Source: an uncultured virus (IMG/VR IMGVR_UViG_2534682017_000001) (Duplodnaviria; Heunggongvirae; Uroviricota; Caudoviricetes). From it: a stretch of 64,000 nucleotides of DNA. This document shows, piece by piece, positions 1 through 64,000 of the stretch. A program made the translations under genes and the position numbers. The stretch lies in the IMG/VR virus record IMGVR_UViG_2534682017_000001; one strand, written 5' to 3'. Each line of letters opens with the position of its first letter. Within the stretch, counting starts at the first letter, position 1. The notes below the pieces were generated by a model. That model did no database searches. It was given only the letters and a program-made list of their open reading frames with translations, and was not told the DNA's origin.

Positions 1-804
1 TTAGTTTCTATTTAGCAAATGATAACGGTCCATTGGCGGTAAATGCCAAGGATGGGTATCTATACGCTTATGTAGCTCAGCTCTTTTATCTTTCTCAATG
101 AATGACCAAGCAACAAAGCCACCATCATTGAAATAGTCATGGATTGCTGCGGCCATGTGTGGATTAATTCCCCTTACAGCAGGTCCAAATTGTCTCCACC
201 ATCCGCTTAACCAAGCTAGGTATATAGCCATCGCCCTAACATTGGTGTCTAGTCCTGTATTACCGTTTTTATTACTCATAAGAGCAATGAGATGATGAAC
301 GTATTCAACAGCTACAGGAATCTGATCAAAAGGAATTTCATCTATACCTTGTACACAAAAACGCTGGTGCACTAACTTGTAGGCATCAGAAAAGTTCAAG
401 TTTTTAGTTTTTGCCACTAGTAAATGAATGGCATCGTTGAGAGATACACGTTCAGATTTATGAGTTTTATGTTTTGGTTGAACTTCCCGATCTAGAATAT
501 CTAAAACCCATTTACGGAATTCTTTAGCAATCGCAGTTTTTGCGAACATAGCAATAAGGTGACAACCTCGAAGTGAAAAAACTCTTATAGATTGCAAACC
601 ACCATTTGTTTTCATTTCTACTAACCGAGTCATATTTGTAGAAAACTCTTCAATATTTCGATTAAACAGTTTAATTACAGCCGTTTCAGGATTTGCGTAT
701 CTTAAGGCTAACCCAATTTGGGTTGCCCCTATCCATAGCTGTCCATCATCTATAGAAATTGGGTGTAAGTTCACTTCATTAAAGGTTAATGCTAGACTTG
801 TCAT
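1..804 (-). CDS. BRO-N family antirepressor with P22 Ant-like C-terminal domain
   Basis: 'RVFSLRGCHLIAMFAKTAIAKEFRKWVLDILD' BRO-N motif; C-terminal 'AYKLVHQRF...AVEYVH' shared with 36963-37814. Confidence 0.85.
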   Translation of the reverse strand: MTSLALTFNEVNLHPISIDDGQLWIGATQIGLALRYANPETAVIKLFNRNIEEFSTNMTRLVEMKTNGGLQSIRVFSLRGCHLIAMFAKTAIAKEFRKWVLDILDREVQPKHKTHKSERVSLNDAIHLLVAKTKNLNFSDAYKLVHQRFCVQGIDEIPFDQIPVAVEYVHHLIALMSNKNGNTGLDTNVRAMAIYLAWLSGWWRQFGPAVRGINPHMAAAIHDYFNDGGFVAWSFIEKDKRAELHKRIDTHPWHLPPMDRYHLLNRN

Positions 805-872
805 ATCTGATCTCCTAACCGAGTTGGATAGAAGCCCCTAGTCCGCCAAGATTCAGGGGCTTCATTGTTTTT

Positions 873-1028
873 CTATTTAATGATTTTAGGCTGATCTTTT
901 AGCCACTCTTCGATAATGAGATTTAATTGGGCTGTTAATGAACGTCTGCTTTGTTCAGCATTCTTTTTCAGCTCTTCAATCAATTCGCAAGGCATACGAA
1001 CATTTAATTGTTTATCGTTTCTAGCCAT
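873..1028 (-). CDS. Arc-family ribbon-helix-helix repressor, 51 aa (not in ORF track)
   Basis: Hand translation MARNDKQLNVRMPCELIEELKKNAEQSRRSLTAQLNLIIEEWLKDQPKIIK*; directly upstream of the antirepressor. Confidence 0.85.
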   Translation of the reverse strand: MARNDKQLNVRMPCELIEELKKNAEQSRRSLTAQLNLIIEEWLKDQPKIIK

Positions 1029-1047
1029 ATAGTGTTCCGTATTGTGA

Positions 1048-1101
1048 TATCACGGTGATAATACTATTACGGTGCTAATATTGAAGTCAAGCACGGTACT
1101 A
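1048..1101. promoter_or_regulatory. Three 13-bp operator-like sites between the divergent Arc-family genes
   Basis: TATCACGGTGATA (1048-1060, perfect inverted repeat), TATTACGGTGCTA (1065-1077), AAGCACGGTACTA (1089-1101). Confidence 0.7.
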
Positions 1102-1136
1102 GCATATTCTTATAAAAATTTTTGGACTTCACTTTG

Positions 1137-1586
1137 ATGGCTAGAACAGATCCTCAATTTAATTTACGTGTTCCACAAGAACTCAAACAACAAGTTGAAG
1201 ATGCGGCTAAAGAAAGCGGTAGATCAATAAATGCTGAAGCAGTACATCGTCTAGAAGAGAGTTTTTTACGGTCCACTAATTTTAGCAACAATCAAGCTGA
1301 TGTCAGAATAATCCCCTTAAAAGATGGTAAAAAGCGTGTCATTTATGGGAAATTGTTGAATACACTTGATTTAGATTACACACAGGAACTTTCAAGTCTT
1401 CGTGATGATATCCATCTATCTCTGGAAGTTTTAAGTAACTCTTCTTTCTGGAATTCATTGAAGTTTTTTAATAAAGACATTCTGGTTTATAAAGGCAACA
1501 ATCATATTGATGTTGTAGATAATGGAAAAAAAAGTCTTGGTTGGCTGATTGTTGAAGATCATTATGTACAAAAGTATAAGGAATAA
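1137..1586 (+). CDS. Arc/Mnt-family DNA-binding protein with C-terminal extension
   Basis: 'MARTDPQFNLRVPQELKQQVEDAAKESGRSINAEAVHRLEESF' Arc motif; ATG 1137 preferred over TTG 1122. Confidence 0.85.
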   Translation: MARTDPQFNLRVPQELKQQVEDAAKESGRSINAEAVHRLEESFLRSTNFSNNQADVRIIPLKDGKKRVIYGKLLNTLDLDYTQELSSLRDDIHLSLEVLSNSSFWNSLKFFNKDILVYKGNNHIDVVDNGKKSLGWLIVEDHYVQKYKE

Positions 1587-1812
1587 TGGGAAATCATTTA
1601 AATGTACAATATAATTTAAGACTTTCTTATAGCTTGAAGTAAAAGATTGCTTAATCTTCTAAAGAATTAAATCATTCTATGAATGCAGATATTTTAGCTC
1701 CGTTGGAGGAAAGCTTTGAGGGAAAAATTAAAAATTTAGGATATGTGCCTAATGAAGAGCTAATGAAATAGTTAGCAAAAATATTGGATGGGTTTAGCGT
1801 GGTAGTTAATAA

Positions 1813-2562
1813 GTGATACATAATATAAAAAACAAATTTGAAGATTTTCTCTATAACAACAAACAAATAGGATTAGTCTTTATCTTATTATTAATAATAT
1901 TATTAATCTCACCTATTTCTGTTTATGGAATGATATTTTTCAACCCCATTTCACAAGAGGAGGTAAATTATTATTCAAAGTTTGGGGCATGGTTTACTAC
2001 TTTAGGTGCAATTTTTACAGTAATTAATACTATTGTAGTTATTTACTTAATGATTTGGTTACATAGGAAAGAAACGAGTATAAGTCTTTTGTCACAAATA
2101 ACTGAACTAAGAGAGAATATTGTTGAAATTCAATACACTATAAGCTCTGAAATTGAATATTTTAATGTTCGTCAATACGATATCTATGAAACTTTACATG
2201 AACAAAAATATCAAAGGGGGTTTCATTTTTACGGTCATGATGAATTATATGAACAAGAAATTATTAATCTTAATGAAATTACTAAAAAAACTGAATATTT
2301 ATACGCAAATATTTTATCCTTCAAAGAGCAGTTTAATAATTTTTCTCGCATAGATTTTATTAATTATCAAAATAAATCAAAAATTATAAGTTTAATTAAT
2401 GAAACAATTGTATTGAATAAGCCTTCCACAGAATATAAAAAAAGCTTTATTGTTGGAAGTAGAGAGGATGCTGAGCCAGAAGATATGATTGAAGTAGCAA
2501 AAATAAATTCATTGAAATACATTGATAAAATGCTTGAAATATTAGAAAAAAAAGCACCCTAG
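1813..2562 (+). CDS. Hypothetical membrane protein (2 N-terminal TM segments)
   Basis: 249-aa AT-rich ORF with two hydrophobic stretches. Confidence 0.65.
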   Translation: MIHNIKNKFEDFLYNNKQIGLVFILLLIILLISPISVYGMIFFNPISQEEVNYYSKFGAWFTTLGAIFTVINTIVVIYLMIWLHRKETSISLLSQITELRENIVEIQYTISSEIEYFNVRQYDIYETLHEQKYQRGFHFYGHDELYEQEIINLNEITKKTEYLYANILSFKEQFNNFSRIDFINYQNKSKIISLINETIVLNKPSTEYKKSFIVGSREDAEPEDMIEVAKINSLKYIDKMLEILEKKAP

Positions 2563-2575
2563 GGTGCTTTTTTTT
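2546..2575. terminator. Perfect 30-bp palindrome, probable bidirectional terminator
   Basis: A8-GCACCCTAGGGTGC-T8; central CTAG supplies both convergent stop codons. Confidence 0.75.
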
Positions 2576-3251
2576 GAGAATAAATAAATTTATCAAATAA
2601 AAAATTATTATTATCCATATTGTTTTTGAAAAATTTAAATCGTTGTTTCATATATTGATGATTAATATCCCAATAAATTATATCAAAAGAATTATTATTC
2701 AATTCACTCATACTTTTTACTATTATATTAATTTTCAAATTAAGCTTATCTTTACTTTTTATGAAACTTTGAAAATCACTTATACTCCCACTTTCTACAT
2801 GTTCAATAGCAATATTTCTTGCAAATCCATTTTCACAGCAAAGGCCCAACTCAATAATTTGATATTCCTTCATATTAGCTACATTTTCAATTTTGACGTG
2901 AAAAAAAGGTTGTAATTTCTTTTGTTCATTAAGTGCTGTTTCTTCATATTGCGCTTTCATCTCTGAGAGCTGATCTTCTTGTATTTCAGTTGTTTTTTTC
3001 ATTTCTTCAACTTGAGCAGTTAAAGCTTGAGTATTGTGGCTCAACTCTTCTGCTTGCAGAACTAAGGCTTGTTGACTTTGATAGTAACCAACTACTACCC
3101 AAAGAAAAGCAAGTGGTGATGATACACCTGCTATAAAATCTCCAATTTCATTTAATGTAGAGGGTATTGGTTTCTTGATTAATAAATAAACAATTATTAA
3201 AATCCAGATAAAAGTAAGTATCCATCCAATTTTTACAACATTTTTAACCAT
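2559..3251 (-). CDS. Hypothetical membrane protein (2 TM + coiled coil)
   Basis: 'LNEIGDFIAGVSSPLAFLWVVVGYYQ' followed by a Q/E-rich coil. Confidence 0.75.
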   Translation of the reverse strand: MVKNVVKIGWILTFIWILIIVYLLIKKPIPSTLNEIGDFIAGVSSPLAFLWVVVGYYQSQQALVLQAEELSHNTQALTAQVEEMKKTTEIQEDQLSEMKAQYEETALNEQKKLQPFFHVKIENVANMKEYQIIELGLCCENGFARNIAIEHVESGSISDFQSFIKSKDKLNLKINIIVKSMSELNNNSFDIIYWDINHQYMKQRFKFFKNNMDNNNFLFDKFIYSQKKAP

Positions 3252-3323
3252 AGTCTTACGTTCATAAGGTTTTTATAAACTTATAATCTATCAATAATTA
3301 TAAAAAATATGAATGAGCAGATT

Positions 3324-3944
3324 ATGTGCGCAAACTATGAACCTATATCTAAAGACCGGGTACACATACTAGATCTCTTTCAACCCACTTTCGAATATAA
3401 AGCGGATGTTTATCCGGGTTACGACTGCCCTCTTATATTTTCCAAAGATGGCCATATTGAATGGCGACAAGTAAAGTTCGGTATGATCCCGCCTTGGAAC
3501 CATGATTTGAAGTTCTCTAAGTACACATACAATGCCAGAACTGAAACTGTAGATAAAAAGCCAAGTTTTAGGCATGCATGGGCTAAAAGCCAGTTTGCTT
3601 TAATCCCAGTCGAAAAAATTTATGAGCCTAGGTATGTGAATGGCAAAGCTGAAAGATGGGGAATTTATCGAGAGGACGGCTTACCTTTTACAGTTGCTGC
3701 TATTTATGATTCAACTGTGATTGATGGCCAACAAATTAGATCTATGTCGATGCTGACTATTAATGCAGATAATCACCCTTTTATGTCACAGTTTCATAAG
3801 CCAGAAGATGAAAAGAGATCTATCATCGTAATTCCTGAAGAATACAGAAACGATTGGCTTAACTGTAAAAAAGAAGATGCCGATCAATTTTTCTTTGAAA
3901 TGCCCTTAGGTGAATTTACTGCTGATTTCTTCCCTAGACCTTAA
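3324..3944 (+). CDS. SOS response-associated peptidase (SRAP/YedK/HMCES family)
   Basis: ATG 3324 gives catalytic Cys2 (MCANY); 'YNARTET', 'IYEP' motifs. Confidence 0.9.
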   Translation: MCANYEPISKDRVHILDLFQPTFEYKADVYPGYDCPLIFSKDGHIEWRQVKFGMIPPWNHDLKFSKYTYNARTETVDKKPSFRHAWAKSQFALIPVEKIYEPRYVNGKAERWGIYREDGLPFTVAAIYDSTVIDGQQIRSMSMLTINADNHPFMSQFHKPEDEKRSIIVIPEEYRNDWLNCKKEDADQFFFEMPLGEFTADFFPRP

Positions 3945-4046
3945 TTTATATAAAATTTAAATACTTAATTCAGTATAATAATTTTAAATTCATGATTATA
4001 TTAGAGTATTATTGTGTTAAATCAATTTTTAGTTTTGAGATAATTC

Positions 4047-5360
4047 GTGGATATTCTAATTGTAGGGAATGGTTTTGATCTATCCCATTTTTTACCAACT
4101 AAATATGACCATTTTATGGAAGCAATGAAATCCATTGAAGGCTTTCAAGGTTCATCTGGAATGGAATTTGATGATATTTATAAAATTTTATATGTAAAAG
4201 AAGCATATTTTTTCAATAAAACAAAAGAACTATATAAATATGACTTAATTAAATTAGATAAAGACCAAGTTCAGACATTTAAAGTAATGCTTCAGCAAAA
4301 TATTTGGTATAAATATTTCTTAAATCACGTTAATGATATTCAAACTTGGATTGACTTTGAGCAAAAAATCGAAGAAGCACTTATACATGCAGTAAAGGCA
4401 ATAAATATTGTTAATGAAAAACATTCAACTACTAGATTTTTTAACTCACCAATTTTCACTACACCCCGAGACAATCCAAACTCTTACTTTTTCACTGAGT
4501 TTCAATTTAATATACTTACATGTTTAACTTTTATTATACCAAATCCTCAGAATGCATCTGCTTCTGTTCGAGTGGGGTCATTAAATAGTAATTACTTTAA
4601 ATCACCCGTTAGTGAAATCTATGGCTTAGATAGTTCTAAATTTATTTCTTTCTTACAAAAAGAACTCGATAAATTTATAGAGATATTTAATCTATATTTA
4701 GAGTTAATAATTAATAACTTAGTTCCTATTCAAATGTTTAAAAAAGATAAATTAAAAGAGATAGATAAAGTTTATTCATTTAATTACACAAATACATTTG
4801 AAAAATTTTATAATAATGAAATAAATATAAATTATCTGCATGGAAAATTTGGTTCTAATCAAAATTTAGTTCTTGGAATTTCAGATCTCAATGATGCATC
4901 TCTTAAAAGATTAAAAGCATATGGTTTTACAAAATATCATCAGAAATTATTAAATGAAACTGATTATACATTTTTACATGAAATTATTACAAAATATAAT
5001 GATGATTTAAAGGATCATGAAAATGCTCTTATAAATTTTAGGTCAAGTATCACTGATCACGCTCTTAGATCTCATGCAACTCAAACTTTGGATCAAGTAA
5101 AGAATCGACTTTCAAATATAAATTTGAATTTTTATATTTGGGGACATTCATTAGATGTTTCAGATGAAAGTTATATTAAAGAAATTTTTTCTTTTAATGA
5201 ACATATGGATAATAATGTTCATGTAACTGTATATCATTTCAATAAGGTAGCAAAATTTGATCTATTAGCAAACTTAATTTATATTTTAGGGAAGGAAAAA
5301 GTAGAATATTGGATGAAGAATAAATGGTTAACTTTTAAACCTAATCCAGAAATTATTTAA
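4047..5360 (+). CDS. abiH: AbiH-family abortive infection protein
   Basis: 'ILIVGNGFDL', 'WIDFE', 'SFNYTNT', 'YLHG', 'IWGHSL' motifs. Confidence 0.85.
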   Translation: MDILIVGNGFDLSHFLPTKYDHFMEAMKSIEGFQGSSGMEFDDIYKILYVKEAYFFNKTKELYKYDLIKLDKDQVQTFKVMLQQNIWYKYFLNHVNDIQTWIDFEQKIEEALIHAVKAINIVNEKHSTTRFFNSPIFTTPRDNPNSYFFTEFQFNILTCLTFIIPNPQNASASVRVGSLNSNYFKSPVSEIYGLDSSKFISFLQKELDKFIEIFNLYLELIINNLVPIQMFKKDKLKEIDKVYSFNYTNTFEKFYNNEININYLHGKFGSNQNLVLGISDLNDASLKRLKAYGFTKYHQKLLNETDYTFLHEIITKYNDDLKDHENALINFRSSITDHALRSHATQTLDQVKNRLSNINLNFYIWGHSLDVSDESYIKEIFSFNEHMDNNVHVTVYHFNKVAKFDLLANLIYILGKEKVEYWMKNKWLTFKPNPEII

Positions 5361-5548
5361 AATTTTATTGAAGAATAATATCTTTAAATTTAGAAAGAGG
5401 ATGTCTCAATTAAAAAAATGGGGCTATAACCTCTTTTCACTTGAAGAAATTCCGACCAAATGCACAATGAAGCGCGACAAGTTACGACTAGTTATTATTT
5501 ATCCACAACTTTTTAAATTTGAAATTTAACTAAACTCTAGCATATCAT

Positions 5549-5573
5549 CTTGAATATGTTACAAATTCAAGTT
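5549..5573. promoter_or_regulatory. Acinetobacter DNA-damage (UmuDAb-type) operator
   Basis: CTTGAA-N11-TTCAAGTT just upstream of the umuD RBS. Confidence 0.75.
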
Positions 5574-5585
5574 AGGGGATATTCT

Positions 5586-6086
5586 ATGAGCGAAATTGCA
5601 CCATCCATTATCCAGATAAAACCATATCTACAAAGTAGTATTGTTTTATCTGAAGCCCTATCAATCAAGCAAGTTATACCAACTACTCATATGCTTGTCC
5701 CCTATGCTCTAGAGAAGATTTCGGCAGGTTTTCCCAGCCCAGCACAAGATTACATCGACAAAGCTCTCGATATGAACGAGCACTTAATAAAAAATGAAAC
5801 TGCTACGTTTATTGTCAAAGTTGCTTCGCTTTCTATGTTGAATGCAGGAATCGAAATTGATGACGAGCTGATTGTCGATCGTAGTCTTGATGCCAAACAC
5901 GGCGATATTGTAGTCGCACTAATCGATAATGATTTTACGGTTAAGCGTCTGATGATTGATGAATCGGGTCAGTGGCTTAAAGCAGAAAACCCTGAGTATA
6001 AAAATATTTATCTGGCAGATGGACAGGAACTAATTATCTGGGGCGTTGTCACTCATATCATTAAAATGACAAGAAAAAGATCATGA
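5586..6086 (+). CDS. umuD: DNA polymerase V subunit UmuD (S24 peptidase)
   Basis: '[11 protein letters not shown]' cleavage region, 'SM' Ser and 'VKRL' Lys; RBS before ATG 5586. Confidence 0.93.
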
Positions 6087-7381
6087 AACATGAGAATAAA
6101 GTCTTTTTTCTCATCGATGTGAATAACATGTACGTTTCATGTGAGAGAGTCTTTGACCCAAGTTTGAATAATAAGCCTGTGATTGTTCTCAGCAATAACG
6201 ATGGGTGTGCCGTTGCTCGCAGCAATGAATCAAAAGCGCTAGGCATTAAAATGGGCGTTCCACTATTCCAGATCAAAGATATAGTTCAGCAAAACAAGGT
6301 AATTGTACTTTCAAGCAACTATGCAATGTATGCAGAAATGTCGAGACGTTTCCATAAGATTCTGAGCTCTTACGTAACCGCAGAAGATGTTGAACCTTAT
6401 TCGATTGATGAATGCTTTGTTGATTTCACAGCTTATGAGAAGAACTTTGATTTAGAGAAAGTTGGCCAAGAGATGCGTAAACAAATTTGGAAGTGGCTTG
6501 GCTTACCAGTCTGTATTGGTATCGGCAGAAGTAAAACAGAATCTAAGATTGCAAATTATATTGCTAAAAAGAATTCTGGCTTTAACAGTGTGTGCGATCT
6601 CGTAAATATGGATCCATGCAATAAAGAATATTACTTCGCTCAAATAGACGTTTCAGAAGTTTGGGGCGTGGGCCGTAAGCACTCAAAAAAGTTGCAAAGC
6701 ATGGGAATTAATACGGTGCTTGATTTAGCTTGTGCTGAGCCTCGAGAGATGCAAAAGAAATTTTCTATCGTCATGGCTCGCACGATCTACGAACTCCAAG
6801 GCATCTCATGCATTGAGATCGAACATACTCCCCCATCAAAAAAACAAATTGTTGCCAGCCGGTCTTTCGGTGGTCGCGTAACTGAATTAACAGATCTAAA
6901 AGAAGCTATCTCAATGTATGCGCAAGATGCATGTAAGAGGCTACGTGATGAAGAGCTTTTATGCGGATGTATGATTGCTTTTGTGCAGTCAAATCCTTTT
7001 GATCCCAATGTGCCCTTTTACAATAAATCTATTACAGGATCTTTTTCAGAACCGACTGACTGCGCATTAGATTTTGTCAAAGCAGCGACAAGGATGTTAA
7101 ATGAAATCTATAAGGAAGGAATTAAATATAAAAAATGTGGTGTAGTGCTGACATGTTTAGAGCCAAAATCTGGCCATACTTATGACTTATTAACTGACTT
7201 TAAACATATAGAGAAAAAGGAATGTTTGATGCAAGCTATGGATGGTATCCATAGCAAGTTTGGAAAGAAGAAATTAGGTGTCGGCCCATGTTTTGTTCCC
7301 AATCGAAACTGGTCGATGTCACGAGACAAACTTAGTAGAAATCCATTTAAGTGGGATGAATTACTAATTATAAAAAATTAA
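6083..7381 (+). CDS. umuC: Y-family DNA polymerase V subunit UmuC
   Basis: '[12 protein letters not shown]', 'VLSNNDGC', 'YSIDE'; ATGA overlap with umuD. Confidence 0.95.
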
Positions 7382-7415
7382 AATATAATTATTTTTTTAA
7401 TACGTTTATGACTAC

Positions 7416-8084
7416 ATGGAAATTCTGAAAAAAACGTCTTTTTGGTTCTTTGTAACTGCAATTGTCTACTGTGTAGCAATGCTAATTTTTATTTCTTTAA
7501 AAACTTTCCTCTTCGAAAGTGCAGAAATGATTTCTGCTTTTGGATCAATTCTAGGAGCTTTAGCAGCTTTTTTTGCAGCGTTTACGGCCCTATATGTTTT
7601 TAATGGCTGGAGAGTAACCGAGGATCATAGAACACAAAATACACATATAAATAGTGCAGTAAATTCATTCTTTAATTTGCAAAACTCTTTAAAGTCAACC
7701 TTAGATCAAACTATTGAAATTAGTAACCTTTGTTCTCAACAAATTTTAGATTTTAAAGATAGAACACAGATACTCATAATAACAAGTAAAATACAAACCG
7801 AAATTTCGTTTTTTCTTCGAGAATTTAAAATTCACTTGCAAATGTTTTCAACAATCAGCAATACAATAAGTTTATGTGAGGAATATGAGAGAGTCATAGA
7901 TGATCTAGAAAATGCAATATCGAAAAAGTATGGATTCCTAATTGAGGCGACACGAGATAAAACACCAAGCGAAATATCAGATGCCTATAAAATTTACTCA
8001 GCCTATATAGCTGGAGATCTAGTTGTGCATTTACATAATAAGATAATTTTAGATATTACTAAGAGATCAAAAGCTACAGACTAA
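7416..8084 (+). CDS. Hypothetical membrane protein (moron)
   Basis: 222-aa ORF, two N-terminal TM segments. Confidence 0.7.
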   Translation: MEILKKTSFWFFVTAIVYCVAMLIFISLKTFLFESAEMISAFGSILGALAAFFAAFTALYVFNGWRVTEDHRTQNTHINSAVNSFFNLQNSLKSTLDQTIEISNLCSQQILDFKDRTQILIITSKIQTEISFFLREFKIHLQMFSTISNTISLCEEYERVIDDLENAISKKYGFLIEATRDKTPSEISDAYKIYSAYIAGDLVVHLHNKIILDITKRSKATD

Positions 8085-8138
8085 TCTAAATATGAGCTGT
8101 GCATCCTGATAGCAGAATGCACAGTAAAACCAGATACT

Positions 8139-8189
8139 TCATATGAATATTCTGTTACCGATCCAGTCATAGAAAAATTTTTCCTGATC
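8139..8189 (-). pseudogene. Endolysin 3'-end relic 1
   Basis: Translates DQEKFFYDWIGNRIFI* versus intact TQEQFFYGWIANRISL*. Confidence 0.8.
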
Positions 8190-8248
8190 GAACTTGGTCG
8201 ATGTCGAGAGATAAATTGAGTAGAAATCCTTTATTATTGATCGTATGA
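8183..8248 (+). pseudogene. umuC 3'-end relic
   Basis: Translates [21 protein letters not shown] versus intact [17 protein letters not shown]. Confidence 0.85.
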
Positions 8249-8290
8249 GCTGTGCATTCTGTTTTCAGGATGCGCAGCAAAACCAAAATT

Positions 8291-8377
8291 TCATAATGAA
8301 ATGCGGTTAGCGATCCAACCGTAAAAGAATTGCTCTTGGCTTGGATTTCACTCACAGATTTTGATATAGCCATGGCT
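8291..8377 (-). pseudogene. Endolysin 3'-end relic 2 with internal stop
   Basis: Translates SHGYIKICE*NPSQEQFFYGWIANRISL* versus intact GQRYIEICERNPTQEQFFYGWIANRISL*. Confidence 0.85.
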
Positions 8378-8652
8378 TTATCTTATAAGACTAAAATTGC
8401 TATTTTCTAGATCTGTCAACCAATTTTTATTGCTAAAATTTTAGTTTGTCAACTCAATATACTTTTTATAAAAAACAAAATAAATTTGGAAAGCACCTTA
8501 GATAATTACTCTTTCGAACATCTAATAAATTACTAAAGCCCTCTCTTGAGGGCTTTCCCCTATTTCTATCCATAATCAACTTTAGCAGCACATTCATTAC
8601 CTTTTGCAATCATATCAACCGCCCAAAGGATAATAACTTTACTCCAAATAAT

Positions 8653-8680
8653 AAAAACCCGCATATATTTGCGGGTTTTT
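8653..8680. terminator. Intrinsic terminator
   Basis: AAAAACCCGCA-tatatt-TGCGGGTTTTT downstream of 8691-9197. Confidence 0.75.
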
Positions 8681-8690
8681 GAACTAAAAA

Positions 8691-9197
8691 TTACTTTTCG
8701 TCGATCACCATAAAACTTCCAGCAGCTGAACCTGAATTAATAAGAATTGTATAATTATCACACTCATATTTTTGATCAACGAATTCACCGTATTTTCCAT
8801 CAACACCTTTTTTTATTTTCCAATTAGATTTAGGTAATCCATATAACTCTGTAAGAATTTTTCTTAACTTAATGTGGTTAATATCATCAAAATTAAAATT
8901 CACGCTATAACCAGAAATAAGATAATTGCGTTTATAATACTGAATGTAACTAAAAGATTGAACTGGTGTTCCTAATAGCCAATATTTCTCAACTTTAGGA
9001 CCAATAAGAGCTTCCCCAAACTTACTATTATTCTTATTCCAAACTTTATTATCTATTTCTACCTTATATTTTTCTAATTTCCTAACATCATGCCCAAGAC
9101 CAACGTCAGCAATTACGATTTGATCTTTAGGTACTTCACAAACAGAAGCCCAAACAGCAATAGGAAAATAAAAGGCAATTAATAAAATTCTTTTCAT
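8691..9197 (-). CDS. Hypothetical exported protein (moron)
   Basis: Signal peptide MKRILLIAFYFPIAVWA from ATG 9197. Confidence 0.7.
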   Translation of the reverse strand: MKRILLIAFYFPIAVWASVCEVPKDQIVIADVGLGHDVRKLEKYKVEIDNKVWNKNNSKFGEALIGPKVEKYWLLGTPVQSFSYIQYYKRNYLISGYSVNFNFDDINHIKLRKILTELYGLPKSNWKIKKGVDGKYGEFVDQKYECDNYTILINSGSAAGSFMVIDEK

Positions 9198-9395
9198 AAT
9201 ATTCCAATAATTTACTTCAAAAAAGAGATTATGATATTTCAACATAATTTGCTCAACAAAAGATTCTACTATGGGCAGAACTTCCACCATTTTTAATTAA
9301 ATTTTTGCCGTTTGGAAATGGTTAAGATAGGCATATGAGAATCATTAAAAATGCTGTGCATCCTGATAAAAAAATGCACAGCAAAATCAGAGCCT

Positions 9396-9941
9396 TCATA
9401 GTGAAATACGGTTAGCGATCCAACCGTAAAAGAATTGCTCTTGAGTTGGATTGCGTTCACAAATTTCAATATAGCGTTGGCCCTGCATAATATTTAGTAC
9501 ACGCACCAGGACTTTCTCGCCTTCTTTACCTCTTTTAGATAGATAAGTTTTGAGTGCATTTAGTGTGGCTGGACCATAAATTCCATCTATAGATAAATCT
9601 GGCCAACCTGCTTTACCTTGATTGTTGAGCAAGTTCAAAGCACGTTGTAGAAGTGGTTTTGCAAATCCGGTACCACAGTTCACGCCAGTATCTAAAAGCT
9701 CTTCAGCAACAGCTGATGAAATAGAATTCACCTGGTCAAAACGTGGAGCTGTCCAGTACTGTTTTTTATAAACGGCTTTTGCGGTTTCAAGGGGTAAGTC
9801 TTTCATATTGCCTTTAAAACCATTTGCTCGAGCAACTGCTTCAGTAATGCCGTATTTGGTTGCACCTCCTCGATCCGCTGGGTTATTTACATAACCACCT
9901 TCGCGTTTGATGAGATCATCAAGATATTGTTCAATATTCAT
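9396..9941 (-). CDS. Endolysin, glycosyl hydrolase 108 family with peptidoglycan-binding domain
   Basis: 'REGGYVNNPADRGGATKYGIT', 'DGIYGPAT', 'FFYGWIANRI'; start MNIEQ. Confidence 0.93.
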   Translation of the reverse strand: MNIEQYLDDLIKREGGYVNNPADRGGATKYGITEAVARANGFKGNMKDLPLETAKAVYKKQYWTAPRFDQVNSISSAVAEELLDTGVNCGTGFAKPLLQRALNLLNNQGKAGWPDLSIDGIYGPATLNALKTYLSKRGKEGEKVLVRVLNIMQGQRYIEICERNPTQEQFFYGWIANRISL

Positions 9942-10003
9942 TTCACTTTCCTTTTGACATAAAAAAGCCACCCGTAGGTGGCGCAGTTTTTTTTTAAGTT
10001 GGT

Positions 10004-10153
10004 TCATGCTTTTATAGAAGCAATTATTACATCCAACTTCCATATTAAGATTGGGATAGAAAACAAAAGAATAAATGCAACTATTGTTTGCCATAAGCCA
10101 TACTTTTCAATAGATACTTTCATAAGCTCCACTATTGGTTTAAAATGCTCCAT
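10004..10153 (-). CDS. Small single-TM protein, 49 aa
   Basis: AAGGAG RBS then MEHFKPIVEL...YGLWQTIVAFILLFSIPILIWK. Confidence 0.6.
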   Translation of the reverse strand: MEHFKPIVELMKVSIEKYGLWQTIVAFILLFSIPILIWKLDVIIASIKA

Positions 10154-10341
10154 ATAGATATATCTTCTCCTTAATCTAGCTTTGGTTAAGTTGATAAAAA
10201 AAACCTCAGTGCGCCAACACTGGGGTTTTTGCTTTTTGATCATAGAAAACTTAGCTATGAGTTTCCTCCGGCCCGGTTTTCATGTAATAAAAAACCGCCC
10301 GAAGGCGGCTGTTGAAAGAAATTTGTTACTTATATAGTTTT

Positions 10342-11214
10342 TTACAAAGCTACACCGCAAATATCCTTCGCTCCAGTAGGATAAGTAAACTGCATTTTGG
10401 ACTTATCTGTAACCAATTGGAGCCCAACTGTTTTACCAGTCAAAGCAGAGTTAGCAAAGTGGTCTTGGTTAATTGCTCCCATGAAGCTTATATATTTTAA
10501 TTTATTTTCCATAGTAAGATTTAAGTAGCCGTAATTTACACCATTAACAATATAGCCAATCTGTTTAGTATTTTGATTTACATAAATTCCTACTCTAACC
10601 TTCCCATCAGCTGGAACTTGTACTGGATTACTGGTTCTATTAGCACTTAAGTATGTTAAATGACCATTTCCATCTGATTTATATGTAGCACCTAAAGAAG
10701 CGATTGAGTCTCCATTTATAACACCTGAATAGTTATTACCTTTTGCAAACATTAAATTTAATGTAAATTCCACTTTAGATTGTGAGGATCCAGTAATAAC
10801 AAAACCATACTCATACATCTGAGAAGTACTGCCAAGATTAACCTTGAGATTATTCACATCAAAAATGAACTCCTGAGCAAAAATATCTGAAGTAGTAATA
10901 GGTTTATCTACTATGGCAACATTGTCTGGCGTATTAGAAGTATATTGAGTTTTAAACTGGATATATTTTTTAGAAGCTAAAAGCTTGTCGACATTTTTAT
11001 TTGAATAATAATTTATAACGTCATAACCAGACTGATTAGTATTATTTATATTAGCAACTTGCTCTGTATAACGGTAATTACTTGAGTTAGCTGCGTTTGC
11101 TGCTTCAAAAGCTTGTAGGTCTTGTAAGGTCGCATCAAAGGTATATGAGCACTCGGCAAAAGCACTACTTACTCCACTGAAACCCATTACTGTTGCTAAA
11201 ATTATCTTTTTCAC
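10342..11214 (-). CDS. Exported protein, DUF4882-like
   Basis: GTG start, signal peptide MKKIILATVMG...AFA; 'VGIYVNQNTKQIGYIVNGVNYGY' recalled from that family. Confidence 0.65.
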   Translation of the reverse strand: MKKIILATVMGFSGVSSAFAECSYTFDATLQDLQAFEAANAANSSNYRYTEQVANINNTNQSGYDVINYYSNKNVDKLLASKKYIQFKTQYTSNTPDNVAIVDKPITTSDIFAQEFIFDVNNLKVNLGSTSQMYEYGFVITGSSQSKVEFTLNLMFAKGNNYSGVINGDSIASLGATYKSDGNGHLTYLSANRTSNPVQVPADGKVRVGIYVNQNTKQIGYIVNGVNYGYLNLTMENKLKYISFMGAINQDHFANSALTGKTVGLQLVTDKSKMQFTYPTGAKDICGVAL

Positions 11215-11333
11215 GGCGTTATCCTGTTTTTTATTTTGAACATTTAGTATAAACAAGTCTCTAAATCATTTGATTAATTCCGACAGATGACAAAAATATA
11301 AGTCAGCTATTTAATAATACCGCCCGAAGGCGG

Positions 11334-11723
11334 TTAACTATTTTCGATGTCTTTTCTGGCTTTCTTAAATTCTTTAATCACTTCAACGATCGTTTTACCT
11401 TCCTGTTTATCTATGAAATTAAAGATCCACCGGACCAAAGCCCAACCTGGTAATCCGCAAACAAAGAAGAAGCCCCCTAAGGTAATCATCCCCCAAATAT
11501 CGGTAACCCATTCATGAAGCCCCCATTTCACGATAATGAATGAACCACCAGCTAAACTTGATACGACGGTACAAATGAGCCCAACGGCCCATTCTTGAGG
11601 TGAACGCGGCATACGTGTCATCAAAACAACTGCTGCAACTAATGCGACAGCTAAAGTCACCATAATTGCTGCGCCATAAAATTTTAAAAGTGCTGTTAAA
11701 CCGCTAGTTGAAACCGGTTCCAT
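11334..11723 (-). CDS. Putative holin (3 TM)
   Basis: Three hydrophobic segments, charged C-terminus, position between tailspike and endolysin. Confidence 0.7.
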   Translation of the reverse strand: MEPVSTSGLTALLKFYGAAIMVTLAVALVAAVVLMTRMPRSPQEWAVGLICTVVSSLAGGSFIIVKWGLHEWVTDIWGMITLGGFFFVCGLPGWALVRWIFNFIDKQEGKTIVEVIKEFKKARKDIENS

Positions 11724-11801
11724 TTATTTCTCCAGAAAATTTAGACAATAAAAAAGCCCTGATCTTTAATAGATTCAGGGCCTGTAAGTACAACTATCAA
11801 G

Positions 11802-13619
11802 TTAGATATCTTTTATTCCAGCACTATAAAGAATTGAATAACTTCGATTAGCAGTTAGATATTTCCCAGTTGAGTAAAGCCCAACTGTTAACTTGTCAAC
11901 CTGTCTATTGTGAATATAACCATACACACCTGCAAATGATGGCGTTGTTACACCAGAATTTAATGCATCATCATTCCACCCCCCATTATTGACTGGTGAT
12001 AGTTGTGTAAAAACATTTGGTACACGTGGATAGATATACGGTAATGTTAACTCAGTTCCAGCAACTCGATACTGAGCACCATCACCAGTATTTACCGTGA
12101 TTGCACCACTGACTTCTGGCATTCTCAGCTTTGTACTGGCCTGTAGGTTTGCTGTGTAAAGAAGCTTTGTTCTCCTAGGCACTGAAACATCTTCAATTGA
12201 AATATAATCAGATGGAATTTGTGTAGTTGTTGCAATATTCGAATATCCAAATCTCAAAAGATTTGTCAGAGATGTTGCATTTAAGACACGCACACCATCT
12301 ATTTTAATATTTACCTTTTTAGTAATAATAATACCGTTTGAAACAACCACCTGAATTAATGTATCAATTGCTTTCGGAGAGCACTCAACAGTTAGATTTT
12401 TAATATTGATATGCAGGTCTTCTGTTAAATCCTGTGTGAGAGCGATATATATAATACCTCGTGCAGCACCGTCACCAATCGTATCAATGATTACATCTTC
12501 TAAATCCCATGTACCACCAATTGAGTGGCTTGAGTAAATAGCCCATCCTGAAGCCTCCGTTGAAGTACCCGTGACACGAGAATTAGCGATTTTTGTATTC
12601 TTACCAGCCATGTGAGCGGCATCTAACTGGCAATCAATGTACTGTACATCATCACAATTGCCATGCATGTCTGCGGCACCTACTGCTGCCGCTCCAAAAT
12701 TTTGCAAAGAAGCACCCATGACACGCCAGTTTCGTACTGGAACATTACACACTCCACTACTACTACCAAAAGCAATACCATGACGTGAGGCATTGAAATT
12801 ACCGCCAAATATACGCCCCTTCTGACAATTAGCTAATACAAGTCCATATTGCAGGCCATTTGGCGTCACATCAGCTAAACAAGAAGTTGCATTCCCGTAC
12901 ATGGTAGTGTTGTAGCAGCGATCAAGCATAATGTTCTGATACATACCACCTGCACTTTTAGGGTGAGAAATAACACAATCCCTACCAAAAGTGATAATCA
13001 CTGCTGGATTTGGGTTTGTCTCATCAACATTTATATTTAGCTTGGAAAGATCTACAGTAATTGATGATATTTTATAAATATCTACTATAGAGGAGTCATA
13101 AGCTTCATAAAACTTTCCAAGTACTGTAACCGTATCTCCACTCACACGTGCAACTTCAACAAATTCACCAGCTTTGTAATAGGCTAGCTCAGGGTTAAAG
13201 CTTCCATTGTCTGGGTTATGAATACAAATTAAATCACCACGCTTGATTTGACCTAAGTGTGAAACAGTAAGAGTATTAGCCCCTTTAATAATGTTTGCTA
13301 ACGGCTTGTTAATTAAAGCTGAAGTGCCTGAAAAATTTAACCGCCCATTAGGACCAAAATTCATTTTTGCAGTTAAATCAAAGTTAATAGCCTGATCTTT
13401 TGTGACAACCACTGCATTATTAATGAAGTACTCACCATCAGTAACTCTAAGACTATTGTTTGCTAGAGCTTCTTCAAGACTCAAAGAAACATCACCGGAT
13501 GTTCCATCTATATAGTCACTCAAAGAAGCAATTTCTTTATTCTTTATCGTTTGAGCATCATTTATTTCATGCTGGTTTTTGGTGCCATCTATAACGTCAA
13601 TTGCATTTACTGTAGCCAT
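11802..13619 (-). CDS. Tailspike / putative capsule depolymerase (beta-helix)
   Basis: Follows tail tip gene; G/N/C-rich beta-helix-like repeats ('YGLVLANCQKGRIFGGNFNASRHGI', 'ADMHGNC'). Confidence 0.75.
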   Translation of the reverse strand: MATVNAIDVIDGTKNQHEINDAQTIKNKEIASLSDYIDGTSGDVSLSLEEALANNSLRVTDGEYFINNAVVVTKDQAINFDLTAKMNFGPNGRLNFSGTSALINKPLANIIKGANTLTVSHLGQIKRGDLICIHNPDNGSFNPELAYYKAGEFVEVARVSGDTVTVLGKFYEAYDSSIVDIYKISSITVDLSKLNINVDETNPNPAVIITFGRDCVISHPKSAGGMYQNIMLDRCYNTTMYGNATSCLADVTPNGLQYGLVLANCQKGRIFGGNFNASRHGIAFGSSSGVCNVPVRNWRVMGASLQNFGAAAVGAADMHGNCDDVQYIDCQLDAAHMAGKNTKIANSRVTGTSTEASGWAIYSSHSIGGTWDLEDVIIDTIGDGAARGIIYIALTQDLTEDLHINIKNLTVECSPKAIDTLIQVVVSNGIIITKKVNIKIDGVRVLNATSLTNLLRFGYSNIATTTQIPSDYISIEDVSVPRRTKLLYTANLQASTKLRMPEVSGAITVNTGDGAQYRVAGTELTLPYIYPRVPNVFTQLSPVNNGGWNDDALNSGVTTPSFAGVYGYIHNRQVDKLTVGLYSTGKYLTANRSYSILYSAGIKDI

Positions 13620-13678
13620 TTTTGTTCCTTTAAAGGTTTTAATATATAAAAAAGCACCCTTCAAGAGTGCTTATAACG

Positions 13679-16600
13679 TTAAACAGTTTGTAAAATTTTC
13701 CCTCCATTAATCAATTTTGTAGTGAGTGGTGCTACTCCGACAATCGCGGTACCACCCGCTCCCGGCTGGCCTTCCGTTGTGCCATGGTAATTCCAATTCC
13801 AAGTTCCATCATTGGTTGACTTAGTACCACGTTGCCCCCAACCACCACCATCACCGGATAAAGGAGATCCATATCGGTCATTTTGAGTGCGGTATCCCTT
13901 ACCCGGCATCACAGCCTCAGCATCAGTGACTTTTACAACCATCAAATACCCACCATTCAAATACCAGCGCCAGTCCTGGGTATCATTGTAGATAGGCTCT
14001 CCTGTCATAACACGGCCAAATGGTGCCCCAGCTCCACCCGGAATACCTTGTACCCCATAGCTCAACTCAGTGTAGATCCCACTTGGAGTAGCACCACCAC
14101 CAGAACCGCCACGGGCCAACGTACCTCCATCGATAATCAGATTCAATTTGCTGTGCCGGTTCATTAAACCGGGTGCTCCCTTGAATCCATCACGGCGCGT
14201 TTTAGTAAAGTTGTAATCTGGGTCACTTGACCAGGCACCAAAAGCAAGATGAGGCAAACCGCCATCACCACCACGACCTACTACTGAACCTTTAATTGTA
14301 AGATTTACAGTAAGACCAGCAGGAAACTCCCCAGTATCAATGGCAGGAAATTCAGGAGCAGCTGGAACAATAAACTCCTGTTTTGCCGGACTTGAGTTAT
14401 GGTCAAACTTATAAACCATTCGTGTTTCTGGCCGAAGTGAACTGGAACTCGAAACCAAGGCACCAGCTTCAACAATAAAGCTAATTTCTCCTGTTGTTGG
14501 TAAGTCACCTCTTTGCATCTGATATAGCCGCGCAAGATTAATATCAAGCTGGTCATATCGAATGTAAATTGGTGAATCATCAACGGGCACGTCAATAAAG
14601 TCTTTATCGTTGAGGTAATAACGAACATCGTAATTTACTGCTGTAACGGTATTTGAGAACTTATCAACCGGATCTTTTTTAGCGACAAGGTAAGGTAATG
14701 AGTCTTTGGTATCGTCATTAACAACTGTATAGATCGTATTAACAAAATCATCAGAACTTAGCTTTAAAGCACCATTTGGCAAACGTCCTAGAACTACTTT
14801 GTTCTTAGTAGATCCAGCAGTAATAGGAAGTAGATCAACGGTACCATCTCCCATTTGCAAATAAATCACGTAGCTCTTCCCAGCTATGAAATCGACATCA
14901 TGGCTTAGAGTGAGAATTAAACCCTCTTGTTTAACCACATCACCACTTTGATGGATGCCATTACGATAATCAGCTACAGCAATACGGTCCCTTAAAACTA
15001 GTAATTCCGATTCAGGAGCAGCATCAAAGGTAATGGATTTGCGCTGAAAGCGGAGCTTATTCCAGAGTCGGTACGCATTAAAACGGGCTTGCCATTTATT
15101 GCGCACACCTACCGATTTCACTTCTTTGGGGTTCTTGGCTCCTTTATCCGGCAAATAAATATTGATACGACTATCATCGGCCGGATCCGTATATTCATAG
15201 ACCAACCCATCATAGTCATCCATCATGCCAAGCGTTAGATCATGCTTATAACTATCCGGAATGATATTCCTGAAGTTAAACAGCAATACCGAATTATCCG
15301 TTGGCCGTTCAAAATAGATCTTTAGCTTGTTGTTCTGACGATAAGCAGTACAAAAAACAGCATCACAAAGGTTGGTGACCAGCTCTTCAAATGAAAGATT
15401 GGTGTCATCAATGGTGGTACAGAACTCGGCCGCTAAAGGTGTACCGAAGTAATCGACAATATCGTTATAAGTACGATAGATGTTTTCAATATCAATCTCG
15501 TCGATCGTACGGCGGCCTATCTTGTCATCGAGCGCCATCGATAAAAGAGCATCAGCAAAACTAGAAGTTGGAAACAACTCTGTCGTCATTGCTCCATTTT
15601 TATAGGTTGGCAACATGCGCTGAAGATCAAAATTGATCTTTCGCGACTTAACAGATAAAGCTCCAGTCGTTGCATATGTACGTGCACGAAAAACCGTTTC
15701 ATGTTCATACATCGTGCTTTGCAATGGAAATGCGCCGTATAAAGCTTGCCACTTCACTTCATCAACAACGGTTGTCACTGCTGGGGTTGGTGTTAATCGT
15801 CGAGCACGTACACTACAGCGTCCCTGAAATGTGACCATATCCAGCGACGCACCAACTGTTTGGCGTGACTTTGCAGAGCCTTTTAGAATGATCTGCTTTA
15901 GCATTGGATTACCAATAGCTGCGCCAGACTCATTCACTGGAGTTACTTCAACTTCAATCGTGACATTTACAGCCGCCTGATTACCTCCTGAAGAGACTGT
16001 ATAAAGCCCATTATTCGCGACAAAATTAAAGATGACACGATTACGTTCAATGTTGTCTAGGATAAACGGGCCAATCCACTTCTCGCCAATAGATGAAAGC
16101 TTTGGAGAGGCAGCAGCTGTTTGCTGGTTAGTGAGTTCTTTTACCTTTAGCCAGTTCGGATTAACTGCTGCTGGGTTAGACAAAGCCATCCGATCGTCTG
16201 CTACAGATAAGACGCTGTAAGTACCGTTTAAATCGTATGTTTGTCCGTTAAAAGTAAACGTAGCATTGGTGATTTCAACTCGGTCATTGCTGACAAACTT
16301 AGTCGTTAAATCGGTATTGTTAGCAGCTGCTCGAAGGATCTCATTTGGATAAGCAAATTGAAGATAATTGGTGCCTTCCAGACTTTGAGTGTCAGCTGGT
16401 CGTAAGATCTGGCCATTCACTGAGTTTTGATGCTGGACAGTTAAAGGCGGCGTAGTAATTTCGCTACCAAGGGAAAAATAAGGCTGTCCAGATATGATAT
16501 CGACACCTGGTCGAAAGACCTCTACCGACGCACCTGCAATATCAACAATATTGGTTTCACCATCGTAAGCGCCTTTGATGTGATAGTGACCACGCCCAAT

Positions 16601-17119
16601 ACAGCCAACAAGATGTTCAACTTCGACGTTGTTTTCATAGACCTTATAAGGAACTGCAATTAAATCAGGCGTATCCCAAGCTGCACCATAAATATCAGCA
16701 ATACGTCCATTCACTCGCATTTTGTTTTCGCGGTTTGAAAGTTCGTTATTTGCTGATGAGGATTGGTTGTTATTCTGAGTGGTTTGGGCAATTGACGGCG
16801 CGGGCATTAAAAATGCAATCGCCACACTTAAGACAATGGAAACGATAGCAGCAATAAGCGCAGGCATACCTTTCGGGTTTTCAATCACAATGAAAGTGCC
16901 CGGCAAGAAATCAAGCTGCTTTAAGTCGTGAGCATTCTTAGGTGTAACTTCATTGGCAAAAGAGATCTCCGCATGATCCATATTGCTTGAAGTGTGAAAA
17001 ATACGGACATGCTCAGGCAAGTATTCATATTTTGAAGTAAGCCATTGCCCGATAGTTTCGGCTTGCTCAATTGTCTTTTCTTCAGACAAAGGATCCTGTT
17101 TATAAATAATCTTAATCAT
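13679..17119 (-). CDS. Tail tip / host specificity protein (TipJ-like)
   Basis: 1146 aa, 'RIADIYG...PDLI' motif, Gly-rich C-terminus, synteny. Confidence 0.88.
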   Translation of the reverse strand: MIKIIYKQDPLSEEKTIEQAETIGQWLTSKYEYLPEHVRIFHTSSNMDHAEISFANEVTPKNAHDLKQLDFLPGTFIVIENPKGMPALIAAIVSIVLSVAIAFLMPAPSIAQTTQNNNQSSSANNELSNRENKMRVNGRIADIYGAAWDTPDLIAVPYKVYENNVEVEHLVGCIGRGHYHIKGAYDGETNIVDIAGASVEVFRPGVDIISGQPYFSLGSEITTPPLTVQHQNSVNGQILRPADTQSLEGTNYLQFAYPNEILRAAANNTDLTTKFVSNDRVEITNATFTFNGQTYDLNGTYSVLSVADDRMALSNPAAVNPNWLKVKELTNQQTAAASPKLSSIGEKWIGPFILDNIERNRVIFNFVANNGLYTVSSGGNQAAVNVTIEVEVTPVNESGAAIGNPMLKQIILKGSAKSRQTVGASLDMVTFQGRCSVRARRLTPTPAVTTVVDEVKWQALYGAFPLQSTMYEHETVFRARTYATTGALSVKSRKINFDLQRMLPTYKNGAMTTELFPTSSFADALLSMALDDKIGRRTIDEIDIENIYRTYNDIVDYFGTPLAAEFCTTIDDTNLSFEELVTNLCDAVFCTAYRQNNKLKIYFERPTDNSVLLFNFRNIIPDSYKHDLTLGMMDDYDGLVYEYTDPADDSRINIYLPDKGAKNPKEVKSVGVRNKWQARFNAYRLWNKLRFQRKSITFDAAPESELLVLRDRIAVADYRNGIHQSGDVVKQEGLILTLSHDVDFIAGKSYVIYLQMGDGTVDLLPITAGSTKNKVVLGRLPNGALKLSSDDFVNTIYTVVNDDTKDSLPYLVAKKDPVDKFSNTVTAVNYDVRYYLNDKDFIDVPVDDSPIYIRYDQLDINLARLYQMQRGDLPTTGEISFIVEAGALVSSSSSLRPETRMVYKFDHNSSPAKQEFIVPAAPEFPAIDTGEFPAGLTVNLTIKGSVVGRGGDGGLPHLAFGAWSSDPDYNFTKTRRDGFKGAPGLMNRHSKLNLIIDGGTLARGGSGGGATPSGIYTELSYGVQGIPGGAGAPFGRVMTGEPIYNDTQDWRWYLNGGYLMVVKVTDAEAVMPGKGYRTQNDRYGSPLSGDGGGWGQRGTKSTNDGTWNWNYHGTTEGQPGAGGTAIVGVAPLTTKLINGGKILQTV

Positions 17120-17474
17120 AGTAACTGACCCGACTAAACCCCATTGCTTTAATGACGTCTTCAGCTAAATAAGTGACTCCGCTCTCCATTAGGTGTAAAA
17201 CCTTCTGCCCACGAAAAAGCCCCACATGCGGGGGCTTATTTCGTTGTCTTGGATGGAAGGCGACTATGCAGCCTTCCTTGGGCATGGGCAGTGGATTTAA
17301 GAGCTTTAATCGTGAGACTTTAAACTCGATATGGCCTTTAGGTTGCATGAACAAATCTAAAGCTTCGCTCCGGTCTACTCCATATAGATCTAAAGCGGCT
17401 TCATGCGCAAAGTGAACACAGTTGTATTGCTCTTCATCGTATTGCTTATCAAGTAAATGATCATGACTTTTCAT
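17112..17474 (-). CDS. NlpC/P60-like tail assembly protein
   Basis: 'YNCVHF', 'HVGLF...VLHL'. Confidence 0.75.
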   Translation of the reverse strand: MKSHDHLLDKQYDEEQYNCVHFAHEAALDLYGVDRSEALDLFMQPKGHIEFKVSRLKLLNPLPMPKEGCIVAFHPRQRNKPPHVGLFRGQKVLHLMESGVTYLAEDVIKAMGFSRVSYYD

Positions 17475-17977
17475 ACAGCCCCCTTCAGTCCACTAAACCG
17501 ATCCAGTGAAAAAATGTCACCAGTTTTGGAAGTATTTAAACGAGGTGATTCAGCCTTGAATGTCACAGCTTTATGGTTCATTGAAACACCTGCAAGTTGG
17601 AGGCCTAGCAGATAATGAATTGGTGCATTTAAGTTGTCTGAACTGTACAGGCGATAATTGACAGTAGGCTTCACATCTGCAAATTGGCCTTCTAAAACTC
17701 GCTCAAACTCATCCGGCAATATATCGCCAAGACCCGAAACTGAGACAGTTAATGTCTGGTCCAGATCACCTAACATTCCAGATCTTTGAATAGACATCGG
17801 TAGATATTCATAAAACACCTGTCCGGCTCCTTCTTTATGTTGAACATAGACACCACGATCATCATTACGAACAACTCGATAAGTGTTTAGAAATGATGGA
17901 TGTGATAGCTCAATACACTCCAATTGATAGATATCAACTTTACGATTGAGGAAGAACTTGGCGTATTCGTTATCCAT
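17471..17977 (-). CDS. Minor tail protein, DUF1833-like
   Basis: 'LECIELSHPSF' motif, synteny. Confidence 0.75.
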   Translation of the reverse strand: MDNEYAKFFLNRKVDIYQLECIELSHPSFLNTYRVVRNDDRGVYVQHKEGAGQVFYEYLPMSIQRSGMLGDLDQTLTVSVSGLGDILPDEFERVLEGQFADVKPTVNYRLYSSDNLNAPIHYLLGLQLAGVSMNHKAVTFKAESPRLNTSKTGDIFSLDRFSGLKGAV

Positions 17978-18375
17978 TAGACCTCCCAATCTTTAATCAA
18001 TGCTGCATCAGCTGTTAGATTCGGCTGGTTTTGAATGACTTCCATCTGTGCGGTTACCCGGTAAAGATTTCCATTCACTTCATTAGTTTTGAAAGACTCG
18101 GGAATGAAGTTACATTGGTATTGTTGGCGCGTGCCCTGATCAATGACGAGATCCGCATAAAATGAAGCTGGTTTGTTTTGGTAAAGTCGCCAAAAAGCCA
18201 TCATTTTATTGAAATCGGTTTTACTTAAATTCCAGTTCACATCAACAATGTGGCTATTACGTTTTACATCAATGTAATAGCGTCCACGCCCTCCATCCAT
18301 TTGCTGACGCTTTACATCATCACCTGGTGTTACGCCATAGCCATTTGTTTGAGGATTTAGCTTTAACTTGTACAT
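17977..18375 (-). CDS. Distal tail / minor tail protein
   Basis: 'QQMDGGRGRY' motif; first structural gene after the tape measure. Confidence 0.7.
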   Translation of the reverse strand: MYKLKLNPQTNGYGVTPGDDVKRQQMDGGRGRYYIDVKRNSHIVDVNWNLSKTDFNKMMAFWRLYQNKPASFYADLVIDQGTRQQYQCNFIPESFKTNEVNGNLYRVTAQMEVIQNQPNLTADAALIKDWEV

Positions 18376-18453
18376 AACTTTCCTTCAGGCAATAAAAAAC
18401 CCACTAGATGAGTGGGTTAAACTTAACTTTAATATTAAGGAGTTTTCGATACA

Positions 18454-19047
18454 TTAAACTTCTAACAGCTTGATGTTATTTAAGCTCTTATTAATTCTTT
18501 CTTTTTTCTCTACAGATATATCGAGAATAAATAGCAGAAAATCTTTTAACACTTCAATTTGTGCTTTTGTGAAAAAATTCAATAATTTCGAAATTTCCTC
18601 AAAAGTATCTGATGTACTAATACGAAAAAGCCAAGAGGAAAAACTATTTGAAGATAAAACTTCGGTATCTTTTAATACGCAATTCATAATAGCTGGGGTA
18701 TAAAATAAAAAACCTTGGGGTTTTAAAAATCCAAAACCCGTATGATAATTATTTAAATATGAAACAGGTATTTCAAAAGGATTACTGTACCTATTATACA
18801 TTTTCCTCTTTTCTTTAATTGCATTTACAGCCTCTTCAAAGTCCTCTCTAAACCATCCACCCGTTTCTAGAAGGTGCAGCTCATGCTTTATCCACTCTTC
18901 CTCAGTTAAGTTTAAATCGGTGCGATTTTTATCGAAATACCAGTAACTTGTATCCGCATAATCTTCCTCTGGCAGAGTATAGGCCTTCCCCAAAGTAACA
19001 TTTTTAAACTCTAACTCAATTCGCTTTTTTAGATTTTCGATATTCAT
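18454..19047 (-). CDS. DUF6714-like protein, putative immunity protein
   Basis: 'IELEFKNVTLG', 'GFLKPQGFLFYTPAIM'; starts 1 nt after the upstream stop. Confidence 0.6.
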   Translation of the reverse strand: MNIENLKKRIELEFKNVTLGKAYTLPEEDYADTSYWYFDKNRTDLNLTEEEWIKHELHLLETGGWFREDFEEAVNAIKEKRKMYNRYSNPFEIPVSYLNNYHTGFGFLKPQGFLFYTPAIMNCVLKDTEVLSSNSFSSWLFRISTSDTFEEISKLLNFFTKAQIEVLKDFLLFILDISVEKKERINKSLNNIKLLEV

Positions 19048-19048
19048 T

Positions 19049-20197
19049 TTATTGCCCTAGAGCCCCGAGGTAGCTTTTACAATCATTAGCAGTTGCTTTA
19101 GCCATTTTTGCTTGAATTAAGTGTTCCTGATCTTGTGGAGACCAGCATGCATTCTCTGCATCTCTAGAAGCACCTAGCTCAGTATATGCATTATACCGAG
19201 TGAGCAATTGACTAGAATTCATTCCAGCACTACAACCGCCTAGCCCATTAGTAACATCTTTTGCGTAGACAACACGACTTCTTATAGGTTGCCAAGATTC
19301 TCTTGAACAAACCCAACAATCACCATTACCGTTAGTAATACCACTTGGACACTTATTATCGGCATTTTTTTCTAACTCCTGAACGACAGGTTCAGCCTGT
19401 ACTACATCATTTAAAATATTCTGAGTTGCTCCATTAGTTGCAACTTGAGCATCTAAACTTCCTGAATCAGCGTTAGAAATTACTTTTCCAGCTAAGGTTT
19501 CTAGAGGAAGAGTTTTTTCTGATGAATAAATTCCACCCTCTATAGTCCCTGTAAAACGCTGATAGCCCGTTTCTAAAAATCTGCAAGTAAAGTAACTTCC
19601 AGAGCGTGAAACATGCTCCCAGTCAATGGTAGGTCTAAAATTTGATACTTCAAAATACCATTGTTGGATATTTTTACAAACTGCATTAATAGAATCACCA
19701 CGTGTAGTTTCTTTAACGCCATTAGATCTATAGATAAAAATACCTATTTCAGTAATAGGTGGCTCTCCAGCAATTGATTTCGGCTTATAACGAATCTGAT
19801 TATTCCCTGCATCCATCACCCAATCAACAGCACCAAGTAACTGATCAACCGCAATACTTAAGGCAATTCCAGCAACTCCCCCTCTCAAAACTTCAGCCAC
19901 TTGCTTAGCATTCGGTGTTACTAATGCTGCTGAAACTCTAGTGTCTTTTACCGTATCAATTAATGTTGATGCACCCATGACAGTTGAATTAGTAATAGAC
20001 CATCCACCTAATGGTGCAGCTGCCGAACTCATCACTCGTGCTGATGCTGTTAAATTGTAATTAGATAGAGTTGGTGCTGCTAATTCAGTCGTTTGTAATA
20101 GATTCATCTGCATATTAGATTCAGACGTTTCATTTTGGTTGTTATCACCACACCCCGAAAGCCCCAACAATATTGCAAATAAAAACAGTTTTTTCAT
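19049..20197 (-). CDS. Lipoprotein with TspB/inovirus-pIII-like N-region and Ntox16-like C-terminal domain
   Basis: Lipobox LSGC; 'AVDQLLGAVDWVMD..NNQIRY'; Cys-rich C-terminus with 'ASR..EN.CW...DQEH'. Confidence 0.6.
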   Translation of the reverse strand: MKKLFLFAILLGLSGCGDNNQNETSESNMQMNLLQTTELAAPTLSNYNLTASARVMSSAAAPLGGWSITNSTVMGASTLIDTVKDTRVSAALVTPNAKQVAEVLRGGVAGIALSIAVDQLLGAVDWVMDAGNNQIRYKPKSIAGEPPITEIGIFIYRSNGVKETTRGDSINAVCKNIQQWYFEVSNFRPTIDWEHVSRSGSYFTCRFLETGYQRFTGTIEGGIYSSEKTLPLETLAGKVISNADSGSLDAQVATNGATQNILNDVVQAEPVVQELEKNADNKCPSGITNGNGDCWVCSRESWQPIRSRVVYAKDVTNGLGGCSAGMNSSQLLTRYNAYTELGASRDAENACWSPQDQEHLIQAKMAKATANDCKSYLGALGQ

Positions 20198-20283
20198 TTA
20201 TTTCCCCTTATTTTATAATAGTTTATTTTAATTTCTAATAAAAAACCAGAATGAAATAATAAAGCCCTCTAAAGGGCTTTATA

Positions 20284-23200
20284 TTATCGATTTCGTCTTG
20301 CAGTTGTGTTCTCAGTCAAAGAGCGGCTAATTAGAGAGTTTGGATTTTTAATATCCTCACTTACTAATTTCGGTACCGCTTTTGGAAGTTGTTTATCAAG
20401 TTCTTCCCTTACGATAATCCGGACAGTTTTCTCATCCAATTGTTCTGCTTCAACAGTTGCCCCATTAACCTGATTCACTACTTCAATTTTGAAATTGATA
20501 GTTGGAGAAGATTGCTCAAAAGAAGGCATAAACTCAGCTTGAGGGCGTGGAGATTGCCTTGAGGTAAAGTCCTGCACGTCTTCAAGATTTGAGCGATCCT
20601 GAACTAAACCATTTGATGAGAAGTAAACCTTTCCATCATGAAATAGATCTGAGTTTGCAGAGGTAGTTGGATTGGCAGCACTAGCATTGCCTTTATAAAT
20701 AATCTGATCATCTTGATAAGACTGATTAAAGATGTTCGAGATATCTCTACTTTGGCTAAATGCCCGTGAACTCTGATTAGCCCGATTCATGACATTTTCA
20801 AAACTGGTATTGTATTGAGCATGGTTCGAAATAAATGAATCTGGACTTGTGGCCCGTCTCATTTGTTCAACTTTCTCAACTCCTCCCCATTTTTTAATAT
20901 CATCCTGAGACCAGACAATCTCGCCCTTGTGCACAGCTCCAGCAATATCATACTTCTTACCTTTCCCTGTATAACCACCATCAGCAAAGCCTTTGGAAGG
21001 ATCCAGAAGAATAGGACTTGAATTACCACGTTCTCTGAAGATCGAAACTTCCTTCAGCAATTCTTTCTGAGCATTCTGAACTGTGCTGTTTGAAACAGAA
21101 CTATTTAGAATTTTCGAGTTAGAAAAATTAGATACGTTCGATTTATTAGCAATATAGGATTTACTACTTTGAATCGATTTATCCAGAACTTTGCTAAAGC
21201 TTGAATTGTTCCCGGCATACTTGTTAGTAATGCTTTGAACATCTCCCGATCTTGAATCCGCATCTTTGCTTGGCTTGAGAGCATTAACGATAATCTGATT
21301 CTCTCGAGTAGGTTGATTAAAGATATTCGAGATATTTTGATTTTCATTAAAAGCTTTTGAGCTTAGGAATGAACGTTTAAAGACATTTTCTGCTGAAGTG
21401 TTGTTAGTGGCATGGTTATTAATAAATGCTTCAGGGCCTGAGCTCTTACGCATATTCTCAACCAAACCAACACCACCCCAGCGTTTAATATCTTCTTGCG
21501 ACCAGACCACCTCTCCTTTATGGACAATACCTGCAGGTTCGTATTTACCACCAGATCCGGTGAAACCACCATCAGCAAAGCCTTGATCTTTAATTGCCCG
21601 GATATTCGCAATAATGCTGGCACCCTGTGCAACCGCCCCAGCAATTAAAGATAAGTTATACGGAAAACCAACTTTTGCAGCTGCTGCAATATTTTGCTGA
21701 ATGGCAATACCGGCAGCAGCAATTGCATAAGCTTTATCCGCAGCAAACATGAGCTTGTAAGCTTTAGATTGCTCACCAAACATAGAACCAAACATCGATG
21801 TGACAGAACCCATCATTTGCCCACCAAGAGCAATTTGAGTGTTCAGTCGATCCTGTTGATATTTGTCTTCAATGTCCTTAGCGTTCTGAGCATATTCATT
21901 ACCAATTTGATTGCGTTGCTCTTGAGCAGCTTGAATGATTGCAGTCTTCTGGTTTTCGTAATCCTGAAGCTGAATTAATCCAGCTTCCATCTGTGCATTC
22001 AGACCATCTAAACCGCTTTGCTCATTTAAATCAGCAGCAGCAAACTGACTATCAGCAAGATCATTTGCAGCACCCAGGCGACTAAACCGTTCCTGATCCT
22101 GTCTGTAGAACTCACTGGTACCATTCATATCAGCCTGAATACCACCCCAGTTCTGAACAGCGTTATTTACTTTGTCGCGTGTCTCTTTGTCCTGTGTAGC
22201 TTTAGATAACGCAATAAGTTTTTGACGCTCTTCTATGGAAAGTTTTGAGTTCTTAAGGATCTCCTCTCTTTCAAGTCTATAGCGTTCCTGCATAGCTTGA
22301 GTTTCAGAAAGCAGAGATAATCGGGCTTGAAATGATCGTTGCTCTTGAGCCAATTTCATAAGCGCGTTTTCTTGCTGATATTGCTGTTCCAGCAACTCCA
22401 CAGCTTGCTTTTGTTCCGATTTACTTAATTCAACATCATGAGCCGCGTTAAACTTTTTGCGATCAAAATTTTCTTTAAGTAATTCAGCCTCGGTTTTCTG
22501 GAACTCCTTATAGTCCTCTAGTTTGCTTCTAGTAGCTTGTTTGGCAATCGCAATATCATTATCAGCACGGCGTTGTAATTCAGCCTTGATTTCAGCAGTA
22601 CGTTCTGGCGTAAAGCCTGCTTTATCTACATCCTCTAATCTAACCGTTAAATTATTCTGGATCCGCTGCACTTCACTAGCCACTTCATTCTCAAGTGAAC
22701 GCTGAGCATCTAACTGACGATCAAGTTGTGATTGGATATCACCTGATGCCTTATCACTCCCTTTACTTGCTCCGCTCTTAACCTTGCTTTGCATACTTGG
22801 TGACTGATGAAGAAGTTTAAGTGTTACACCATCTTCAAAGATCACTTCACTGACATAACCACCACCCTTGCTGTCATACCGCGTCTTAATGTCTTTAACA
22901 GCAACATTGGTAGTGATCGGTGTACCTTCAGGCATTGAAAAATCAATACCCTTATGAAATGAAGAAGCCCCTTTAGTAGGGGCTTTTCGTGGACCGTAAT
23001 TTGAACTGATCTTGTAGGATGACAATGGTTTGCCACCTGCTTGCAATCGGGCCAGATGTTCATTAGAAACTTTCTGGCCAGACATGGAACCACCATAACG
23101 AACATCAAGATGAGGGCCTGTACCAATACCAGATTTTCCTGACACACCGACTAGGCGTTTAGAGAGTTTTTGCTGTTTAGATAGCTCATTCGTAGTTTCC

Positions 23201-25374
23201 TTTAATGCTTTATTCTTCGCATCAATCACATTCTTGTTTTGTTCTTCAATAGATAGTACTTGCAAGCCTTTTTGAGCTATTTGGTAGGTATATTCAACCC
23301 CCTCCTTTCGAGCCCAATTTGCACTTTTAAGTAGCTCCTCTGCTTGTTTCTCTGTAAATCCCTTTGCTAATGCAAATTTCATAAAATATGCATCATATTC
23401 ACGATCATAAAGAGAATCAGCATATTTCTTTTGTGCATTTTTAGCTGCTAATGCCGCTCTCTCATTTTCATTTAAGGACTTGGTATTTTTATCAACTCCG
23501 ACAATGGCATTTTCAGCCTTATTGCCTGCAAGTGTTACTTCGACACCAAATAAGCTATATGTTTGTTTAGTCTTGGCAGCAGTTTCAGCTGCTTCATCAT
23601 AGGCATTTACTTGTTTAAGCAATGCATCCCGTAAATCGGACGGAATCTTTTCGCTCTTTAATTGCTCAATCGCTTCAGTATAAGAAATGGTACCAAGTCG
23701 TGCTTTATTTGAAATTTCAGCAACTTTAGCATTGCCCACTGCATAGTTCTGGATATTGATTAATGCTGACCCGACCGCTAATTCATGCCGTTCTAAAGCC
23801 TTGTTTTGATCTTCAATTGTCGCTGCTAAATCACCTAATTTTTCCTTACGTTGTTCATCATTAAGGGCTTTAATCTCTTCCTTAGTCAACTTTGCAGCTT
23901 CGGCTTGCTCTTTTAGCTTTGCAGTGGCTTCAGCAGATTTATTTGAGAAATACATATAAGTAGCAGCCAAAGCAGTCACGCCTAATGTGATTGCCCCAAT
24001 TGGACCACCAATTAACCCCCATGCACCGCTTACTAATCCTGCCATTGAAGCACTTTTGCCTTGTGCTAACGTAACTGCCTTCGTTGCATTCTCAACATTA
24101 TTGGCTGCAAGAACATATCTGGCGCTTGCTGCACTTGCACCATATTTAGCTTGAGTTTCAGCATTTGTTGCTCGTACATTAACTAAATGCGCTTCCGCTT
24201 CAGCCAGTGCTGCTTTTGCATTTTCTAAGGACTTTTGCTTTTGCAATTGTGATGCAGCATTGTCAGCTACTAATGAACCTACTTTGGTATTTAAAGCCGA
24301 TACTTGTGTTGCGATTGCTTTGGTTAATAATGCAGTGCCTCCCAAAATAGCTACATAAGAGATTGATTCTAAATTCTCGGCTAGAACCTTAATTGAACCA
24401 GATAAGACTTGAGCCGCTCCGCTTCCTTGGCTAGCTTCCCCGACAAATTTAGTAATCTCATTATTAAGAAGAGTTAATGACTGGCTGATCGTAATATCCG
24501 TTTTACCAAATAATGCATCTACATCAGACTCTACATTTCTAAGAGCTTTTACAATTTCCTGTGAAGTGATTTTTCCTTCAGCAGCAACTGAACGCAACTC
24601 ACCTACAGTGATACCCATGCCCTGAGCAATAGCCTTAGCTAATGCAGGGGTTTGCTCCATGACAGAGTTCAGTTCTTCTCCACGCAATGTACCGCTTGCG
24701 AGTGCTTGTCCAAACTGCATCAATGAAGCATCTGCTGCTTCTGCAGTTGCTCCACTAATAGCCACTGCTTTTGATACTGTTTCAGTTAAACGCGCAGTGT
24801 CGTCCATTGTTAGATTTAAAGTTTTGGAATTGTCACTAAAGCGCTGGTACACCTGTAAAACTGAATCCCAAGTTGAATAAGTTTTTTGAGCAATCTGGAA
24901 AGTATCTTCAGTTGCTTTATTCAGTTCAGCCTGACTGTTAGTAACTAACTTCAGTCTGTTTTGTAGCCCTGTATAGGCATCAATTTTAGTAATGGCAGCA
25001 TTGACCGTAGCCAAGCCTGCCATATATCCAGCTAAAGCTTTAATTGAGGTACCGAATGAATTAGCCGCTTTATCCTGTTTATCCAGCTCATTGGTTGTGG
25101 CTTTAATTTCTTGAGCAAATTTATGATTTTGGTGAGTTGCTTGCTTAGTCACTTCAACCGATTTTTGAACTGAAGTATTTGAATTGTTAACTGTAGTATT
25201 AAAGTTTTGAACAATATTATTGGTAATAGTAAGCTGTTTCTCCATATCTTTTGATGTTTTAGATGCGGAATCACCTCGAGCAGTAAATTTTGACAATTCT
25301 TCTGCCAAGGCTTTGACATTACGTTCAGCATTTTGCGAATCAATAACAATGACCAGACGAGATTCTTGTGCCAT
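20284..25374 (-). CDS. Tape measure protein with internal M23-like peptidase
   Basis: 'QFGQALASGTLRGEELNSVMEQTP' tape measure motif, Ala-rich coils, 'HKGID' and 'TGPHL'. Confidence 0.95.
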   Translation of the reverse strand: MAQESRLVIVIDSQNAERNVKALAEELSKFTARGDSASKTSKDMEKQLTITNNIVQNFNTTVNNSNTSVQKSVEVTKQATHQNHKFAQEIKATTNELDKQDKAANSFGTSIKALAGYMAGLATVNAAITKIDAYTGLQNRLKLVTNSQAELNKATEDTFQIAQKTYSTWDSVLQVYQRFSDNSKTLNLTMDDTARLTETVSKAVAISGATAEAADASLMQFGQALASGTLRGEELNSVMEQTPALAKAIAQGMGITVGELRSVAAEGKITSQEIVKALRNVESDVDALFGKTDITISQSLTLLNNEITKFVGEASQGSGAAQVLSGSIKVLAENLESISYVAILGGTALLTKAIATQVSALNTKVGSLVADNAASQLQKQKSLENAKAALAEAEAHLVNVRATNAETQAKYGASAASARYVLAANNVENATKAVTLAQGKSASMAGLVSGAWGLIGGPIGAITLGVTALAATYMYFSNKSAEATAKLKEQAEAAKLTKEEIKALNDEQRKEKLGDLAATIEDQNKALERHELAVGSALINIQNYAVGNAKVAEISNKARLGTISYTEAIEQLKSEKIPSDLRDALLKQVNAYDEAAETAAKTKQTYSLFGVEVTLAGNKAENAIVGVDKNTKSLNENERAALAAKNAQKKYADSLYDREYDAYFMKFALAKGFTEKQAEELLKSANWARKEGVEYTYQIAQKGLQVLSIEEQNKNVIDAKNKALKETTNELSKQQKLSKRLVGVSGKSGIGTGPHLDVRYGGSMSGQKVSNEHLARLQAGGKPLSSYKISSNYGPRKAPTKGASSFHKGIDFSMPEGTPITTNVAVKDIKTRYDSKGGGYVSEVIFEDGVTLKLLHQSPSMQSKVKSGASKGSDKASGDIQSQLDRQLDAQRSLENEVASEVQRIQNNLTVRLEDVDKAGFTPERTAEIKAELQRRADNDIAIAKQATRSKLEDYKEFQKTEAELLKENFDRKKFNAAHDVELSKSEQKQAVELLEQQYQQENALMKLAQEQRSFQARLSLLSETQAMQERYRLEREEILKNSKLSIEERQKLIALSKATQDKETRDKVNNAVQNWGGIQADMNGTSEFYRQDQERFSRLGAANDLADSQFAAADLNEQSGLDGLNAQMEAGLIQLQDYENQKTAIIQAAQEQRNQIGNEYAQNAKDIEDKYQQDRLNTQIALGGQMMGSVTSMFGSMFGEQSKAYKLMFAADKAYAIAAAGIAIQQNIAAAAKVGFPYNLSLIAGAVAQGASIIANIRAIKDQGFADGGFTGSGGKYEPAGIVHKGEVVWSQEDIKRWGGVGLVENMRKSSGPEAFINNHATNNTSAENVFKRSFLSSKAFNENQNISNIFNQPTRENQIIVNALKPSKDADSRSGDVQSITNKYAGNNSSFSKVLDKSIQSSKSYIANKSNVSNFSNSKILNSSVSNSTVQNAQKELLKEVSIFRERGNSSPILLDPSKGFADGGYTGKGKKYDIAGAVHKGEIVWSQDDIKKWGGVEKVEQMRRATSPDSFISNHAQYNTSFENVMNRANQSSRAFSQSRDISNIFNQSYQDDQIIYKGNASAANPTTSANSDLFHDGKVYFSSNGLVQDRSNLEDVQDFTSRQSPRPQAEFMPSFEQSSPTINFKIEVVNQVNGATVEAEQLDEKTVRIIVREELDKQLPKAVPKLVSEDIKNPNSLISRSLTENTTARRNR

Positions 25375-25499
25375 TTTCACTTTCCTCTAGGCAATAAAAA
25401 AGCCCACAAGAGGTGAGCTATGAATTTTGGGTAATAAAAAACCCACTCAGTGAGTGGGTTGTTAAAGTTGATTCTATTGGTGGTTAGGGTACCTTGTTT

Positions 25500-25772
25500 T
25501 TATGACATTGCTTTATTTTCATGGTATCTGAGTATGCTGGCTACCTTTTGAAATAGATAACCCCCAAGGAATCCATTAAACATAATTCCAATACCTGTAA
25601 TAACCATAATGCCAGACCATACAGTCTCAGTACCATAATAAGTTCGCGGTACTTCTACTCGCCCAAATGCCAATATAAAAATAAATCCAGCAATAAACCC
25701 TAGAGCAATTAATATCCATCCAATAGCATTGCAGACTTCACTTTCTTTCATGCCTTGATTTTCTGTACTCAT
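25500..25772 (-). CDS. Small 2-TM membrane protein (moron)
   Basis: Two hydrophobic helices. Confidence 0.7.
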   Translation of the reverse strand: MSTENQGMKESEVCNAIGWILIALGFIAGFIFILAFGRVEVPRTYYGTETVWSGIMVITGIGIMFNGFLGGYLFQKVASILRYHENKAMS

Positions 25773-25782
25773 ATCAATCTAC

Positions 25783-26226
25783 TCACTTAACAGGGGTTTT
25801 ATTTAGCAACTGATCAACCAATTCATTAATCTTCGTTTCAGTACTACGCCACTTATTTGGAGCTAAACCGCCATTACCACGCAATCTAAAAGATGCTTCG
25901 GAAACTTGTCTTCCATTTTGCAAAAGATTGAATTGAGCAGCAACCATATATGGAGCCATATCCCAAGAACGAGTAGCTGTATAGTTTAAAGTAGTCTGAC
26001 AAAGGCTTAAGTTATCAGTATCTTTATAAGTTTTCGCATCAATTTTATAACGCTCGAAACTACGCTCAACGATTTGATTAAAATCCTTGATGATAACTTT
26101 CGGGTTATCGACAATACAAACTTGTCGAATAGACTCTGGATTAAATCCAGTAGCATTATTAACTTGAATTGATGTACACCCCACAAACACTATACTTAAT
26201 AAACTAACAGCCAATAATTTCTTCAT
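25783..26226 (-). CDS. Lipoprotein, Sbal_3080-like
   Basis: Lipobox FVGC; 'VCIVDNPKV', 'YTATRSWDMAPYM'. Confidence 0.7.
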   Translation of the reverse strand: MKKLLAVSLLSIVFVGCTSIQVNNATGFNPESIRQVCIVDNPKVIIKDFNQIVERSFERYKIDAKTYKDTDNLSLCQTTLNYTATRSWDMAPYMVAAQFNLLQNGRQVSEASFRLRGNGGLAPNKWRSTETKINELVDQLLNKTPVK

Positions 26227-26337
26227 GCATTTTTCACCATTTGTTATAAAGTGAACCAACTTTAACAAACTGGTTACTAAATGTCACATAAACAAAAACT
26301 ACCCCAAGAGTCATATATTTTAATTAATAGTAACTTA

Positions 26338-26748
26338 TTAAGTGGCATTAAAATTAATTGTTAGATTTCTTGCCATCTTTCTAATAATAGTATTTTCAGG
26401 CAAAGTAAACGGAGTTGATTTTTTTATCGCTTGTTCGATACTTAACTTAAACTCCTTAGGTATCTCATTCAAAAAAATTATTTGGTCTACTTCACCTTTC
26501 TCCGTTAATAGAACTCTAACTCTTGCAATTGTTCCCGCGGATTTAGGAGGTACATCCCAAGCATTTAATATTTTCTTCTGATAAGTATCTTTATACTTTT
26601 TTACTATCATTAGGGCATCATCTTGCTCCTGAGCACTTACAATCTCATTAGAAATATTCTTATTTACAAAACTATCTAAATCTTGACTATAAAGATTAGT
26701 ACAGGCAAGTGAACTCAAAACCAATCCCAATAAAATAGTTTTTTTCAT
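26338..26748 (-). CDS. Exported stand-alone TolA/TonB C-terminal domain protein
   Basis: Signal peptide; 'YQKKILNAWDVP...VLLTEKGEV...SIEQAIKKSTPF'. Confidence 0.7.
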   Translation of the reverse strand: MKKTILLGLVLSSLACTNLYSQDLDSFVNKNISNEIVSAQEQDDALMIVKKYKDTYQKKILNAWDVPPKSAGTIARVRVLLTEKGEVDQIIFLNEIPKEFKLSIEQAIKKSTPFTLPENTIIRKMARNLTINFNAT

Positions 26749-26816
26749 GAAAATATCCATTTTAATAATGAGTAAAATTTAACATTTCAGAAAATGAAAA
26801 ACCACCAGAAGGTGGC

Positions 26817-26954
26817 TTATTTATTCGTATTAGTTATTCCTACTTGGTCAACTATGAAATCTGCAATATCTTGTGTTGTCATATCTTTAACAAAATACAA
26901 ATACACAATAATTAGAAATAAAAAACCTAGTGTCCAAGATGCATATTTACTCAT
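26817..26954 (-). CDS. Small single-TM protein, 45 aa (not in ORF track)
   Basis: AAGGA RBS; MSKYASWTLGFLFLIIVYLYFVKDMTTQDIADFIVDQVGITNTNK*. Confidence 0.55.
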   Translation of the reverse strand: MSKYASWTLGFLFLIIVYLYFVKDMTTQDIADFIVDQVGITNTNK

Positions 26955-27018
26955 TAGAATCCTTTAATAAAATTTTCAAGTTTAGAAAATAAATTATTAA
27001 AGTCTTAAGTGATAAAAA

Positions 27019-27367
27019 TCAACCGCAATTAACGACAAAAGCTTTTTTGTAGAAATTAATTACAGCCTCAAAATCTCTTAATAGAATTTCCTCTGTGTAG
27101 AGATTCGGTGAAAGCTTGAGTAGAGCTGGCATATATTGCTTTTTGTAGACTTCAGGATATGTCTTGCATAAAATTTCCTGCTTCTGATCCAGTGGTACGT
27201 TTCGATTCTCTAGAGCAGCTAGCATCTTCCCTATTTGTTTGTCCGCACTCATGAATTGCGCTTCAACTGAAGGAGGTAGCGCTTTATGTTCAGCTTGTTT
27301 AGTACAGCTAACTAAAACCACCAAAGAAATCGATAACCCCAATGTATATAAAAGTTTTTACTAACAT
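27019..27367 (-). CDS. Lipoprotein, possibly frameshifted in the signal peptide
   Basis: Lipobox LVSC; ATG 27367 is 1 nt out of frame with the ORF, in-frame start is only TTG 27342. Confidence 0.55.
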
Positions 27368-27459
27368 ATTAATTTTCAATATAAACCATTGTTAATATTA
27401 TATATTTCCTTAAATAAAAATACATTAATTAAAATAGCCATCACGGAGATAGCTATTTT

Positions 27460-27795
27460 TTACTTTTTGGACTTGGTAGAAATCTTCTTATGGACTTCTT
27501 CAATAAATAAATTGTCTAAAGCAAAAATACAGTCATTAAAGATATGAGCATCAACTGGCAAATCATTATGTTCAGCATAAACATTGATAGCCTGCTGATC
27601 TAAGTATAAAGGTACACTTTGCTCATATCGTCTAGATCTAATAATTGTGCTAAAGGCAGCAAGAATTGAGTCTGCCGCATAAGAATATTCTGGTGGATCT
27701 GGTATATATCCACCTAAGAATTTGATTTGTTCGATTTCGTGCGGCGTTTTCGACGCATACGATTTCTGGTACTTGTAGAGTTCGATGACTTTCCC
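27460..27795 (-). CDS. -1 frameshift extension of tail assembly chaperone (gpGT-like)
   Basis: Slippery G GGA AAG (27795-27789, same as lambda G/T) followed by an open -1 frame of ~110 codons to TAA 27460. Confidence 0.85.
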   Translation of the reverse strand, partial: GKVIELYKYQKSYASKTPHEIEQIKFLGGYIPDPPEYSYAADSILAAFSTIIRSRRYEQSVPLYLDQQAINVYAEHNDLPVDAHIFNDCIFALDNLFIEEVHKKISTKSKK

Positions 27796-28223
27796 AAAAT
27801 CGTAGCCTTGTCCTTATCGGCTTCTTCCTGAATCTTTTGAGCCTGCTCTTTAACGAATGACCAGATCAATAGGCCAATGTCACCAAGATTAAGAAGCTTA
27901 GAAGCATTTTCTGGTGTATACGGTTTTTCAGATTCTACTGTTTCGCCATCTTCCACTTCAGCGAAAACAACCCCTTTCCAGTCTTCGATTAAATGAGCGC
28001 CAGCCGCATCTAATAAAAGCTCATGATAGAGCTTGCTGTTTACGTCTTTCACCATTACATCATAGCCTTTGGATGTAATTTGATTACCAGCCTTCTCTAA
28101 TGAAACTTGAAACGGTTTATAGCCGATACCACGAATTTTAAACTCTGCTTGTCCACCTGCAGTTTCAAACGTACACCACTTCGATACTTCTGAACTTCGT
28201 ACAATTCCAACTTTTAAAGCCAT
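27714..28223 (-). CDS. Tail assembly chaperone (gpG-like)
   Basis: Between tail tube and tape measure; ILGK slippery site near the end. Confidence 0.85.
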   Translation of the reverse strand: MALKVGIVRSSEVSKWCTFETAGGQAEFKIRGIGYKPFQVSLEKAGNQITSKGYDVMVKDVNSKLYHELLLDAAGAHLIEDWKGVVFAEVEDGETVESEKPYTPENASKLLNLGDIGLLIWSFVKEQAQKIQEEADKDKATILGKSSNSTSTRNRMRRKRRTKSNKSNS

Positions 28224-28293
28224 AACTACCTCGAATATTTAGGAATAAAAAAGCCCATGGGATTCCATAGGCTCTAAGGTTTATTAATTTGAA

Positions 28294-29211
28294 TTACACA
28301 AGAGCACGCACAATTGTTGGAGCTGTCCGTACTTGAGCAAAGTTGATATCTAAAGTGATGATGTCATCACCACCACCATCTGGGTGATTTGCTTCCATAA
28401 CTTCTAGCTGCGGGAAGTTAAACGAGTATTTACTTCCTTTACTGTCTTTAATATCAAAGGCCAGTGTAAATACATCACGGGTTTTGATTGCATCAATCCA
28501 GCCTGCTGCTGTGGCCGAAAACATGAATGAAGCATTCGCTTCAATATCCATCATCTTCTCTAAGTAAAACTCTGGAGTGTATTTCCCTGAACCAATACAG
28601 CGGATCGCTTCAAGGTTGTTATTAATAGAAATGGTCAGTGATTGAAGACATGCTTTCCCTTGAATTGACTGGCCGTTTACAAGCAAGTTTTCCACGTTTG
28701 GCATGCTGACTAAAGGGCGACTGGATGCAGCTATTGGATTGGTAACCGGATTGACTTGCTGGCGTGTAAATGAATTACCAACCAAGCCAAAGTTACCTGT
28801 AATCTTTCCTGTGGTCTGAATGGTAATTTCACCCGTATTTACCTGAACACCACGATAAATAAAGACCTGACCAACATCTTCAAAGACTTTAACCAGGGTA
28901 AATGATTTACGTACGGTGCCGCCAAAGCTGAGGGCATTTGCTGCCCAGTTATTAAATGCAAGAGCACTTAAGAATAAGTCGAATGTTCCTACAGATAATT
29001 CAAATTCTAACTGCCCTGCAACTTCGGCTTCAGTAACGACCCCACCTTGTCGGAAGCGTGAGTTAACAACTTCACTACTTTCTTCTGTTGAGACGTTTTC
29101 AGATAATCCATCACTTACACGGCGAACCGTGTACCAGATTGGGTTTGCTGGAGTAGTTCCTAAAACTGCTTCTTCACAAGCATATAATCGAATTTTTGCG
29201 CCTGAACTCAT
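28294..29211 (-). CDS. Tail tube (major tail) protein
   Basis: 'MSSGAK...EE...GTTPA', 'INNNL' motifs, synteny. Confidence 0.88.
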   Translation of the reverse strand: MSSGAKIRLYACEEAVLGTTPANPIWYTVRRVSDGLSENVSTEESSEVVNSRFRQGGVVTEAEVAGQLEFELSVGTFDLFLSALAFNNWAANALSFGGTVRKSFTLVKVFEDVGQVFIYRGVQVNTGEITIQTTGKITGNFGLVGNSFTRQQVNPVTNPIAASSRPLVSMPNVENLLVNGQSIQGKACLQSLTISINNNLEAIRCIGSGKYTPEFYLEKMMDIEANASFMFSATAAGWIDAIKTRDVFTLAFDIKDSKGSKYSFNFPQLEVMEANHPDGGGDDIITLDINFAQVRTAPTIVRALV

Positions 29212-29305
29212 TTATAGTTCTCCAAAATTTAGGTATAAAAAAACCCGCTTCATCAGCGGGTTGTTTAAAAAATGGGTGTAAAAAAACCGCTAATTCAGCA
29301 GTCCT

Positions 29306-30289
29306 TTAAAGAGTTTTATCAGAGTTTGGGGATTCAGGCGGTTCTATACCATTTAGTGCCGCAGCTACTGCTTCAGATAAGTTCGTAGGCTGAAATTCAA
29401 CAGGTGTTTCACTCAACGGTTCTTCATGTTCTAGTTCAGGTTCTTCATGCAAACGGATATCAATCCAGCGACCTTCAGGGATATCAATTGGATTCTCCAA
29501 ATCAGCAATAATAGCTGCTTGTTCAATATCGAACTTACGCTTGTAAGTCTTTATAGAAATATCGCCATACTCTAAAGTTTCATACATTACTGCAACAACT
29601 GTGTTGCCATTCGCATCTTTTGGAACTTCCACATACCAACCTTCCTGAGCAAAGCCTAGAGATCCTTTCAGCAAGTAATTTCCTACATCAACCTTTTCAA
29701 ATTCGACAGGCTGTTTATTTGCTTCATCATTTAGCTCAATTGATTCAGCAAATAGCTTAACAATTGGAGAGGCTGATTTCACAAAACCATTAGCATCAAT
29801 AGTGGTATTAGCAGTAGTCCGATATTCACCCCATTGGGTCCACACATTATCGGCTGTTCTTGATCTAAAATAATGCCTTTGATTAATGATATTTTTCCAT
29901 TCTTGTCGTGCAAAAAAAGAAATTGGATTATATTCATTTATTTGTACATATCCAGCAGTAGCACCAGGTGGGGCATTGGGATTACTTGCATTACTTGCCG
30001 AAAAGTTACCAGTGTTAATCATAGAGTCCATATCACTGGAAGCACTCAATGCTGAGGCTATACCAATGCCAAAGTCTCCCACCGTTACAACTCGCCCTAA
30101 AGTTTTATCAAAACTTCCTACTGTTAAAGTACCAGTTGCAGCAGTGCCTAGACCTGCCACCTGAGTCCAGTCTGGCGTTAAGTTTGGAATACCGGAGGCA
30201 AAAGGCAACATAAACTGCCGCTTGCCTTGAGAAGAGTTATAGACAAAAGGCCGATGATCCCAACTAAATCTAAATAAAAGATTTGCCAT
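29306..30289 (-). CDS. Tail fibre-like protein with pyocin-knob-like segment
   Basis: 'GLGTAAT', 'GDFGIG', 'WTQWGE', 'TTIDANGFVKSASP'. Confidence 0.7.
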   Translation of the reverse strand: MANLLFRFSWDHRPFVYNSSQGKRQFMLPFASGIPNLTPDWTQVAGLGTAATGTLTVGSFDKTLGRVVTVGDFGIGIASALSASSDMDSMINTGNFSASNASNPNAPPGATAGYVQINEYNPISFFARQEWKNIINQRHYFRSRTADNVWTQWGEYRTTANTTIDANGFVKSASPIVKLFAESIELNDEANKQPVEFEKVDVGNYLLKGSLGFAQEGWYVEVPKDANGNTVVAVMYETLEYGDISIKTYKRKFDIEQAAIIADLENPIDIPEGRWIDIRLHEEPELEHEEPLSETPVEFQPTNLSEAVAAALNGIEPPESPNSDKTL

Positions 30290-30642
30290 TATGCTGTTAC
30301 TCCATCAATCACTTGGAATACTAAAGTTTCAGTATGTTGAACAACACCACCAACTACCGCTTTAATATCCATCTGACATAAACCCAAAGGCCATGTAGCA
30401 GTACTGGCTCCTGATTTCACGCTAAGCCATCCTTTCTGAGTCGTCTGGCTTAAAGCAGCACAGGTTAGAGTAGCCACTGCTGCACCGGTATCTAATGTTT
30501 TAACTTGAGAGGTAAATGCATAGCCCGTCAAGTCAATCGCACGGCGTACATCATTGGCTGGAAATTGCAACGCATCATCCATATCAACCAGCTGCAAATT
30601 CAAGTTGAAGGTGTCACCACGCTTAAAAACAAAATTGCTCAT
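30289..30642 (-). CDS. Virion protein (BppU-N-like)
   Basis: 'KRGDTF...IDLTGY'; coupled to the fibre gene. Confidence 0.55.
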   Translation of the reverse strand: MSNFVFKRGDTFNLNLQLVDMDDALQFPANDVRRAIDLTGYAFTSQVKTLDTGAAVATLTCAALSQTTQKGWLSVKSGASTATWPLGLCQMDIKAVVGGVVQHTETLVFQVIDGVTA

Positions 30643-30736
30643 AAGTGATTCCTGTAAAAATAAAAAACCACCGATGAGGTGGTAGTGGATAAGACATAAA
30701 AAAACCGCTCTAAGGCGGTTTAAATATAATTTGAGT

Positions 30737-31066
30737 TTAAATTTTCTCTTGGATGAGCTTTTTGCAACGCTCTCTTTCTACTTCCGAAAACTTCTCTAGG
30801 GATTCATAACTATTAAATTCTTTCTTTACTGGCACTTTGTAAATATTTTCAACTAATTCATGTGCAACCTTCTTCTCATTATTTGTGAGCTTATCAAAAG
30901 GAATGTCTTTATTTATTTCATCTTTTGAAAGTCCTGATTGACGTAAAGTCATCATGATGAACGCCATATCACCAATAATGTTGCAATTATCTTCTCTTTC
31001 GACTTTGGCATTAGCATCAAAAGTAAAGAATAGAAAAACCAGTGGAATTAGTTTTAGAAATTTCAT
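30737..31066 (-). CDS. Hypothetical exported protein (moron)
   Basis: Signal peptide ending ANA, two Cys, AT-rich, own terminator. Confidence 0.7.
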   Translation of the reverse strand: MKFLKLIPLVFLFFTFDANAKVEREDNCNIIGDMAFIMMTLRQSGLSKDEINKDIPFDKLTNNEKKVAHELVENIYKVPVKKEFNSYESLEKFSEVERERCKKLIQEKI

Positions 31067-31073
31067 ACGTATA

Positions 31074-31472
31074 TTAATTCACCTTATAGCCAATCGTGAC
31101 ATTATACTGAATGAAGTCAGCATCTTGCCCGATAAAAATTGATTGTCCTTGTAAACATTCAAGATGATCAGCGGTGAAATATTCAAAATGCTGAAGTAAA
31201 GAATCGCTTAGCTCAGTTAAACCTTTCACACCACTGTGATGACGTGCAAAGCACTGGACCATGATATTACCGGTACGGCGAGTACAAGGATTATCAGCAA
31301 TTCCAGAAATAAAGCTGGCTCCACCTGCTATAGTTAAACGACACCACAAGCCTTCCTTCGGAACTTCAAAGCCTGCTGCATTTGGATACTGAATTCTTTC
31401 TTGTGAAATACCGTCAAAACTCATCATATGGTCGATAATAGCTTGCCTTGTCTGCTCTAAAGTCATTGCCAT
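31074..31472 (-). CDS. Tail terminator-like protein
   Basis: 'IQYPN', 'WCRL', synteny. Confidence 0.75.
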   Translation of the reverse strand: MAMTLEQTRQAIIDHMMSFDGISQERIQYPNAAGFEVPKEGLWCRLTIAGGASFISGIADNPCTRRTGNIMVQCFARHHSGVKGLTELSDSLLQHFEYFTADHLECLQGQSIFIGQDADFIQYNVTIGYKVN

Positions 31473-31473
31473 C

Positions 31474-31842
31474 TTAACCACCATACTTTTGACTAATATA
31501 AGTAAATGTAGTGTTGTAAATACCTTGCGGTGCTTGATCAGACCAACCATTCTCTAAACGTTCGGCATATGGCTTATTGTTCTGTATGTAGACCAAATTG
31601 CCCAACTTAAATTTAACAGCTTGAATTGCGGCATCTTGAATAGCATTAGTTTCAGGTCCACGCACACCATAATCACCAGATCCAATCGAAACAATATGTG
31701 AAGCACGATAAGCCCCCGTATCAACAGGACTTGAATTAACTAATGACTGCACAGTATCCATGGCGATTTTCTTTACCTTATCCTCTGCTGTTTTAGCCAC
31801 ATCAAAACTAAAATCAGTTGGCTTTTTCCCCTTCCATCCCAT
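31474..31842 (-). CDS. HK97 gp10-like tail completion protein
   Basis: 'SPVDTGAYRAS', 'PYAERLENGWSDQAP'. Confidence 0.85.
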   Translation of the reverse strand: MGWKGKKPTDFSFDVAKTAEDKVKKIAMDTVQSLVNSSPVDTGAYRASHIVSIGSGDYGVRGPETNAIQDAAIQAVKFKLGNLVYIQNNKPYAERLENGWSDQAPQGIYNTTFTYISQKYGG

Positions 31843-32221
31843 CGTTTACCTCGCTTTCTTCATACATTTTAAAAAGGTCTTTAGCGATCGCTTGAATTGA
31901 ATATGCTTCAAATTCTGAACTAGGCTCTTTTTCTCCCATGAGCTTTTTAACCTTCTGCCAAACATGAACCGCTTCATGCAAAAGCAGTCCATAGACTTCT
32001 ATGGACTTTCTTTCAGAAGTATCGCCCAACTGAACAACTGCATAAGCACCATTGGAATAGAAATCAACTTGTGCGGCTGCGTCTTCAATAGACAAGAACT
32101 TATCAACGTTATTCATATCTTCGAATAACAGATCCATGTGAAGCTGATTTCTAGCAAGTGTGTATTGCACATGCTGAAATGGCGAGATATGCCATAAAGG
32201 AACGTAATCTGTGCTAACCAT
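31814..32221 (-). CDS. Hypothetical phage protein with HExxH motif
   Basis: 'LLHEAVH...EFEAY'. Confidence 0.65.
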   Translation of the reverse strand: MVSTDYVPLWHISPFQHVQYTLARNQLHMDLLFEDMNNVDKFLSIEDAAAQVDFYSNGAYAVVQLGDTSERKSIEVYGLLLHEAVHVWQKVKKLMGEKEPSSEFEAYSIQAIAKDLFKMYEESEVNDGMEGEKAN

Positions 32222-32231
32222 GAATAACCTA

Positions 32232-32402
32232 TTAACTTAGCAAAGGCGTTTCAGTCGCCTCTCTGCCATCAAATGCAATATGAATAAAAATGCCATCCAC
32301 ATATTCGAGATGGCATTCGCAGTGAAAAAATGAATGAGGTTTTAAATCATCATCAGGTACTACCTGAAAGCTGTCATAGACCTCATGTGCAGTCCACGTC
32401 AT
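32232..32402 (-). CDS. Small His/Cys-rich protein, 56 aa (not in ORF track)
   Basis: GGAG RBS; MTWTAHEVYDSFQVVPDDDLKPHSFFHCECH...HIAFDGRE. Confidence 0.55.
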   Translation of the reverse strand: MTWTAHEVYDSFQVVPDDDLKPHSFFHCECHLEYVDGIFIHIAFDGREATETPLLS

Positions 32403-32440
32403 ATTTACTCCAATAAAAAACCCACCGAAGTGGGTTCATT

Positions 32441-32965
32441 TTACTTAAACTTTTTCAAACTTATTTTCTTTGTGTATATTGCTAATGGAGACAACTTTTT
32501 AATTATAGCTTCTGTTGGTTTGTTATATGCATTTAAATCGATTCTAGATTGAATATTAAAATGCATATATTCTTTGGGGTCCTTAGCTTTCAAGGCGTTA
32601 TTTCTAAGTAAAACATAAGTATCTGTAGATACCATATTATAATTAGTAAATAACATGTCTAATTCTTTTTCATGAAGGCAATTTTCTATGAAAAGTGCAC
32701 TGCGCATATTAATTTGAGTGAGATTATTTAATCTTTCAATTTTTTCTTCAATTAATTTTAAATCTTTTTGTGTCTCATATCTCAAGAGTGAAATAATTGT
32801 CATTTCCTCCAAAATATTCTTAAGGAGTTCTTTTACTTCATTTGCGACGACTTCTTTTCCTTTTTGCTTATGCCAAACATGATAAACAAATAATGCAATT
32901 CCAAGTGGAATTATTATTTGAATGAATTTTATTACCAAATCCCAATTTACAATACAAGCTTCCAT
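32441..32965 (-). CDS. Hypothetical single-TM protein (moron)
   Basis: AT-rich, N-terminal TM, own terminator. Confidence 0.65.
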   Translation of the reverse strand: MEACIVNWDLVIKFIQIIIPLGIALFVYHVWHKQKGKEVVANEVKELLKNILEEMTIISLLRYETQKDLKLIEEKIERLNNLTQINMRSALFIENCLHEKELDMLFTNYNMVSTDTYVLLRNNALKAKDPKEYMHFNIQSRIDLNAYNKPTEAIIKKLSPLAIYTKKISLKKFK

Positions 32966-33003
32966 ATATCCCCCTATTTTAGAAAGGATATTAGACCAAG
33001 TAT

Positions 33004-33372
33004 TTAAACCATCCTCAACTGACATTTCCAAATTGTGCTAGCTGGATCCTGCTGAATATGAATTACCTGGAATGAGCCCAACGCTGTTAGCCACTCATCA
33101 TCAATTTTGGGGGCGATTGTCAATTCATTTTGAAGCACGGTAGCCTTCTTATCTGTGGCCAGTACTCCAAGTGTTTGGACCTCATATTGACTGTATGAGC
33201 CAAACAGAACGCCACGACCAGAATAGCTTTCTTTAACTTCAACATGAGTTTCAGTCTTAGGATCCCAATTCTTTTTAGATACTCGTTCACACGTAAAGGT
33301 ATGAACGGCGTCTGCTAAATCTTCACTAAATGCTTCAGCAATTTCTGTCTGAATTTCGTCACGTAAGCCCAT
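33004..33372 (-). CDS. Head closure / head-tail joining protein
   Basis: Synteny; 'QDPASTIWKCQLR'. Confidence 0.7.
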   Translation of the reverse strand: MGLRDEIQTEIAEAFSEDLADAVHTFTCERVSKKNWDPKTETHVEVKESYSGRGVLFGSYSQYEVQTLGVLATDKKATVLQNELTIAPKIDDEWLTALGSFQVIHIQQDPASTIWKCQLRMV

Positions 33373-33752
33373 TAGATTTTCCTAACAAAAATTACAGATC
33401 GCCGTTTGCAGTAAGGTTTGATTAAATCAAGAATGAATTGCTCACTCGCACTAAGTTTTACTGATCCGTCCTGGTATTCCTTTTCAGTTTCTACCGTATC
33501 TGCCTTAACTTTCTTTCGTTTTAGAGCCTGTTCTTGCCCTTGGTATATTTCTCCCTTCATGATGCCTTTTATAACTTCATAGGAAGCCGTTTTTAAGGCT
33601 TTAGGAACCGCTGTTACATCTTCATAAGGCTTAACATTACGCGCTAACAAGTAAGCTTCTGACTTTTCGAGATAGTCAGCTTTATCACTGGCAGATAAAG
33701 CATCAAAGCCTGCTACACGTTCAATTGCTTCTTGTTCAGTGATAAAGCTCAT
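33372..33752 (-). CDS. Head-tail adaptor
   Basis: Synteny; 'VPKALKTASYE...KVKADTVETEKEY'. Confidence 0.7.
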   Translation of the reverse strand: MSFITEQEAIERVAGFDALSASDKADYLEKSEAYLLARNVKPYEDVTAVPKALKTASYEVIKGIMKGEIYQGQEQALKRKKVKADTVETEKEYQDGSVKLSASEQFILDLIKPYCKRRSVIFVRKI

Positions 33753-33755
33753 GGA

Positions 33756-34076
33756 TTATTCCTTTGGATCTTGTGGAATTAAAGCAATCAATTCTGGCTT
33801 TAATGCCGACTGTTTAAACTCGATGCCCTTGTCAGTTAGAAAAGCCTTAATTTGGTCGACCTTCCAGTTTTCATAATCACCGGGTGTAGGTCCATCTAAT
33901 GGATCAGGTATTCCTTTACCAGCTTCTAATTCAGCAATACGTGCTTTCATTGCATCAGGATCATTCTGAAAGGCAATAAACTCACCTTTTAAGGTTGCCA
34001 GTTGTTCTTCGAGTTCAGTTACTTTTGCTTGTGCCATTTGACGTTCTCTCATGCGGTTAAATGCGGATAGGCCCAT
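33756..34076 (-). CDS. HeH/LEM-like domain head-associated protein
   Basis: 'WKVDQIKAFLTDKGIEFKQSALKPELIALI'. Confidence 0.7.
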   Translation of the reverse strand: MGLSAFNRMRERQMAQAKVTELEEQLATLKGEFIAFQNDPDAMKARIAELEAGKGIPDPLDGPTPGDYENWKVDQIKAFLTDKGIEFKQSALKPELIALIPQDPKE

Positions 34077-34118
34077 TGATTTATCTCCAAAAGAAAAGGC
34101 GGATAATTCCGCCCGTCT

Positions 34119-35069
34119 TTATTTAACTTTGTGCTTGAACGCCACAATACGAATCTGCTTTGGATCGTAGACGCGTTCCCAGTTGGCATCAGATGAAAGA
34201 CCTGCATTATTTGGCGCAACACCCATTGCACCAGCCCATTTGATACCACGAGGATGCAAAACAAAGTGACGGCGGTTAATGAGAATGTCAGAGCCCGCGA
34301 GACTATCCCGGTCAGTCTCAACCCCTACGGGTGCACCGATATCCTGAAAACCGATAGCGCCTTGCCCGAACAGGAATGATGTGAATACATCACCATCAAC
34401 TGGCATACCGTCATCGACAATCACACGGCGATCCATGAAGGTTTTATAGAGCACCACACCATCTGCATCACGTACGGTTTCAATCAAGCCCTGTTTGGCT
34501 AGTGCAGCCATGGTTGCCGAATGCATGGCAATAGCCGTTAATTTATCGACGGCATCCCCCAGCTTGTATGAGGCATCGATAAATGAAACACCATCAATAA
34601 CTGCCGCGGCTCCAGTACCAGCAGAGATGTCATGTGTATTGCTTGCCATACTTGCAGAACCAAACACACCTTTAAGCGTATTCACGGTAAAGCCTTGAAA
34701 CTCACGTGCCCAGTAATCAGCAACCAGGTCACCAACTGCGCCAAGTGGATCGTCACCAGATAAAGCTTTTGCCAGATCATTGGCACCCCATGCCTTACCA
34801 CGTGCATGCAAAATAGCAATATCCTGACCCGCTGCAATGTTGTTTACGGTTAGAGGTGTTGCATCTGAAAGTACTTCAGACTCACCGTCTAAATCGTTCC
34901 AGAACGGGATATTTACGGTGGAACCGCCTTGTGTACCGAATGCAACTTCAACATCCAGCTCCCCTACAATTCCCGACTGCCATAAAGCAGATTTCTTTGC
35001 AGTTTTATTTAAAACGTACTGAGTGAATAACTCGGGTACGATTACATCAGCAATTTTTGTCTCAGCCAT
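34119..35069 (-). CDS. Major capsid protein
   Basis: 'TKIADVIVPELF', 'HPRGIKW', follows scaffold. Confidence 0.9.
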   Translation of the reverse strand: MAETKIADVIVPELFTQYVLNKTAKKSALWQSGIVGELDVEVAFGTQGGSTVNIPFWNDLDGESEVLSDATPLTVNNIAAGQDIAILHARGKAWGANDLAKALSGDDPLGAVGDLVADYWAREFQGFTVNTLKGVFGSASMASNTHDISAGTGAAAVIDGVSFIDASYKLGDAVDKLTAIAMHSATMAALAKQGLIETVRDADGVVLYKTFMDRRVIVDDGMPVDGDVFTSFLFGQGAIGFQDIGAPVGVETDRDSLAGSDILINRRHFVLHPRGIKWAGAMGVAPNNAGLSSDANWERVYDPKQIRIVAFKHKVK

Positions 35070-35082
35070 TAGGCTTTACTCC

Positions 35083-35874
35083 TTAAAGATTAATACCGTG
35101 TTTTGCAGCTAACTCTTTAGCTAGTTGCGGATTTTCATTTCGTAATTGGGCAAGTTTGGTTAGGTTCACCGAACCGTCTGGTTTGGTAATATCGACCTGT
35201 CCTTTTGTATTGGTACTACCTGGTGAACCTGTTCCATTTGCTTTAGGCCAGAAATAAGGCTTTTGCTCACGCAAGGTTTCGACCCATTCTTTTGGTGATA
35301 GCGCCGTCTTACCGTCTTTCCCAATGATTACTTCGCCTTGTGTATCGACTGCTACGGCCTTACCGTTTTCATCGAGTACAAATTTAGAATGGGCAAGAAA
35401 TGCGATATCTGCTGTTGCTTCCGGCAAAGCCTCCAGCTCAAGAGCAGCCTGTACAATCTGGCTTTGAACAACCGACTGCTTGAACTTGTTGGCATAAGCT
35501 TCAGCTTTATCAGCCCGTTCTTTTTCGGCATTGAGTAACTTGTCATGCTGTTCACGCATCTTTTCGGTACGTTTCTGGATGACTTCACTCACCTTACCTT
35601 CAGCAATTAATTTTGCATCTTCATCCTGCTCCAGTTGGGCAAACAGTTTTTTGACTGTTTCCGGATCAATACCTTCATACTGTTTCTGAAGCTTCTGGAG
35701 TTCCTGCTTTGCTGTCTTGGCGGCATCACGCTCGCTTTGAAGTGCAGATTTAAGTCCTTTTGGATCTTCGTAGCCATCCAGATCAAGGCGAAACTTCCCG
35801 TCTTCCTCGACATACAAGCCACGATGTTCTTCTTTAACGTCGTCCAGTGAATCAACAATAAATGGCAGTGACAT
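35083..35874 (-). CDS. Capsid scaffolding protein
   Basis: Charged coiled coil upstream of capsid; 'GLKSALQSER'. Confidence 0.8.
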   Translation of the reverse strand: MSLPFIVDSLDDVKEEHRGLYVEEDGKFRLDLDGYEDPKGLKSALQSERDAAKTAKQELQKLQKQYEGIDPETVKKLFAQLEQDEDAKLIAEGKVSEVIQKRTEKMREQHDKLLNAEKERADKAEAYANKFKQSVVQSQIVQAALELEALPEATADIAFLAHSKFVLDENGKAVAVDTQGEVIIGKDGKTALSPKEWVETLREQKPYFWPKANGTGSPGSTNTKGQVDITKPDGSVNLTKLAQLRNENPQLAKELAAKHGINL

Positions 35875-35958
35875 GTTCAAACCTCTCGTTTGATTAAGTT
35901 GAGCCTTATCTCAAGGCAATAAAAAACCGCCCGAAGGCGGTACGTTGTAAGAGTGCAA

Positions 35959-36090
35959 TTATTTCAGCGCCAAAATAATCGCGATAACAATGATTCCTAA
36001 GGCTAAGCCCAAATTGGTAATTGCCTGCATTAGTCCTGCACGGTCAGCACCTTTCTCGCTCATTTTTCCATCTACCTTTAATTTAGACAT
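35959..36090 (-). CDS. Small single-TM protein, 43 aa (not in ORF track)
   Basis: MSKLKVDGKMSEKGADRAGLMQAITNLGLALGIIVIAIILALK*; start uncertain. Confidence 0.4.
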   Translation of the reverse strand: MSKLKVDGKMSEKGADRAGLMQAITNLGLALGIIVIAIILALK

Positions 36091-36129
36091 AAAAAAACCA
36101 CCTCTTGGTGGTGTGCTATTAAGTACATC

Positions 36130-36660
36130 TCAATGCTTTGGATCAAAATCTAATTTGTATTGAGCTTGCTTAACCAAGTCATCTAATTTACTTAATATTT
36201 TTGGTTTAACTTGCTTACCACCCACACTCAAGATACGCCCAGCATTTGATAGTGTTTCAGTCCACTGTTCAGCAAGCAAAGTTAGCTTTCCAATTTCTAG
36301 TTGAACACCTGCAAAGGTATCTCGAGCAATTTTTTCTTGTTCAATATAGTATTTTCTAATTTCATGCCCTTTATCATTGCGTTCCATCATCCCTAAATGT
36401 TTAGTCATATCTACCGATATAATATATTCAATAACTGTTTGGCCTGTTTTTGAAAGCTCGTCTTTTTTGACGACCTTTATATAATCAAAATTTTCTTCAA
36501 ATTTACATTGATAGATTCGCCGCTTAATCCAATGTGAAAAATCGGATTTAACCTCTAACATCTCATGTAAATCCCGAGCATTAACACCAAGTTGAACTTC
36601 TCCATTTAAATCAAACTCAACAAATGGTGTCTGATTTTCAATTTTCATAATTTCATTCAT
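36130..36660 (-). CDS. AntA/AntB-family antirepressor
   Basis: 'VNARDLHEML...FSHWIKRRI...FEENFDY', 'IRKYYIE'. Confidence 0.85.
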   Translation of the reverse strand: MNEIMKIENQTPFVEFDLNGEVQLGVNARDLHEMLEVKSDFSHWIKRRIYQCKFEENFDYIKVVKKDELSKTGQTVIEYIISVDMTKHLGMMERNDKGHEIRKYYIEQEKIARDTFAGVQLEIGKLTLLAEQWTETLSNAGRILSVGGKQVKPKILSKLDDLVKQAQYKLDFDPKH

Positions 36661-36790
36661 ATCGCTTACCTCGTTACCTTATAAAAAAAGCCGCATAGAC
36701 ATGTGGTAACGAGACACATCTACACGGCTAAACTTTTCAAAAAGAACTGGCAAGCACACTGAATATGAAAAGCGTGCTTTTTGAACCGTG
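36661..36790 (-). ncRNA. Structured cis-regulatory leader of the antA-like gene (terminator hairpin + pseudoknot)
   Basis: 16-bp stem (36689-36704/36714-36729) with 4 G-U pairs on the minus strand, U tract, 9-nt loop complementary to 36670-36678 at the RBS. Confidence 0.65.
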
Positions 36791-36962
36791 GTTCTAGCCA
36801 ATATTGAGTTACCTAAATTTCAGGCATAAAAAAACCACCTCGAAAGGTGGTTTAGAATTTCTTAACAATTGGCACGTATTTGTTATGAAAACAAGACATT
36901 TGCACAACTATTCATTGTGGTAAAAATTAGCCCAAAACTGTTTCTGCTGTCAAGACTTTAAA

Positions 36963-37814
36963 CTATGACTTAATCAAACTACATTCGAGCAATGTCGAAT
37001 AACCTATTCCACCTTTATGCCAGTCATGACCATTAGCTAATTCAAATATAGGTATGTAGACGTCTCGCCCTACCAACTGTCTGGCATCTTCAGCACCGAA
37101 CTTAAAATGGTCATGAATTCCATGTCCCATAGATGGACCAAGTTTTCGGATAGACTCGCCAAACTCTGACCACCAGTGATTAAGCCAAAGCATGTGACGA
37201 GCTATAGAATCCACCTGCTTAGATTCATATTGCTGTTTCTTATCTGCTTGGCTATATAAGGCTATTAAGTGATGCACGTACTCAACGGCGACTGGAATCA
37301 CATCGTACGGGATTTCGTCGATGCTTTTAACATTGAACCGTTGATGAACTAATTTATATGCTTCGCTATAGTTTAAATGCCTAGTTTTAGACACAAGCAT
37401 ATTTACAGAGCTGGTGAGTGGTTCACGTTCTGATTTATGAGTTTTGGACAGAATATCTTTTCGATGGAAGTAACAATCTTCTAATTGCTCAAACACTTCC
37501 CATGCTTGGTCTGTGTCTAGCATCTTGGCATGACGTGCAGCACCACGTTCTGTCCAGAGTGTTAATGCTCGTGCATTTGGACTGACTATCTTTAAGCTAG
37601 TTAGTGCTTTTTTAAAATTTCTTAATTCTTCACCAACTAATTTAAAAAAATGTTTACCTTCAACAAAACGTTCCAAATTTCTTATATGGTTTTGTTGGAT
37701 ACGAATATTTTCAGTTCCATATAAGTCTGCCAGCATTTCAGTAGTGACCACTGGAATAGCCTTATAGTTAATAACGGAAATTTCTTGATCATTTATATTT
37801 GCAACAATGTTCAT
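36963..37814 (-). CDS. ORF6N-domain antirepressor with P22 Ant-like C-terminal domain
   Basis: 'VVTTEMLADLYGT', 'LWTERGAARHAKMLDTDQAWEVFEQLED'. Confidence 0.85.
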   Translation of the reverse strand: MNIVANINDQEISVINYKAIPVVTTEMLADLYGTENIRIQQNHIRNLERFVEGKHFFKLVGEELRNFKKALTSLKIVSPNARALTLWTERGAARHAKMLDTDQAWEVFEQLEDCYFHRKDILSKTHKSEREPLTSSVNMLVSKTRHLNYSEAYKLVHQRFNVKSIDEIPYDVIPVAVEYVHHLIALYSQADKKQQYESKQVDSIARHMLWLNHWWSEFGESIRKLGPSMGHGIHDHFKFGAEDARQLVGRDVYIPIFELANGHDWHKGGIGYSTLLECSLIKS

Positions 37815-37906
37815 AGCAAGCCACCTTGTGGTACATGACAGCGCCCTACTGCTCTGTCTTTTATCTTGCTACAATTATGTGCTCATTTTGGGCACAAAAT
37901 CAATAT

Positions 37907-38161
37907 TTACTGATCTAATATTTTTTTTAGCAGCTCAACAGTTTGAGTAACTTCAACTTGTCTATGTTGTGCATGCATAAATAGTTCACTTGTTATACCT
38001 GTAGGTATAGGCCTATCCCCATCTAACCAATGATTAATCCTACGTCTATCGACACCTAAAAACTCAGCAAGTTGAATTTTATAACCATTGCCATATAAGG
38101 CCTTACCAACACTTTCAAGTTGTTCAGGTGTGAGACTACGGTTGCCATTTGAGTCAGACAT
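37907..38161 (-). CDS. Small HTH transcriptional regulator
   Basis: 'QLAEFLGVDRRRINHWLDG'. Confidence 0.75.
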   Translation of the reverse strand: MSDSNGNRSLTPEQLESVGKALYGNGYKIQLAEFLGVDRRRINHWLDGDRPIPTGITSELFMHAQHRQVEVTQTVELLKKILDQ

Positions 38162-38430
38162 AGGGACGAAACTTCCAAAATATAAACAGGCTATGAAAAT
38201 ATAGGCAAAACTATAAATTTATAGCCTATTTTATGCATAAATGTATAAAAAATTAGAGAAAATATACATAAACGTATAAAAAAATTAGGTAAAGACTGTT
38301 TTTTCTATATATTTTTAGAGAAAACATTTATATCTGTTTATATTTTGAGGGTACGAAGCACTTAAGATGCTCCACAAATAAACTTGATAATTACAAATGA
38401 TTTGAATGAACAAATTGTAAGGGTGAATTC

Positions 38431-38931
38431 ATGATCTTAGATCGACAGTTACAGCTAGAACTATTAAATAAAATGAGTACGACATATCCTGAATACTATG
38501 ATTTTAGAGATGAATATGAATACGGTACTGATGCATATAACAAAGTTGTAGCTAATCTAACATACCTAATTCAACATGATTTGATAGAAGAAAGGAGCCT
38601 ATTATTTTCACGTTCTATGAGTGGAAAGAAACAACCCCAAATTCATCTCCCAACTATCAATCACAATGGGATGGATTTTCTGGCTGATGACGGTGGTTTA
38701 TCTGCAATACTTGGTGTGGTTACTATTAAATTTGAAGCAAATCAGTTAAAAGCAATCCTAGAAGCTAAAATTATGGCTTCGGATCTGTCTCCTGAACGTA
38801 AGCAATCAATGATTGATGTGCTGCGAGAGCTTCCTGCCGAGAGTATAAAACACCTGACAACGAAAATTGTGGATACGGGTTATGACAATCTTGAGTCTCT
38901 AATGAACTTAATTCAAAGCACCCTTTTTTAG
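38431..38931 (+). CDS. Hypothetical protein (moron, opposite to late operon)
   Basis: 166 aa; 'NLTYLIQHDLI', 'GMDFLADDGGLSAILGVVTIK'. Confidence 0.75.
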   Translation: MILDRQLQLELLNKMSTTYPEYYDFRDEYEYGTDAYNKVVANLTYLIQHDLIEERSLLFSRSMSGKKQPQIHLPTINHNGMDFLADDGGLSAILGVVTIKFEANQLKAILEAKIMASDLSPERKQSMIDVLRELPAESIKHLTTKIVDTGYDNLESLMNLIQSTLF

Positions 38932-39085
38932 CTATTTGCTTAAACTTTAAGAATCCAATTGGCTGAGTATAATCACCTACAGGAACATAAAACTCTTTGC
39001 AATCTAATTGAATATTTTCAAAATAAATTTGTGTTGAGTTTGGATATAATCGATTTTCGATAAAAACAATATTTTCAATTTTCAT
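38771..39085 (-). CDS. Hypothetical protein overlapping the 3' end of 38431-38931
   Basis: GAGGT RBS before MKIENIVF, but 161-nt convergent overlap. Confidence 0.4.
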   Translation of the reverse strand: MKIENIVFIENRLYPNSTQIYFENIQLDCKEFYVPVGDYTQPIGFLKFKQIAKKGCFELSSLETQDCHNPYPQFSLSGVLYSRQEALAAHQSLIAYVQETDPKP

Positions 39086-39234
39086 AAATACCTCAGGAAT
39101 CAATATGTCGCGAAATATACTTATTATCATTGTAATTTTATTGCTAATTTGGATAACTAATTCTGGAAATATGCCTTCCTTAGTAGACCTCGGCCATAAA
39201 ATTGCTGAAAACCTATTTCCTCCAGTAAAACATT

Positions 39235-39260
39235 AAAAAAAAGCACCGTGAGGTGCTTTT
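39235..39260 (-). terminator. Intrinsic terminator after the membrane-protein pair
   Basis: AAAAGCACC-tcac-GGTGCTTTTTTTT on minus strand. Confidence 0.75.
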
Positions 39261-39666
39261 AACTATGAGTCATAACAATTTTTTTGGCTATATCAACTAA
39301 ATGTTCAAAATATGCTTTTCTATTTTTATCAGTCTTTTGAAAAACGGCTGACTGTAGGAGGCTTCTCTTACTATCATCCAACTTAAGAAATACATTAGTA
39401 AAAACCTTTTCATCAAAATTAGTTTTGCTTATATATTTTGAAGCTAACGTTTTTTGTAAATCTAGCTCTTCAGAGTCTTTAAGTAGTTTCAAGAACTCCT
39501 TTTCTTTTATTAAGAGATCTACATACTCTTTTTCTGCTTTTCTTAATTCTAAATATTGTTTCCGAGTTACATAAAGAGATAACACAAGAGCAAAAGCAGA
39601 AAAGACAGTTATCATGATTGAGAGAATTCCATGATTATTTTCGAGAAAGTTTAAAATTTCTTGCAT
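39259..39666 (-). CDS. Hypothetical single-TM protein
   Basis: GGAGGT RBS, N-terminal TM. Confidence 0.7.
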   Translation of the reverse strand: MQEILNFLENNHGILSIMITVFSAFALVLSLYVTRKQYLELRKAEKEYVDLLIKEKEFLKLLKDSEELDLQKTLASKYISKTNFDEKVFTNVFLKLDDSKRSLLQSAVFQKTDKNRKAYFEHLVDIAKKIVMTHS

Positions 39667-39681
39667 TTCGACACCTCCCTA

Positions 39682-40071
39682 CTACTTTTGCCCAAAAATT
39701 TTGAATGCTTGTTTTTCATAGACATGTCTATTATATCTTTCTAGTGCATGAGGTACAAATATGGTAATTAATGCCATAATCGACCACAGTTGAATATCAA
39801 AAACAAGCTTAGGATTACTCACGGTAGCACCATATAAAACAGAGAAAATTATTCCTATAAAAATACAAAGAATTGCAATAATAGAATTAGTCGAAGAAGC
39901 TCCGATAGTCATCGCATAAATAGCTATTGTTATTGTATAAGAGCTGTTAGATATCTTATCAATCAATAACCATTCAATAAATAATGGCAATAGGGGCAAT
40001 AACATATGTACAAGTATACATATTATAAATGCTGTCCAATGTTCATCAATTCCAGAAATTTTTTTAGCCAT
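39682..40071 (-). CDS. Hypothetical 4-TM protein
   Basis: 'HMLLPLLPLFIE', four hydrophobic segments, 'HALERYNRH'. Confidence 0.7.
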   Translation of the reverse strand: MAKKISGIDEHWTAFIICILVHMLLPLLPLFIEWLLIDKISNSSYTITIAIYAMTIGASSTNSIIAILCIFIGIIFSVLYGATVSNPKLVFDIQLWSIMALITIFVPHALERYNRHVYEKQAFKIFGQK

Positions 40072-40301
40072 ATTTAAAGTACAAGCTTATTTTAGCGAAA
40101 TAATAGCTTTTTACCTTAAATCAAACAAGATAATTCATTCTTCTTTAAATCTTAACTATTAGAAATTTAAATAAAATTCTCTTATTTTTTAAGCTATATT
40201 AATCCTCAACTCTTTCGATTGAATGAAAATAAAAAGATAGGAGTTGCAGTCCTTTGCTTCTGACTATTTTGAATAATAAACTGTTATTTAATTTCAAACG
40301 G

Positions 40302-41402
40302 CTAGATAACTTTAAAAGCCCTCTCATCTAACCTCCTTAACTTCTCTAAGCTATATAAACGGCCTTCAGGATCAAAGAACTTATCAAAATCAAATTTGCC
40401 TTCTTTAAAAAGCTTAAAACGCTTTGGCCCTAGCCACTCCTTTTGAAAGAAATCATCTGTTTTCTTAAAGAACTCTTTGAATGTGGTGTTTGCATCCAAT
40501 TGCCCTATTAATTGACTTCTTTCATCTTTTGGAATGTCTTTAACTCGCCGTTCATCCATCACAAATGGACGCTCACCAACAAGTTGACCGTCTTTTTCAA
40601 CTGGTACCAGAATACTTCGGCAATTTGGATGCAACGGCGGTACACGTTTGGCAGTGTCGTTAATTTCCCATACGGTACCATCCAAAGAAGCACAAAGTTT
40701 TGACGTTCTACCATCAAGTGTTGCAACCAGTTTTACGTACTCAAAACCAAGCTGTTTAAATGTATCTAAATACGTTTGATTGGCTACATGGCTTCGTAGA
40801 GTTCTTACAGTACGATCAATATCAGACTTAGAACCAGTTAATAGACCATCCTCAAAATTAAGACGCTTGGTACCACGAATACGCTGAACAATCTCCTGAT
40901 TCGTTTTGCCTGAGCTAATTCCATCGCGAATGGCATATTCAACTTTTTGGCGAGCAGTCTCGGCAATCTTAGATAGAAGATCATCAACTAATGCACCACC
41001 AACTAAGGGTATTTTCTTGGCTGCTGAATAAAGTTTCTCACCATTCGGCTTTTTAATCTTTCCACCGTACAGCTTCGCCATGTAATTCGCCTCATATACA
41101 GCTAATGCTGTCGCTGAAACAGCAAATACTTCAGGCAATGCAGTATTTATTGCCACAAACCACTGAGAGATTAAATCACGAATCTCTTTGAGATTGGCGG
41201 TAGTGTATTGTCCACCAGCAAGCGCTAATTTTTCAGAATTATTTAGCTCCTCCAGCAAGTCCCGAAGCTTTGCCAGCATTACTGTCGACTCATCATTAAA
41301 GATTGTTAATAATTCATTAACTGATTGAGAAGATGCCCGATATAAATACGCCTGATGTTGTGTAAGTACTTCAATCAAAGATTTTTCAATATTAGAAGCC
41401 AT
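40302..41402 (-). CDS. Minor head protein (SPP1 gp7 / Mu gpF family)
   Basis: 'ATLDGRTSKLCASLDG', 'PPLHPNCRS'. Confidence 0.9.
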   Translation of the reverse strand: MASNIEKSLIEVLTQHQAYLYRASSQSVNELLTIFNDESTVMLAKLRDLLEELNNSEKLALAGGQYTTANLKEIRDLISQWFVAINTALPEVFAVSATALAVYEANYMAKLYGGKIKKPNGEKLYSAAKKIPLVGGALVDDLLSKIAETARQKVEYAIRDGISSGKTNQEIVQRIRGTKRLNFEDGLLTGSKSDIDRTVRTLRSHVANQTYLDTFKQLGFEYVKLVATLDGRTSKLCASLDGTVWEINDTAKRVPPLHPNCRSILVPVEKDGQLVGERPFVMDERRVKDIPKDERSQLIGQLDANTTFKEFFKKTDDFFQKEWLGPKRFKLFKEGKFDFDKFFDPEGRLYSLEKLRRLDERAFKVI

Positions 41403-41411
41403 TTATCACCT

Positions 41412-42752
41412 CTAAATTGGAGCGTTATCCCGCTCACTTTCAACTCGCTTCAGCTCTTCCTGAAAATCATGAGCAGGTAACTTGCCTGTGGCGATATATT
41501 CCCAATATGTCTGGAATGAGTTCTTCCCTGCTAGAGCACCTTCGTAAAGTTGTTTAGCAAGATTGATATCGTATTGCTGAATGACAAATTCAGGATCTAC
41601 TGTAAATACATATTTGGAAGGATCCAGTTTTAGCCACTGAGCTGCGTACTTAATAGCTTGTTCGATCGCCTGAGCTGCACACATCACAATACTATGTAGA
41701 CTCGCATGCTGGTCATCCTGACGTGCGCGGCGGGCCTCACCAGATTCCTGTGTATTGGTATCGATGACCTTTGCCCCTGCTTCAAGTGCTGAATTCTTCT
41801 GGGCATCCATTTCACTTTTAGTCAGCTCAATGCCATCGCCAGAGATTTCCAGATAATCACACTGTGCATCCTTAGGCAAACTCCAGACAGCCATAACACC
41901 AGTGACACTAATATCTTCGTCTCCATCAAGTCCGCTAATCCAAGGCTGAGGATGGGCTGTGTGATGAAGTGATTGAAAGTAGTCCGCACTGAGCTGGTAA
42001 TACTTCAGGGCTGCTTTTGCCATGGTGAGTAATGGTACCGTACCAACTTGGGGTGAATTATCAGTGGTACCGCAGAAAACAAACGGCGTGAATGAAAGCT
42101 GGTTACCTCCAAGATCCGGAGTTTTATCTTCTTCAGTAGAACCATCAAACAAACGGACTGCTAAGGCTCCATCAATCATGGATAAAACACGATGGACGGT
42201 CTTGGTATCATGACCAAACTCATCTTCACCGTTTTCAAATTGCTCCTCGAGCACTAATAGTTTGAGATCCTTACGGCCACCAATGCTGTTTTCCTTCCAG
42301 TTAATAATAGATAAGGCATCATATAAGGCGAAGTATGGAACGCCGTTAGCATCTACATCTACCAGCAATCCACAGCGACCATATTCCAGTAACTCTAGGC
42401 AAATTCGGATAAAAAGCTGTTTAAGCCCAAATCCGTCATTGGTTGCATTCTCTATCAAGCCTTTTAATAGAGTACTTTCAATCACAATATTCGGCTCAAG
42501 CTTTGAGACTAAACCAATCATCGTGCGTAATGAATCTTGAACCCATAATGGATACTGAGCACGACTGAGATAAGCTTTATAAATCTCTCCAGTCTTATCA
42601 CCCTGCTTCTCTGCTTCGATCATCCCTGCTGATTTAGGAAGATATTTGGTTTGTGCCTGTTTAATCTGCTCTTCACCAGCAACGGCGTCACGCATAACCA
42701 ACCAGCTTTTTTGTGCAGCACTATACTGCGGATGTTTATCCGTAACTGCCAT
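41412..42752 (-). CDS. Portal protein (DUF4055-like)
   Basis: Follows terminase; 'YKAYLSRA', 'YYQLSADY'. Confidence 0.88.
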   Translation of the reverse strand: MAVTDKHPQYSAAQKSWLVMRDAVAGEEQIKQAQTKYLPKSAGMIEAEKQGDKTGEIYKAYLSRAQYPLWVQDSLRTMIGLVSKLEPNIVIESTLLKGLIENATNDGFGLKQLFIRICLELLEYGRCGLLVDVDANGVPYFALYDALSIINWKENSIGGRKDLKLLVLEEQFENGEDEFGHDTKTVHRVLSMIDGALAVRLFDGSTEEDKTPDLGGNQLSFTPFVFCGTTDNSPQVGTVPLLTMAKAALKYYQLSADYFQSLHHTAHPQPWISGLDGDEDISVTGVMAVWSLPKDAQCDYLEISGDGIELTKSEMDAQKNSALEAGAKVIDTNTQESGEARRARQDDQHASLHSIVMCAAQAIEQAIKYAAQWLKLDPSKYVFTVDPEFVIQQYDINLAKQLYEGALAGKNSFQTYWEYIATGKLPAHDFQEELKRVESERDNAPI

Positions 42753-42791
42753 AAAAACACCAATAAAAAAGCACCTGAATAGGTGCGTTGT

Positions 42792-44078
42792 TTAAGCCAT
42801 ACCCCGAATCCGCCTGACCTGAACAATCCGTTTAATAATCGGGAACCGTTTCGCTAATGGATAGCCACCTGCATCACCTACGTGGTCCAAACCTGATTTC
42901 TTGTCAGGCATTCCAACGTCATCATAAATCTGCTGTTCCAGTGTCTCGGTAAACCGTGGGCACTTATAAGTATTAACCTTTAACGTCCGTTCTCCATCAC
43001 CATTCAAGATCAAAGCATTCACGGCATTTAAACGGTCTTTAATGGTCGGGTTAGTATTATTCACCTCTACCCGTAAACCATGCTGCCTTAAAATGGCATG
43101 ATCTGATTCACTGCTATTTTTTGATGAAGTAGATTGCCCCGCAGCATCAGGAATAATCGTAATTTCATGATCAGGGAAACGTTCAATAATCAGTTTGGCC
43201 ATAGTTGGCGTATCACGAACTCCTACCAGCTCATTCAGCGCCAGAGGTTTACCGTCACGGATCACATACACCACGGCGGCCATTTTCAGAACGTTAAAGT
43301 CCATACCGATAATTAAAGGTTCATTCGGCTTAATCTCTTCATCGGTATGGTTGAGCCTACGGTCAAAATCAGGATAAACAGCACCGCTGGTTAAGTTAAC
43401 GAACTGCCCACGTAAATATGCCTCAATGAGCTGAGGCGGATAGGATTCCCGTAAAGATGCAATATAGTCATCTGGTAGATTGGCCTCATTGTCATAGGTT
43501 GAAGCCTGAATCATTCCATAGAGCTTTCGTTTGGCCTCTGATTTATTCGCCTCTTTAACGAATTGCTCGTAGGTAAATTTAAAACCTTCCGGTGTAGTCG
43601 CTACATCAATACCATTCAACAAACCTGCCTGTTTAAAGCGCATACGTGCGATGATCTTACGCCATGCTTGCTGAGCTTTGTGGGTAGCCATAACATCGAG
43701 CTCATCAATCAGTGCATGACCAATCTTAAAACCGACAATTGTTGCCGGCTTCTCCATAGACCGGCAGATAATCGTGCTTCGATACTGACGACCATAATAA
43801 AGATCGACCTCTTTATTAGACTCATAGATTTTGGTCTTTAACCCCCAATCAAAAGCAACCTCATCAACTGTCGGATAAAAGATATCCCGAATCTGAGGAT
43901 ATGTCGGTGCAAAGTAGCCCAGCCTAACTTTGGGAAACTCCCAAGCCTTATGACATAAAGAACCACAACCCACCCAAGTTTTTCCACCACCAAATCCTGA
44001 TATAAATGCCCTGAATTTGTTTTCCATTTGAAGAAATCTAGCCTGAGGCACATTCAGCGTCGGATTGATGTTCGGCAT
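42792..44078 (-). CDS. Terminase large subunit
   Basis: Walker A 'GFGGGKT', Walker B 'LIDE', 'TTPEGF', nuclease 'GMDFN', 'DHVGDA'. Confidence 0.95.
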   Translation of the reverse strand: MPNINPTLNVPQARFLQMENKFRAFISGFGGGKTWVGCGSLCHKAWEFPKVRLGYFAPTYPQIRDIFYPTVDEVAFDWGLKTKIYESNKEVDLYYGRQYRSTIICRSMEKPATIVGFKIGHALIDELDVMATHKAQQAWRKIIARMRFKQAGLLNGIDVATTPEGFKFTYEQFVKEANKSEAKRKLYGMIQASTYDNEANLPDDYIASLRESYPPQLIEAYLRGQFVNLTSGAVYPDFDRRLNHTDEEIKPNEPLIIGMDFNVLKMAAVVYVIRDGKPLALNELVGVRDTPTMAKLIIERFPDHEITIIPDAAGQSTSSKNSSESDHAILRQHGLRVEVNNTNPTIKDRLNAVNALILNGDGERTLKVNTYKCPRFTETLEQQIYDDVGMPDKKSGLDHVGDAGGYPLAKRFPIIKRIVQVRRIRGMA

Positions 44079-44559
44079 CTTTTTTACTCGCATCTACAAC
44101 TTGAATAGTTACCTTGACTGGTGTTGGATCATCTGCGCCTTCACCATCGCCTGTCCTGATCTTTTCAACCTCAAGCTGCTTTAACTCAATATTTAGGAGT
44201 GTTAAGTCATGGCCCTGCATTTCTTCCCGAACCTGTTTAATCACACCTTGCTTCATTAGCCGGTTGCTCTTCCAGCCTTCATAGATCTTCTGAAGTTCTT
44301 TAATGCGATAGGCTTTATTAGCAAGTGGAATGTCATAAATATTCTTTTGGAAATCCGCTCTGGTTTTATTAAACAAAGTCACCAGTTTCTTGCTTAGGTT
44401 TTTCCCCGTTGCTTTTGTTGGGTCATATAAAGCCACCTGCTGACGTTCAATTTCGATGTTAAATTCTTGCTTTACAGCATCTGCCACCTGTTGAGGGGTT
44501 TCAAAGCAGGCAAGAGACTGAACTATAAAGATTTTTACAGGCTCTCTTAGTGTTGCCAT
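44038..44559 (-). CDS. Terminase small subunit (DUF2280-like)
   Basis: 'KIFIVQSLACFETP', 'YDPTK'; overlaps large subunit. Confidence 0.85.
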   Translation of the reverse strand: MATLREPVKIFIVQSLACFETPQQVADAVKQEFNIEIERQQVALYDPTKATGKNLSKKLVTLFNKTRADFQKNIYDIPLANKAYRIKELQKIYEGWKSNRLMKQGVIKQVREEMQGHDLTLLNIELKQLEVEKIRTGDGEGADDPTPVKVTIQVVDASKKDAEHQSDAECASG

Positions 44560-44617
44560 ACTTGCCCCTTCGTAAAGCTACGTAAAGCAAAACAGGCAAA
44601 AAAAAGAGCCTTATGGC

Positions 44618-45259
44618 TCAATTGATTACGCAGTTTCCGCAGCATTTGGAAATATCTAAATTTGAAACAAACGGCGGATTCTTCGCAACCTCAACAAGAC
44701 GTTTTACGCTCTTACTTGCTCCCCACCGTTTGGTTACACCAATAAACTCTTCGACATCGTGACCAGCTAAATAGTGCTTAGGTAAACCAGTTGAACTACT
44801 AAAGAGCATTTCACCATCTTCGTCACGTTCTACACCTATATGGTAAAGCTCGTGCTCAAGCAAAGCGCAGAATTCACTATCATTAGCTTTATCGCAAAAT
44901 GTGGCATCGATCGTAATCAGGTAAGTTGGTACAAATCCGAACCAGTCCCGCATCTGTTGCTCTTGTCTAGCTTTACGCCAGCCACCTACATTAAACATAA
45001 CCTTTTCACACTGCCCAAGAACCATGGCTTGTTTGCTTTTAAATGCTGATGAAGCCCAAGCAAATGCCAAGAACTCTTCATTATCATGAAGCAGCTCAGC
45101 AATATGATCATGGTCTGGATTGTGAAGTGGTCCACCAAGTGTAAGAAAATTGGCAACAACCCATTCCTTTAATTCTGGTGCAGGTTTTAAACGAATTGCT
45201 TCATTCTCTTCGGCTTTATCAATCAAGTCCTGTGGAGGAAATGGTCTGATCTGCTCCAT
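44618..45259 (-). CDS. Putative phage metallopeptidase
   Basis: 'LLEHELYH', 'HDVEEF'. Confidence 0.8.
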   Translation of the reverse strand: MEQIRPFPPQDLIDKAEENEAIRLKPAPELKEWVVANFLTLGGPLHNPDHDHIAELLHDNEEFLAFAWASSAFKSKQAMVLGQCEKVMFNVGGWRKARQEQQMRDWFGFVPTYLITIDATFCDKANDSEFCALLEHELYHIGVERDEDGEMLFSSSTGLPKHYLAGHDVEEFIGVTKRWGASKSVKRLVEVAKNPPFVSNLDISKCCGNCVIN

Positions 45260-45656
45260 TTTCAATTCTCGCTAATTCGCTTTTTATCCAGTTGATTGCA
45301 TAACCTGATTCAATTTGATGAGGTTCTAGGCGTTCAAATAAATAACCTCTATCGATAGCAAGATCATACTTACACAATACATTTGCTATCTTTCTACCAC
45401 CGCGACCAACTGCCCAAGGGCTACCAGCAATTTCTATAAGTACATTCAACTTCACAATATAAAAATCGAACCGCCAATTTTTAGTTGAATCAAATTGAAA
45501 TTTTCTTCGGTATCCAATTCGATGTTCTTCTAGTTCTTGAAATAGGACTTCTTCAGCTTCCAGATACTTTTCTTTAGCCTTAGGCAATGGTCTGCTTTTA
45601 GATTTTATTTTAAGTTCTTTTTTTCTTGTAAGCCAAAAGTATTCTTTATTGTCCAT
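45219..45656 (-). CDS. DUF559-like PD-(D/E)XK endonuclease-fold protein
   Basis: 'NWRFDFY...LIEI'; related to 53941-54345. Confidence 0.65.
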   Translation of the reverse strand: MDNKEYFWLTRKKELKIKSKSRPLPKAKEKYLEAEEVLFQELEEHRIGYRRKFQFDSTKNWRFDFYIVKLNVLIEIAGSPWAVGRGGRKIANVLCKYDLAIDRGYLFERLEPHQIESGYAINWIKSELARIENGADQTISSTGLD

Positions 45657-45708
45657 TTTTTCATCCATAAAAAACCTCCCGAAGGAGGTCAAGTTTATAT
45701 TTTTAAAT

Positions 45709-46431
45709 CTATTTTAGAGTTTTTGTTTTTTCCCACTCAATTTTCAATAATTTTCGGATTTCTGCTCGGAAATTATTATAATCGCTATCAATTAATCCTC
45801 GTATATTTTCACTATTATCAATTGCTAAACATTTTGGGAACTGAACTCTGATAATTTCATGAATATTACTCATTAATTGGAGAATTATTTGCTCATTAAG
45901 ACCTTTAGGATTAAGTAAAAACTCAATTTTCAAAGATATTCTTGTAATATTTATACTCTCTTGAGCTGAATTTTCTAGAAACAATTCATTGTCAACTTTT
46001 ACTCTTGATCTAATCTCTTGTCTTTTCTTTATATACAAACTACTCATTTTAGACAAACTTTCTAAATAGAGAGTTGAGGTATCACGTAAGTCGTTTAACC
46101 AAACCTGCCTGCTCTGAAACACCAACTCCTTTCTTTTTAGCTCTTCTTGCATTGCTAAAGATTCTTTGTTGGATTTGATCAGCTCATTTGTATTAACTTT
46201 AGCCGCTTCGATACTTGCAATAATTTGCTCGACAGTAATTTCAAATGATTTAGTTGTTAAATCAAAACTCTTTTTACCATACCACCATGCTAGGAAAACC
46301 CCCACTAAGGCAAGAATAATCCCTACCAAAGCAGCAATAACAAATGAATAAATTGCCGTTGTATCTGTAGATGCAAAAACAAATCTGGTGTTTTCATTTG
46401 TTTGAATAATTTTTTGAGGAAGCATTTGCAT
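45709..46431 (-). CDS. Hypothetical single-TM protein (moron)
   Basis: TM plus 'RQVWLNDLR...LLKIEWEK'. Confidence 0.7.
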   Translation of the reverse strand: MQMLPQKIIQTNENTRFVFASTDTTAIYSFVIAALVGIILALVGVFLAWWYGKKSFDLTTKSFEITVEQIIASIEAAKVNTNELIKSNKESLAMQEELKRKELVFQSRQVWLNDLRDTSTLYLESLSKMSSLYIKKRQEIRSRVKVDNELFLENSAQESINITRISLKIEFLLNPKGLNEQIILQLMSNIHEIIRVQFPKCLAIDNSENIRGLIDSDYNNFRAEIRKLLKIEWEKTKTLK

Positions 46432-46491
46432 ATTTTAGTATGTAATTAAAAAAGTAAATTAATTATATGCTGGATATTGAGTTTTTAAAGT

Positions 46492-46532
46492 AAAAAGCCC
46501 CGCTAATAATAGATATTTAGCGGGGCTTTTTT
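46492..46532. terminator. Intrinsic terminator (bidirectional type)
   Basis: AAAAAGCCCCGCTAA...TTAGCGGGGCTTTTTT. Confidence 0.8.
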
Positions 46533-46643
46533 GCATCGTAATAAGTCCGGCAAACGATAAAACTAGTTTTTAGGTGCTCTTAAGATATCTAATAGTAATT
46601 TTGACTTTTCATGTAGATGTGAGCCTAAAGTATTTAATCATCT

Positions 46644-46868
46644 TTAAGGATAATCGTATCTCACCACAAGTGCAGTTCTATCGCCCAAAAGGTAGGTACT
46701 ATTACCTAAATTATGAACCTCTAATTTTTTATGAGGTGGTAGGAGTTGAACAAGGAAATATCCTTCACTATTTTGATGATAGATATTTATGGTAGCTCCT
46801 GTTCTTTCTTGTACCTCTACTAATTCTTCTTCGGTACCATCTTCGTATCTAACTCGTACTTTACCCAT
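46644..46868 (-). CDS. Small hypothetical protein
   Basis: AAGGGG RBS before MGKVRVRYEDG. Confidence 0.55.
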   Translation of the reverse strand: MGKVRVRYEDGTEEELVEVQERTGATINIYHQNSEGYFLVQLLPPHKKLEVHNLGNSTYLLGDRTALVVRYDYP

Positions 46869-47051
46869 TATTATCCCCTTAATTATTGGAAATATATTTA
46901 TATCATAGAATGCAAAAAAGCCCATCTATTGATGAGCTTTTAAAATATAGCCACATTCGTGGTATCAAAATTAATTGCATTTGCAAACGCATTTCAATAA
47001 GAATCGATAAATCACATTCGTGATATTAAGTAAATTACTTACACTTCGACC

Positions 47052-47091
47052 ACTATAACGCAAAAATAGCATTTACCCTGTACAGGGTCAA
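47052..47091 (-). promoter_or_regulatory. Late promoter pR'-like with Q-utilisation features
   Basis: TTGACC-17 nt-TATTTT (47091-47063), palindrome ACCCTGTACAGGGT (47075-47088), -10-like TATAGT at about +1..+6 (47057-47052). Confidence 0.65.
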
Positions 47092-47120
47092 GTTCTGAAG
47101 TCCTAAACGATTCAATTATC

Positions 47121-48032
47121 TCAAACACCTAAGATTTTTTTAACTACAAGAGCATCATCCAAATATCCAACAATATAGTGAGGTTGGAAATACTGAGTTT
47201 TTGCCCTTAAATTCTGAATCTCTGGTTTAACATTATATGGAGGGTTCGTTAATAAATAAGCCGAAACAAAGTCATCCGTATCATAAAAGTTAAACCAATC
47301 TCCTTTTAATGAAGAGGGTTTAGCACGATCTTTGAAATAATCATAAAATACAGGGATGCCTAAAGGAGAGCCTAAAGTTACTAACCGAGAAATCTTATAA
47401 GAGGAATTTAAATGTTGTAGAGCATCCAAACAGACAGCACTACCAAGGGAATGCCCCACTAATACAATTTCTTCTTCCTTTGGATCCTCTTTTATCTTAG
47501 CCAGCAGCCTTTCTCTAACTTGTGATCTATATTGTTCATTGCCAAGAAAAAGATTTGCCTCTTTAGCAAATATCTTAAGCACCCATGTATGAAGCTTTTT
47601 AAATCTACTCGTAATCTTGATTAGTGCCTTCGCACCTTTATCTATAAAGGAATATGGAGCTAAAGTACTTTTTAAATTAACAGGAATTCCTTCAATAGGT
47701 AATGTATCCATCTCATCAGTACTATCTCCCTCCATCGAATCAGCAATATTAATTAAAATATCCTGCTCATCTAATGACATATCATTAAAGTTTTTTTCGA
47801 AAGCATGGAATCCACTGGTCTGTAAATCAAACCATACTTTATTTGAAGTCGGAATATTTAAGTATTCCTTTACCAGATCTCCATAGTAAATAAACTCAAA
47901 TTTTGTTGTGGCTGGAACGTTCGGTATATGTGCCTGAAATACTCCCTCTAAGAAGGCCTCTATCCATATTTTTTTCAATGTTTCAGGATCCTTATCAGTC
48001 TGGTTGATCCCATGTACCATTATTATTTTCAT
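47121..48032 (-). CDS. Alpha/beta hydrolase (lipase-like)
   Basis: 'VHGI' oxyanion, 'GHSLG' nucleophile, 'TLGSP', 'WFNFYDTDDFV', C-terminal His. Confidence 0.85.
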   Translation of the reverse strand: MKIIMVHGINQTDKDPETLKKIWIEAFLEGVFQAHIPNVPATTKFEFIYYGDLVKEYLNIPTSNKVWFDLQTSGFHAFEKNFNDMSLDEQDILINIADSMEGDSTDEMDTLPIEGIPVNLKSTLAPYSFIDKGAKALIKITSRFKKLHTWVLKIFAKEANLFLGNEQYRSQVRERLLAKIKEDPKEEEIVLVGHSLGSAVCLDALQHLNSSYKISRLVTLGSPLGIPVFYDYFKDRAKPSSLKGDWFNFYDTDDFVSAYLLTNPPYNVKPEIQNLRAKTQYFQPHYIVGYLDDALVVKKILGV

Positions 48033-48146
48033 GACTTTATCCTTTTAATTATATTGAAATTTTATTATATTCTTTTAAATATTAAGTGCAAACATAAGCC
48101 AGTTCAAAGCATAATATTTATATTGAACTCATCTAAAATAGTTTGA

Positions 48147-48557
48147 ATGAAATCTCTAGAAGTCGTTGCCGCAGTCATCCAACACCAGGATAAAATTTTA
48201 TGTGCACTTAAAGGTGAGCATAAGTACCCCTATTTATCGAATAAGTATGAATTCCCAGGCGGCAAAGTCGAAGCTGAAGAAACACTCGAGCAAGCACTCA
48301 TTCGAGAAATTAAAGAAGAGCTCAACCTGGATATTGAAGTAATAGAGTATCTATTAACTGTAGAGCACGCCTACCCCAACTTTAATATCGAGTTGGCCAC
48401 TTTTATGTGCGTGACTAAGACTATTGAAGAATTGGCTTTAAGTGAGCACCAGGATGTACAATGGTGCACTATCGATGAATTAGAACAGCTCGACTGGGCT
48501 GCGGCTGATATCCCCATCGTGAAATACTTACTTGATAATAAGACTGCAGCATGTTGA
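48147..48557 (+). CDS. Nudix hydrolase (MutT/NudG-like)
   Basis: Nudix box 'GGKVEAEETLEQALIREIKEELNL', 'LDWAAADIP'. Confidence 0.92.
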   Translation: MKSLEVVAAVIQHQDKILCALKGEHKYPYLSNKYEFPGGKVEAEETLEQALIREIKEELNLDIEVIEYLLTVEHAYPNFNIELATFMCVTKTIEELALSEHQDVQWCTIDELEQLDWAAADIPIVKYLLDNKTAAC

Positions 48558-49369
48558 AAGATTTTAGACAATTAAAACCAGGTACCATTTTAGATAATGC
48601 TGGATTACGTGATTACTTCCTTTGCTCACCTCAGGGCGGAATGCGTCGCTCTAAAAAGACCAATACCCTTATCATTGTTTCCAACCATGTCGAGTCCATC
48701 TATGAAGATCGATGGATTGGTGATGAGCTGCATTACACCGGGATGGGCCAGCTCGGTGACCAAGGATTAATAAGTCAAAATAGAACATTAGCTGAAAGCC
48801 AAACTAACGGCGTGTCTGTCCATCTTTTTGAAGTTTTTGTCGATAAAGAATATATCTACCAAGGTCCTGTTACTCTCGTAGCAGATCCATATCAAAAGAT
48901 CCAACCTGATGCTAATAAACAAGATCGGTTAGTCTGGATATTCCCGGTTAAATTGTCTGATTCAAATACGGCGATTAGCGTAGAGACCATAGAGCGAACT
49001 AGTCAGAAAAAGCAACGCAAGTATAAGAAGAAATCAATTGAGCAATTGATGGCAGATGCTCACGCTACAGCACAAACGCAAGTTAGCTACCGTAATACCA
49101 AATCAAAATACTTTATCCGTTCCGACGCAATTGCCCAGCTTGCTAAGCGTTTAGCGAATGGCATTTGTCAGCTCTGTGAACAGCCTGCCCCTTTTAAAGA
49201 CCAAAATGGTGAGCCCTACCTTGAAACTCACCATATTGAATGGTTAGCGCACGGTGGACCAGACACCGTCGAAAATACGGTAGCGCTTTGCCCGAATTGC
49301 CATAAGAAAATGCATGTCGTAAATGCTGAGGCTGATCGCTCAAAACTTAAAGGAATAAATCAACCTTGA
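48551..49369 (+). CDS. SRA-like + HNH endonuclease, putative modification-dependent (type IV) restriction enzyme
   Basis: 'YEDRW...HYTGMGQLGDQ' SRA-like; McrA-type 'CQLC...ETHH...GG.DT..N..ALCPNCH'. Confidence 0.8.
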   Translation: MLKDFRQLKPGTILDNAGLRDYFLCSPQGGMRRSKKTNTLIIVSNHVESIYEDRWIGDELHYTGMGQLGDQGLISQNRTLAESQTNGVSVHLFEVFVDKEYIYQGPVTLVADPYQKIQPDANKQDRLVWIFPVKLSDSNTAISVETIERTSQKKQRKYKKKSIEQLMADAHATAQTQVSYRNTKSKYFIRSDAIAQLAKRLANGICQLCEQPAPFKDQNGEPYLETHHIEWLAHGGPDTVENTVALCPNCHKKMHVVNAEADRSKLKGINQP

Positions 49370-49420
49370 TTTATTCCCACTCAATAAAAGTCTAATCAGA
49401 GTAAGTCTTATATTAAGGTT

Positions 49421-50446
49421 TCATAGACTAAAAACCGATATGATTATAAAACACTCAATTGCAAGAATCATTGCTATTGCAAAAAACCGATGACTATTAT
49501 GGGTTAATTTCTTAAAAAATAAACTTAATGAACGAATAGCAATTACAGTATAGGTACTAGCGACAATAGAGGTTATAACAATAAAGCCACCAACTAATCC
49601 CCTTAAACTCATAAAATTTGAAACCCATATGGAAAAAATTAATACAAAAGCAAGAGTAACAATTAAAATAAGATTAAATTTTAGCCAATACGATGCCTTC
49701 TTACCATCAAGAATTCCAGATAAAATGATAGAAAATACAATAGTTAAACAAATAATAAAAAACCAATGAATAAATTTTTCATCAAAATTAAATTTATAAT
49801 TTTTTTCTATGACATGAAATATTAGCATCACCGAAGCAAACAATGGAAAAAGTGTAACTTGTGCGCACACTTCCCTTGTTACTTCTGCATCGAACTCTTC
49901 AGAAATAACATTAGCAGTCAATTTATTATTTAATTGACTAACTGGCGTATTTACATTGTTACTTTTTAATGTAAATGACCTAACGTTTTCTATTTCATCA
50001 TCATTTTTTTTCAACTTATAAAATGGCTTTGTCTCATTTTTCACTCTTTCCCAGTCATGCTTTAAAAGTAATGAAATTTTAAATTGAAGCTGCTTTTTCA
50101 AATTAATGATATCATTTTGGTTTGACTCTAAAAGCTTATCTAACAATTCTAGTATATTACGATCATACCTATCTATTATATTTATTCTTGAAATAAACTG
50201 TGCTCTAATCTCAAGTTTTTTCTCATCATTTAAAGTTTTTACATCAAGCGAGCTTACCTCTTCCAACCACTTGCGTAGATATGTACGCCATTCTTTACGT
50301 TCTTTCGTAATACACTCAATTTCTATCACTCTTTCATCTTTTCTTAATTTAAGAAAAGAAATGATCCAACCAATAAAAATCGTAATAGCACTACCAAATG
50401 CGGCCCAAGAGAACGAAGAAATATCCAAATTCACACCTAATTTCAA
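49421..50446 (-). CDS. Hypothetical multi-TM protein
   Basis: N-terminal TM, 'RKEWRTYLR...LLKHDWERVK' domain, ~5 C-terminal TM. Confidence 0.7.
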   Translation of the reverse strand: MKLGVNLDISSFSWAAFGSAITIFIGWIISFLKLRKDERVIEIECITKERKEWRTYLRKWLEEVSSLDVKTLNDEKKLEIRAQFISRINIIDRYDRNILELLDKLLESNQNDIINLKKQLQFKISLLLKHDWERVKNETKPFYKLKKNDDEIENVRSFTLKSNNVNTPVSQLNNKLTANVISEEFDAEVTREVCAQVTLFPLFASVMLIFHVIEKNYKFNFDEKFIHWFFIICLTIVFSIILSGILDGKKASYWLKFNLILIVTLAFVLIFSIWVSNFMSLRGLVGGFIVITSIVASTYTVIAIRSLSLFFKKLTHNSHRFFAIAMILAIECFIIISVFSL

Positions 50447-50471
50447 TAAATTTAATAATTTAACTTTATGT

Positions 50472-51395
50472 CTATTCTAAATATTCAAAATTTCTATATT
50501 TTTCAAATACTTTATATAACCCCTTACTCTTCAAATAGCTATCTGCAATTTTTTCTTCAATAAAGGATAATGAAACAAAGTTGTTTTTGAATATTTCATC
50601 ATAAGTTTTTAGAAAAACAAAATAGTTCTTCGATATATCAAATATTAATTTATCTAATTCCTCCTCCTTAATTTTATATTTTACAATCTCAGAATTATTA
50701 ATTTTAGTATGCAACATTCCTGTAGAAGAGTAAGAGAATGGTGAATTATCAAAATGTAAAAGACCTGAAGATTCTAAATATTTAGCTTGGATATAACTTA
50801 AATCAAAAGCCTCATTCACTACTTCACCAAAAAAACTAACACCATTGTCTATCTTTTTTAATATAAGTATTAGTTTTTTTTCATCAATTGAAGAAAATAA
50901 ATCAATAGAAGGTAAAAAATTATTAACAATTCGAATAAAAGCTAATAGTTCAATATGAGCTTTAGTTAGTTTATCTATTACAGTGACGGCCTGATTACAT
51001 ATTAAATTATCAAAATCATTTGAAGTCTTAGATATCCTATTCTGAATTAGCTCAATTAATATTTCTGTATGTGCTTTATCTCCATTTCTAGCAATTTTTG
51101 TCACAACATCATTCAAAAGAAACTGAACGTCAGGATCTGAAAATTTATCAATTAGAATTGTCTCAACATTCTCTTCAATTTCTTTTTTTAATCTTTTAGC
51201 AAAAATTTCTATATTTTGTTCTGCCTGTTGTGCAGCAGCATCCCTTAATCGTGGAAAATTTGACTCAAAGAGTCCTAAACAATAGATCTCAACTTCCTTT
51301 GGCTTCAATCCCTGTTCAATAGTCAAATTCTGAATTACATCTGCTTGTACAGCTGTGGAATTATTTTCAGCAGCTTGTTTTTTATTTATCCACAT
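50472..51395 (-). CDS. LPO_1073/Vpar_1526-like protein with N-terminal low-complexity motif
   Basis: 'LFESNFPRL', 'FSDPDVQFLL', 'LIELIQNRI', 'IDKLT'; start 51395 or 51407. Confidence 0.7.
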   Translation of the reverse strand: MWINKKQAAENNSTAVQADVIQNLTIEQGLKPKEVEIYCLGLFESNFPRLRDAAAQQAEQNIEIFAKRLKKEIEENVETILIDKFSDPDVQFLLNDVVTKIARNGDKAHTEILIELIQNRISKTSNDFDNLICNQAVTVIDKLTKAHIELLAFIRIVNNFLPSIDLFSSIDEKKLILILKKIDNGVSFFGEVVNEAFDLSYIQAKYLESSGLLHFDNSPFSYSSTGMLHTKINNSEIVKYKIKEEELDKLIFDISKNYFVFLKTYDEIFKNNFVSLSFIEEKIADSYLKSKGLYKVFEKYRNFEYLE

Positions 51396-51645
51396 TATCG
51401 TTTCCATCTTTATTAATAGTTATATTACCAATACTGTCAGCTTGAATTCCTATAGAGCGATTTGAAATATTTTGACTCTTATGAGCGATAGTTTCTTTAT
51501 CTTTAGGAATTTTAAAGCTCATTAAGAAAGCTATAACTGTAGTTACTAGTGTTCCCGAAGAATCAAACCCTGGTTCTGATAGTGCCCACAAAGTTGCTAA
51601 AAGCATACTTATACCTGAAGCAAGAATAATAATTAATCTAAACAT
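51382..51645 (-). CDS. Small 2-TM protein with C-terminal Q/N/S/I-rich motif
   Basis: 87 aa; two hydrophobic helices around 'WALSEPGFD'; overlaps downstream gene. Confidence 0.75.
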   Translation of the reverse strand: MFRLIIILASGISMLLATLWALSEPGFDSSGTLVTTVIAFLMSFKIPKDKETIAHKSQNISNRSIGIQADSIGNITINKDGNDNVDK

Positions 51646-51690
51646 TACAAACTCACAAAAAATATTTATATATTAACTTGTAAAACATTT

Positions 51691-52593
51691 TTAAAAATCT
51701 AAATCTTCCCAAATGTCAACTGTTCTATGTTCTTGCTCATCTAAACAAAAAATGCATAAGTATTTATTTTTCTTCCTTTTATATTGTACAGTTCCTACAC
51801 AATAATCAATATGTTTCGTATCGAAAAACTCAGATTTCATCATTATGGATATACAATTTTTGCAAAAGAAACTTTCTCGTTCCTTATCAAAATCAAAGCA
51901 ATCTTTAACCATTTCTGAAGAACATGACGATATTGCACCAGCTAATTCATAATGTGTCTGAAGCATTTCAAAAATTTCTCCAGGCTCACCATCAATTAAT
52001 TTATGCCCCCCATCTGAATGGGCTGACTTATATCGATACCGATGCTGTATCCAATGTAACCCGTTAAAATTCAATTCCTTGTGTGCAGTTATGATACTTT
52101 TAAAAATTAGCTCTGGGCTTATATCCGATTTTTTATCAACCGTATGCATAAACATATTACGTAAGCTTCTAATTTCTTGAAACCATGGTGCAAAACTATT
52201 ACTAAGTTTTTTATCAGAAAAAGTTTCATAAACCCTAATTAAATCCTGCGCATCTATGGTATGAAATTGTGAAAAGGACATGTCTCCATTTTTATCTAAT
52301 TTTGGAAGATTTTTTGCAGTATTAGCTATCAATAGGTAGGGAGATATTTCAGCAATTAAACCTTTAAGCCGAAACTCTACAGATTGTATAACAAGAATAA
52401 ATGCTGAAATAAGTTTAGGTCTAGCAAAATCCCAATACTTATAACAATTATCTTCTTCTTCCTTTGAAGTCTCACAAGCATCTGAATAGTAAATATAATC
52501 ATATGCAAGATTAGCTACTTTTTCCCATGCTTCCTGAACCATGTGATCAGCAGTTATATAAAAATCTTCTTTTGTGGGAATATCCAATATCAT
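51691..52593 (-). CDS. HEPN-like protein with C-terminal zinc ribbon
   Basis: 'QSVEFRLK', Rx4H 'RNMFMH', 'CKNC...CIFC'. Confidence 0.6.
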   Translation of the reverse strand: MILDIPTKEDFYITADHMVQEAWEKVANLAYDYIYYSDACETSKEEEDNCYKYWDFARPKLISAFILVIQSVEFRLKGLIAEISPYLLIANTAKNLPKLDKNGDMSFSQFHTIDAQDLIRVYETFSDKKLSNSFAPWFQEIRSLRNMFMHTVDKKSDISPELIFKSIITAHKELNFNGLHWIQHRYRYKSAHSDGGHKLIDGEPGEIFEMLQTHYELAGAISSCSSEMVKDCFDFDKERESFFCKNCISIMMKSEFFDTKHIDYCVGTVQYKRKKNKYLCIFCLDEQEHRTVDIWEDLDF

Positions 52594-52615
52594 CTTAAAT
52601 TTAACTAATCTATTG

Positions 52616-52638
52616 AAAAGCTCACTTTCGTGAGCTTT
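52616..52638 (-). terminator. Intrinsic terminator after the micropeptide ORFs
   Basis: AAAGCTCAC-gaaa-GTGAGCTTTT on minus strand. Confidence 0.7.
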
Positions 52639-52665
52639 GTAATTAAAAACTGATTCTTCGGAATT

Positions 52666-52755
52666 TTATCGCTTAATACTTCTTTCTTCATATGATATAT
52701 GAGGAGCTGGTACTTCAGGCGGAACTGGAGGTTGAGGAGAATTTTGGGAGTTCAT
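52666..52755 (-). CDS. Pro-rich micropeptide 2, 29 aa (not in ORF track)
   Basis: MNSQNSPQPPVPPEVPAPHISYEERSIKR*; ATG overlaps upstream stop (TAATG). Confidence 0.55.
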   Translation of the reverse strand: MNSQNSPQPPVPPEVPAPHISYEERSIKR

Positions 52756-52853
52756 TATGATCTACTCTGTTTGATAGGAATGTTATTAATTTCGCTTTCA
52801 CCAATTTCAGGAGCTGGCTTCTCAGGAGGAACTGGTATAGGTTGGGTAGACAT
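52755..52853 (-). CDS. Pro-rich micropeptide 1, 32 aa (not in ORF track)
   Basis: MSTQPIPVPPEKPAPEIGESEINNIPIKQSRS*; starts 7 nt after the 2-TM gene stop. Confidence 0.55.
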   Translation of the reverse strand: MSTQPIPVPPEKPAPEIGESEINNIPIKQSRS

Positions 52854-52860
52854 TTTATTA

Positions 52861-53397
52861 TCAAAATTTATTTAAGATAAAAGTAATTATAAATGCTAAA
52901 AAAATTAAAGAACAACATAAAATTTCTGCAAACGCCTTTTTTAGATAAGCTGCTTTCTCATTATTAATTTTTTTATAACTTGCAACAACTTCATCAATTC
53001 TGTCTGATAGCCCCATATAGACTGTTTCTTTTTCATTCTCTTGCACATATTCTTTAATTCCTGTTTTAGGAATTTCACCCAATTTGTTGATTTTTAAGCA
53101 TAAGAATAACCATCTTAAAACTGGAAAAATTGCAATAACGAATATTATTAATAGTATTAGAGATGCATAATACATTACACCTCTTGTTTCTATCGGTTGC
53201 GTTTCAGTTAGGTAAGTACGACACAATACTGTAGTCACCGTTAAGAATAAAGTAATAAATGTCAGATACTTGGATGCTTTATTCTCCAACTCCTTATAGT
53301 TATCACGTAAAATATCCAGATGATATTTTTTGTATTCGTATAAAAACTTATACTTTTCTGAATCATATTCTTTATCTTTTTTATCAATACTTTCCAC
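52861..53397 (-). CDS. Membrane protein resembling Pycsar-type TM effectors
   Basis: 'LENKASKYLTFITL' + TM pair, 'INNEKAAYLKKAF' + terminal TM. Confidence 0.55.
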   Translation of the reverse strand: MESIDKKDKEYDSEKYKFLYEYKKYHLDILRDNYKELENKASKYLTFITLFLTVTTVLCRTYLTETQPIETRGVMYYASLILLIIFVIAIFPVLRWLFLCLKINKLGEIPKTGIKEYVQENEKETVYMGLSDRIDEVVASYKKINNEKAAYLKKAFAEILCCSLIFLAFIITFILNKF

Positions 53398-53434
53398 TAT
53401 TAGCTCCAGACACCTTACTAAGATAATATTTTAT

Positions 53435-53944
53435 CTAAAGATACACTATAAACCCATATCGACAATGCAACGCTGCCAAACCGCACTTAACGTCTTGTCT
53501 GGCATCATTTTGAGTACGATCTTCATTGGCCATCTCAGGCCATGACTGACCACGGAAGTAACGATCAATAATCGCATCCATCCATTCATCCATAACTTCA
53601 CTCTGCCCCATTAAATCTAAAATTAAACGCTGTACTGCACGGGCTTCATTGTCATCAATCTGGCACTGGGCTTTAGATTTAGTTTTACGGAATGGATCTG
53701 ATTCACTCACAAAGTAATTGGCGATGATTTCTCTTTGTTTCTTCTTACCTAATCGTTTTAAATGGCGCTGCTTTTCAACTTGTACCATCGCTGATGCAAT
53801 TGGGTTGCTATATGCGCCTGAAGGGATACCGGTAAAACTCTTTTGATCTAGCCATGCACCGAACTGATATAACCAACCTTCCAAATCGAACCGAGACCAA
53901 TCCACTGAGTGCATTACATGCTTCTTATCGATCATTAGTGTCAT
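53435..53944 (-). CDS. Late antiterminator Q-like protein
   Basis: Last gene of the early operon; 'WLYQFGAW', 'CQIDDNEARAV'. Confidence 0.7.
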   Translation of the reverse strand: MTLMIDKKHVMHSVDWSRFDLEGWLYQFGAWLDQKSFTGIPSGAYSNPIASAMVQVEKQRHLKRLGKKKQREIIANYFVSESDPFRKTKSKAQCQIDDNEARAVQRLILDLMGQSEVMDEWMDAIIDRYFRGQSWPEMANEDRTQNDARQDVKCGLAALHCRYGFIVYL

Positions 53945-54345
53945 TCATTTCCCCCAACCATTTTCTCTATCTGCTGAACCGCTAAACCTGACTTCACTTG
54001 CTCTGTACTGAACCGTAAAACTGTAAAACCCATCATTGCCGCCGAGTTATATTTCTCCATATCCCCGATATAACCTTTGCCTCTTGTGTGACGGCCACCG
54101 CCTGCCATCCAAATCCCGCCCTCAACCTCTACCAAAATCTTTGTACCGTTAATTAGAAAATCGGCTCTCCATTTACGTTTCGGATGGAATTTATATTCCT
54201 GCTCAAAACTGATCTTGCATGCTCTCAAGTGCGTGGCCAGTACCGCCTCACCTTCACTTGGTTCCCGTGTTTGCTTTGCTGAACGACGTTTCTTTGTCTT
54301 CACTGGAAATAATTCACGGTATTCAGCTAAACTCATGCTAGACAT
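53941..54345 (-). CDS. DUF559-like endonuclease / resolvase-like protein
   Basis: 'EYKFHPKRKWRADF', 'VEVEGG', 'DMEKYN'. Confidence 0.75.
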   Translation of the reverse strand: MSSMSLAEYRELFPVKTKKRRSAKQTREPSEGEAVLATHLRACKISFEQEYKFHPKRKWRADFLINGTKILVEVEGGIWMAGGGRHTRGKGYIGDMEKYNSAAMMGFTVLRFSTEQVKSGLAVQQIEKMVGGNE

Positions 54346-54411
54346 CCAAACCCCTTTCAAAAGCGTAGATCTCACTATGTAAGAGCGCTACGTTGACATG
54401 GTAGAGGTCTG

Positions 54412-55374
54412 TCATGCTGCCCCCTGCAATGAGCCTTTGAAGCCAACTTGCTTGAGATACGGTTCCCATTGTTTGGCCTGAGCTGGATCACTGAGTTTCA
54501 CGGCGATACGCGCTGCAAGTTGATCGTAGCTTTCCCCTGCAGCTGCAAACTGACTTGCGAACTCAGGATGTTGTGAGAGTTTTTGAGCGAAGGTATGAAC
54601 CTGTTTGTCGCTGAGTTTTTCTTGAGCGCTCGGCGCGCCTCGTACTGACGACCCTGAATTCCGGAAACCTGTCTGTTCACGTGCTTGGTATTTTCCACAT
54701 GCGTTGATTAACCAATCTGCAAAGTGGTAATGCATGAGCTCATCACAAAGATTCTTCTCTGCGTTGTAGAGTTCAAATGCTCGAAGCTCCCGATCAAACC
54801 AAGTCGCGTTTTTGATCTGCTCGTAAGTTTCCTGATCAGTTGCCAAGCGAATTTCTTCACCAAGTTTTTTCAAACTCAACCATGTTTTTTTATTTTTAGA
54901 TTCTTCTGATAGATTCTTTAAAAGATTCCGTGTCCCAACGTTGGGACCCTTTACCGGAATTGTTGGGACTCTTTCATGAAATTGTTGGAACTGTTCCACT
55001 GTTGGGACTGTTCCAACGTTGGTACTCTTTCCATCTAAATTTTCACCTTCTAACGGTCCCATTGTTGGGACTGTATCTTCACGACCAACTACACCGTTCA
55101 AGCGGTAAACGACCACCTGTTTTGTCTGACCTTTGCGCTCTCCAGTATCAGTAATTAATCCATCATCGGAGAGCTCGGCAAGTATCTTCATTACAGTTTT
55201 TCTGTCAATTTTGCAGTCTGCGGCTAAGCGTTTAGCGCTTGGATAACAGGTATGATCCTCACTTGCGCGATCAGCCATAGATAGCAAAACAACCAGTTTT
55301 AAGGCAGGTAATGAACCGCCTTTCTTTGTCGGGATATGAACTTTCCAAGCCCAATTAGTGGCATCTAGACTCAT
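54412..55374 (-). CDS. Replication initiator (N-terminal HTH)
   Basis: 'LLSMADRA...CYPSAKRLAADC'; contains iterons. Confidence 0.85.
   Translation of the reverse strand: MSLDATNWAWKVHIPTKKGGSLPALKLVVLLSMADRASEDHTCYPSAKRLAADCKIDRKTVMKILAELSDDGLITDTGERKGQTKQVVVYRLNGVVGREDTVPTMGPLEGENLDGKSTNVGTVPTVEQFQQFHERVPTIPVKGPNVGTRNLLKNLSEESKNKKTWLSLKKLGEEIRLATDQETYEQIKNATWFDRELRAFELYNAEKNLCDELMHYHFADWLINACGKYQAREQTGFRNSGSSVRGAPSAQEKLSDKQVHTFAQKLSQHPEFASQFAAAGESYDQLAARIAVKLSDPAQAKQWEPYLKQVGFKGSLQGAA
54885..55072. repeat. Phage replication origin: iterons plus AT-rich tract inside the initiator gene
   Basis: GTTGG(G/A/T)AC at 54940, 54962, 54984, 55001, 55018, 55064; palindrome GTCCCAACGTTGGGAC; AT-rich AGATTC repeats adjacent. 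Confidence 0.75.
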
Positions 55375-55775
55375 TTATCCTCCTCGTCTGGTTCATCGTA
55401 TTTGGTACCTTTCGATGAATTGCATGACTTACACATTGTTTGGAGGTTTTCTATTGACGAGCCACCGCCTAAAATCTCTGGTTTAATATGATCAAGTGTT
55501 AAATTCTTCTGAACGCCACACGTAACGCACTTAAACCCGTCTCGTTCGTAAACCTCAAGGCGAAGTTTCATACCGATTTTCTTTTTCATATATTTTTGTG
55601 AGTGTTTTTCAGTTTTCCGCCCAAAAAGATCTCGGCCATATTGCGCCTTGTGAACAACTTCTAAAATCATGTTTGCGCATAAGTTGCATAAAATAACCTC
55701 AGGGTTAATTTTGCTGTAATAATCGACTGCGTACTCTTCTTCGCAATATTGGCAAATTACAAAATCTTCTTTCAT
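55371..55775 (-). CDS. HNH endonuclease
   Basis: 'CVTCG...LTLDHI...GG....NLQTMCKSCNSSKG'. Confidence 0.88.
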   Translation of the reverse strand: MKEDFVICQYCEEEYAVDYYSKINPEVILCNLCANMILEVVHKAQYGRDLFGRKTEKHSQKYMKKKIGMKLRLEVYERDGFKCVTCGVQKNLTLDHIKPEILGGGSSIENLQTMCKSCNSSKGTKYDEPDEEDK

Positions 55776-55928
55776 GTTTTAGCTCCTATAAAATGAGCTT
55801 TAATTACAACATGAAAAGAATTGGGTACGAACTTACTCATATTTCTGCTCCCGCCATTTCAATATTTGCAATGCCCAATTGAGAGGTATAAATTGGTAAA
55901 AGGATTGATATAAAAAGAATGAACAAAA

Positions 55929-56105
55929 ATGAATAAAGATACTGAACAACATCAAGATTCTAAGACGTGCAAAGAACTTAAAAATAAACAAACCAATTAC
56001 GTTGAAGTCATTATCAAAGTTCATCCAGATTCTGTAGATAAGTTGATTACGCTTATTAAGAAAACTGACGCAGATATTCAGGGCATTGAAGTTCGAAATG
56101 GTTAA
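55929..56105 (+). CDS. Small protein, 58 aa, antisense to the early operon (not in ORF track)
   Basis: MNKDTEQHQDSK...VEVIIKVHPDSVDKLITLIKKTDADIQGIEVRNG*. Confidence 0.4.
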   Translation: MNKDTEQHQDSKTCKELKNKQTNYVEVIIKVHPDSVDKLITLIKKTDADIQGIEVRNG

Positions 56106-56113
56106 ATAACTAC

Positions 56114-56407
56114 TCATGACACCTCCGCCCGCGCTAATTCTTCTGCATTTAATCGACGCTTTAATTGGTTTTCTGCAACGGTGGCATGACGTATATACCT
56201 CACTCCAGATGTCCAAACTTTTCCGTTGATGTCAGTCATAGAGACATGATCACCAAGAAAGTCACTTTTTATTTCTATGATGCAGAAAATACTATCGCTA
56301 CCAAGCGGCCCTATAATGTGGTTTTGAATAACCACCATGTCACCTACTACAAATTCTTGTGAGTTGAGTTCGATTGGTTGTTCTGCTAAATTAGTTTGCA
56401 TATTCAT
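56114..56407 (-). CDS. Hypothetical phage early protein
   Basis: RBS, 'FVVGDMVV...IRHAT'. Confidence 0.7.
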   Translation of the reverse strand: MNMQTNLAEQPIELNSQEFVVGDMVVIQNHIIGPLGSDSIFCIIEIKSDFLGDHVSMTDINGKVWTSGVRYIRHATVAENQLKRRLNAEELARAEVS

Positions 56408-56461
56408 GGGTTCCTAAATTTGTGAATTGAAACCACTCCTGTTCGCGCAGGTAGTGGTTTT

Positions 56462-56818
56462 TTAATATCCAAATTCTTCTAAGCGTGGAGCTATAGAAGC
56501 ATGTTGGAAATCATTTACTTCCGATGCCCTATTCATAGAAAGCCGAGCAAGATAAAAAATTGAATCCACAAACTGCTTGTCATAACACTCATAGTTTTCT
56601 GGAATGATTTTTAGCCCAAGTAAATCCAACAATGTGCAACAGTTTTCAATTTCAGTTAAGTCATTGCTTTTCTTTTCATTTTTGATTCTTGATAAGGCGG
56701 TTGGATCTAGTCCTAAATCACTTGCTAAATCTTTATTGCTTGTAGATGCAAGGCGCTGCAATACAAGAGCAATTGAATTTCTAGACCTTGCGCTCAGGTT
56801 TTCACATACTTTGCTCAT
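56462..56818 (-). CDS. cII: CII-like activator
   Basis: HTH 'LASDLGLDPTALSRIK', 'LLDLLGLKIIP'; downstream of cro. Confidence 0.75.
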   Translation of the reverse strand: MSKVCENLSARSRNSIALVLQRLASTSNKDLASDLGLDPTALSRIKNEKKSNDLTEIENCCTLLDLLGLKIIPENYECYDKQFVDSIFYLARLSMNRASEVNDFQHASIAPRLEEFGY

Positions 56819-56826
56819 GGTGACTC

Positions 56827-57048
56827 CTAGACTGCACTAGTCTTTCTAAGAAAAAAGTCAAATATGCTTTTGTGGGTTAGTTTCTTGTTGCTTGCATCTA
56901 CCATTTTTTGAATGGTTTCCATGCTTGGTTTTTTTCGACCATGGATAAGATGAGACTCCATATATCTATAAGAAATTTTTGTGGTTTCACAAAATTGGAT
57001 GCGTTGATCTTTATCAAGACCACGCCAGAAATCATAAAGAGTTACCAT
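56827..57048 (-). CDS. cro: Cro-like repressor
   Basis: 73-aa HTH divergent from cI. Confidence 0.8.
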   Translation of the reverse strand: MVTLYDFWRGLDKDQRIQFCETTKISYRYMESHLIHGRKKPSMETIQKMVDASNKKLTHKSIFDFFLRKTSAV

Positions 57049-57053
57049 GGATA

Positions 57054-57142
57054 CACCTAAAGGGTAAATTAAATATAAATATACCCTCTAGGTAAATATT
57101 ATTCAACCTATCAGGGTATTTATTTTTTCTACCTGTAGGGTA
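57054..57142. promoter_or_regulatory. OR operators, consensus TACC-N5-GGTA
   Basis: CACCTAAAGGGTA 57054, TACCCTCTAGGTA 57082, TACCTGTAGGGTA 57130, imperfect site near 57106. Confidence 0.8.
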
Positions 57143-57174
57143 TTTTTGAAATATGACTTATAGGTGTTCTTGTA

Positions 57175-57963
57175 ATGGCTGAACTAAAGACAATTCATGA
57201 AATTAGATTTCTTAATGCAAAGAGACTAATGGAAGAATCCGGTCTCAAACGTAAAGAGTTTGCTGAGAAGATTGATATGTCATATAGCTTGCTGAGTCAG
57301 TATTTAGGTAAAAACCCGACCAAAAATATTGGGGATGACACAGCTATAAAAATTGAAGATGCATTTAGTAAACCGCGTGGTTATCTTGATCAGTCTGACT
57401 TGTCTAACTTAACCACTCAAAAAAATGTGGATGTTGTTGCATTTAAAAAATTTGATATAGAAGCATTTAAGAAAAAATACAATATTCCCGATAATGAAGA
57501 CGCTATTAAGTTTGTAGAGACCCCACTTAAGTCATTCCCACGTCAAAAAAGATATGTTCCTGTTAAGGCCTATTCAAAAATGGGGATGGATGGCTATTTC
57601 ACGGATATGGGCTATGAAGGAAATGGTGGGGATGGTTATATACCTACTCACGCAGCTGGTGAAAAAGCATATGGTATCAAAGGAACTGGTGACTCCATGT
57701 TCCCTGCTATCCGCAATGGTTGGTATGTAGTATGTGATCCCGATGCAGAGCTGGTACCTATGGAATTTGTTCAGGTTTGCCTTAAAGACGGACGATGCAC
57801 AATTAAAGAGTTTATTGGTATACAAAACGATGTATTAAGCTTAATAGCAGTGAATGGTGGTGAACGTCTCACATTTAATATGGATGAGGTTGAAAGCATT
57901 ACAGCTATCACAGACATTGTGCCACCTAGTCAACACAAGCATGATCACCCCAATGGCTACTAA
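57175..57963 (+). CDS. cI: CI-like repressor (HTH + S24 peptidase)
   Basis: N-terminal HTH, 'GDSMFP' Ser, 'TIKE' Lys. Confidence 0.92.
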   Translation: MAELKTIHEIRFLNAKRLMEESGLKRKEFAEKIDMSYSLLSQYLGKNPTKNIGDDTAIKIEDAFSKPRGYLDQSDLSNLTTQKNVDVVAFKKFDIEAFKKKYNIPDNEDAIKFVETPLKSFPRQKRYVPVKAYSKMGMDGYFTDMGYEGNGGDGYIPTHAAGEKAYGIKGTGDSMFPAIRNGWYVVCDPDAELVPMEFVQVCLKDGRCTIKEFIGIQNDVLSLIAVNGGERLTFNMDEVESITAITDIVPPSQHKHDHPNGY

Positions 57964-58074
57964 AATGATTGAAGGATTTTTCGACTCTAAATTTCAAGAA
58001 AATCAACATGTCAATAATTTGTGTCGTAATAACTTATAATCGATTATTTAAGTTTTAAATTTCAAGGAAAACCG

Positions 58075-58374
58075 ATGATCGCTACACTTAATAAATCCAA
58101 AACTACACTAACGATTAATCGTCAAGAATTTAAACTAGCATTAGGCAAAATTGGTGCAGGAATTGATAAACAAATTGCCTCTCTTAAAAAAGCCAAGCAG
58201 AGCTATGACGCTGCGGAAATGGCACGCGAGGTTATTAACGAAGCCAATATTTTTGAAGCCATTATTGAAGGCTTTAATGAAGCAGAAGAAACTAATCTAA
58301 AGTTAGGTGATATAACCAATCTTGAAGTAGCTCAAGAATGGATTGATGAGTTTTTGGAGAAGTATAGTACTTAA
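58075..58374 (+). CDS. Hypothetical protein downstream of cI
   Basis: 99-aa ORF with AAGGA RBS. Confidence 0.75.
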   Translation: MIATLNKSKTTLTINRQEFKLALGKIGAGIDKQIASLKKAKQSYDAAEMAREVINEANIFEAIIEGFNEAEETNLKLGDITNLEVAQEWIDEFLEKYST

Positions 58375-58450
58375 AATCAAAAAACCTCGAAATCGAGGGA
58401 ATTAAAAAACTGTGAACCCGACACATTATTTTTAGAAAGGGAATCAAAAT

Positions 58451-58666
58451 ATGAAAAAAATCGAAGTTAATTCCCGTAATATCAGCCATGTTTTTTACCA
58501 ACATTTTTTATTGACGGTAGTGCTCAGAACAGGTGAAAGGTTTATTTACAGACTACTTGAAGCAAATACATTCAAAGAATTTATTGATTCAAAAGATAAA
58601 GATAAATTTTATAGAAGCCATCTCGAAGCCAATAAAGAACTTAAGCGAATTCAGCTTTTTGTGTAA
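58451..58666 (+). CDS. KTSC-domain protein
   Basis: 'VNSRNISHVFY...LTVVLRTGERFIY...KDKFYRSHL'. Confidence 0.7.
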   Translation: MKKIEVNSRNISHVFYQHFLLTVVLRTGERFIYRLLEANTFKEFIDSKDKDKFYRSHLEANKELKRIQLFV

Positions 58667-58729
58667 TTGAAACCGTGACCCGACACGGCACTTTAGAACG
58701 GTTCGGGAATTAATTCTAGAGGGATAAGA

Positions 58730-59659
58730 ATGAGTCAGATTTTACAATATTTACCATTTGGCAATTATAGAAAATACCTTAGACCAGCTGTTGACGGTTG
58801 TATGGGACTTATGACTCATGTAGCCGAACTTACATGGTCAGATGGAATTAATCGAGAGTCCTACGTAAAGTTCTATAGTGAAAATAAAAAACGAGCCTTA
58901 TTAAATGAGGCTATTGGGTACCTTTTAATAAGTGGTTTAGGACTACCACAACCAGAATTAGCTGGCTTTCTTGCATTTAATATATCTGAAGAATCTACTC
59001 CTGAAATATGGTCTCAAGTATCGGAAGTCGATAGATATAGAGGTGTAACGTATGCATGGGTATGTACCAATACAAATGGTATTAATAGAAGACTAGAGCT
59101 AGACCAAGCTCAAACGCCTGAAATAAAAGATTATTTGACCGCACATATTATAGAGTCACTAAAAAAATGGGAAAAACTTCCTCATCTAATTATGTGTGAT
59201 GACTGGCTAGCAAATGATGACCGTAATCTTGGCAATCTATTGGAACTTCCAAATAGAACTTTCACATTGATAGACCATGGAGGAATTCTTTATGGTGACA
59301 ATTGGTCACCATGGGACATTATGAGAAGTGCATTGATAAATGGAAATTTTCAAAAAATGTATATGAATATTCTAAAACAGAGATTCAGTGGTTTATTTTG
59401 GAAAGAAAGTTTATTGGATGAATTAGAAAAAGCAAAAAATGAGCATTCAGCTGCATTTAATTCTGTTAAAGAAGAGATTTATCAATTAATAAATGATTTC
59501 CTGGGAGATGAGAAAATTAATGTAGGCATTCCACCAAATCCTATACAAAATGTAAGCAATATATTGCAAGACACACTTGCCCAGAATGCTGTACAAGTTG
59601 GAAATATTGAAGCAAAATGCGACATATGGCTTTCTGCAACGCATAGCAATGTTGCTTAA
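58730..59659 (+). CDS. HipA-like kinase
   Basis: 'YVKF', 'LLNE..G..L...LGLPQP', 'DDWLANDDRNLGNLL', 'LIDHG'. Confidence 0.85.
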   Translation: MSQILQYLPFGNYRKYLRPAVDGCMGLMTHVAELTWSDGINRESYVKFYSENKKRALLNEAIGYLLISGLGLPQPELAGFLAFNISEESTPEIWSQVSEVDRYRGVTYAWVCTNTNGINRRLELDQAQTPEIKDYLTAHIIESLKKWEKLPHLIMCDDWLANDDRNLGNLLELPNRTFTLIDHGGILYGDNWSPWDIMRSALINGNFQKMYMNILKQRFSGLFWKESLLDELEKAKNEHSAAFNSVKEEIYQLINDFLGDEKINVGIPPNPIQNVSNILQDTLAQNAVQVGNIEAKCDIWLSATHSNVA

Positions 59660-60582
59660 TGGGTAACATTATGAATTTTAAAAAATTTGAAGAAAAATTT
59701 GTACAAAATCAAAATACTGAAGAGCTTATTCAAGCTTCATGGTCACAAGTTAGATTTACACCAGATTTGGTTACAAATGAGCAATTAGCTATAGGTGTAC
59801 TAATTAATTTTGATGGAATAGTTCATACAAAATTTATTGAAGACTTTTCTAGAGTTGAATGTGCTTATGGTAGTGAAATTGTCGGGTATATAAAATCATG
59901 TATTGAGCTGTTTGAAGACTTTCTTCACAGTAATTATGAATCTTCTTTTTCTTCTCAACTTATCTTAGAAAAACGTGGGTTAATTCAAGGAGAATCTATT
60001 AATAATCTTCTTGATGAGCTTCTAGAACGAGCTGCACCTCTATCACTACCTCATTCAAATAGAAGCAAGTATAAAAAACAATTTCATACCATTAAGACTG
60101 TTAAATTTCATTCGGAAGTTAAAAGTTATATTAAGCAAAAAATAGGCGAAATTTATAAAGAAATTTTTACCGAAAATGAAACTGTATTAGTAGGCGATCC
60201 TTCAATTGGTTATAGAAGACTACCTGTAGCGATTAATATTGAAAAAAATAATAAAATTGGAGATCTCTTTTCTACTGTTTATGCCACACCCGAAACTATA
60301 GAAATCAACTGTTTAAAGGCATTAGAAAACTTAAGAACCGTTAAAAAATATACTAAAAATAATAGTGATTTTAGACTTTTTATGTTATCACCAGATGACT
60401 ACAACTTGGATCTTATGAGTAGATCAGAAAAGGCTAAACGGCAAGATATTATAGGAAACTTTAAATGGGGCTTGCGTTCCGAAGGAATTGACCTCATTGA
60501 AGAACAATCCATTAATAAAGTTTCTGAGGAATTAATAGATTGGTCTGGAATTGATAATCAGCATAATTTAGAAGAAGTATAA
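59659..60582 (+). CDS. DUF3037-like partner of the HipA-like kinase
   Basis: 'VRFTPDLVTNEQLAIGV'; TAATG coupling. Confidence 0.65.
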   Translation: MGNIMNFKKFEEKFVQNQNTEELIQASWSQVRFTPDLVTNEQLAIGVLINFDGIVHTKFIEDFSRVECAYGSEIVGYIKSCIELFEDFLHSNYESSFSSQLILEKRGLIQGESINNLLDELLERAAPLSLPHSNRSKYKKQFHTIKTVKFHSEVKSYIKQKIGEIYKEIFTENETVLVGDPSIGYRRLPVAINIEKNNKIGDLFSTVYATPETIEINCLKALENLRTVKKYTKNNSDFRLFMLSPDDYNLDLMSRSEKAKRQDIIGNFKWGLRSEGIDLIEEQSINKVSEELIDWSGIDNQHNLEEV

Positions 60583-60600
60583 ATTTTACCCCTTGTATCC

Positions 60601-60628
60601 AACCCACCACCACGGTGGGTTTTCTTTT
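60601..60628 (+). terminator. Terminator closing the immunity operon
   Basis: AACCCACC...GGTGGGTTTTCTTTT. Confidence 0.8.
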
Positions 60629-60646
60629 GCTTATTGAACATTAATT

Positions 60647-60717
60647 TACCAAAAGAGTAAAAATTAATTTTTATAATTTTACCTAACAGGTATTTACTTT
60701 ATTTTACCTAATAGGTA
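60647..60717. promoter_or_regulatory. OL operators
   Basis: TACCAAAAGAGTA 60647, TACCTAACAGGTA 60680, TACCTAATAGGTA 60705; same consensus as OR. Confidence 0.8.
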
Positions 60718-60797
60718 TATTTTATTCATCAAGGCAACAAAAAAGCACACCGACTCTCTGACCTTTCGATGTGCTTTGCAAACTTTGCGAGATAAGT

Positions 60798-60986
60798 ATG
60801 AAACAAAATCCTATTCCTAGTCAAACAACTTCACGCCTGTATCAACACCCAACTGTTGAAGAACAGCGCCCTTCTCGTTTAGCTACCATTAAAGCGAATG
60901 TCATCGATTTCATTAAGTTTATTGCCCTTTCATTCATCCTTTGGGTCATTGCTGTAACTGCAGCAGCTTGGATGATGGGAGGCTGA
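60798..60986 (+). CDS. Small early protein with C-terminal TM
   Basis: First ORF after OL. Confidence 0.65.
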   Translation: MKQNPIPSQTTSRLYQHPTVEEQRPSRLATIKANVIDFIKFIALSFILWVIAVTAAAWMMGG

Positions 60987-60988
60987 TC

Positions 60989-61318
60989 ATGAATGCTCAA
61001 TTCAAACCACATCCAGATGGTATTAAAGCCTATATCGGCCATGACCGCTTAACGGGTCTTTACTCTGTACGTATCGACTGGACTGTTTATGCAGCTAATG
61101 CAAACGGCAGTGTGCTTTACACCGTAAAAGGTAAAGTAAAGACACCTTTAAATGTTGAAGAGTTTAAGGCTAAGCGCCCTAAGGTTTATACAGCCTTAAT
61201 GAATGAGATTAGCTTTCAGCGCAAAAAAGCATTAGCAACTGCTCTAGAACTTAGCAACATCCCTTCATATGACCGCAAAGCTTACAAGAAGAAGCGCGGC
61301 TTTACGGGCAGCCGATAG
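60989..61318 (+). CDS. Hypothetical early protein
   Basis: GGAGG RBS before MNAQFKP. Confidence 0.7.
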   Translation: MNAQFKPHPDGIKAYIGHDRLTGLYSVRIDWTVYAANANGSVLYTVKGKVKTPLNVEEFKAKRPKVYTALMNEISFQRKKALATALELSNIPSYDRKAYKKKRGFTGSR

Positions 61319-61324
61319 GAGATT

Positions 61325-62401
61325 ATGAATATGTCAGTTTTCTTTAAAAAAGCAGAACGTAAAAACGCAAAACTACGCTTAGCAATAGCGGGTCCAACTG
61401 GTTCAGGTAAAACATTTACGGCTTTGATTTTAGCTAAGGGTATTGGCGGGCGTATTGCTGTCGCTGATACGGAAAATAGTAGCGCTGAACTATATGAAGA
61501 TTTAGTTGAGTTTGAGCATGCAAATATTCAACCTCCTTACACACCTGAAAAGTTTATTGAAGTTATTAAAGCTGCTGAAAAGGCTAACTTCGACACTTTA
61601 ATTTTAGACAGCATTACACATGAATGGTCTGGCGTAGGTGGATGCTTAGAAATTGTTGATCAATTAGCTTCTACCACATTCAAAGGTAATTCTTGGGGCG
61701 CATGGAGTCAGGTAACTCCACGCCATCGAAAATTCATTGATGCAATGTTGCAGTCAAGCATAAATATCATTGTAACCATGCGCTCAAAAATGGAAACGAT
61801 TCAAACCAACGACAACGGCAAAAAGAAAGTTGAAAAAGTTGGAATGAAGGCAGAACAGCGTGATGGCATTGAATATGAATTTACCACTGTACTTGATTTA
61901 ACTCATGACAATATTGCTGTGGCTACTAAAGACCGTTCACGTTTGTTTTTAGATCCAAGACAACTTGGTGAAAATGACGGAGTTTTATTAAAACAGTGGC
62001 TCCTTTCAGGTTCTGCTAATGCATGTATCAATGGCAATCAATATTTAGAACTTGAGCATTTAATGCTGCAAGCTGGTATCGATATTGAAAAGTTCTGCAA
62101 AAAGCGGAGTCTCAATAGCCTTCATGATGTGAAACAACAAGTGTTTGAAGAGACATGTGAAGGCATTAAGAAAATCATTCAACAAAATCTACAGGCTCAG
62201 CAAGCCAATGAAAAACAACTCATTGAGCAGCAAGAAAAGACCTTAGAAAGTGACTATCAAATAGCGCTTAAGCACATAGAGGCAGCTCAGTCACCTAATG
62301 ATCTGGACTACTCTGTAAATTATTTCAAAGGCACTAAATACGAGCAAAACATACTTAATGTATGCACTGCTAAATCAGATATGGAAGGATGGACAACATG
62401 A
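61325..62401 (+). CDS. Sak4-like AAA ATPase (recombination)
   Basis: Walker A 'GPTGSGKT', 'LILDSITHEW', 'EQRDGIEYEF'. Confidence 0.85.
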   Translation: MNMSVFFKKAERKNAKLRLAIAGPTGSGKTFTALILAKGIGGRIAVADTENSSAELYEDLVEFEHANIQPPYTPEKFIEVIKAAEKANFDTLILDSITHEWSGVGGCLEIVDQLASTTFKGNSWGAWSQVTPRHRKFIDAMLQSSINIIVTMRSKMETIQTNDNGKKKVEKVGMKAEQRDGIEYEFTTVLDLTHDNIAVATKDRSRLFLDPRQLGENDGVLLKQWLLSGSANACINGNQYLELEHLMLQAGIDIEKFCKKRSLNSLHDVKQQVFEETCEGIKKIIQQNLQAQQANEKQLIEQQEKTLESDYQIALKHIEAAQSPNDLDYSVNYFKGTKYEQNILNVCTAKSDMEGWTT

Positions 62402-63348
62402 ATAATTTAATTAGTGCAGCTGAAGCATTTACAGCCTTACAAGTTGGAAAAACTGTCTTATGCCGTCCTATCGGAGACATTCTGGATTTCGCAGAATTGG
62501 ATCAATTCCCTGCCACAATTTTTGCTAAATCAGGTTATGAATTCTGCATTAAAGTTGAAACTGTTCAATTAGCTGGATTCACCTTTACTAAGCCTTACGC
62601 TTTAGATGAACTACAGCAAGGCCAAGAAATCTTTGTCGTAAGTAATACTGGAAGTATTGTTAAAGGTGCTTTCATTCCTAATTACGAAGAACTCGTTAGT
62701 GCCGTTAAGAATGGTTTTGTTCAACGTGATGCTGCAAATGCAGAATTACAAATGAAAGCTTTTCAAAAAGCTTTAGGACTTGAATGTGAAATCATATTTA
62801 AAGAAGCGGATTTCACTTCATTCATGAAAGCAGATGCAAAACTAAAGAAATCAAATTTAGTACGTATTGTTGAAGCTTTAGAGCAGCAAGAAGCTGAGCA
62901 GTTGAATAGCCAAAGTTCAACATCAAATGATGTTGAAAAAAAGACATTACCTGAAGCAGAGCAAAGAAACGATAGTATCGAAGATGATTATCAAAAAACC
63001 TTAGATACCCTTCTACAACGAGTCAGTGAGTCAAAGACACCTGCAGAAGTAAACGCTGTTTATCGCTATACACGTGCGTGGACTGATAAGCAAATGGAAC
63101 CTTTACTTCAAGCTACGCATAAACGTTTAACCGAACTTGCAGAAGTAAAGCCTATAGATAGTGAGCCACCGTCGTTGTTGGTTCAAATCCAGACCGCATC
63201 CGACCTTACCACTTTAGATGCTTTGGAAATTGATGTTTCAGGAAGAGATCCACTAATTCAACCAAAGCTCATGGGAGCTGTTAAAAAGCGTCGCTTTGAA
63301 TTAGAAAATGCCGCTTCCAACGAACCAGATTATTTACTGGAGGATTAA
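62389..63348 (+). CDS. Hypothetical early protein
   Basis: 319-aa ORF in operon. Confidence 0.75.
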   Translation: MDNMNNLISAAEAFTALQVGKTVLCRPIGDILDFAELDQFPATIFAKSGYEFCIKVETVQLAGFTFTKPYALDELQQGQEIFVVSNTGSIVKGAFIPNYEELVSAVKNGFVQRDAANAELQMKAFQKALGLECEIIFKEADFTSFMKADAKLKKSNLVRIVEALEQQEAEQLNSQSSTSNDVEKKTLPEAEQRNDSIEDDYQKTLDTLLQRVSESKTPAEVNAVYRYTRAWTDKQMEPLLQATHKRLTELAEVKPIDSEPPSLLVQIQTASDLTTLDALEIDVSGRDPLIQPKLMGAVKKRRFELENAASNEPDYLLED

Positions 63349-63350
63349 CA

Positions 63351-63494
63351 ATGAGCTTCCGTTACTCCTCTACTGCCCGAACACTCATTGTGTTCGGCAA
63401 CCTGATGAATCATTACTACGACAATGTGAACCCGTCTCAAATCGACAACTTGGTGGATGAGGCGAAATTTAAAGAAGCGACTTGGAGAAAGTAA
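63351..63494 (+). CDS. Small hypothetical protein, 47 aa (not in ORF track)
   Basis: GAGGA RBS; MSFRYSSTARTLIVFG...ATWRK*; fills the operon gap. Confidence 0.6.
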   Translation: MSFRYSSTARTLIVFGNLMNHYYDNVNPSQIDNLVDEAKFKEATWRK

Positions 63495-63503
63495 GGAAGA
63501 CCT

Positions 63504-63710
63504 ATGGCTTGTCTAATCAAAGTATCTGAGTTTATTAAACGGGTTTATGGCGGCAAAGATGCAACCCCTCCAGCCCCTCAAACCATTACTCGTAGTTGCC
63601 GGCGTGGTGAATTACCGGCTGAACAAATCGGCAGGATCTGGTACATAGACTGGGAGATTTACCGAAAACGTACCGGTAATGAACTTGTTGACCGCGTTTT
63701 AAGAGGTTGA
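63504..63710 (+). CDS. xis: Excisionase
   Basis: 'QTITRSCRRGELPAEQIGRIWYID'; abuts integrase. Confidence 0.8.
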   Translation: MACLIKVSEFIKRVYGGKDATPPAPQTITRSCRRGELPAEQIGRIWYIDWEIYRKRTGNELVDRVLRG

Positions 63711-63711
63711 A

Positions 63712-64000
63712 ATGGCAAGGCCTCGTAATACAAAGAACAAAGACTTACCAGCTAACCTTTATCGTGGTGAAGGTAGTGCATGGCGCTATCGACATCCGGT
63801 AACTGGTAAGTTTCATTCAATGGGTTCTGATAAATCAAAAGCGATCATAGCAGCACGGAAACTTAATGAATTACTCATCCCGTCAGATGATCTGATTGGT
63901 AAAGTTATGGGTGGAGTGTTTTTTGGTGAATTTGCAAATGAGTACTTAGCAAATAAACGACGTAAAGATGGTAAACCAGTAGCCAGCACAACAATTGAAA
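63712..64000 (+). CDS. int: Tyrosine integrase, N-terminal arm-binding part (truncated by window)
   Basis: MARPRNTKNKDLPANLYR...WRYRHPVTGKFHSMG...AARKLN. Confidence 0.85.
   Translation, partial: MARPRNTKNKDLPANLYRGEGSAWRYRHPVTGKFHSMGSDKSKAIIAARKLNELLIPSDDLIGKVMGGVFFGEFANEYLANKRRKDGKPVASTTIE

Follow-up and report, generated by a model that had tools for sequence, protein, structure and literature searches.

A prophage-borne gene pair with a shared motif: a candidate sensor-effector defence module of Vpar_1526/LPO_1073 proteins and small membrane proteins

Results and Discussion

The gene pair

The stretch of DNA analysed here, called the window, comprises 64,000 nt of an uncultured Caudoviricetes virus (IMG/VR record IMGVR_UViG_2534682017_000001). 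A sequence-only reading of the window had singled out two neighbouring open reading frames, and both were recovered where it had placed them, on the minus strand. The upstream gene (51382..51645) encodes a small membrane protein of 87 aa and the downstream gene (50472..51407) a 311-aa LPO_1073/Vpar_1526 protein; the former is the putative effector and the latter the putative sensor. The two reading frames overlap by 26 nt (51382..51407, minus strand), or by 14 nt if the larger protein starts at the alternative M5 (51395), the residue at which its public Atlas record begins. Such an overlap suggests co-transcription and possibly coupled translation; in other loci the spacing between the two genes ranges from -53 to +14 nt. 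A terminator-like hairpin past the next downstream gene (49351..49378, minus strand), a weak candidate from a consensus scan only, may mark where the transcription unit has its 3' end. One metatranscriptome run contains a single identical 204-nt contig within the large gene (51069-51272), which does not in itself demonstrate transcription.

The 87-aa protein had been described as carrying two transmembrane (TM) helices, and its AlphaFold2 model agrees with this, as does hydropathy. Helix 1 spans residues 2-23 (51577..51642, minus strand; pLDDT 91-96, Kyte-Doolittle mean 2.0-2.4), and helix 2 spans residues 27-43 (51517..51567, minus strand; Kyte-Doolittle mean 1.3-1.5) behind a P-G-F-D-S turn, which is conserved in the small-protein family alignment together with W20. 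Both helices are modelled with pLDDT >90 and are followed by an unstructured tail (residues 44-87). The protein matches phrog_27656 (E 7.4e-7), and its family comprises 391 clusters at 90% identity, none of them named. No Pfam family was matched at E <= 0.1.

The assignment of the downstream protein to the LPO_1073/Vpar_1526 family was confirmed with NCBIfam NF045477, which it matches over residues 33-271 (50595..51311, minus strand) at E 1.2e-36; the score of 126.7 bits exceeds the curated cut-off of 45. PF28206 is annotated on 14/14 homologues and on the Atlas clusters, and the family has 2015 cluster representatives (50% identity, E <= 1e-3). The AlphaFold2 model (mean pLDDT 91.4, pTM 0.84) is all-alpha: a long helix (residues 36-79) is followed by a helical domain, with the folded part extending over residues 36-306, and residues 1-35 are without secondary structure (pLDDT 61-71). 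No informative structural neighbour of this fold was found with Foldseek against PDB (best E 0.63) or in BFVD (best E 0.11). The best hit of a wide VIA-align search (Z 6.4, designed helical bundles) did not rise above the noise level stated for helical proteins, and a profile search against PDB sequences gave chance-level matches only. The name "sensor" therefore derives entirely from the architecture of the pair. Pfam scans of the 311-aa protein detected no NTPase domain, the only such match being a sub-threshold one to AAA_22 (E 0.023), and no PADLOC v2.0.0 model matched either protein at E <= 0.1.

The shared motif

The two proteins share a stretch of 20 residues. In the small protein it is QNISNRSIGIQADSIGNITI (residues 58-77; 51415..51474, minus strand), located in the C-terminal tail, and in the large protein it is QAAENNSTAVQADVIQNLTI (residues 11-30; 51318..51377, minus strand), located in the N-terminal tail. 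Since the NF045477 match begins at residue 33, the sensor-side copy lies N-terminal to the domain. The ungapped alignment with 10/20 identities, already noticed in the sequence-only reading, is well above chance: local alignment of the last 40 residues of the small protein with the first 50 of the large one gives a score of 54, compared to 21.8±4.4 for composition-preserving shuffles, and 0/2000 shuffles reach the observed value. The remaining parts of the two proteins had been considered unrelated. This was also the outcome of hhalign with 68 small-family and 108 large-family sequences, in which the single match was the 22-column motif (probability 96.7%, E 3.9e-10). The DNA segments encoding the two copies are identical at just 35/60 positions (11/20 at third codon positions), which rules out recent DNA duplication or gene conversion.

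The most conserved motif positions in the small-protein family are Q58 (67/68), G66 (63/68), I67 (61/68), Q68 (67/68) and A69 (62/68), and those in the large-protein family are Q11 (91/108), A19 (77/108), Q21 (102/108) and A22 (85/108). The small-family consensus, Q-x-Q-x-V-S-x-x-S-[IV]-G-I-Q-A-G-[GR]-D-[VA]-x-[IV], covers about 20 residues and is rich in Q, N, S and G. Its core, G-I-Q-A-G, has the form G-phi-Q-phi-G, and each position is present in 61-67 of the 68 small proteins. The copies in the window deviate from it: G-I-Q-A-D in the small protein matches four of the five positions, and A-V-Q-A-D in the large protein three of five. The motif had also been likened to the RHIM core. This likeness holds for the G-phi-Q-phi-G pattern, which is the signature given for RHIM/PP/BASS3 in the available text of 10.1101/2020.01.06.895854. 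It does not extend to membership in the Pfam family: RHIM (PF12721) matches nothing in the whole genome of the window at E <= 10, and of the 71 families with matches to the 68 small-family members (E <= 10), the 25 that were listed do not include it. In the monomer models, which are confident for the folded parts, both tails that carry the motif are predicted to be disordered, with pLDDT of about 50 for the effector-side motif. Judged from sequence, direct motif-motif binding between the tails is plausible.

Conservation of the pair and co-variation of the motif

If the shared motif matters, homologues of the large protein can be expected next to a small TM gene carrying a co-varying motif, and this check, proposed with the sequence-only reading, came out in its favour. 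In 24/24 loci found via the large protein (L002-L008 and L010-L026), a small TM ORF with the cognate motif is located upstream on the same strand; ORFs in these loci were called by script, and outside the window TM character was judged by sequence. The pairing also holds in the opposite direction. DNA patterns of the motif alone, run in two scans over viral contigs, returned seven loci. Five of these are small TM-motif ORFs, each with a Vpar_1526 gene behind it as detected with a domain-only HMM; the remaining two are chance matches inside large proteins. One of the five small ORFs is on the contig of L006, and the other four are new; among the new ones, the HMM match of the following ORF has an E of 2e-43 to 1.7e-57 in three cases and of 1.5e-31 in L042. 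Across Gamma- and Betaproteobacteria, Chlorobiaceae and Bacteroides-labelled proteins, both families keep the motif.

Co-variation within pairs was significant. The sum of cognate scores was 631 for 13 non-redundant pairs (permuted 419.9±37.6) and 841 for 18 pairs (permuted 607.4±42.1), with 0/100,000 permutations reaching the observed value in either set. The top-scoring partner was the cognate one for just 5/18 small and 6/18 large proteins, and most of the motif is a consensus of the whole family, indicating that specificity exists at the level of clades and not of individual pairs. Taken singly, six pairs are weak when compared to shuffles: L017b (52), L021 (155), L022 (77), L025 (50), L026 (38) and L040 (75), each out of 2000. 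Clade-specific features are found in both partners. In 4/4 Acinetobacter-clade pairs both proteins carry a two-residue insertion in the motif, which is absent from either partner elsewhere. L022-L026 form a clade with a wholly different motif, again common to both partners, and in the L007/L008 clade both partners contain G-D-N-S-x-N-[IL]-Q. In other clades the small protein has one TM helix. Two types of locus (L004/L006 and L017-L020) have tandem sensors, with one small gene followed by two sensor paralogues that each carry the motif.

The family is sparse, being found in 3/401 and 1/401 sampled genomes and in 6/5426 complete E. coli genomes, and this distribution resembles that of accessory defence genes. 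When the small-protein alignment was searched against 401 genomes of the class, the only full-length match was the gene in the window. Three further matches were partial and concerned mainly the TM helices: a hairpin fused to pentapeptide repeats (L035), a 134-aa protein with the hairpin and another region (L037), and L036, which proved to be an unrelated membrane protein. Homologues were found neither by a single-protein scan of viral contigs nor by tblastn against a phage collection, and a Bacteroides-type homologue used as query gave no match in viral contigs. Relatives of at least 549 aa were absent among 7999 candidates, which is weak evidence.

Single-chain forms

In a minority of large-family members the two parts are joined in one chain. 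P0076, P0091, P0130 and P0149 have the order TM-motif-domain and are colinear with the free 1-TM partners, with which they have N-x-E-W-x-F-S-G-x-G in common. TM-fused forms amount to 5 of 150 representatives when identified by reading, and to 3 by a hydropathy screen. Two other proteins, P0145 and P0152, carry an HNH nuclease at the N-terminus of the motif-domain chain. In P0145, residues 10-103 match PDB 9om4, "HNH endonuclease" (E 3e-9), as well as three SAVED proteins in their N-terminal portions (1.5e-5 to 9.9e-5), and the Vpar_1526 domain occupies residues 141-398. The PDB chains matched by this nuclease are presumably Cap5. Since the motif is kept in both the TM and the HNH single chains, its role may be intrinsic, that of a linker or of an element for oligomerisation, and not that of a signal that templates in trans.

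Genomic context

In the window, the pair is located in the cargo region of a lambdoid prophage, between a Q-like antiterminator and terminase, with a type IV restriction-like HNH gene (2.8e-18), a PDC-S07 NUDIX gene (3.3e-47) and a weak PycTM-like protein as neighbours. Two DUF559-like genes bracket the cargo region; they are just 29% identical and are not recent repeats. In E. coli, P2-like prophages carry the pair between gpA and gpQ, a locus that PMC9122126 defines as a defence hotspot; Table S5A of that paper includes the pair in 14 entries as "hypothetical". The two genes of this E. coli version (L045/L046) encode 81 aa and 285 aa. Elsewhere it is inserted between type I HsdS (6.6e-64) and HsdR (3.8e-144) in L022, adjoins PD-Lambda-1 (3.6e-178) in L002, and has integrases flanking it in L004, L012 and L013. 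Two loci, L005 and L008, have housekeeping neighbours only. Together with the HNH and TM single-chain forms, these contexts support a putative defence role.

Interpretation and alternatives

The reading that we favour, with somewhat better than even confidence, is that the two genes are a prophage-borne sensor-effector defence of the abortive-infection type, which acts through homotypic and probably amyloid-like assembly of the motif. The pair would constitute a mobile module. The effector would be a bare inner-membrane hairpin with a disordered cytoplasmic tail ending in the motif, and the sensor a cytoplasmic, all-alpha Vpar_1526/LPO_1073 protein with the homologous motif on its disordered N-terminal tail. 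An infection cue would cause the sensor to oligomerise, and its tails, once gathered, would adopt a stacked beta-strand-turn-beta-strand, amyloid-like fold. Many copies of the small membrane protein would have their matching tails recruited or templated by this assembly, so that the TM helices come together in clusters and the membrane may be breached.

Best placed among the alternatives, and in our estimate unlikely, is the notion that the small protein serves solely as an anchor. A heteromeric beta-zipper of the two motifs, constitutive and involving neither switching nor cell killing, would then keep the Vpar_1526 protein at the inner membrane, and its domain would itself act there, for example in exclusion of superinfecting phage DNA or in a role outside defence. 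The TM-motif-domain single chains, in which the TM helix can be seen as a plain N-terminal anchor, allow this simpler reading of the motif as a constitutive docking or tethering element. It is also compatible with the motif being a family-wide consensus and not a pair-specific code, and Vpar_1526 is listed as detected in the Veillonella parvula fractionation table of PMC5491611, in the portion available. Against it, the same N-terminal position can be occupied by an HNH nuclease, which points to an effector slot and not an anchor slot, and two tandem sensor paralogues can share a single small gene. Both tails are predicted to be disordered and are Q/N/G-rich, resembling known signalling motifs. 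Finally, an anchor would be more economical if fused, yet the genes are split in 24/24 loci, compared to the five TM-fused forms among 150 representatives.

Quite improbable, in our view, is a toxin-antitoxin-like arrangement in which the small TM peptide is toxic, the Vpar_1526 protein holds its tail inactive through the shared motif, and infection frees the toxin by destroying or diverting the large protein. Fused single chains could not release a toxin by dissociation, and the HNH-fused forms are better explained by activation. By the account accessible in 10.1101/2024.11.07.622273, the sensor of Bab/Agp and of HET-S/NWD2 activates its effector. What speaks for sequestration is the tight coupling of overlapping genes with the small gene first, the homologous motifs, which make direct binding plausible, and the defence-island contexts, with which it is compatible.

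A small protein with two TM helices, encoded on the late strand downstream of a Q-like antiterminator, might also be a class II-like holin of the prophage, with the large protein binding its tail as an antiholin-like regulator of lysis timing. We consider this very improbable, and reject the holin on the position of the endolysin and the non-phage contexts. The endolysin gene (phrog_315, 1.4e-53) occupies 9396-10094, behind the tail genes and at a distance of about 41 kb from the pair, and the pair is also found in a type I R-M operon, integrative elements and plain chromosomal surroundings. Moreover, P2-like phages carry it in the gpA-gpQ accessory hotspot and not in the lysis cassette, and HNH-fused relatives exist. 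As for chance similarity, or a functionless, decaying remnant of a local duplication, two motif copies encoded about 40 nt apart could be produced by slippage or duplication, but the shuffles, the low identity of the motif DNA, the conservation in both families across distant taxa and the co-variation leave this with a negligible probability.

Beyond the sensor-effector reading favoured above, a more ambitious proposal can be made, which we put forward as a whole and tentatively, at well below even confidence. The pair may represent a widespread, minimal amyloid-signalling Abi system of unicellular bacteria and prophages with a RHIM-like G-phi-Q-phi-G core, and at the same time the series from fused to split forms may record its origin. 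A membrane- or nuclease-tipped sensor would have been split with duplication of the linker, and an oligomerisation element working in cis would thereby have become a templating signal in trans, such that one sensor can fire many effectors.

Full-text literature search, which for Bab/Agp and BASS extended to the article text, returned no description of the pair; LPO_1073 was not mentioned in the literature so covered, and Vpar_1526 appeared in the proteome table only. On our best reading, a sensor-effector pair of Vpar_1526 and a small TM protein is new. If the proposal is correct, it would provide a function and a testable mechanism for a sizeable uncharacterised family (2015 representatives and 391 partner clusters), and it would add a new sensor fold to the NLR and TPR-GreA/B-C-PIN sensors of immune signalling by shared, amyloid-type motifs. 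The effector would be the simplest possible one, a bare TM hairpin, and the hosts would be common Proteobacteria and gut Bacteroides-type bacteria. The native E. coli version, residing in the well-studied P2 gpA-gpQ hotspot, makes the hypothesis directly testable with standard strains and phages, and the fused and split variants would offer a natural experiment on the evolution of shared-motif signalling.

Comparison with known systems

In conflict systems, short TM-only effectors with two or four TM helices (Pfam SLATT_1, SLATT_3 and S_4TM) are coupled to a separate sensor, and in this respect they resemble the small protein. Membership in these families was rejected, since the matches are sub-threshold only. 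The protein in the window reaches 11.8 bits (E 0.26) where 26.3 would be required, and 4/68 small-family members match, the best E being 0.023 within the 25 listed families out of 71. The likeness to Cap5-type CBASS (HNH-SAVED) concerns P0145 and P0152, which have the same type of HNH nuclease N-terminal to a C-terminal regulatory domain. In their case, however, the C-terminal domain is Vpar_1526 and there is no cyclase partner, and the pair in the window is without a nuclease.

The HET-S/NWD2 system of Podospora anserina, in the accounts available, has the logic proposed here, in which a sensor templates an effector with an N-terminal pore-forming module and a C-terminal prion-forming motif. 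It differs in being eukaryotic and in having a HeLo domain, an NLR sensor and a two-repeat beta-solenoid motif. In bacteria, sharing of a motif between adjacent genes and its co-variation within pairs, here at the level of clades, are in keeping with the layout of amyloid-signalling (BASS/FASS) systems. The BASS1-10 Bell/NLR pairs of filamentous bacteria, as the accessible text of Dyrka et al. (2020; preprint 10.1101/2020.01.06.895854) describes them, likewise have the motif at the C-terminus of the effector and the N-terminus of the sensor, encoded by adjacent and often overlapping genes, and the RHIM-like BASS3 has the same G-phi-Q-phi-G core as the family described here. By contrast with the NLR sensors of BASS1-10, the sensor in the window has no NB-ARC or NACHT NTPase and no repeats, and its model is all-alpha; its effector is a 43-residue, two-helix hairpin with a tail, whereas theirs have a Bell domain. 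The described BASS1-10 hosts are multicellular Actinobacteria and Cyanobacteria, while the present module is found in unicellular Proteobacteria, Bacteroidota-type bacteria and prophages.

The sequence-only reading had named the Bab/Agp antiphage system of E. coli (BASS11) as a precedent, and its layout is indeed described in the available text of bioRxiv 10.1101/2024.11.07.622273. By that account, Bab/Agp also consists of adjacent genes in a prophage defence hotspot, with a small membrane-targeting effector that ends in a motif of about 20 residues and a larger neighbour with the same motif at its N-terminus. The differences, as far as that text goes, lie in the domains and in the motif itself. 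Bab has a Bell-like helical globular domain of about 90 residues, compared to a bare TM segment (one or two TM helices in the family) in our effector, and Agp has the architecture TPR-GreA/B-C-PIN; Pfam scans of the pair in the window detected none of the Bab/Agp domains. The proteins of the window, at 87/311 aa, are shorter than those of Bab/Agp (109/1094 aa), and the BASS11 motif, described with four glycines and a central conserved N, differs from the present family. For Bab/Agp, amyloid formation and an Abi phenotype are reported as demonstrated, whereas the pair described here is known from sequence and models.

A motif links two otherwise unrelated proteins

The two genes of the pair lie on the minus strand and overlap by 26 nt: an ORF for the 87-aa small membrane protein (51382-51645) and an ORF for the 311-aa LPO_1073/Vpar_1526 protein (50472-51407). 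The sequence-only reading had reported an ungapped motif, identical at 10 of 20 residues, between residues 58-77 of the small protein and residues 11-30 of the large one. This was borne out: comparison of the last 40 residues of the small protein with the first 50 of the large protein gave a local score of 54, which none of 2000 composition-preserving shuffles reached (21.8±4.4). The motif-coding DNA segments are identical at just 35 of 60 positions (11 of 20 third codon positions), indicating that the likeness is kept at the protein level; a recent duplication was thus ruled out as its source. A profile-profile comparison of the small family (n=68) with the large family (n=108) returned the motif as the sole match (22 columns, probability 96.7%, E 3.9e-10), in keeping with the earlier claim that the rest of the two proteins is unrelated.

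The consensus is Q-x-Q-x-V-S-x-x-S-[IVT]-G-I-Q-A-G-[GR]-D-[VAI]-x-[IV] on the small side (68 sequences), each position of G-I-Q-A-G being kept in 61-67 of 68, and K-Q-x-Q-x-[VA]-x-x-x-[SA]-x-A-[IVL]-Q-A-x-[GR]-[DN]-[VI]-x-[IV] on the large side (108 sequences), with Q21 kept in 102. The residue right before [IV]-Q is consistently G on the effector side and A on the sensor side. Among the small-family clusters listed, 116 of 120 carry G-phi-Q-[AGSV] near the C-terminus. An exhaustive profile search with the large family gave 2015 representatives at E <= 1e-3; in the best 150 of these, the first 60 residues hold a strict core in 88 and a loose core in 132, and among the other 18 are fragments, N-terminally extended forms and sequences with variant motifs.

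The large protein belongs to the LPO_1073/Vpar_1526 family (NF045477, 126.7 bits, residues 33-271), which is PF28206 in newer Pfam releases. An older Pfam release and PADLOC gave no match for either protein; in PHROGs, the small protein matches phrog_27656 (7.4e-7) and the large one phrog_19542 (1.6e-28). The AlphaFold2 model of the small protein (68-sequence alignment) is a helical hairpin (helices 2-23 and 27-43, pLDDT above 90) followed by an unstructured tail (residues 44-87, pLDDT about 50); hydropathy concurs, which supports the description of this protein as 2-TM. Since basic residues come after helix 2, the tail should be cytoplasmic in the predicted topology. The confident model of the large protein (pLDDT 91.4, pTM 0.84) begins with an unstructured tail (residues 1-35), which leads into a helix of 44 residues and an all-alpha domain, so that both motif copies are predicted to lie on flexible tails. 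Searches with this model were uninformative in Foldseek against the PDB (best E 0.63), in BFVD (best E 0.11) and in VIA-align against 48,161 chains, where the best hits, designed helical bundles at Z 6.4, were below the stated noise level for helical proteins; a PDB sequence-profile search gave no match either. The putative sensor fold thus appears to be without a characterised relative.

The gene pairing is conserved and the partner motifs co-vary

Loci elsewhere were sought with the large protein or its alignment, with ORFs called by a custom script. They comprise four reference-genome loci (Acinetobacter sp., a Chlorobiaceae MAG, a Burkholderiaceae bacterium and a Rhodoferax MAG), one viral contig carrying the same element as the Burkholderiaceae locus, two loci from a phylum sample and 17 metagenome contigs. 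In all 24, a small ORF (55-111 aa) precedes the large one on the same strand and encodes one or two hydrophobic helices plus a C-terminal motif like that at the neighbour's N-terminus; L010 and L011, both metagenome contigs, have an interrupted large ORF. In reverse, viral contigs were scanned twice by DNA pattern for the motif alone, which gave seven loci. Five have small TM-motif ORFs, one of them previously found, and behind each comes an ORF that an HMM of the motif-free domain recognises (E 1.5e-31 to 1.7e-57). The remaining two were chance matches within large proteins. In loci of the L004/L006 and L017-L020 types, a single small gene precedes a tandem of two Vpar_1526 paralogues, both carrying the motif. 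The family is sparse: hits above the cut-off came from 3/401 and 1/401 sampled genomes, and among complete E. coli genomes 6 of 5426 have it.

For 13 pairs with domains at most 64% identical, the cognate score sum was 631, compared to 419.9±37.6 for permuted partners, and 0 of 100,000 permutations reached it. Left out were near-duplicates (L010, L012, L014, L015, L018-L020, L023-L026), the second paralogues (L004b, L017b) and L006, which repeats the L004 element. Within the main clade of this set alone, 9 of 100,000 permutations reached the cognate sum. A set of 18 pairs gave 841 against 607.4±42.1 (0/100,000). The expected upstream small TM gene with a co-varying motif was thus found among the homologues. 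Since neutral drift of linked genes alone gives no such excess, this sequence comparison indicates co-evolution or repeated homogenisation. A 2-residue insertion in the motif sets the Acinetobacter clade apart, being present in each partner of its four pairs and absent elsewhere; the L007/L008 clade has G-D-N-S-x-N-[IL]-Q in both partners, and the L022-L026 clade has a quite different common motif, V-N-x-T-x-N...G-x-H-[DN]...[VI]-G. Six pairs are individually weak against shuffles. Just 5/18 small and 6/18 large proteins score highest with their cognate partner, which disfavours a strict bar-code reading.

Variant architectures suggest an N-terminal effector slot

Among the best 150 of the 2015 representatives, there are five (P0076, P0091, P0129, P0130, P0149) in which a single chain starts with a TM helix and continues through one or two motif copies into the domain. 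Free 1-TM partners are colinear with four of them (P0076, P0091, P0130, P0149), with N-x-E-W-x-F-S-G-x-G in common, and from this colinearity we take the split and fused architectures to be versions of one system. Two further representatives of the 150, P0145 and P0152, have an N-terminal HNH nuclease, and P0152 keeps a clear motif between nuclease and domain. Residues 10-103 of P0145 match PDB 9om4, 'HNH endonuclease' (3e-9), and the N-terminal parts of three 'SAVED domain-containing' chains (1.5e-5 to 9.9e-5), which we take to be Cap5 CBASS effectors. The N-terminus of the Vpar_1526 domain thus appears to be an effector slot, filled by a nuclease, by a TM helix or by just a short tail matching a separate TM protein; this follows the same logic by which fungal and bacterial amyloid-signalling pairs are recognised. 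A length search found no relatives of 549 aa or more, which is weak evidence. At L035 (979-1659, minus strand), the 2-TM hairpin recurs, W...EPGFEP turn included, with pentapeptide repeats fused in place of the motif tail, so the hairpin looks like a reusable membrane module.

The pair is cargo of a lambdoid prophage

The window is a lambdoid prophage with a CI-like repressor (57175-57963), a CII-like gene (56462-56818), an O-like replication gene (54412-55374), a Q-like antiterminator (53435-53944), a terminase (42792-44093) followed by portal, head and tail genes, and an endolysin (9396-10094). The pair lies in the cargo region between antiterminator and terminase. In a related contig (run X7), 95-99% identity extends over 50300-51647 and breaks off exactly upstream of the small gene start, which places a cassette boundary at that edge. 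The gene directly upstream (51691-52593, minus; 300 aa, Cys-rich C-terminus, no family match) is therefore outside the conserved cassette. Downstream by 25 nt, a 341-aa protein (49421-50446, minus) has a TM helix at its N-terminus and several at its C-terminus, with a charged, coiled-coil-like stretch between them, and matches nothing in Pfam, NCBIfam or PADLOC; its gene is not kept beside the pair in other loci and is followed by a terminator-like hairpin (49351-49378).

Several other genes share the region. A 178-aa membrane protein directly downstream of the antiterminator (52861-53397, minus) matches phrog_23273 strongly (3e-30) and PADLOC PycTM weakly (2.9e-4); with no cyclase gene next to it, this protein may be a Pycsar-type TM effector that has been orphaned or repurposed. 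Convergent to the pair, a two-gene unit (48147-49369, plus) encodes a NUDIX hydrolase (PADLOC defence candidate PDC-S07, 3.3e-47) and a 272-aa protein that matches a type IV methyl-directed restriction model (2.8e-18) and has a C-terminal HNH (PF01844, 1.7e-10) behind a weakly SRA-like N-terminus; judged by these matches, it is probably a modification-dependent restriction cassette. DUF559/phrog_503 paralogues with a Vsr-like endonuclease fold (53941-54375 and 45219-45692, both minus) bracket the whole cargo region and, being just 29% identical, are no recent repeats. A transposase-like gene (44618-45265, minus; phrog_513, 1.8e-104) lies at the region's edge, just upstream of the terminase genes.

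Elsewhere, the pair is found between type I HsdS and HsdR (L022), next to a PD-Lambda-1 homologue (L002, 3.6e-178), alongside integrases (L004, L012, L013) or with housekeeping neighbours only (L005, L008). About 600 nt downstream of the pair on the Chlorobiaceae MAG contig L003 is a full tubulin-family gene (4436-5752, plus; Pfam Tubulin 5.3e-48, Tubulin_C 3e-37), unusual for Chlorobiaceae. The homologous E. coli pair (81 and 285 aa) adjoins the portal gene of P2-like elements, and in strain H3 it lies between the replication endonuclease gpA and the portal gpQ, a locus described as a P2 defence hotspot (PMC9122126); Table S5A of that study has the two accessions together at least 14 times, as 'hypothetical'. 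Three unannotated genes (WP_000756244, WP_001085272, WP_000508501; L045 675-3425 and L046 3976-6726, both minus) lie in this hotspot together with the pair and may form a candidate system of their own. They occupy at least 33-45 rows of the same table versus at least 14 for the pair, also occurring without it.

Interpretation and comparison with known systems

The best-supported reading is that the pair would be a two-gene abortive-infection-type defence. The Vpar_1526 domain would sense a cue and signal to a minimal membrane effector by homotypic association of the two tails, probably through cooperative beta-stacking as in the E. coli antiphage pair Bab/Agp (10.1101/2024.11.07.622273) and the bacterial and fungal motif pairs BASS and FASS (BASS: 10.1101/2020.01.06.895854). 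We lean slightly towards sensor-effector signalling via the motif, and hold full amyloid templating to be possible yet rather doubtful. The TM-fused single chains, and the inclusion of Vpar_1526 in a proteome table of a V. parvula fractionation, favour a constitutive membrane tether, which we consider unlikely. Sequestration with toxin-antitoxin-like polarity seems less probable still. A holin with its regulator is very improbable, given the endolysin position (9396-10094) and the occurrence of the pair in non-phage contexts, and chance similarity can be practically disregarded.

Full-text literature searches, preprint supplements aside, returned no description of the pair or of a function for the Vpar_1526 family. 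The resemblance to RHIM noted in the sequence-only reading extends to the G-phi-Q-phi-G core only: the Pfam RHIM profile gave no match, and the window copies deviate from the core at one or two positions. The proposed amyloid-signalling type of layout was upheld, and the interpretation built on it was supported in part. BASS Bell/NLR pairs are defined by an NLR and a Bell domain, and Bab/Agp by a TPR-GreA/B-C-PIN architecture; the window pair has none of these and, judged by such domains, falls outside the described families, while matching amyloid-signalling pairs in layout and logic.
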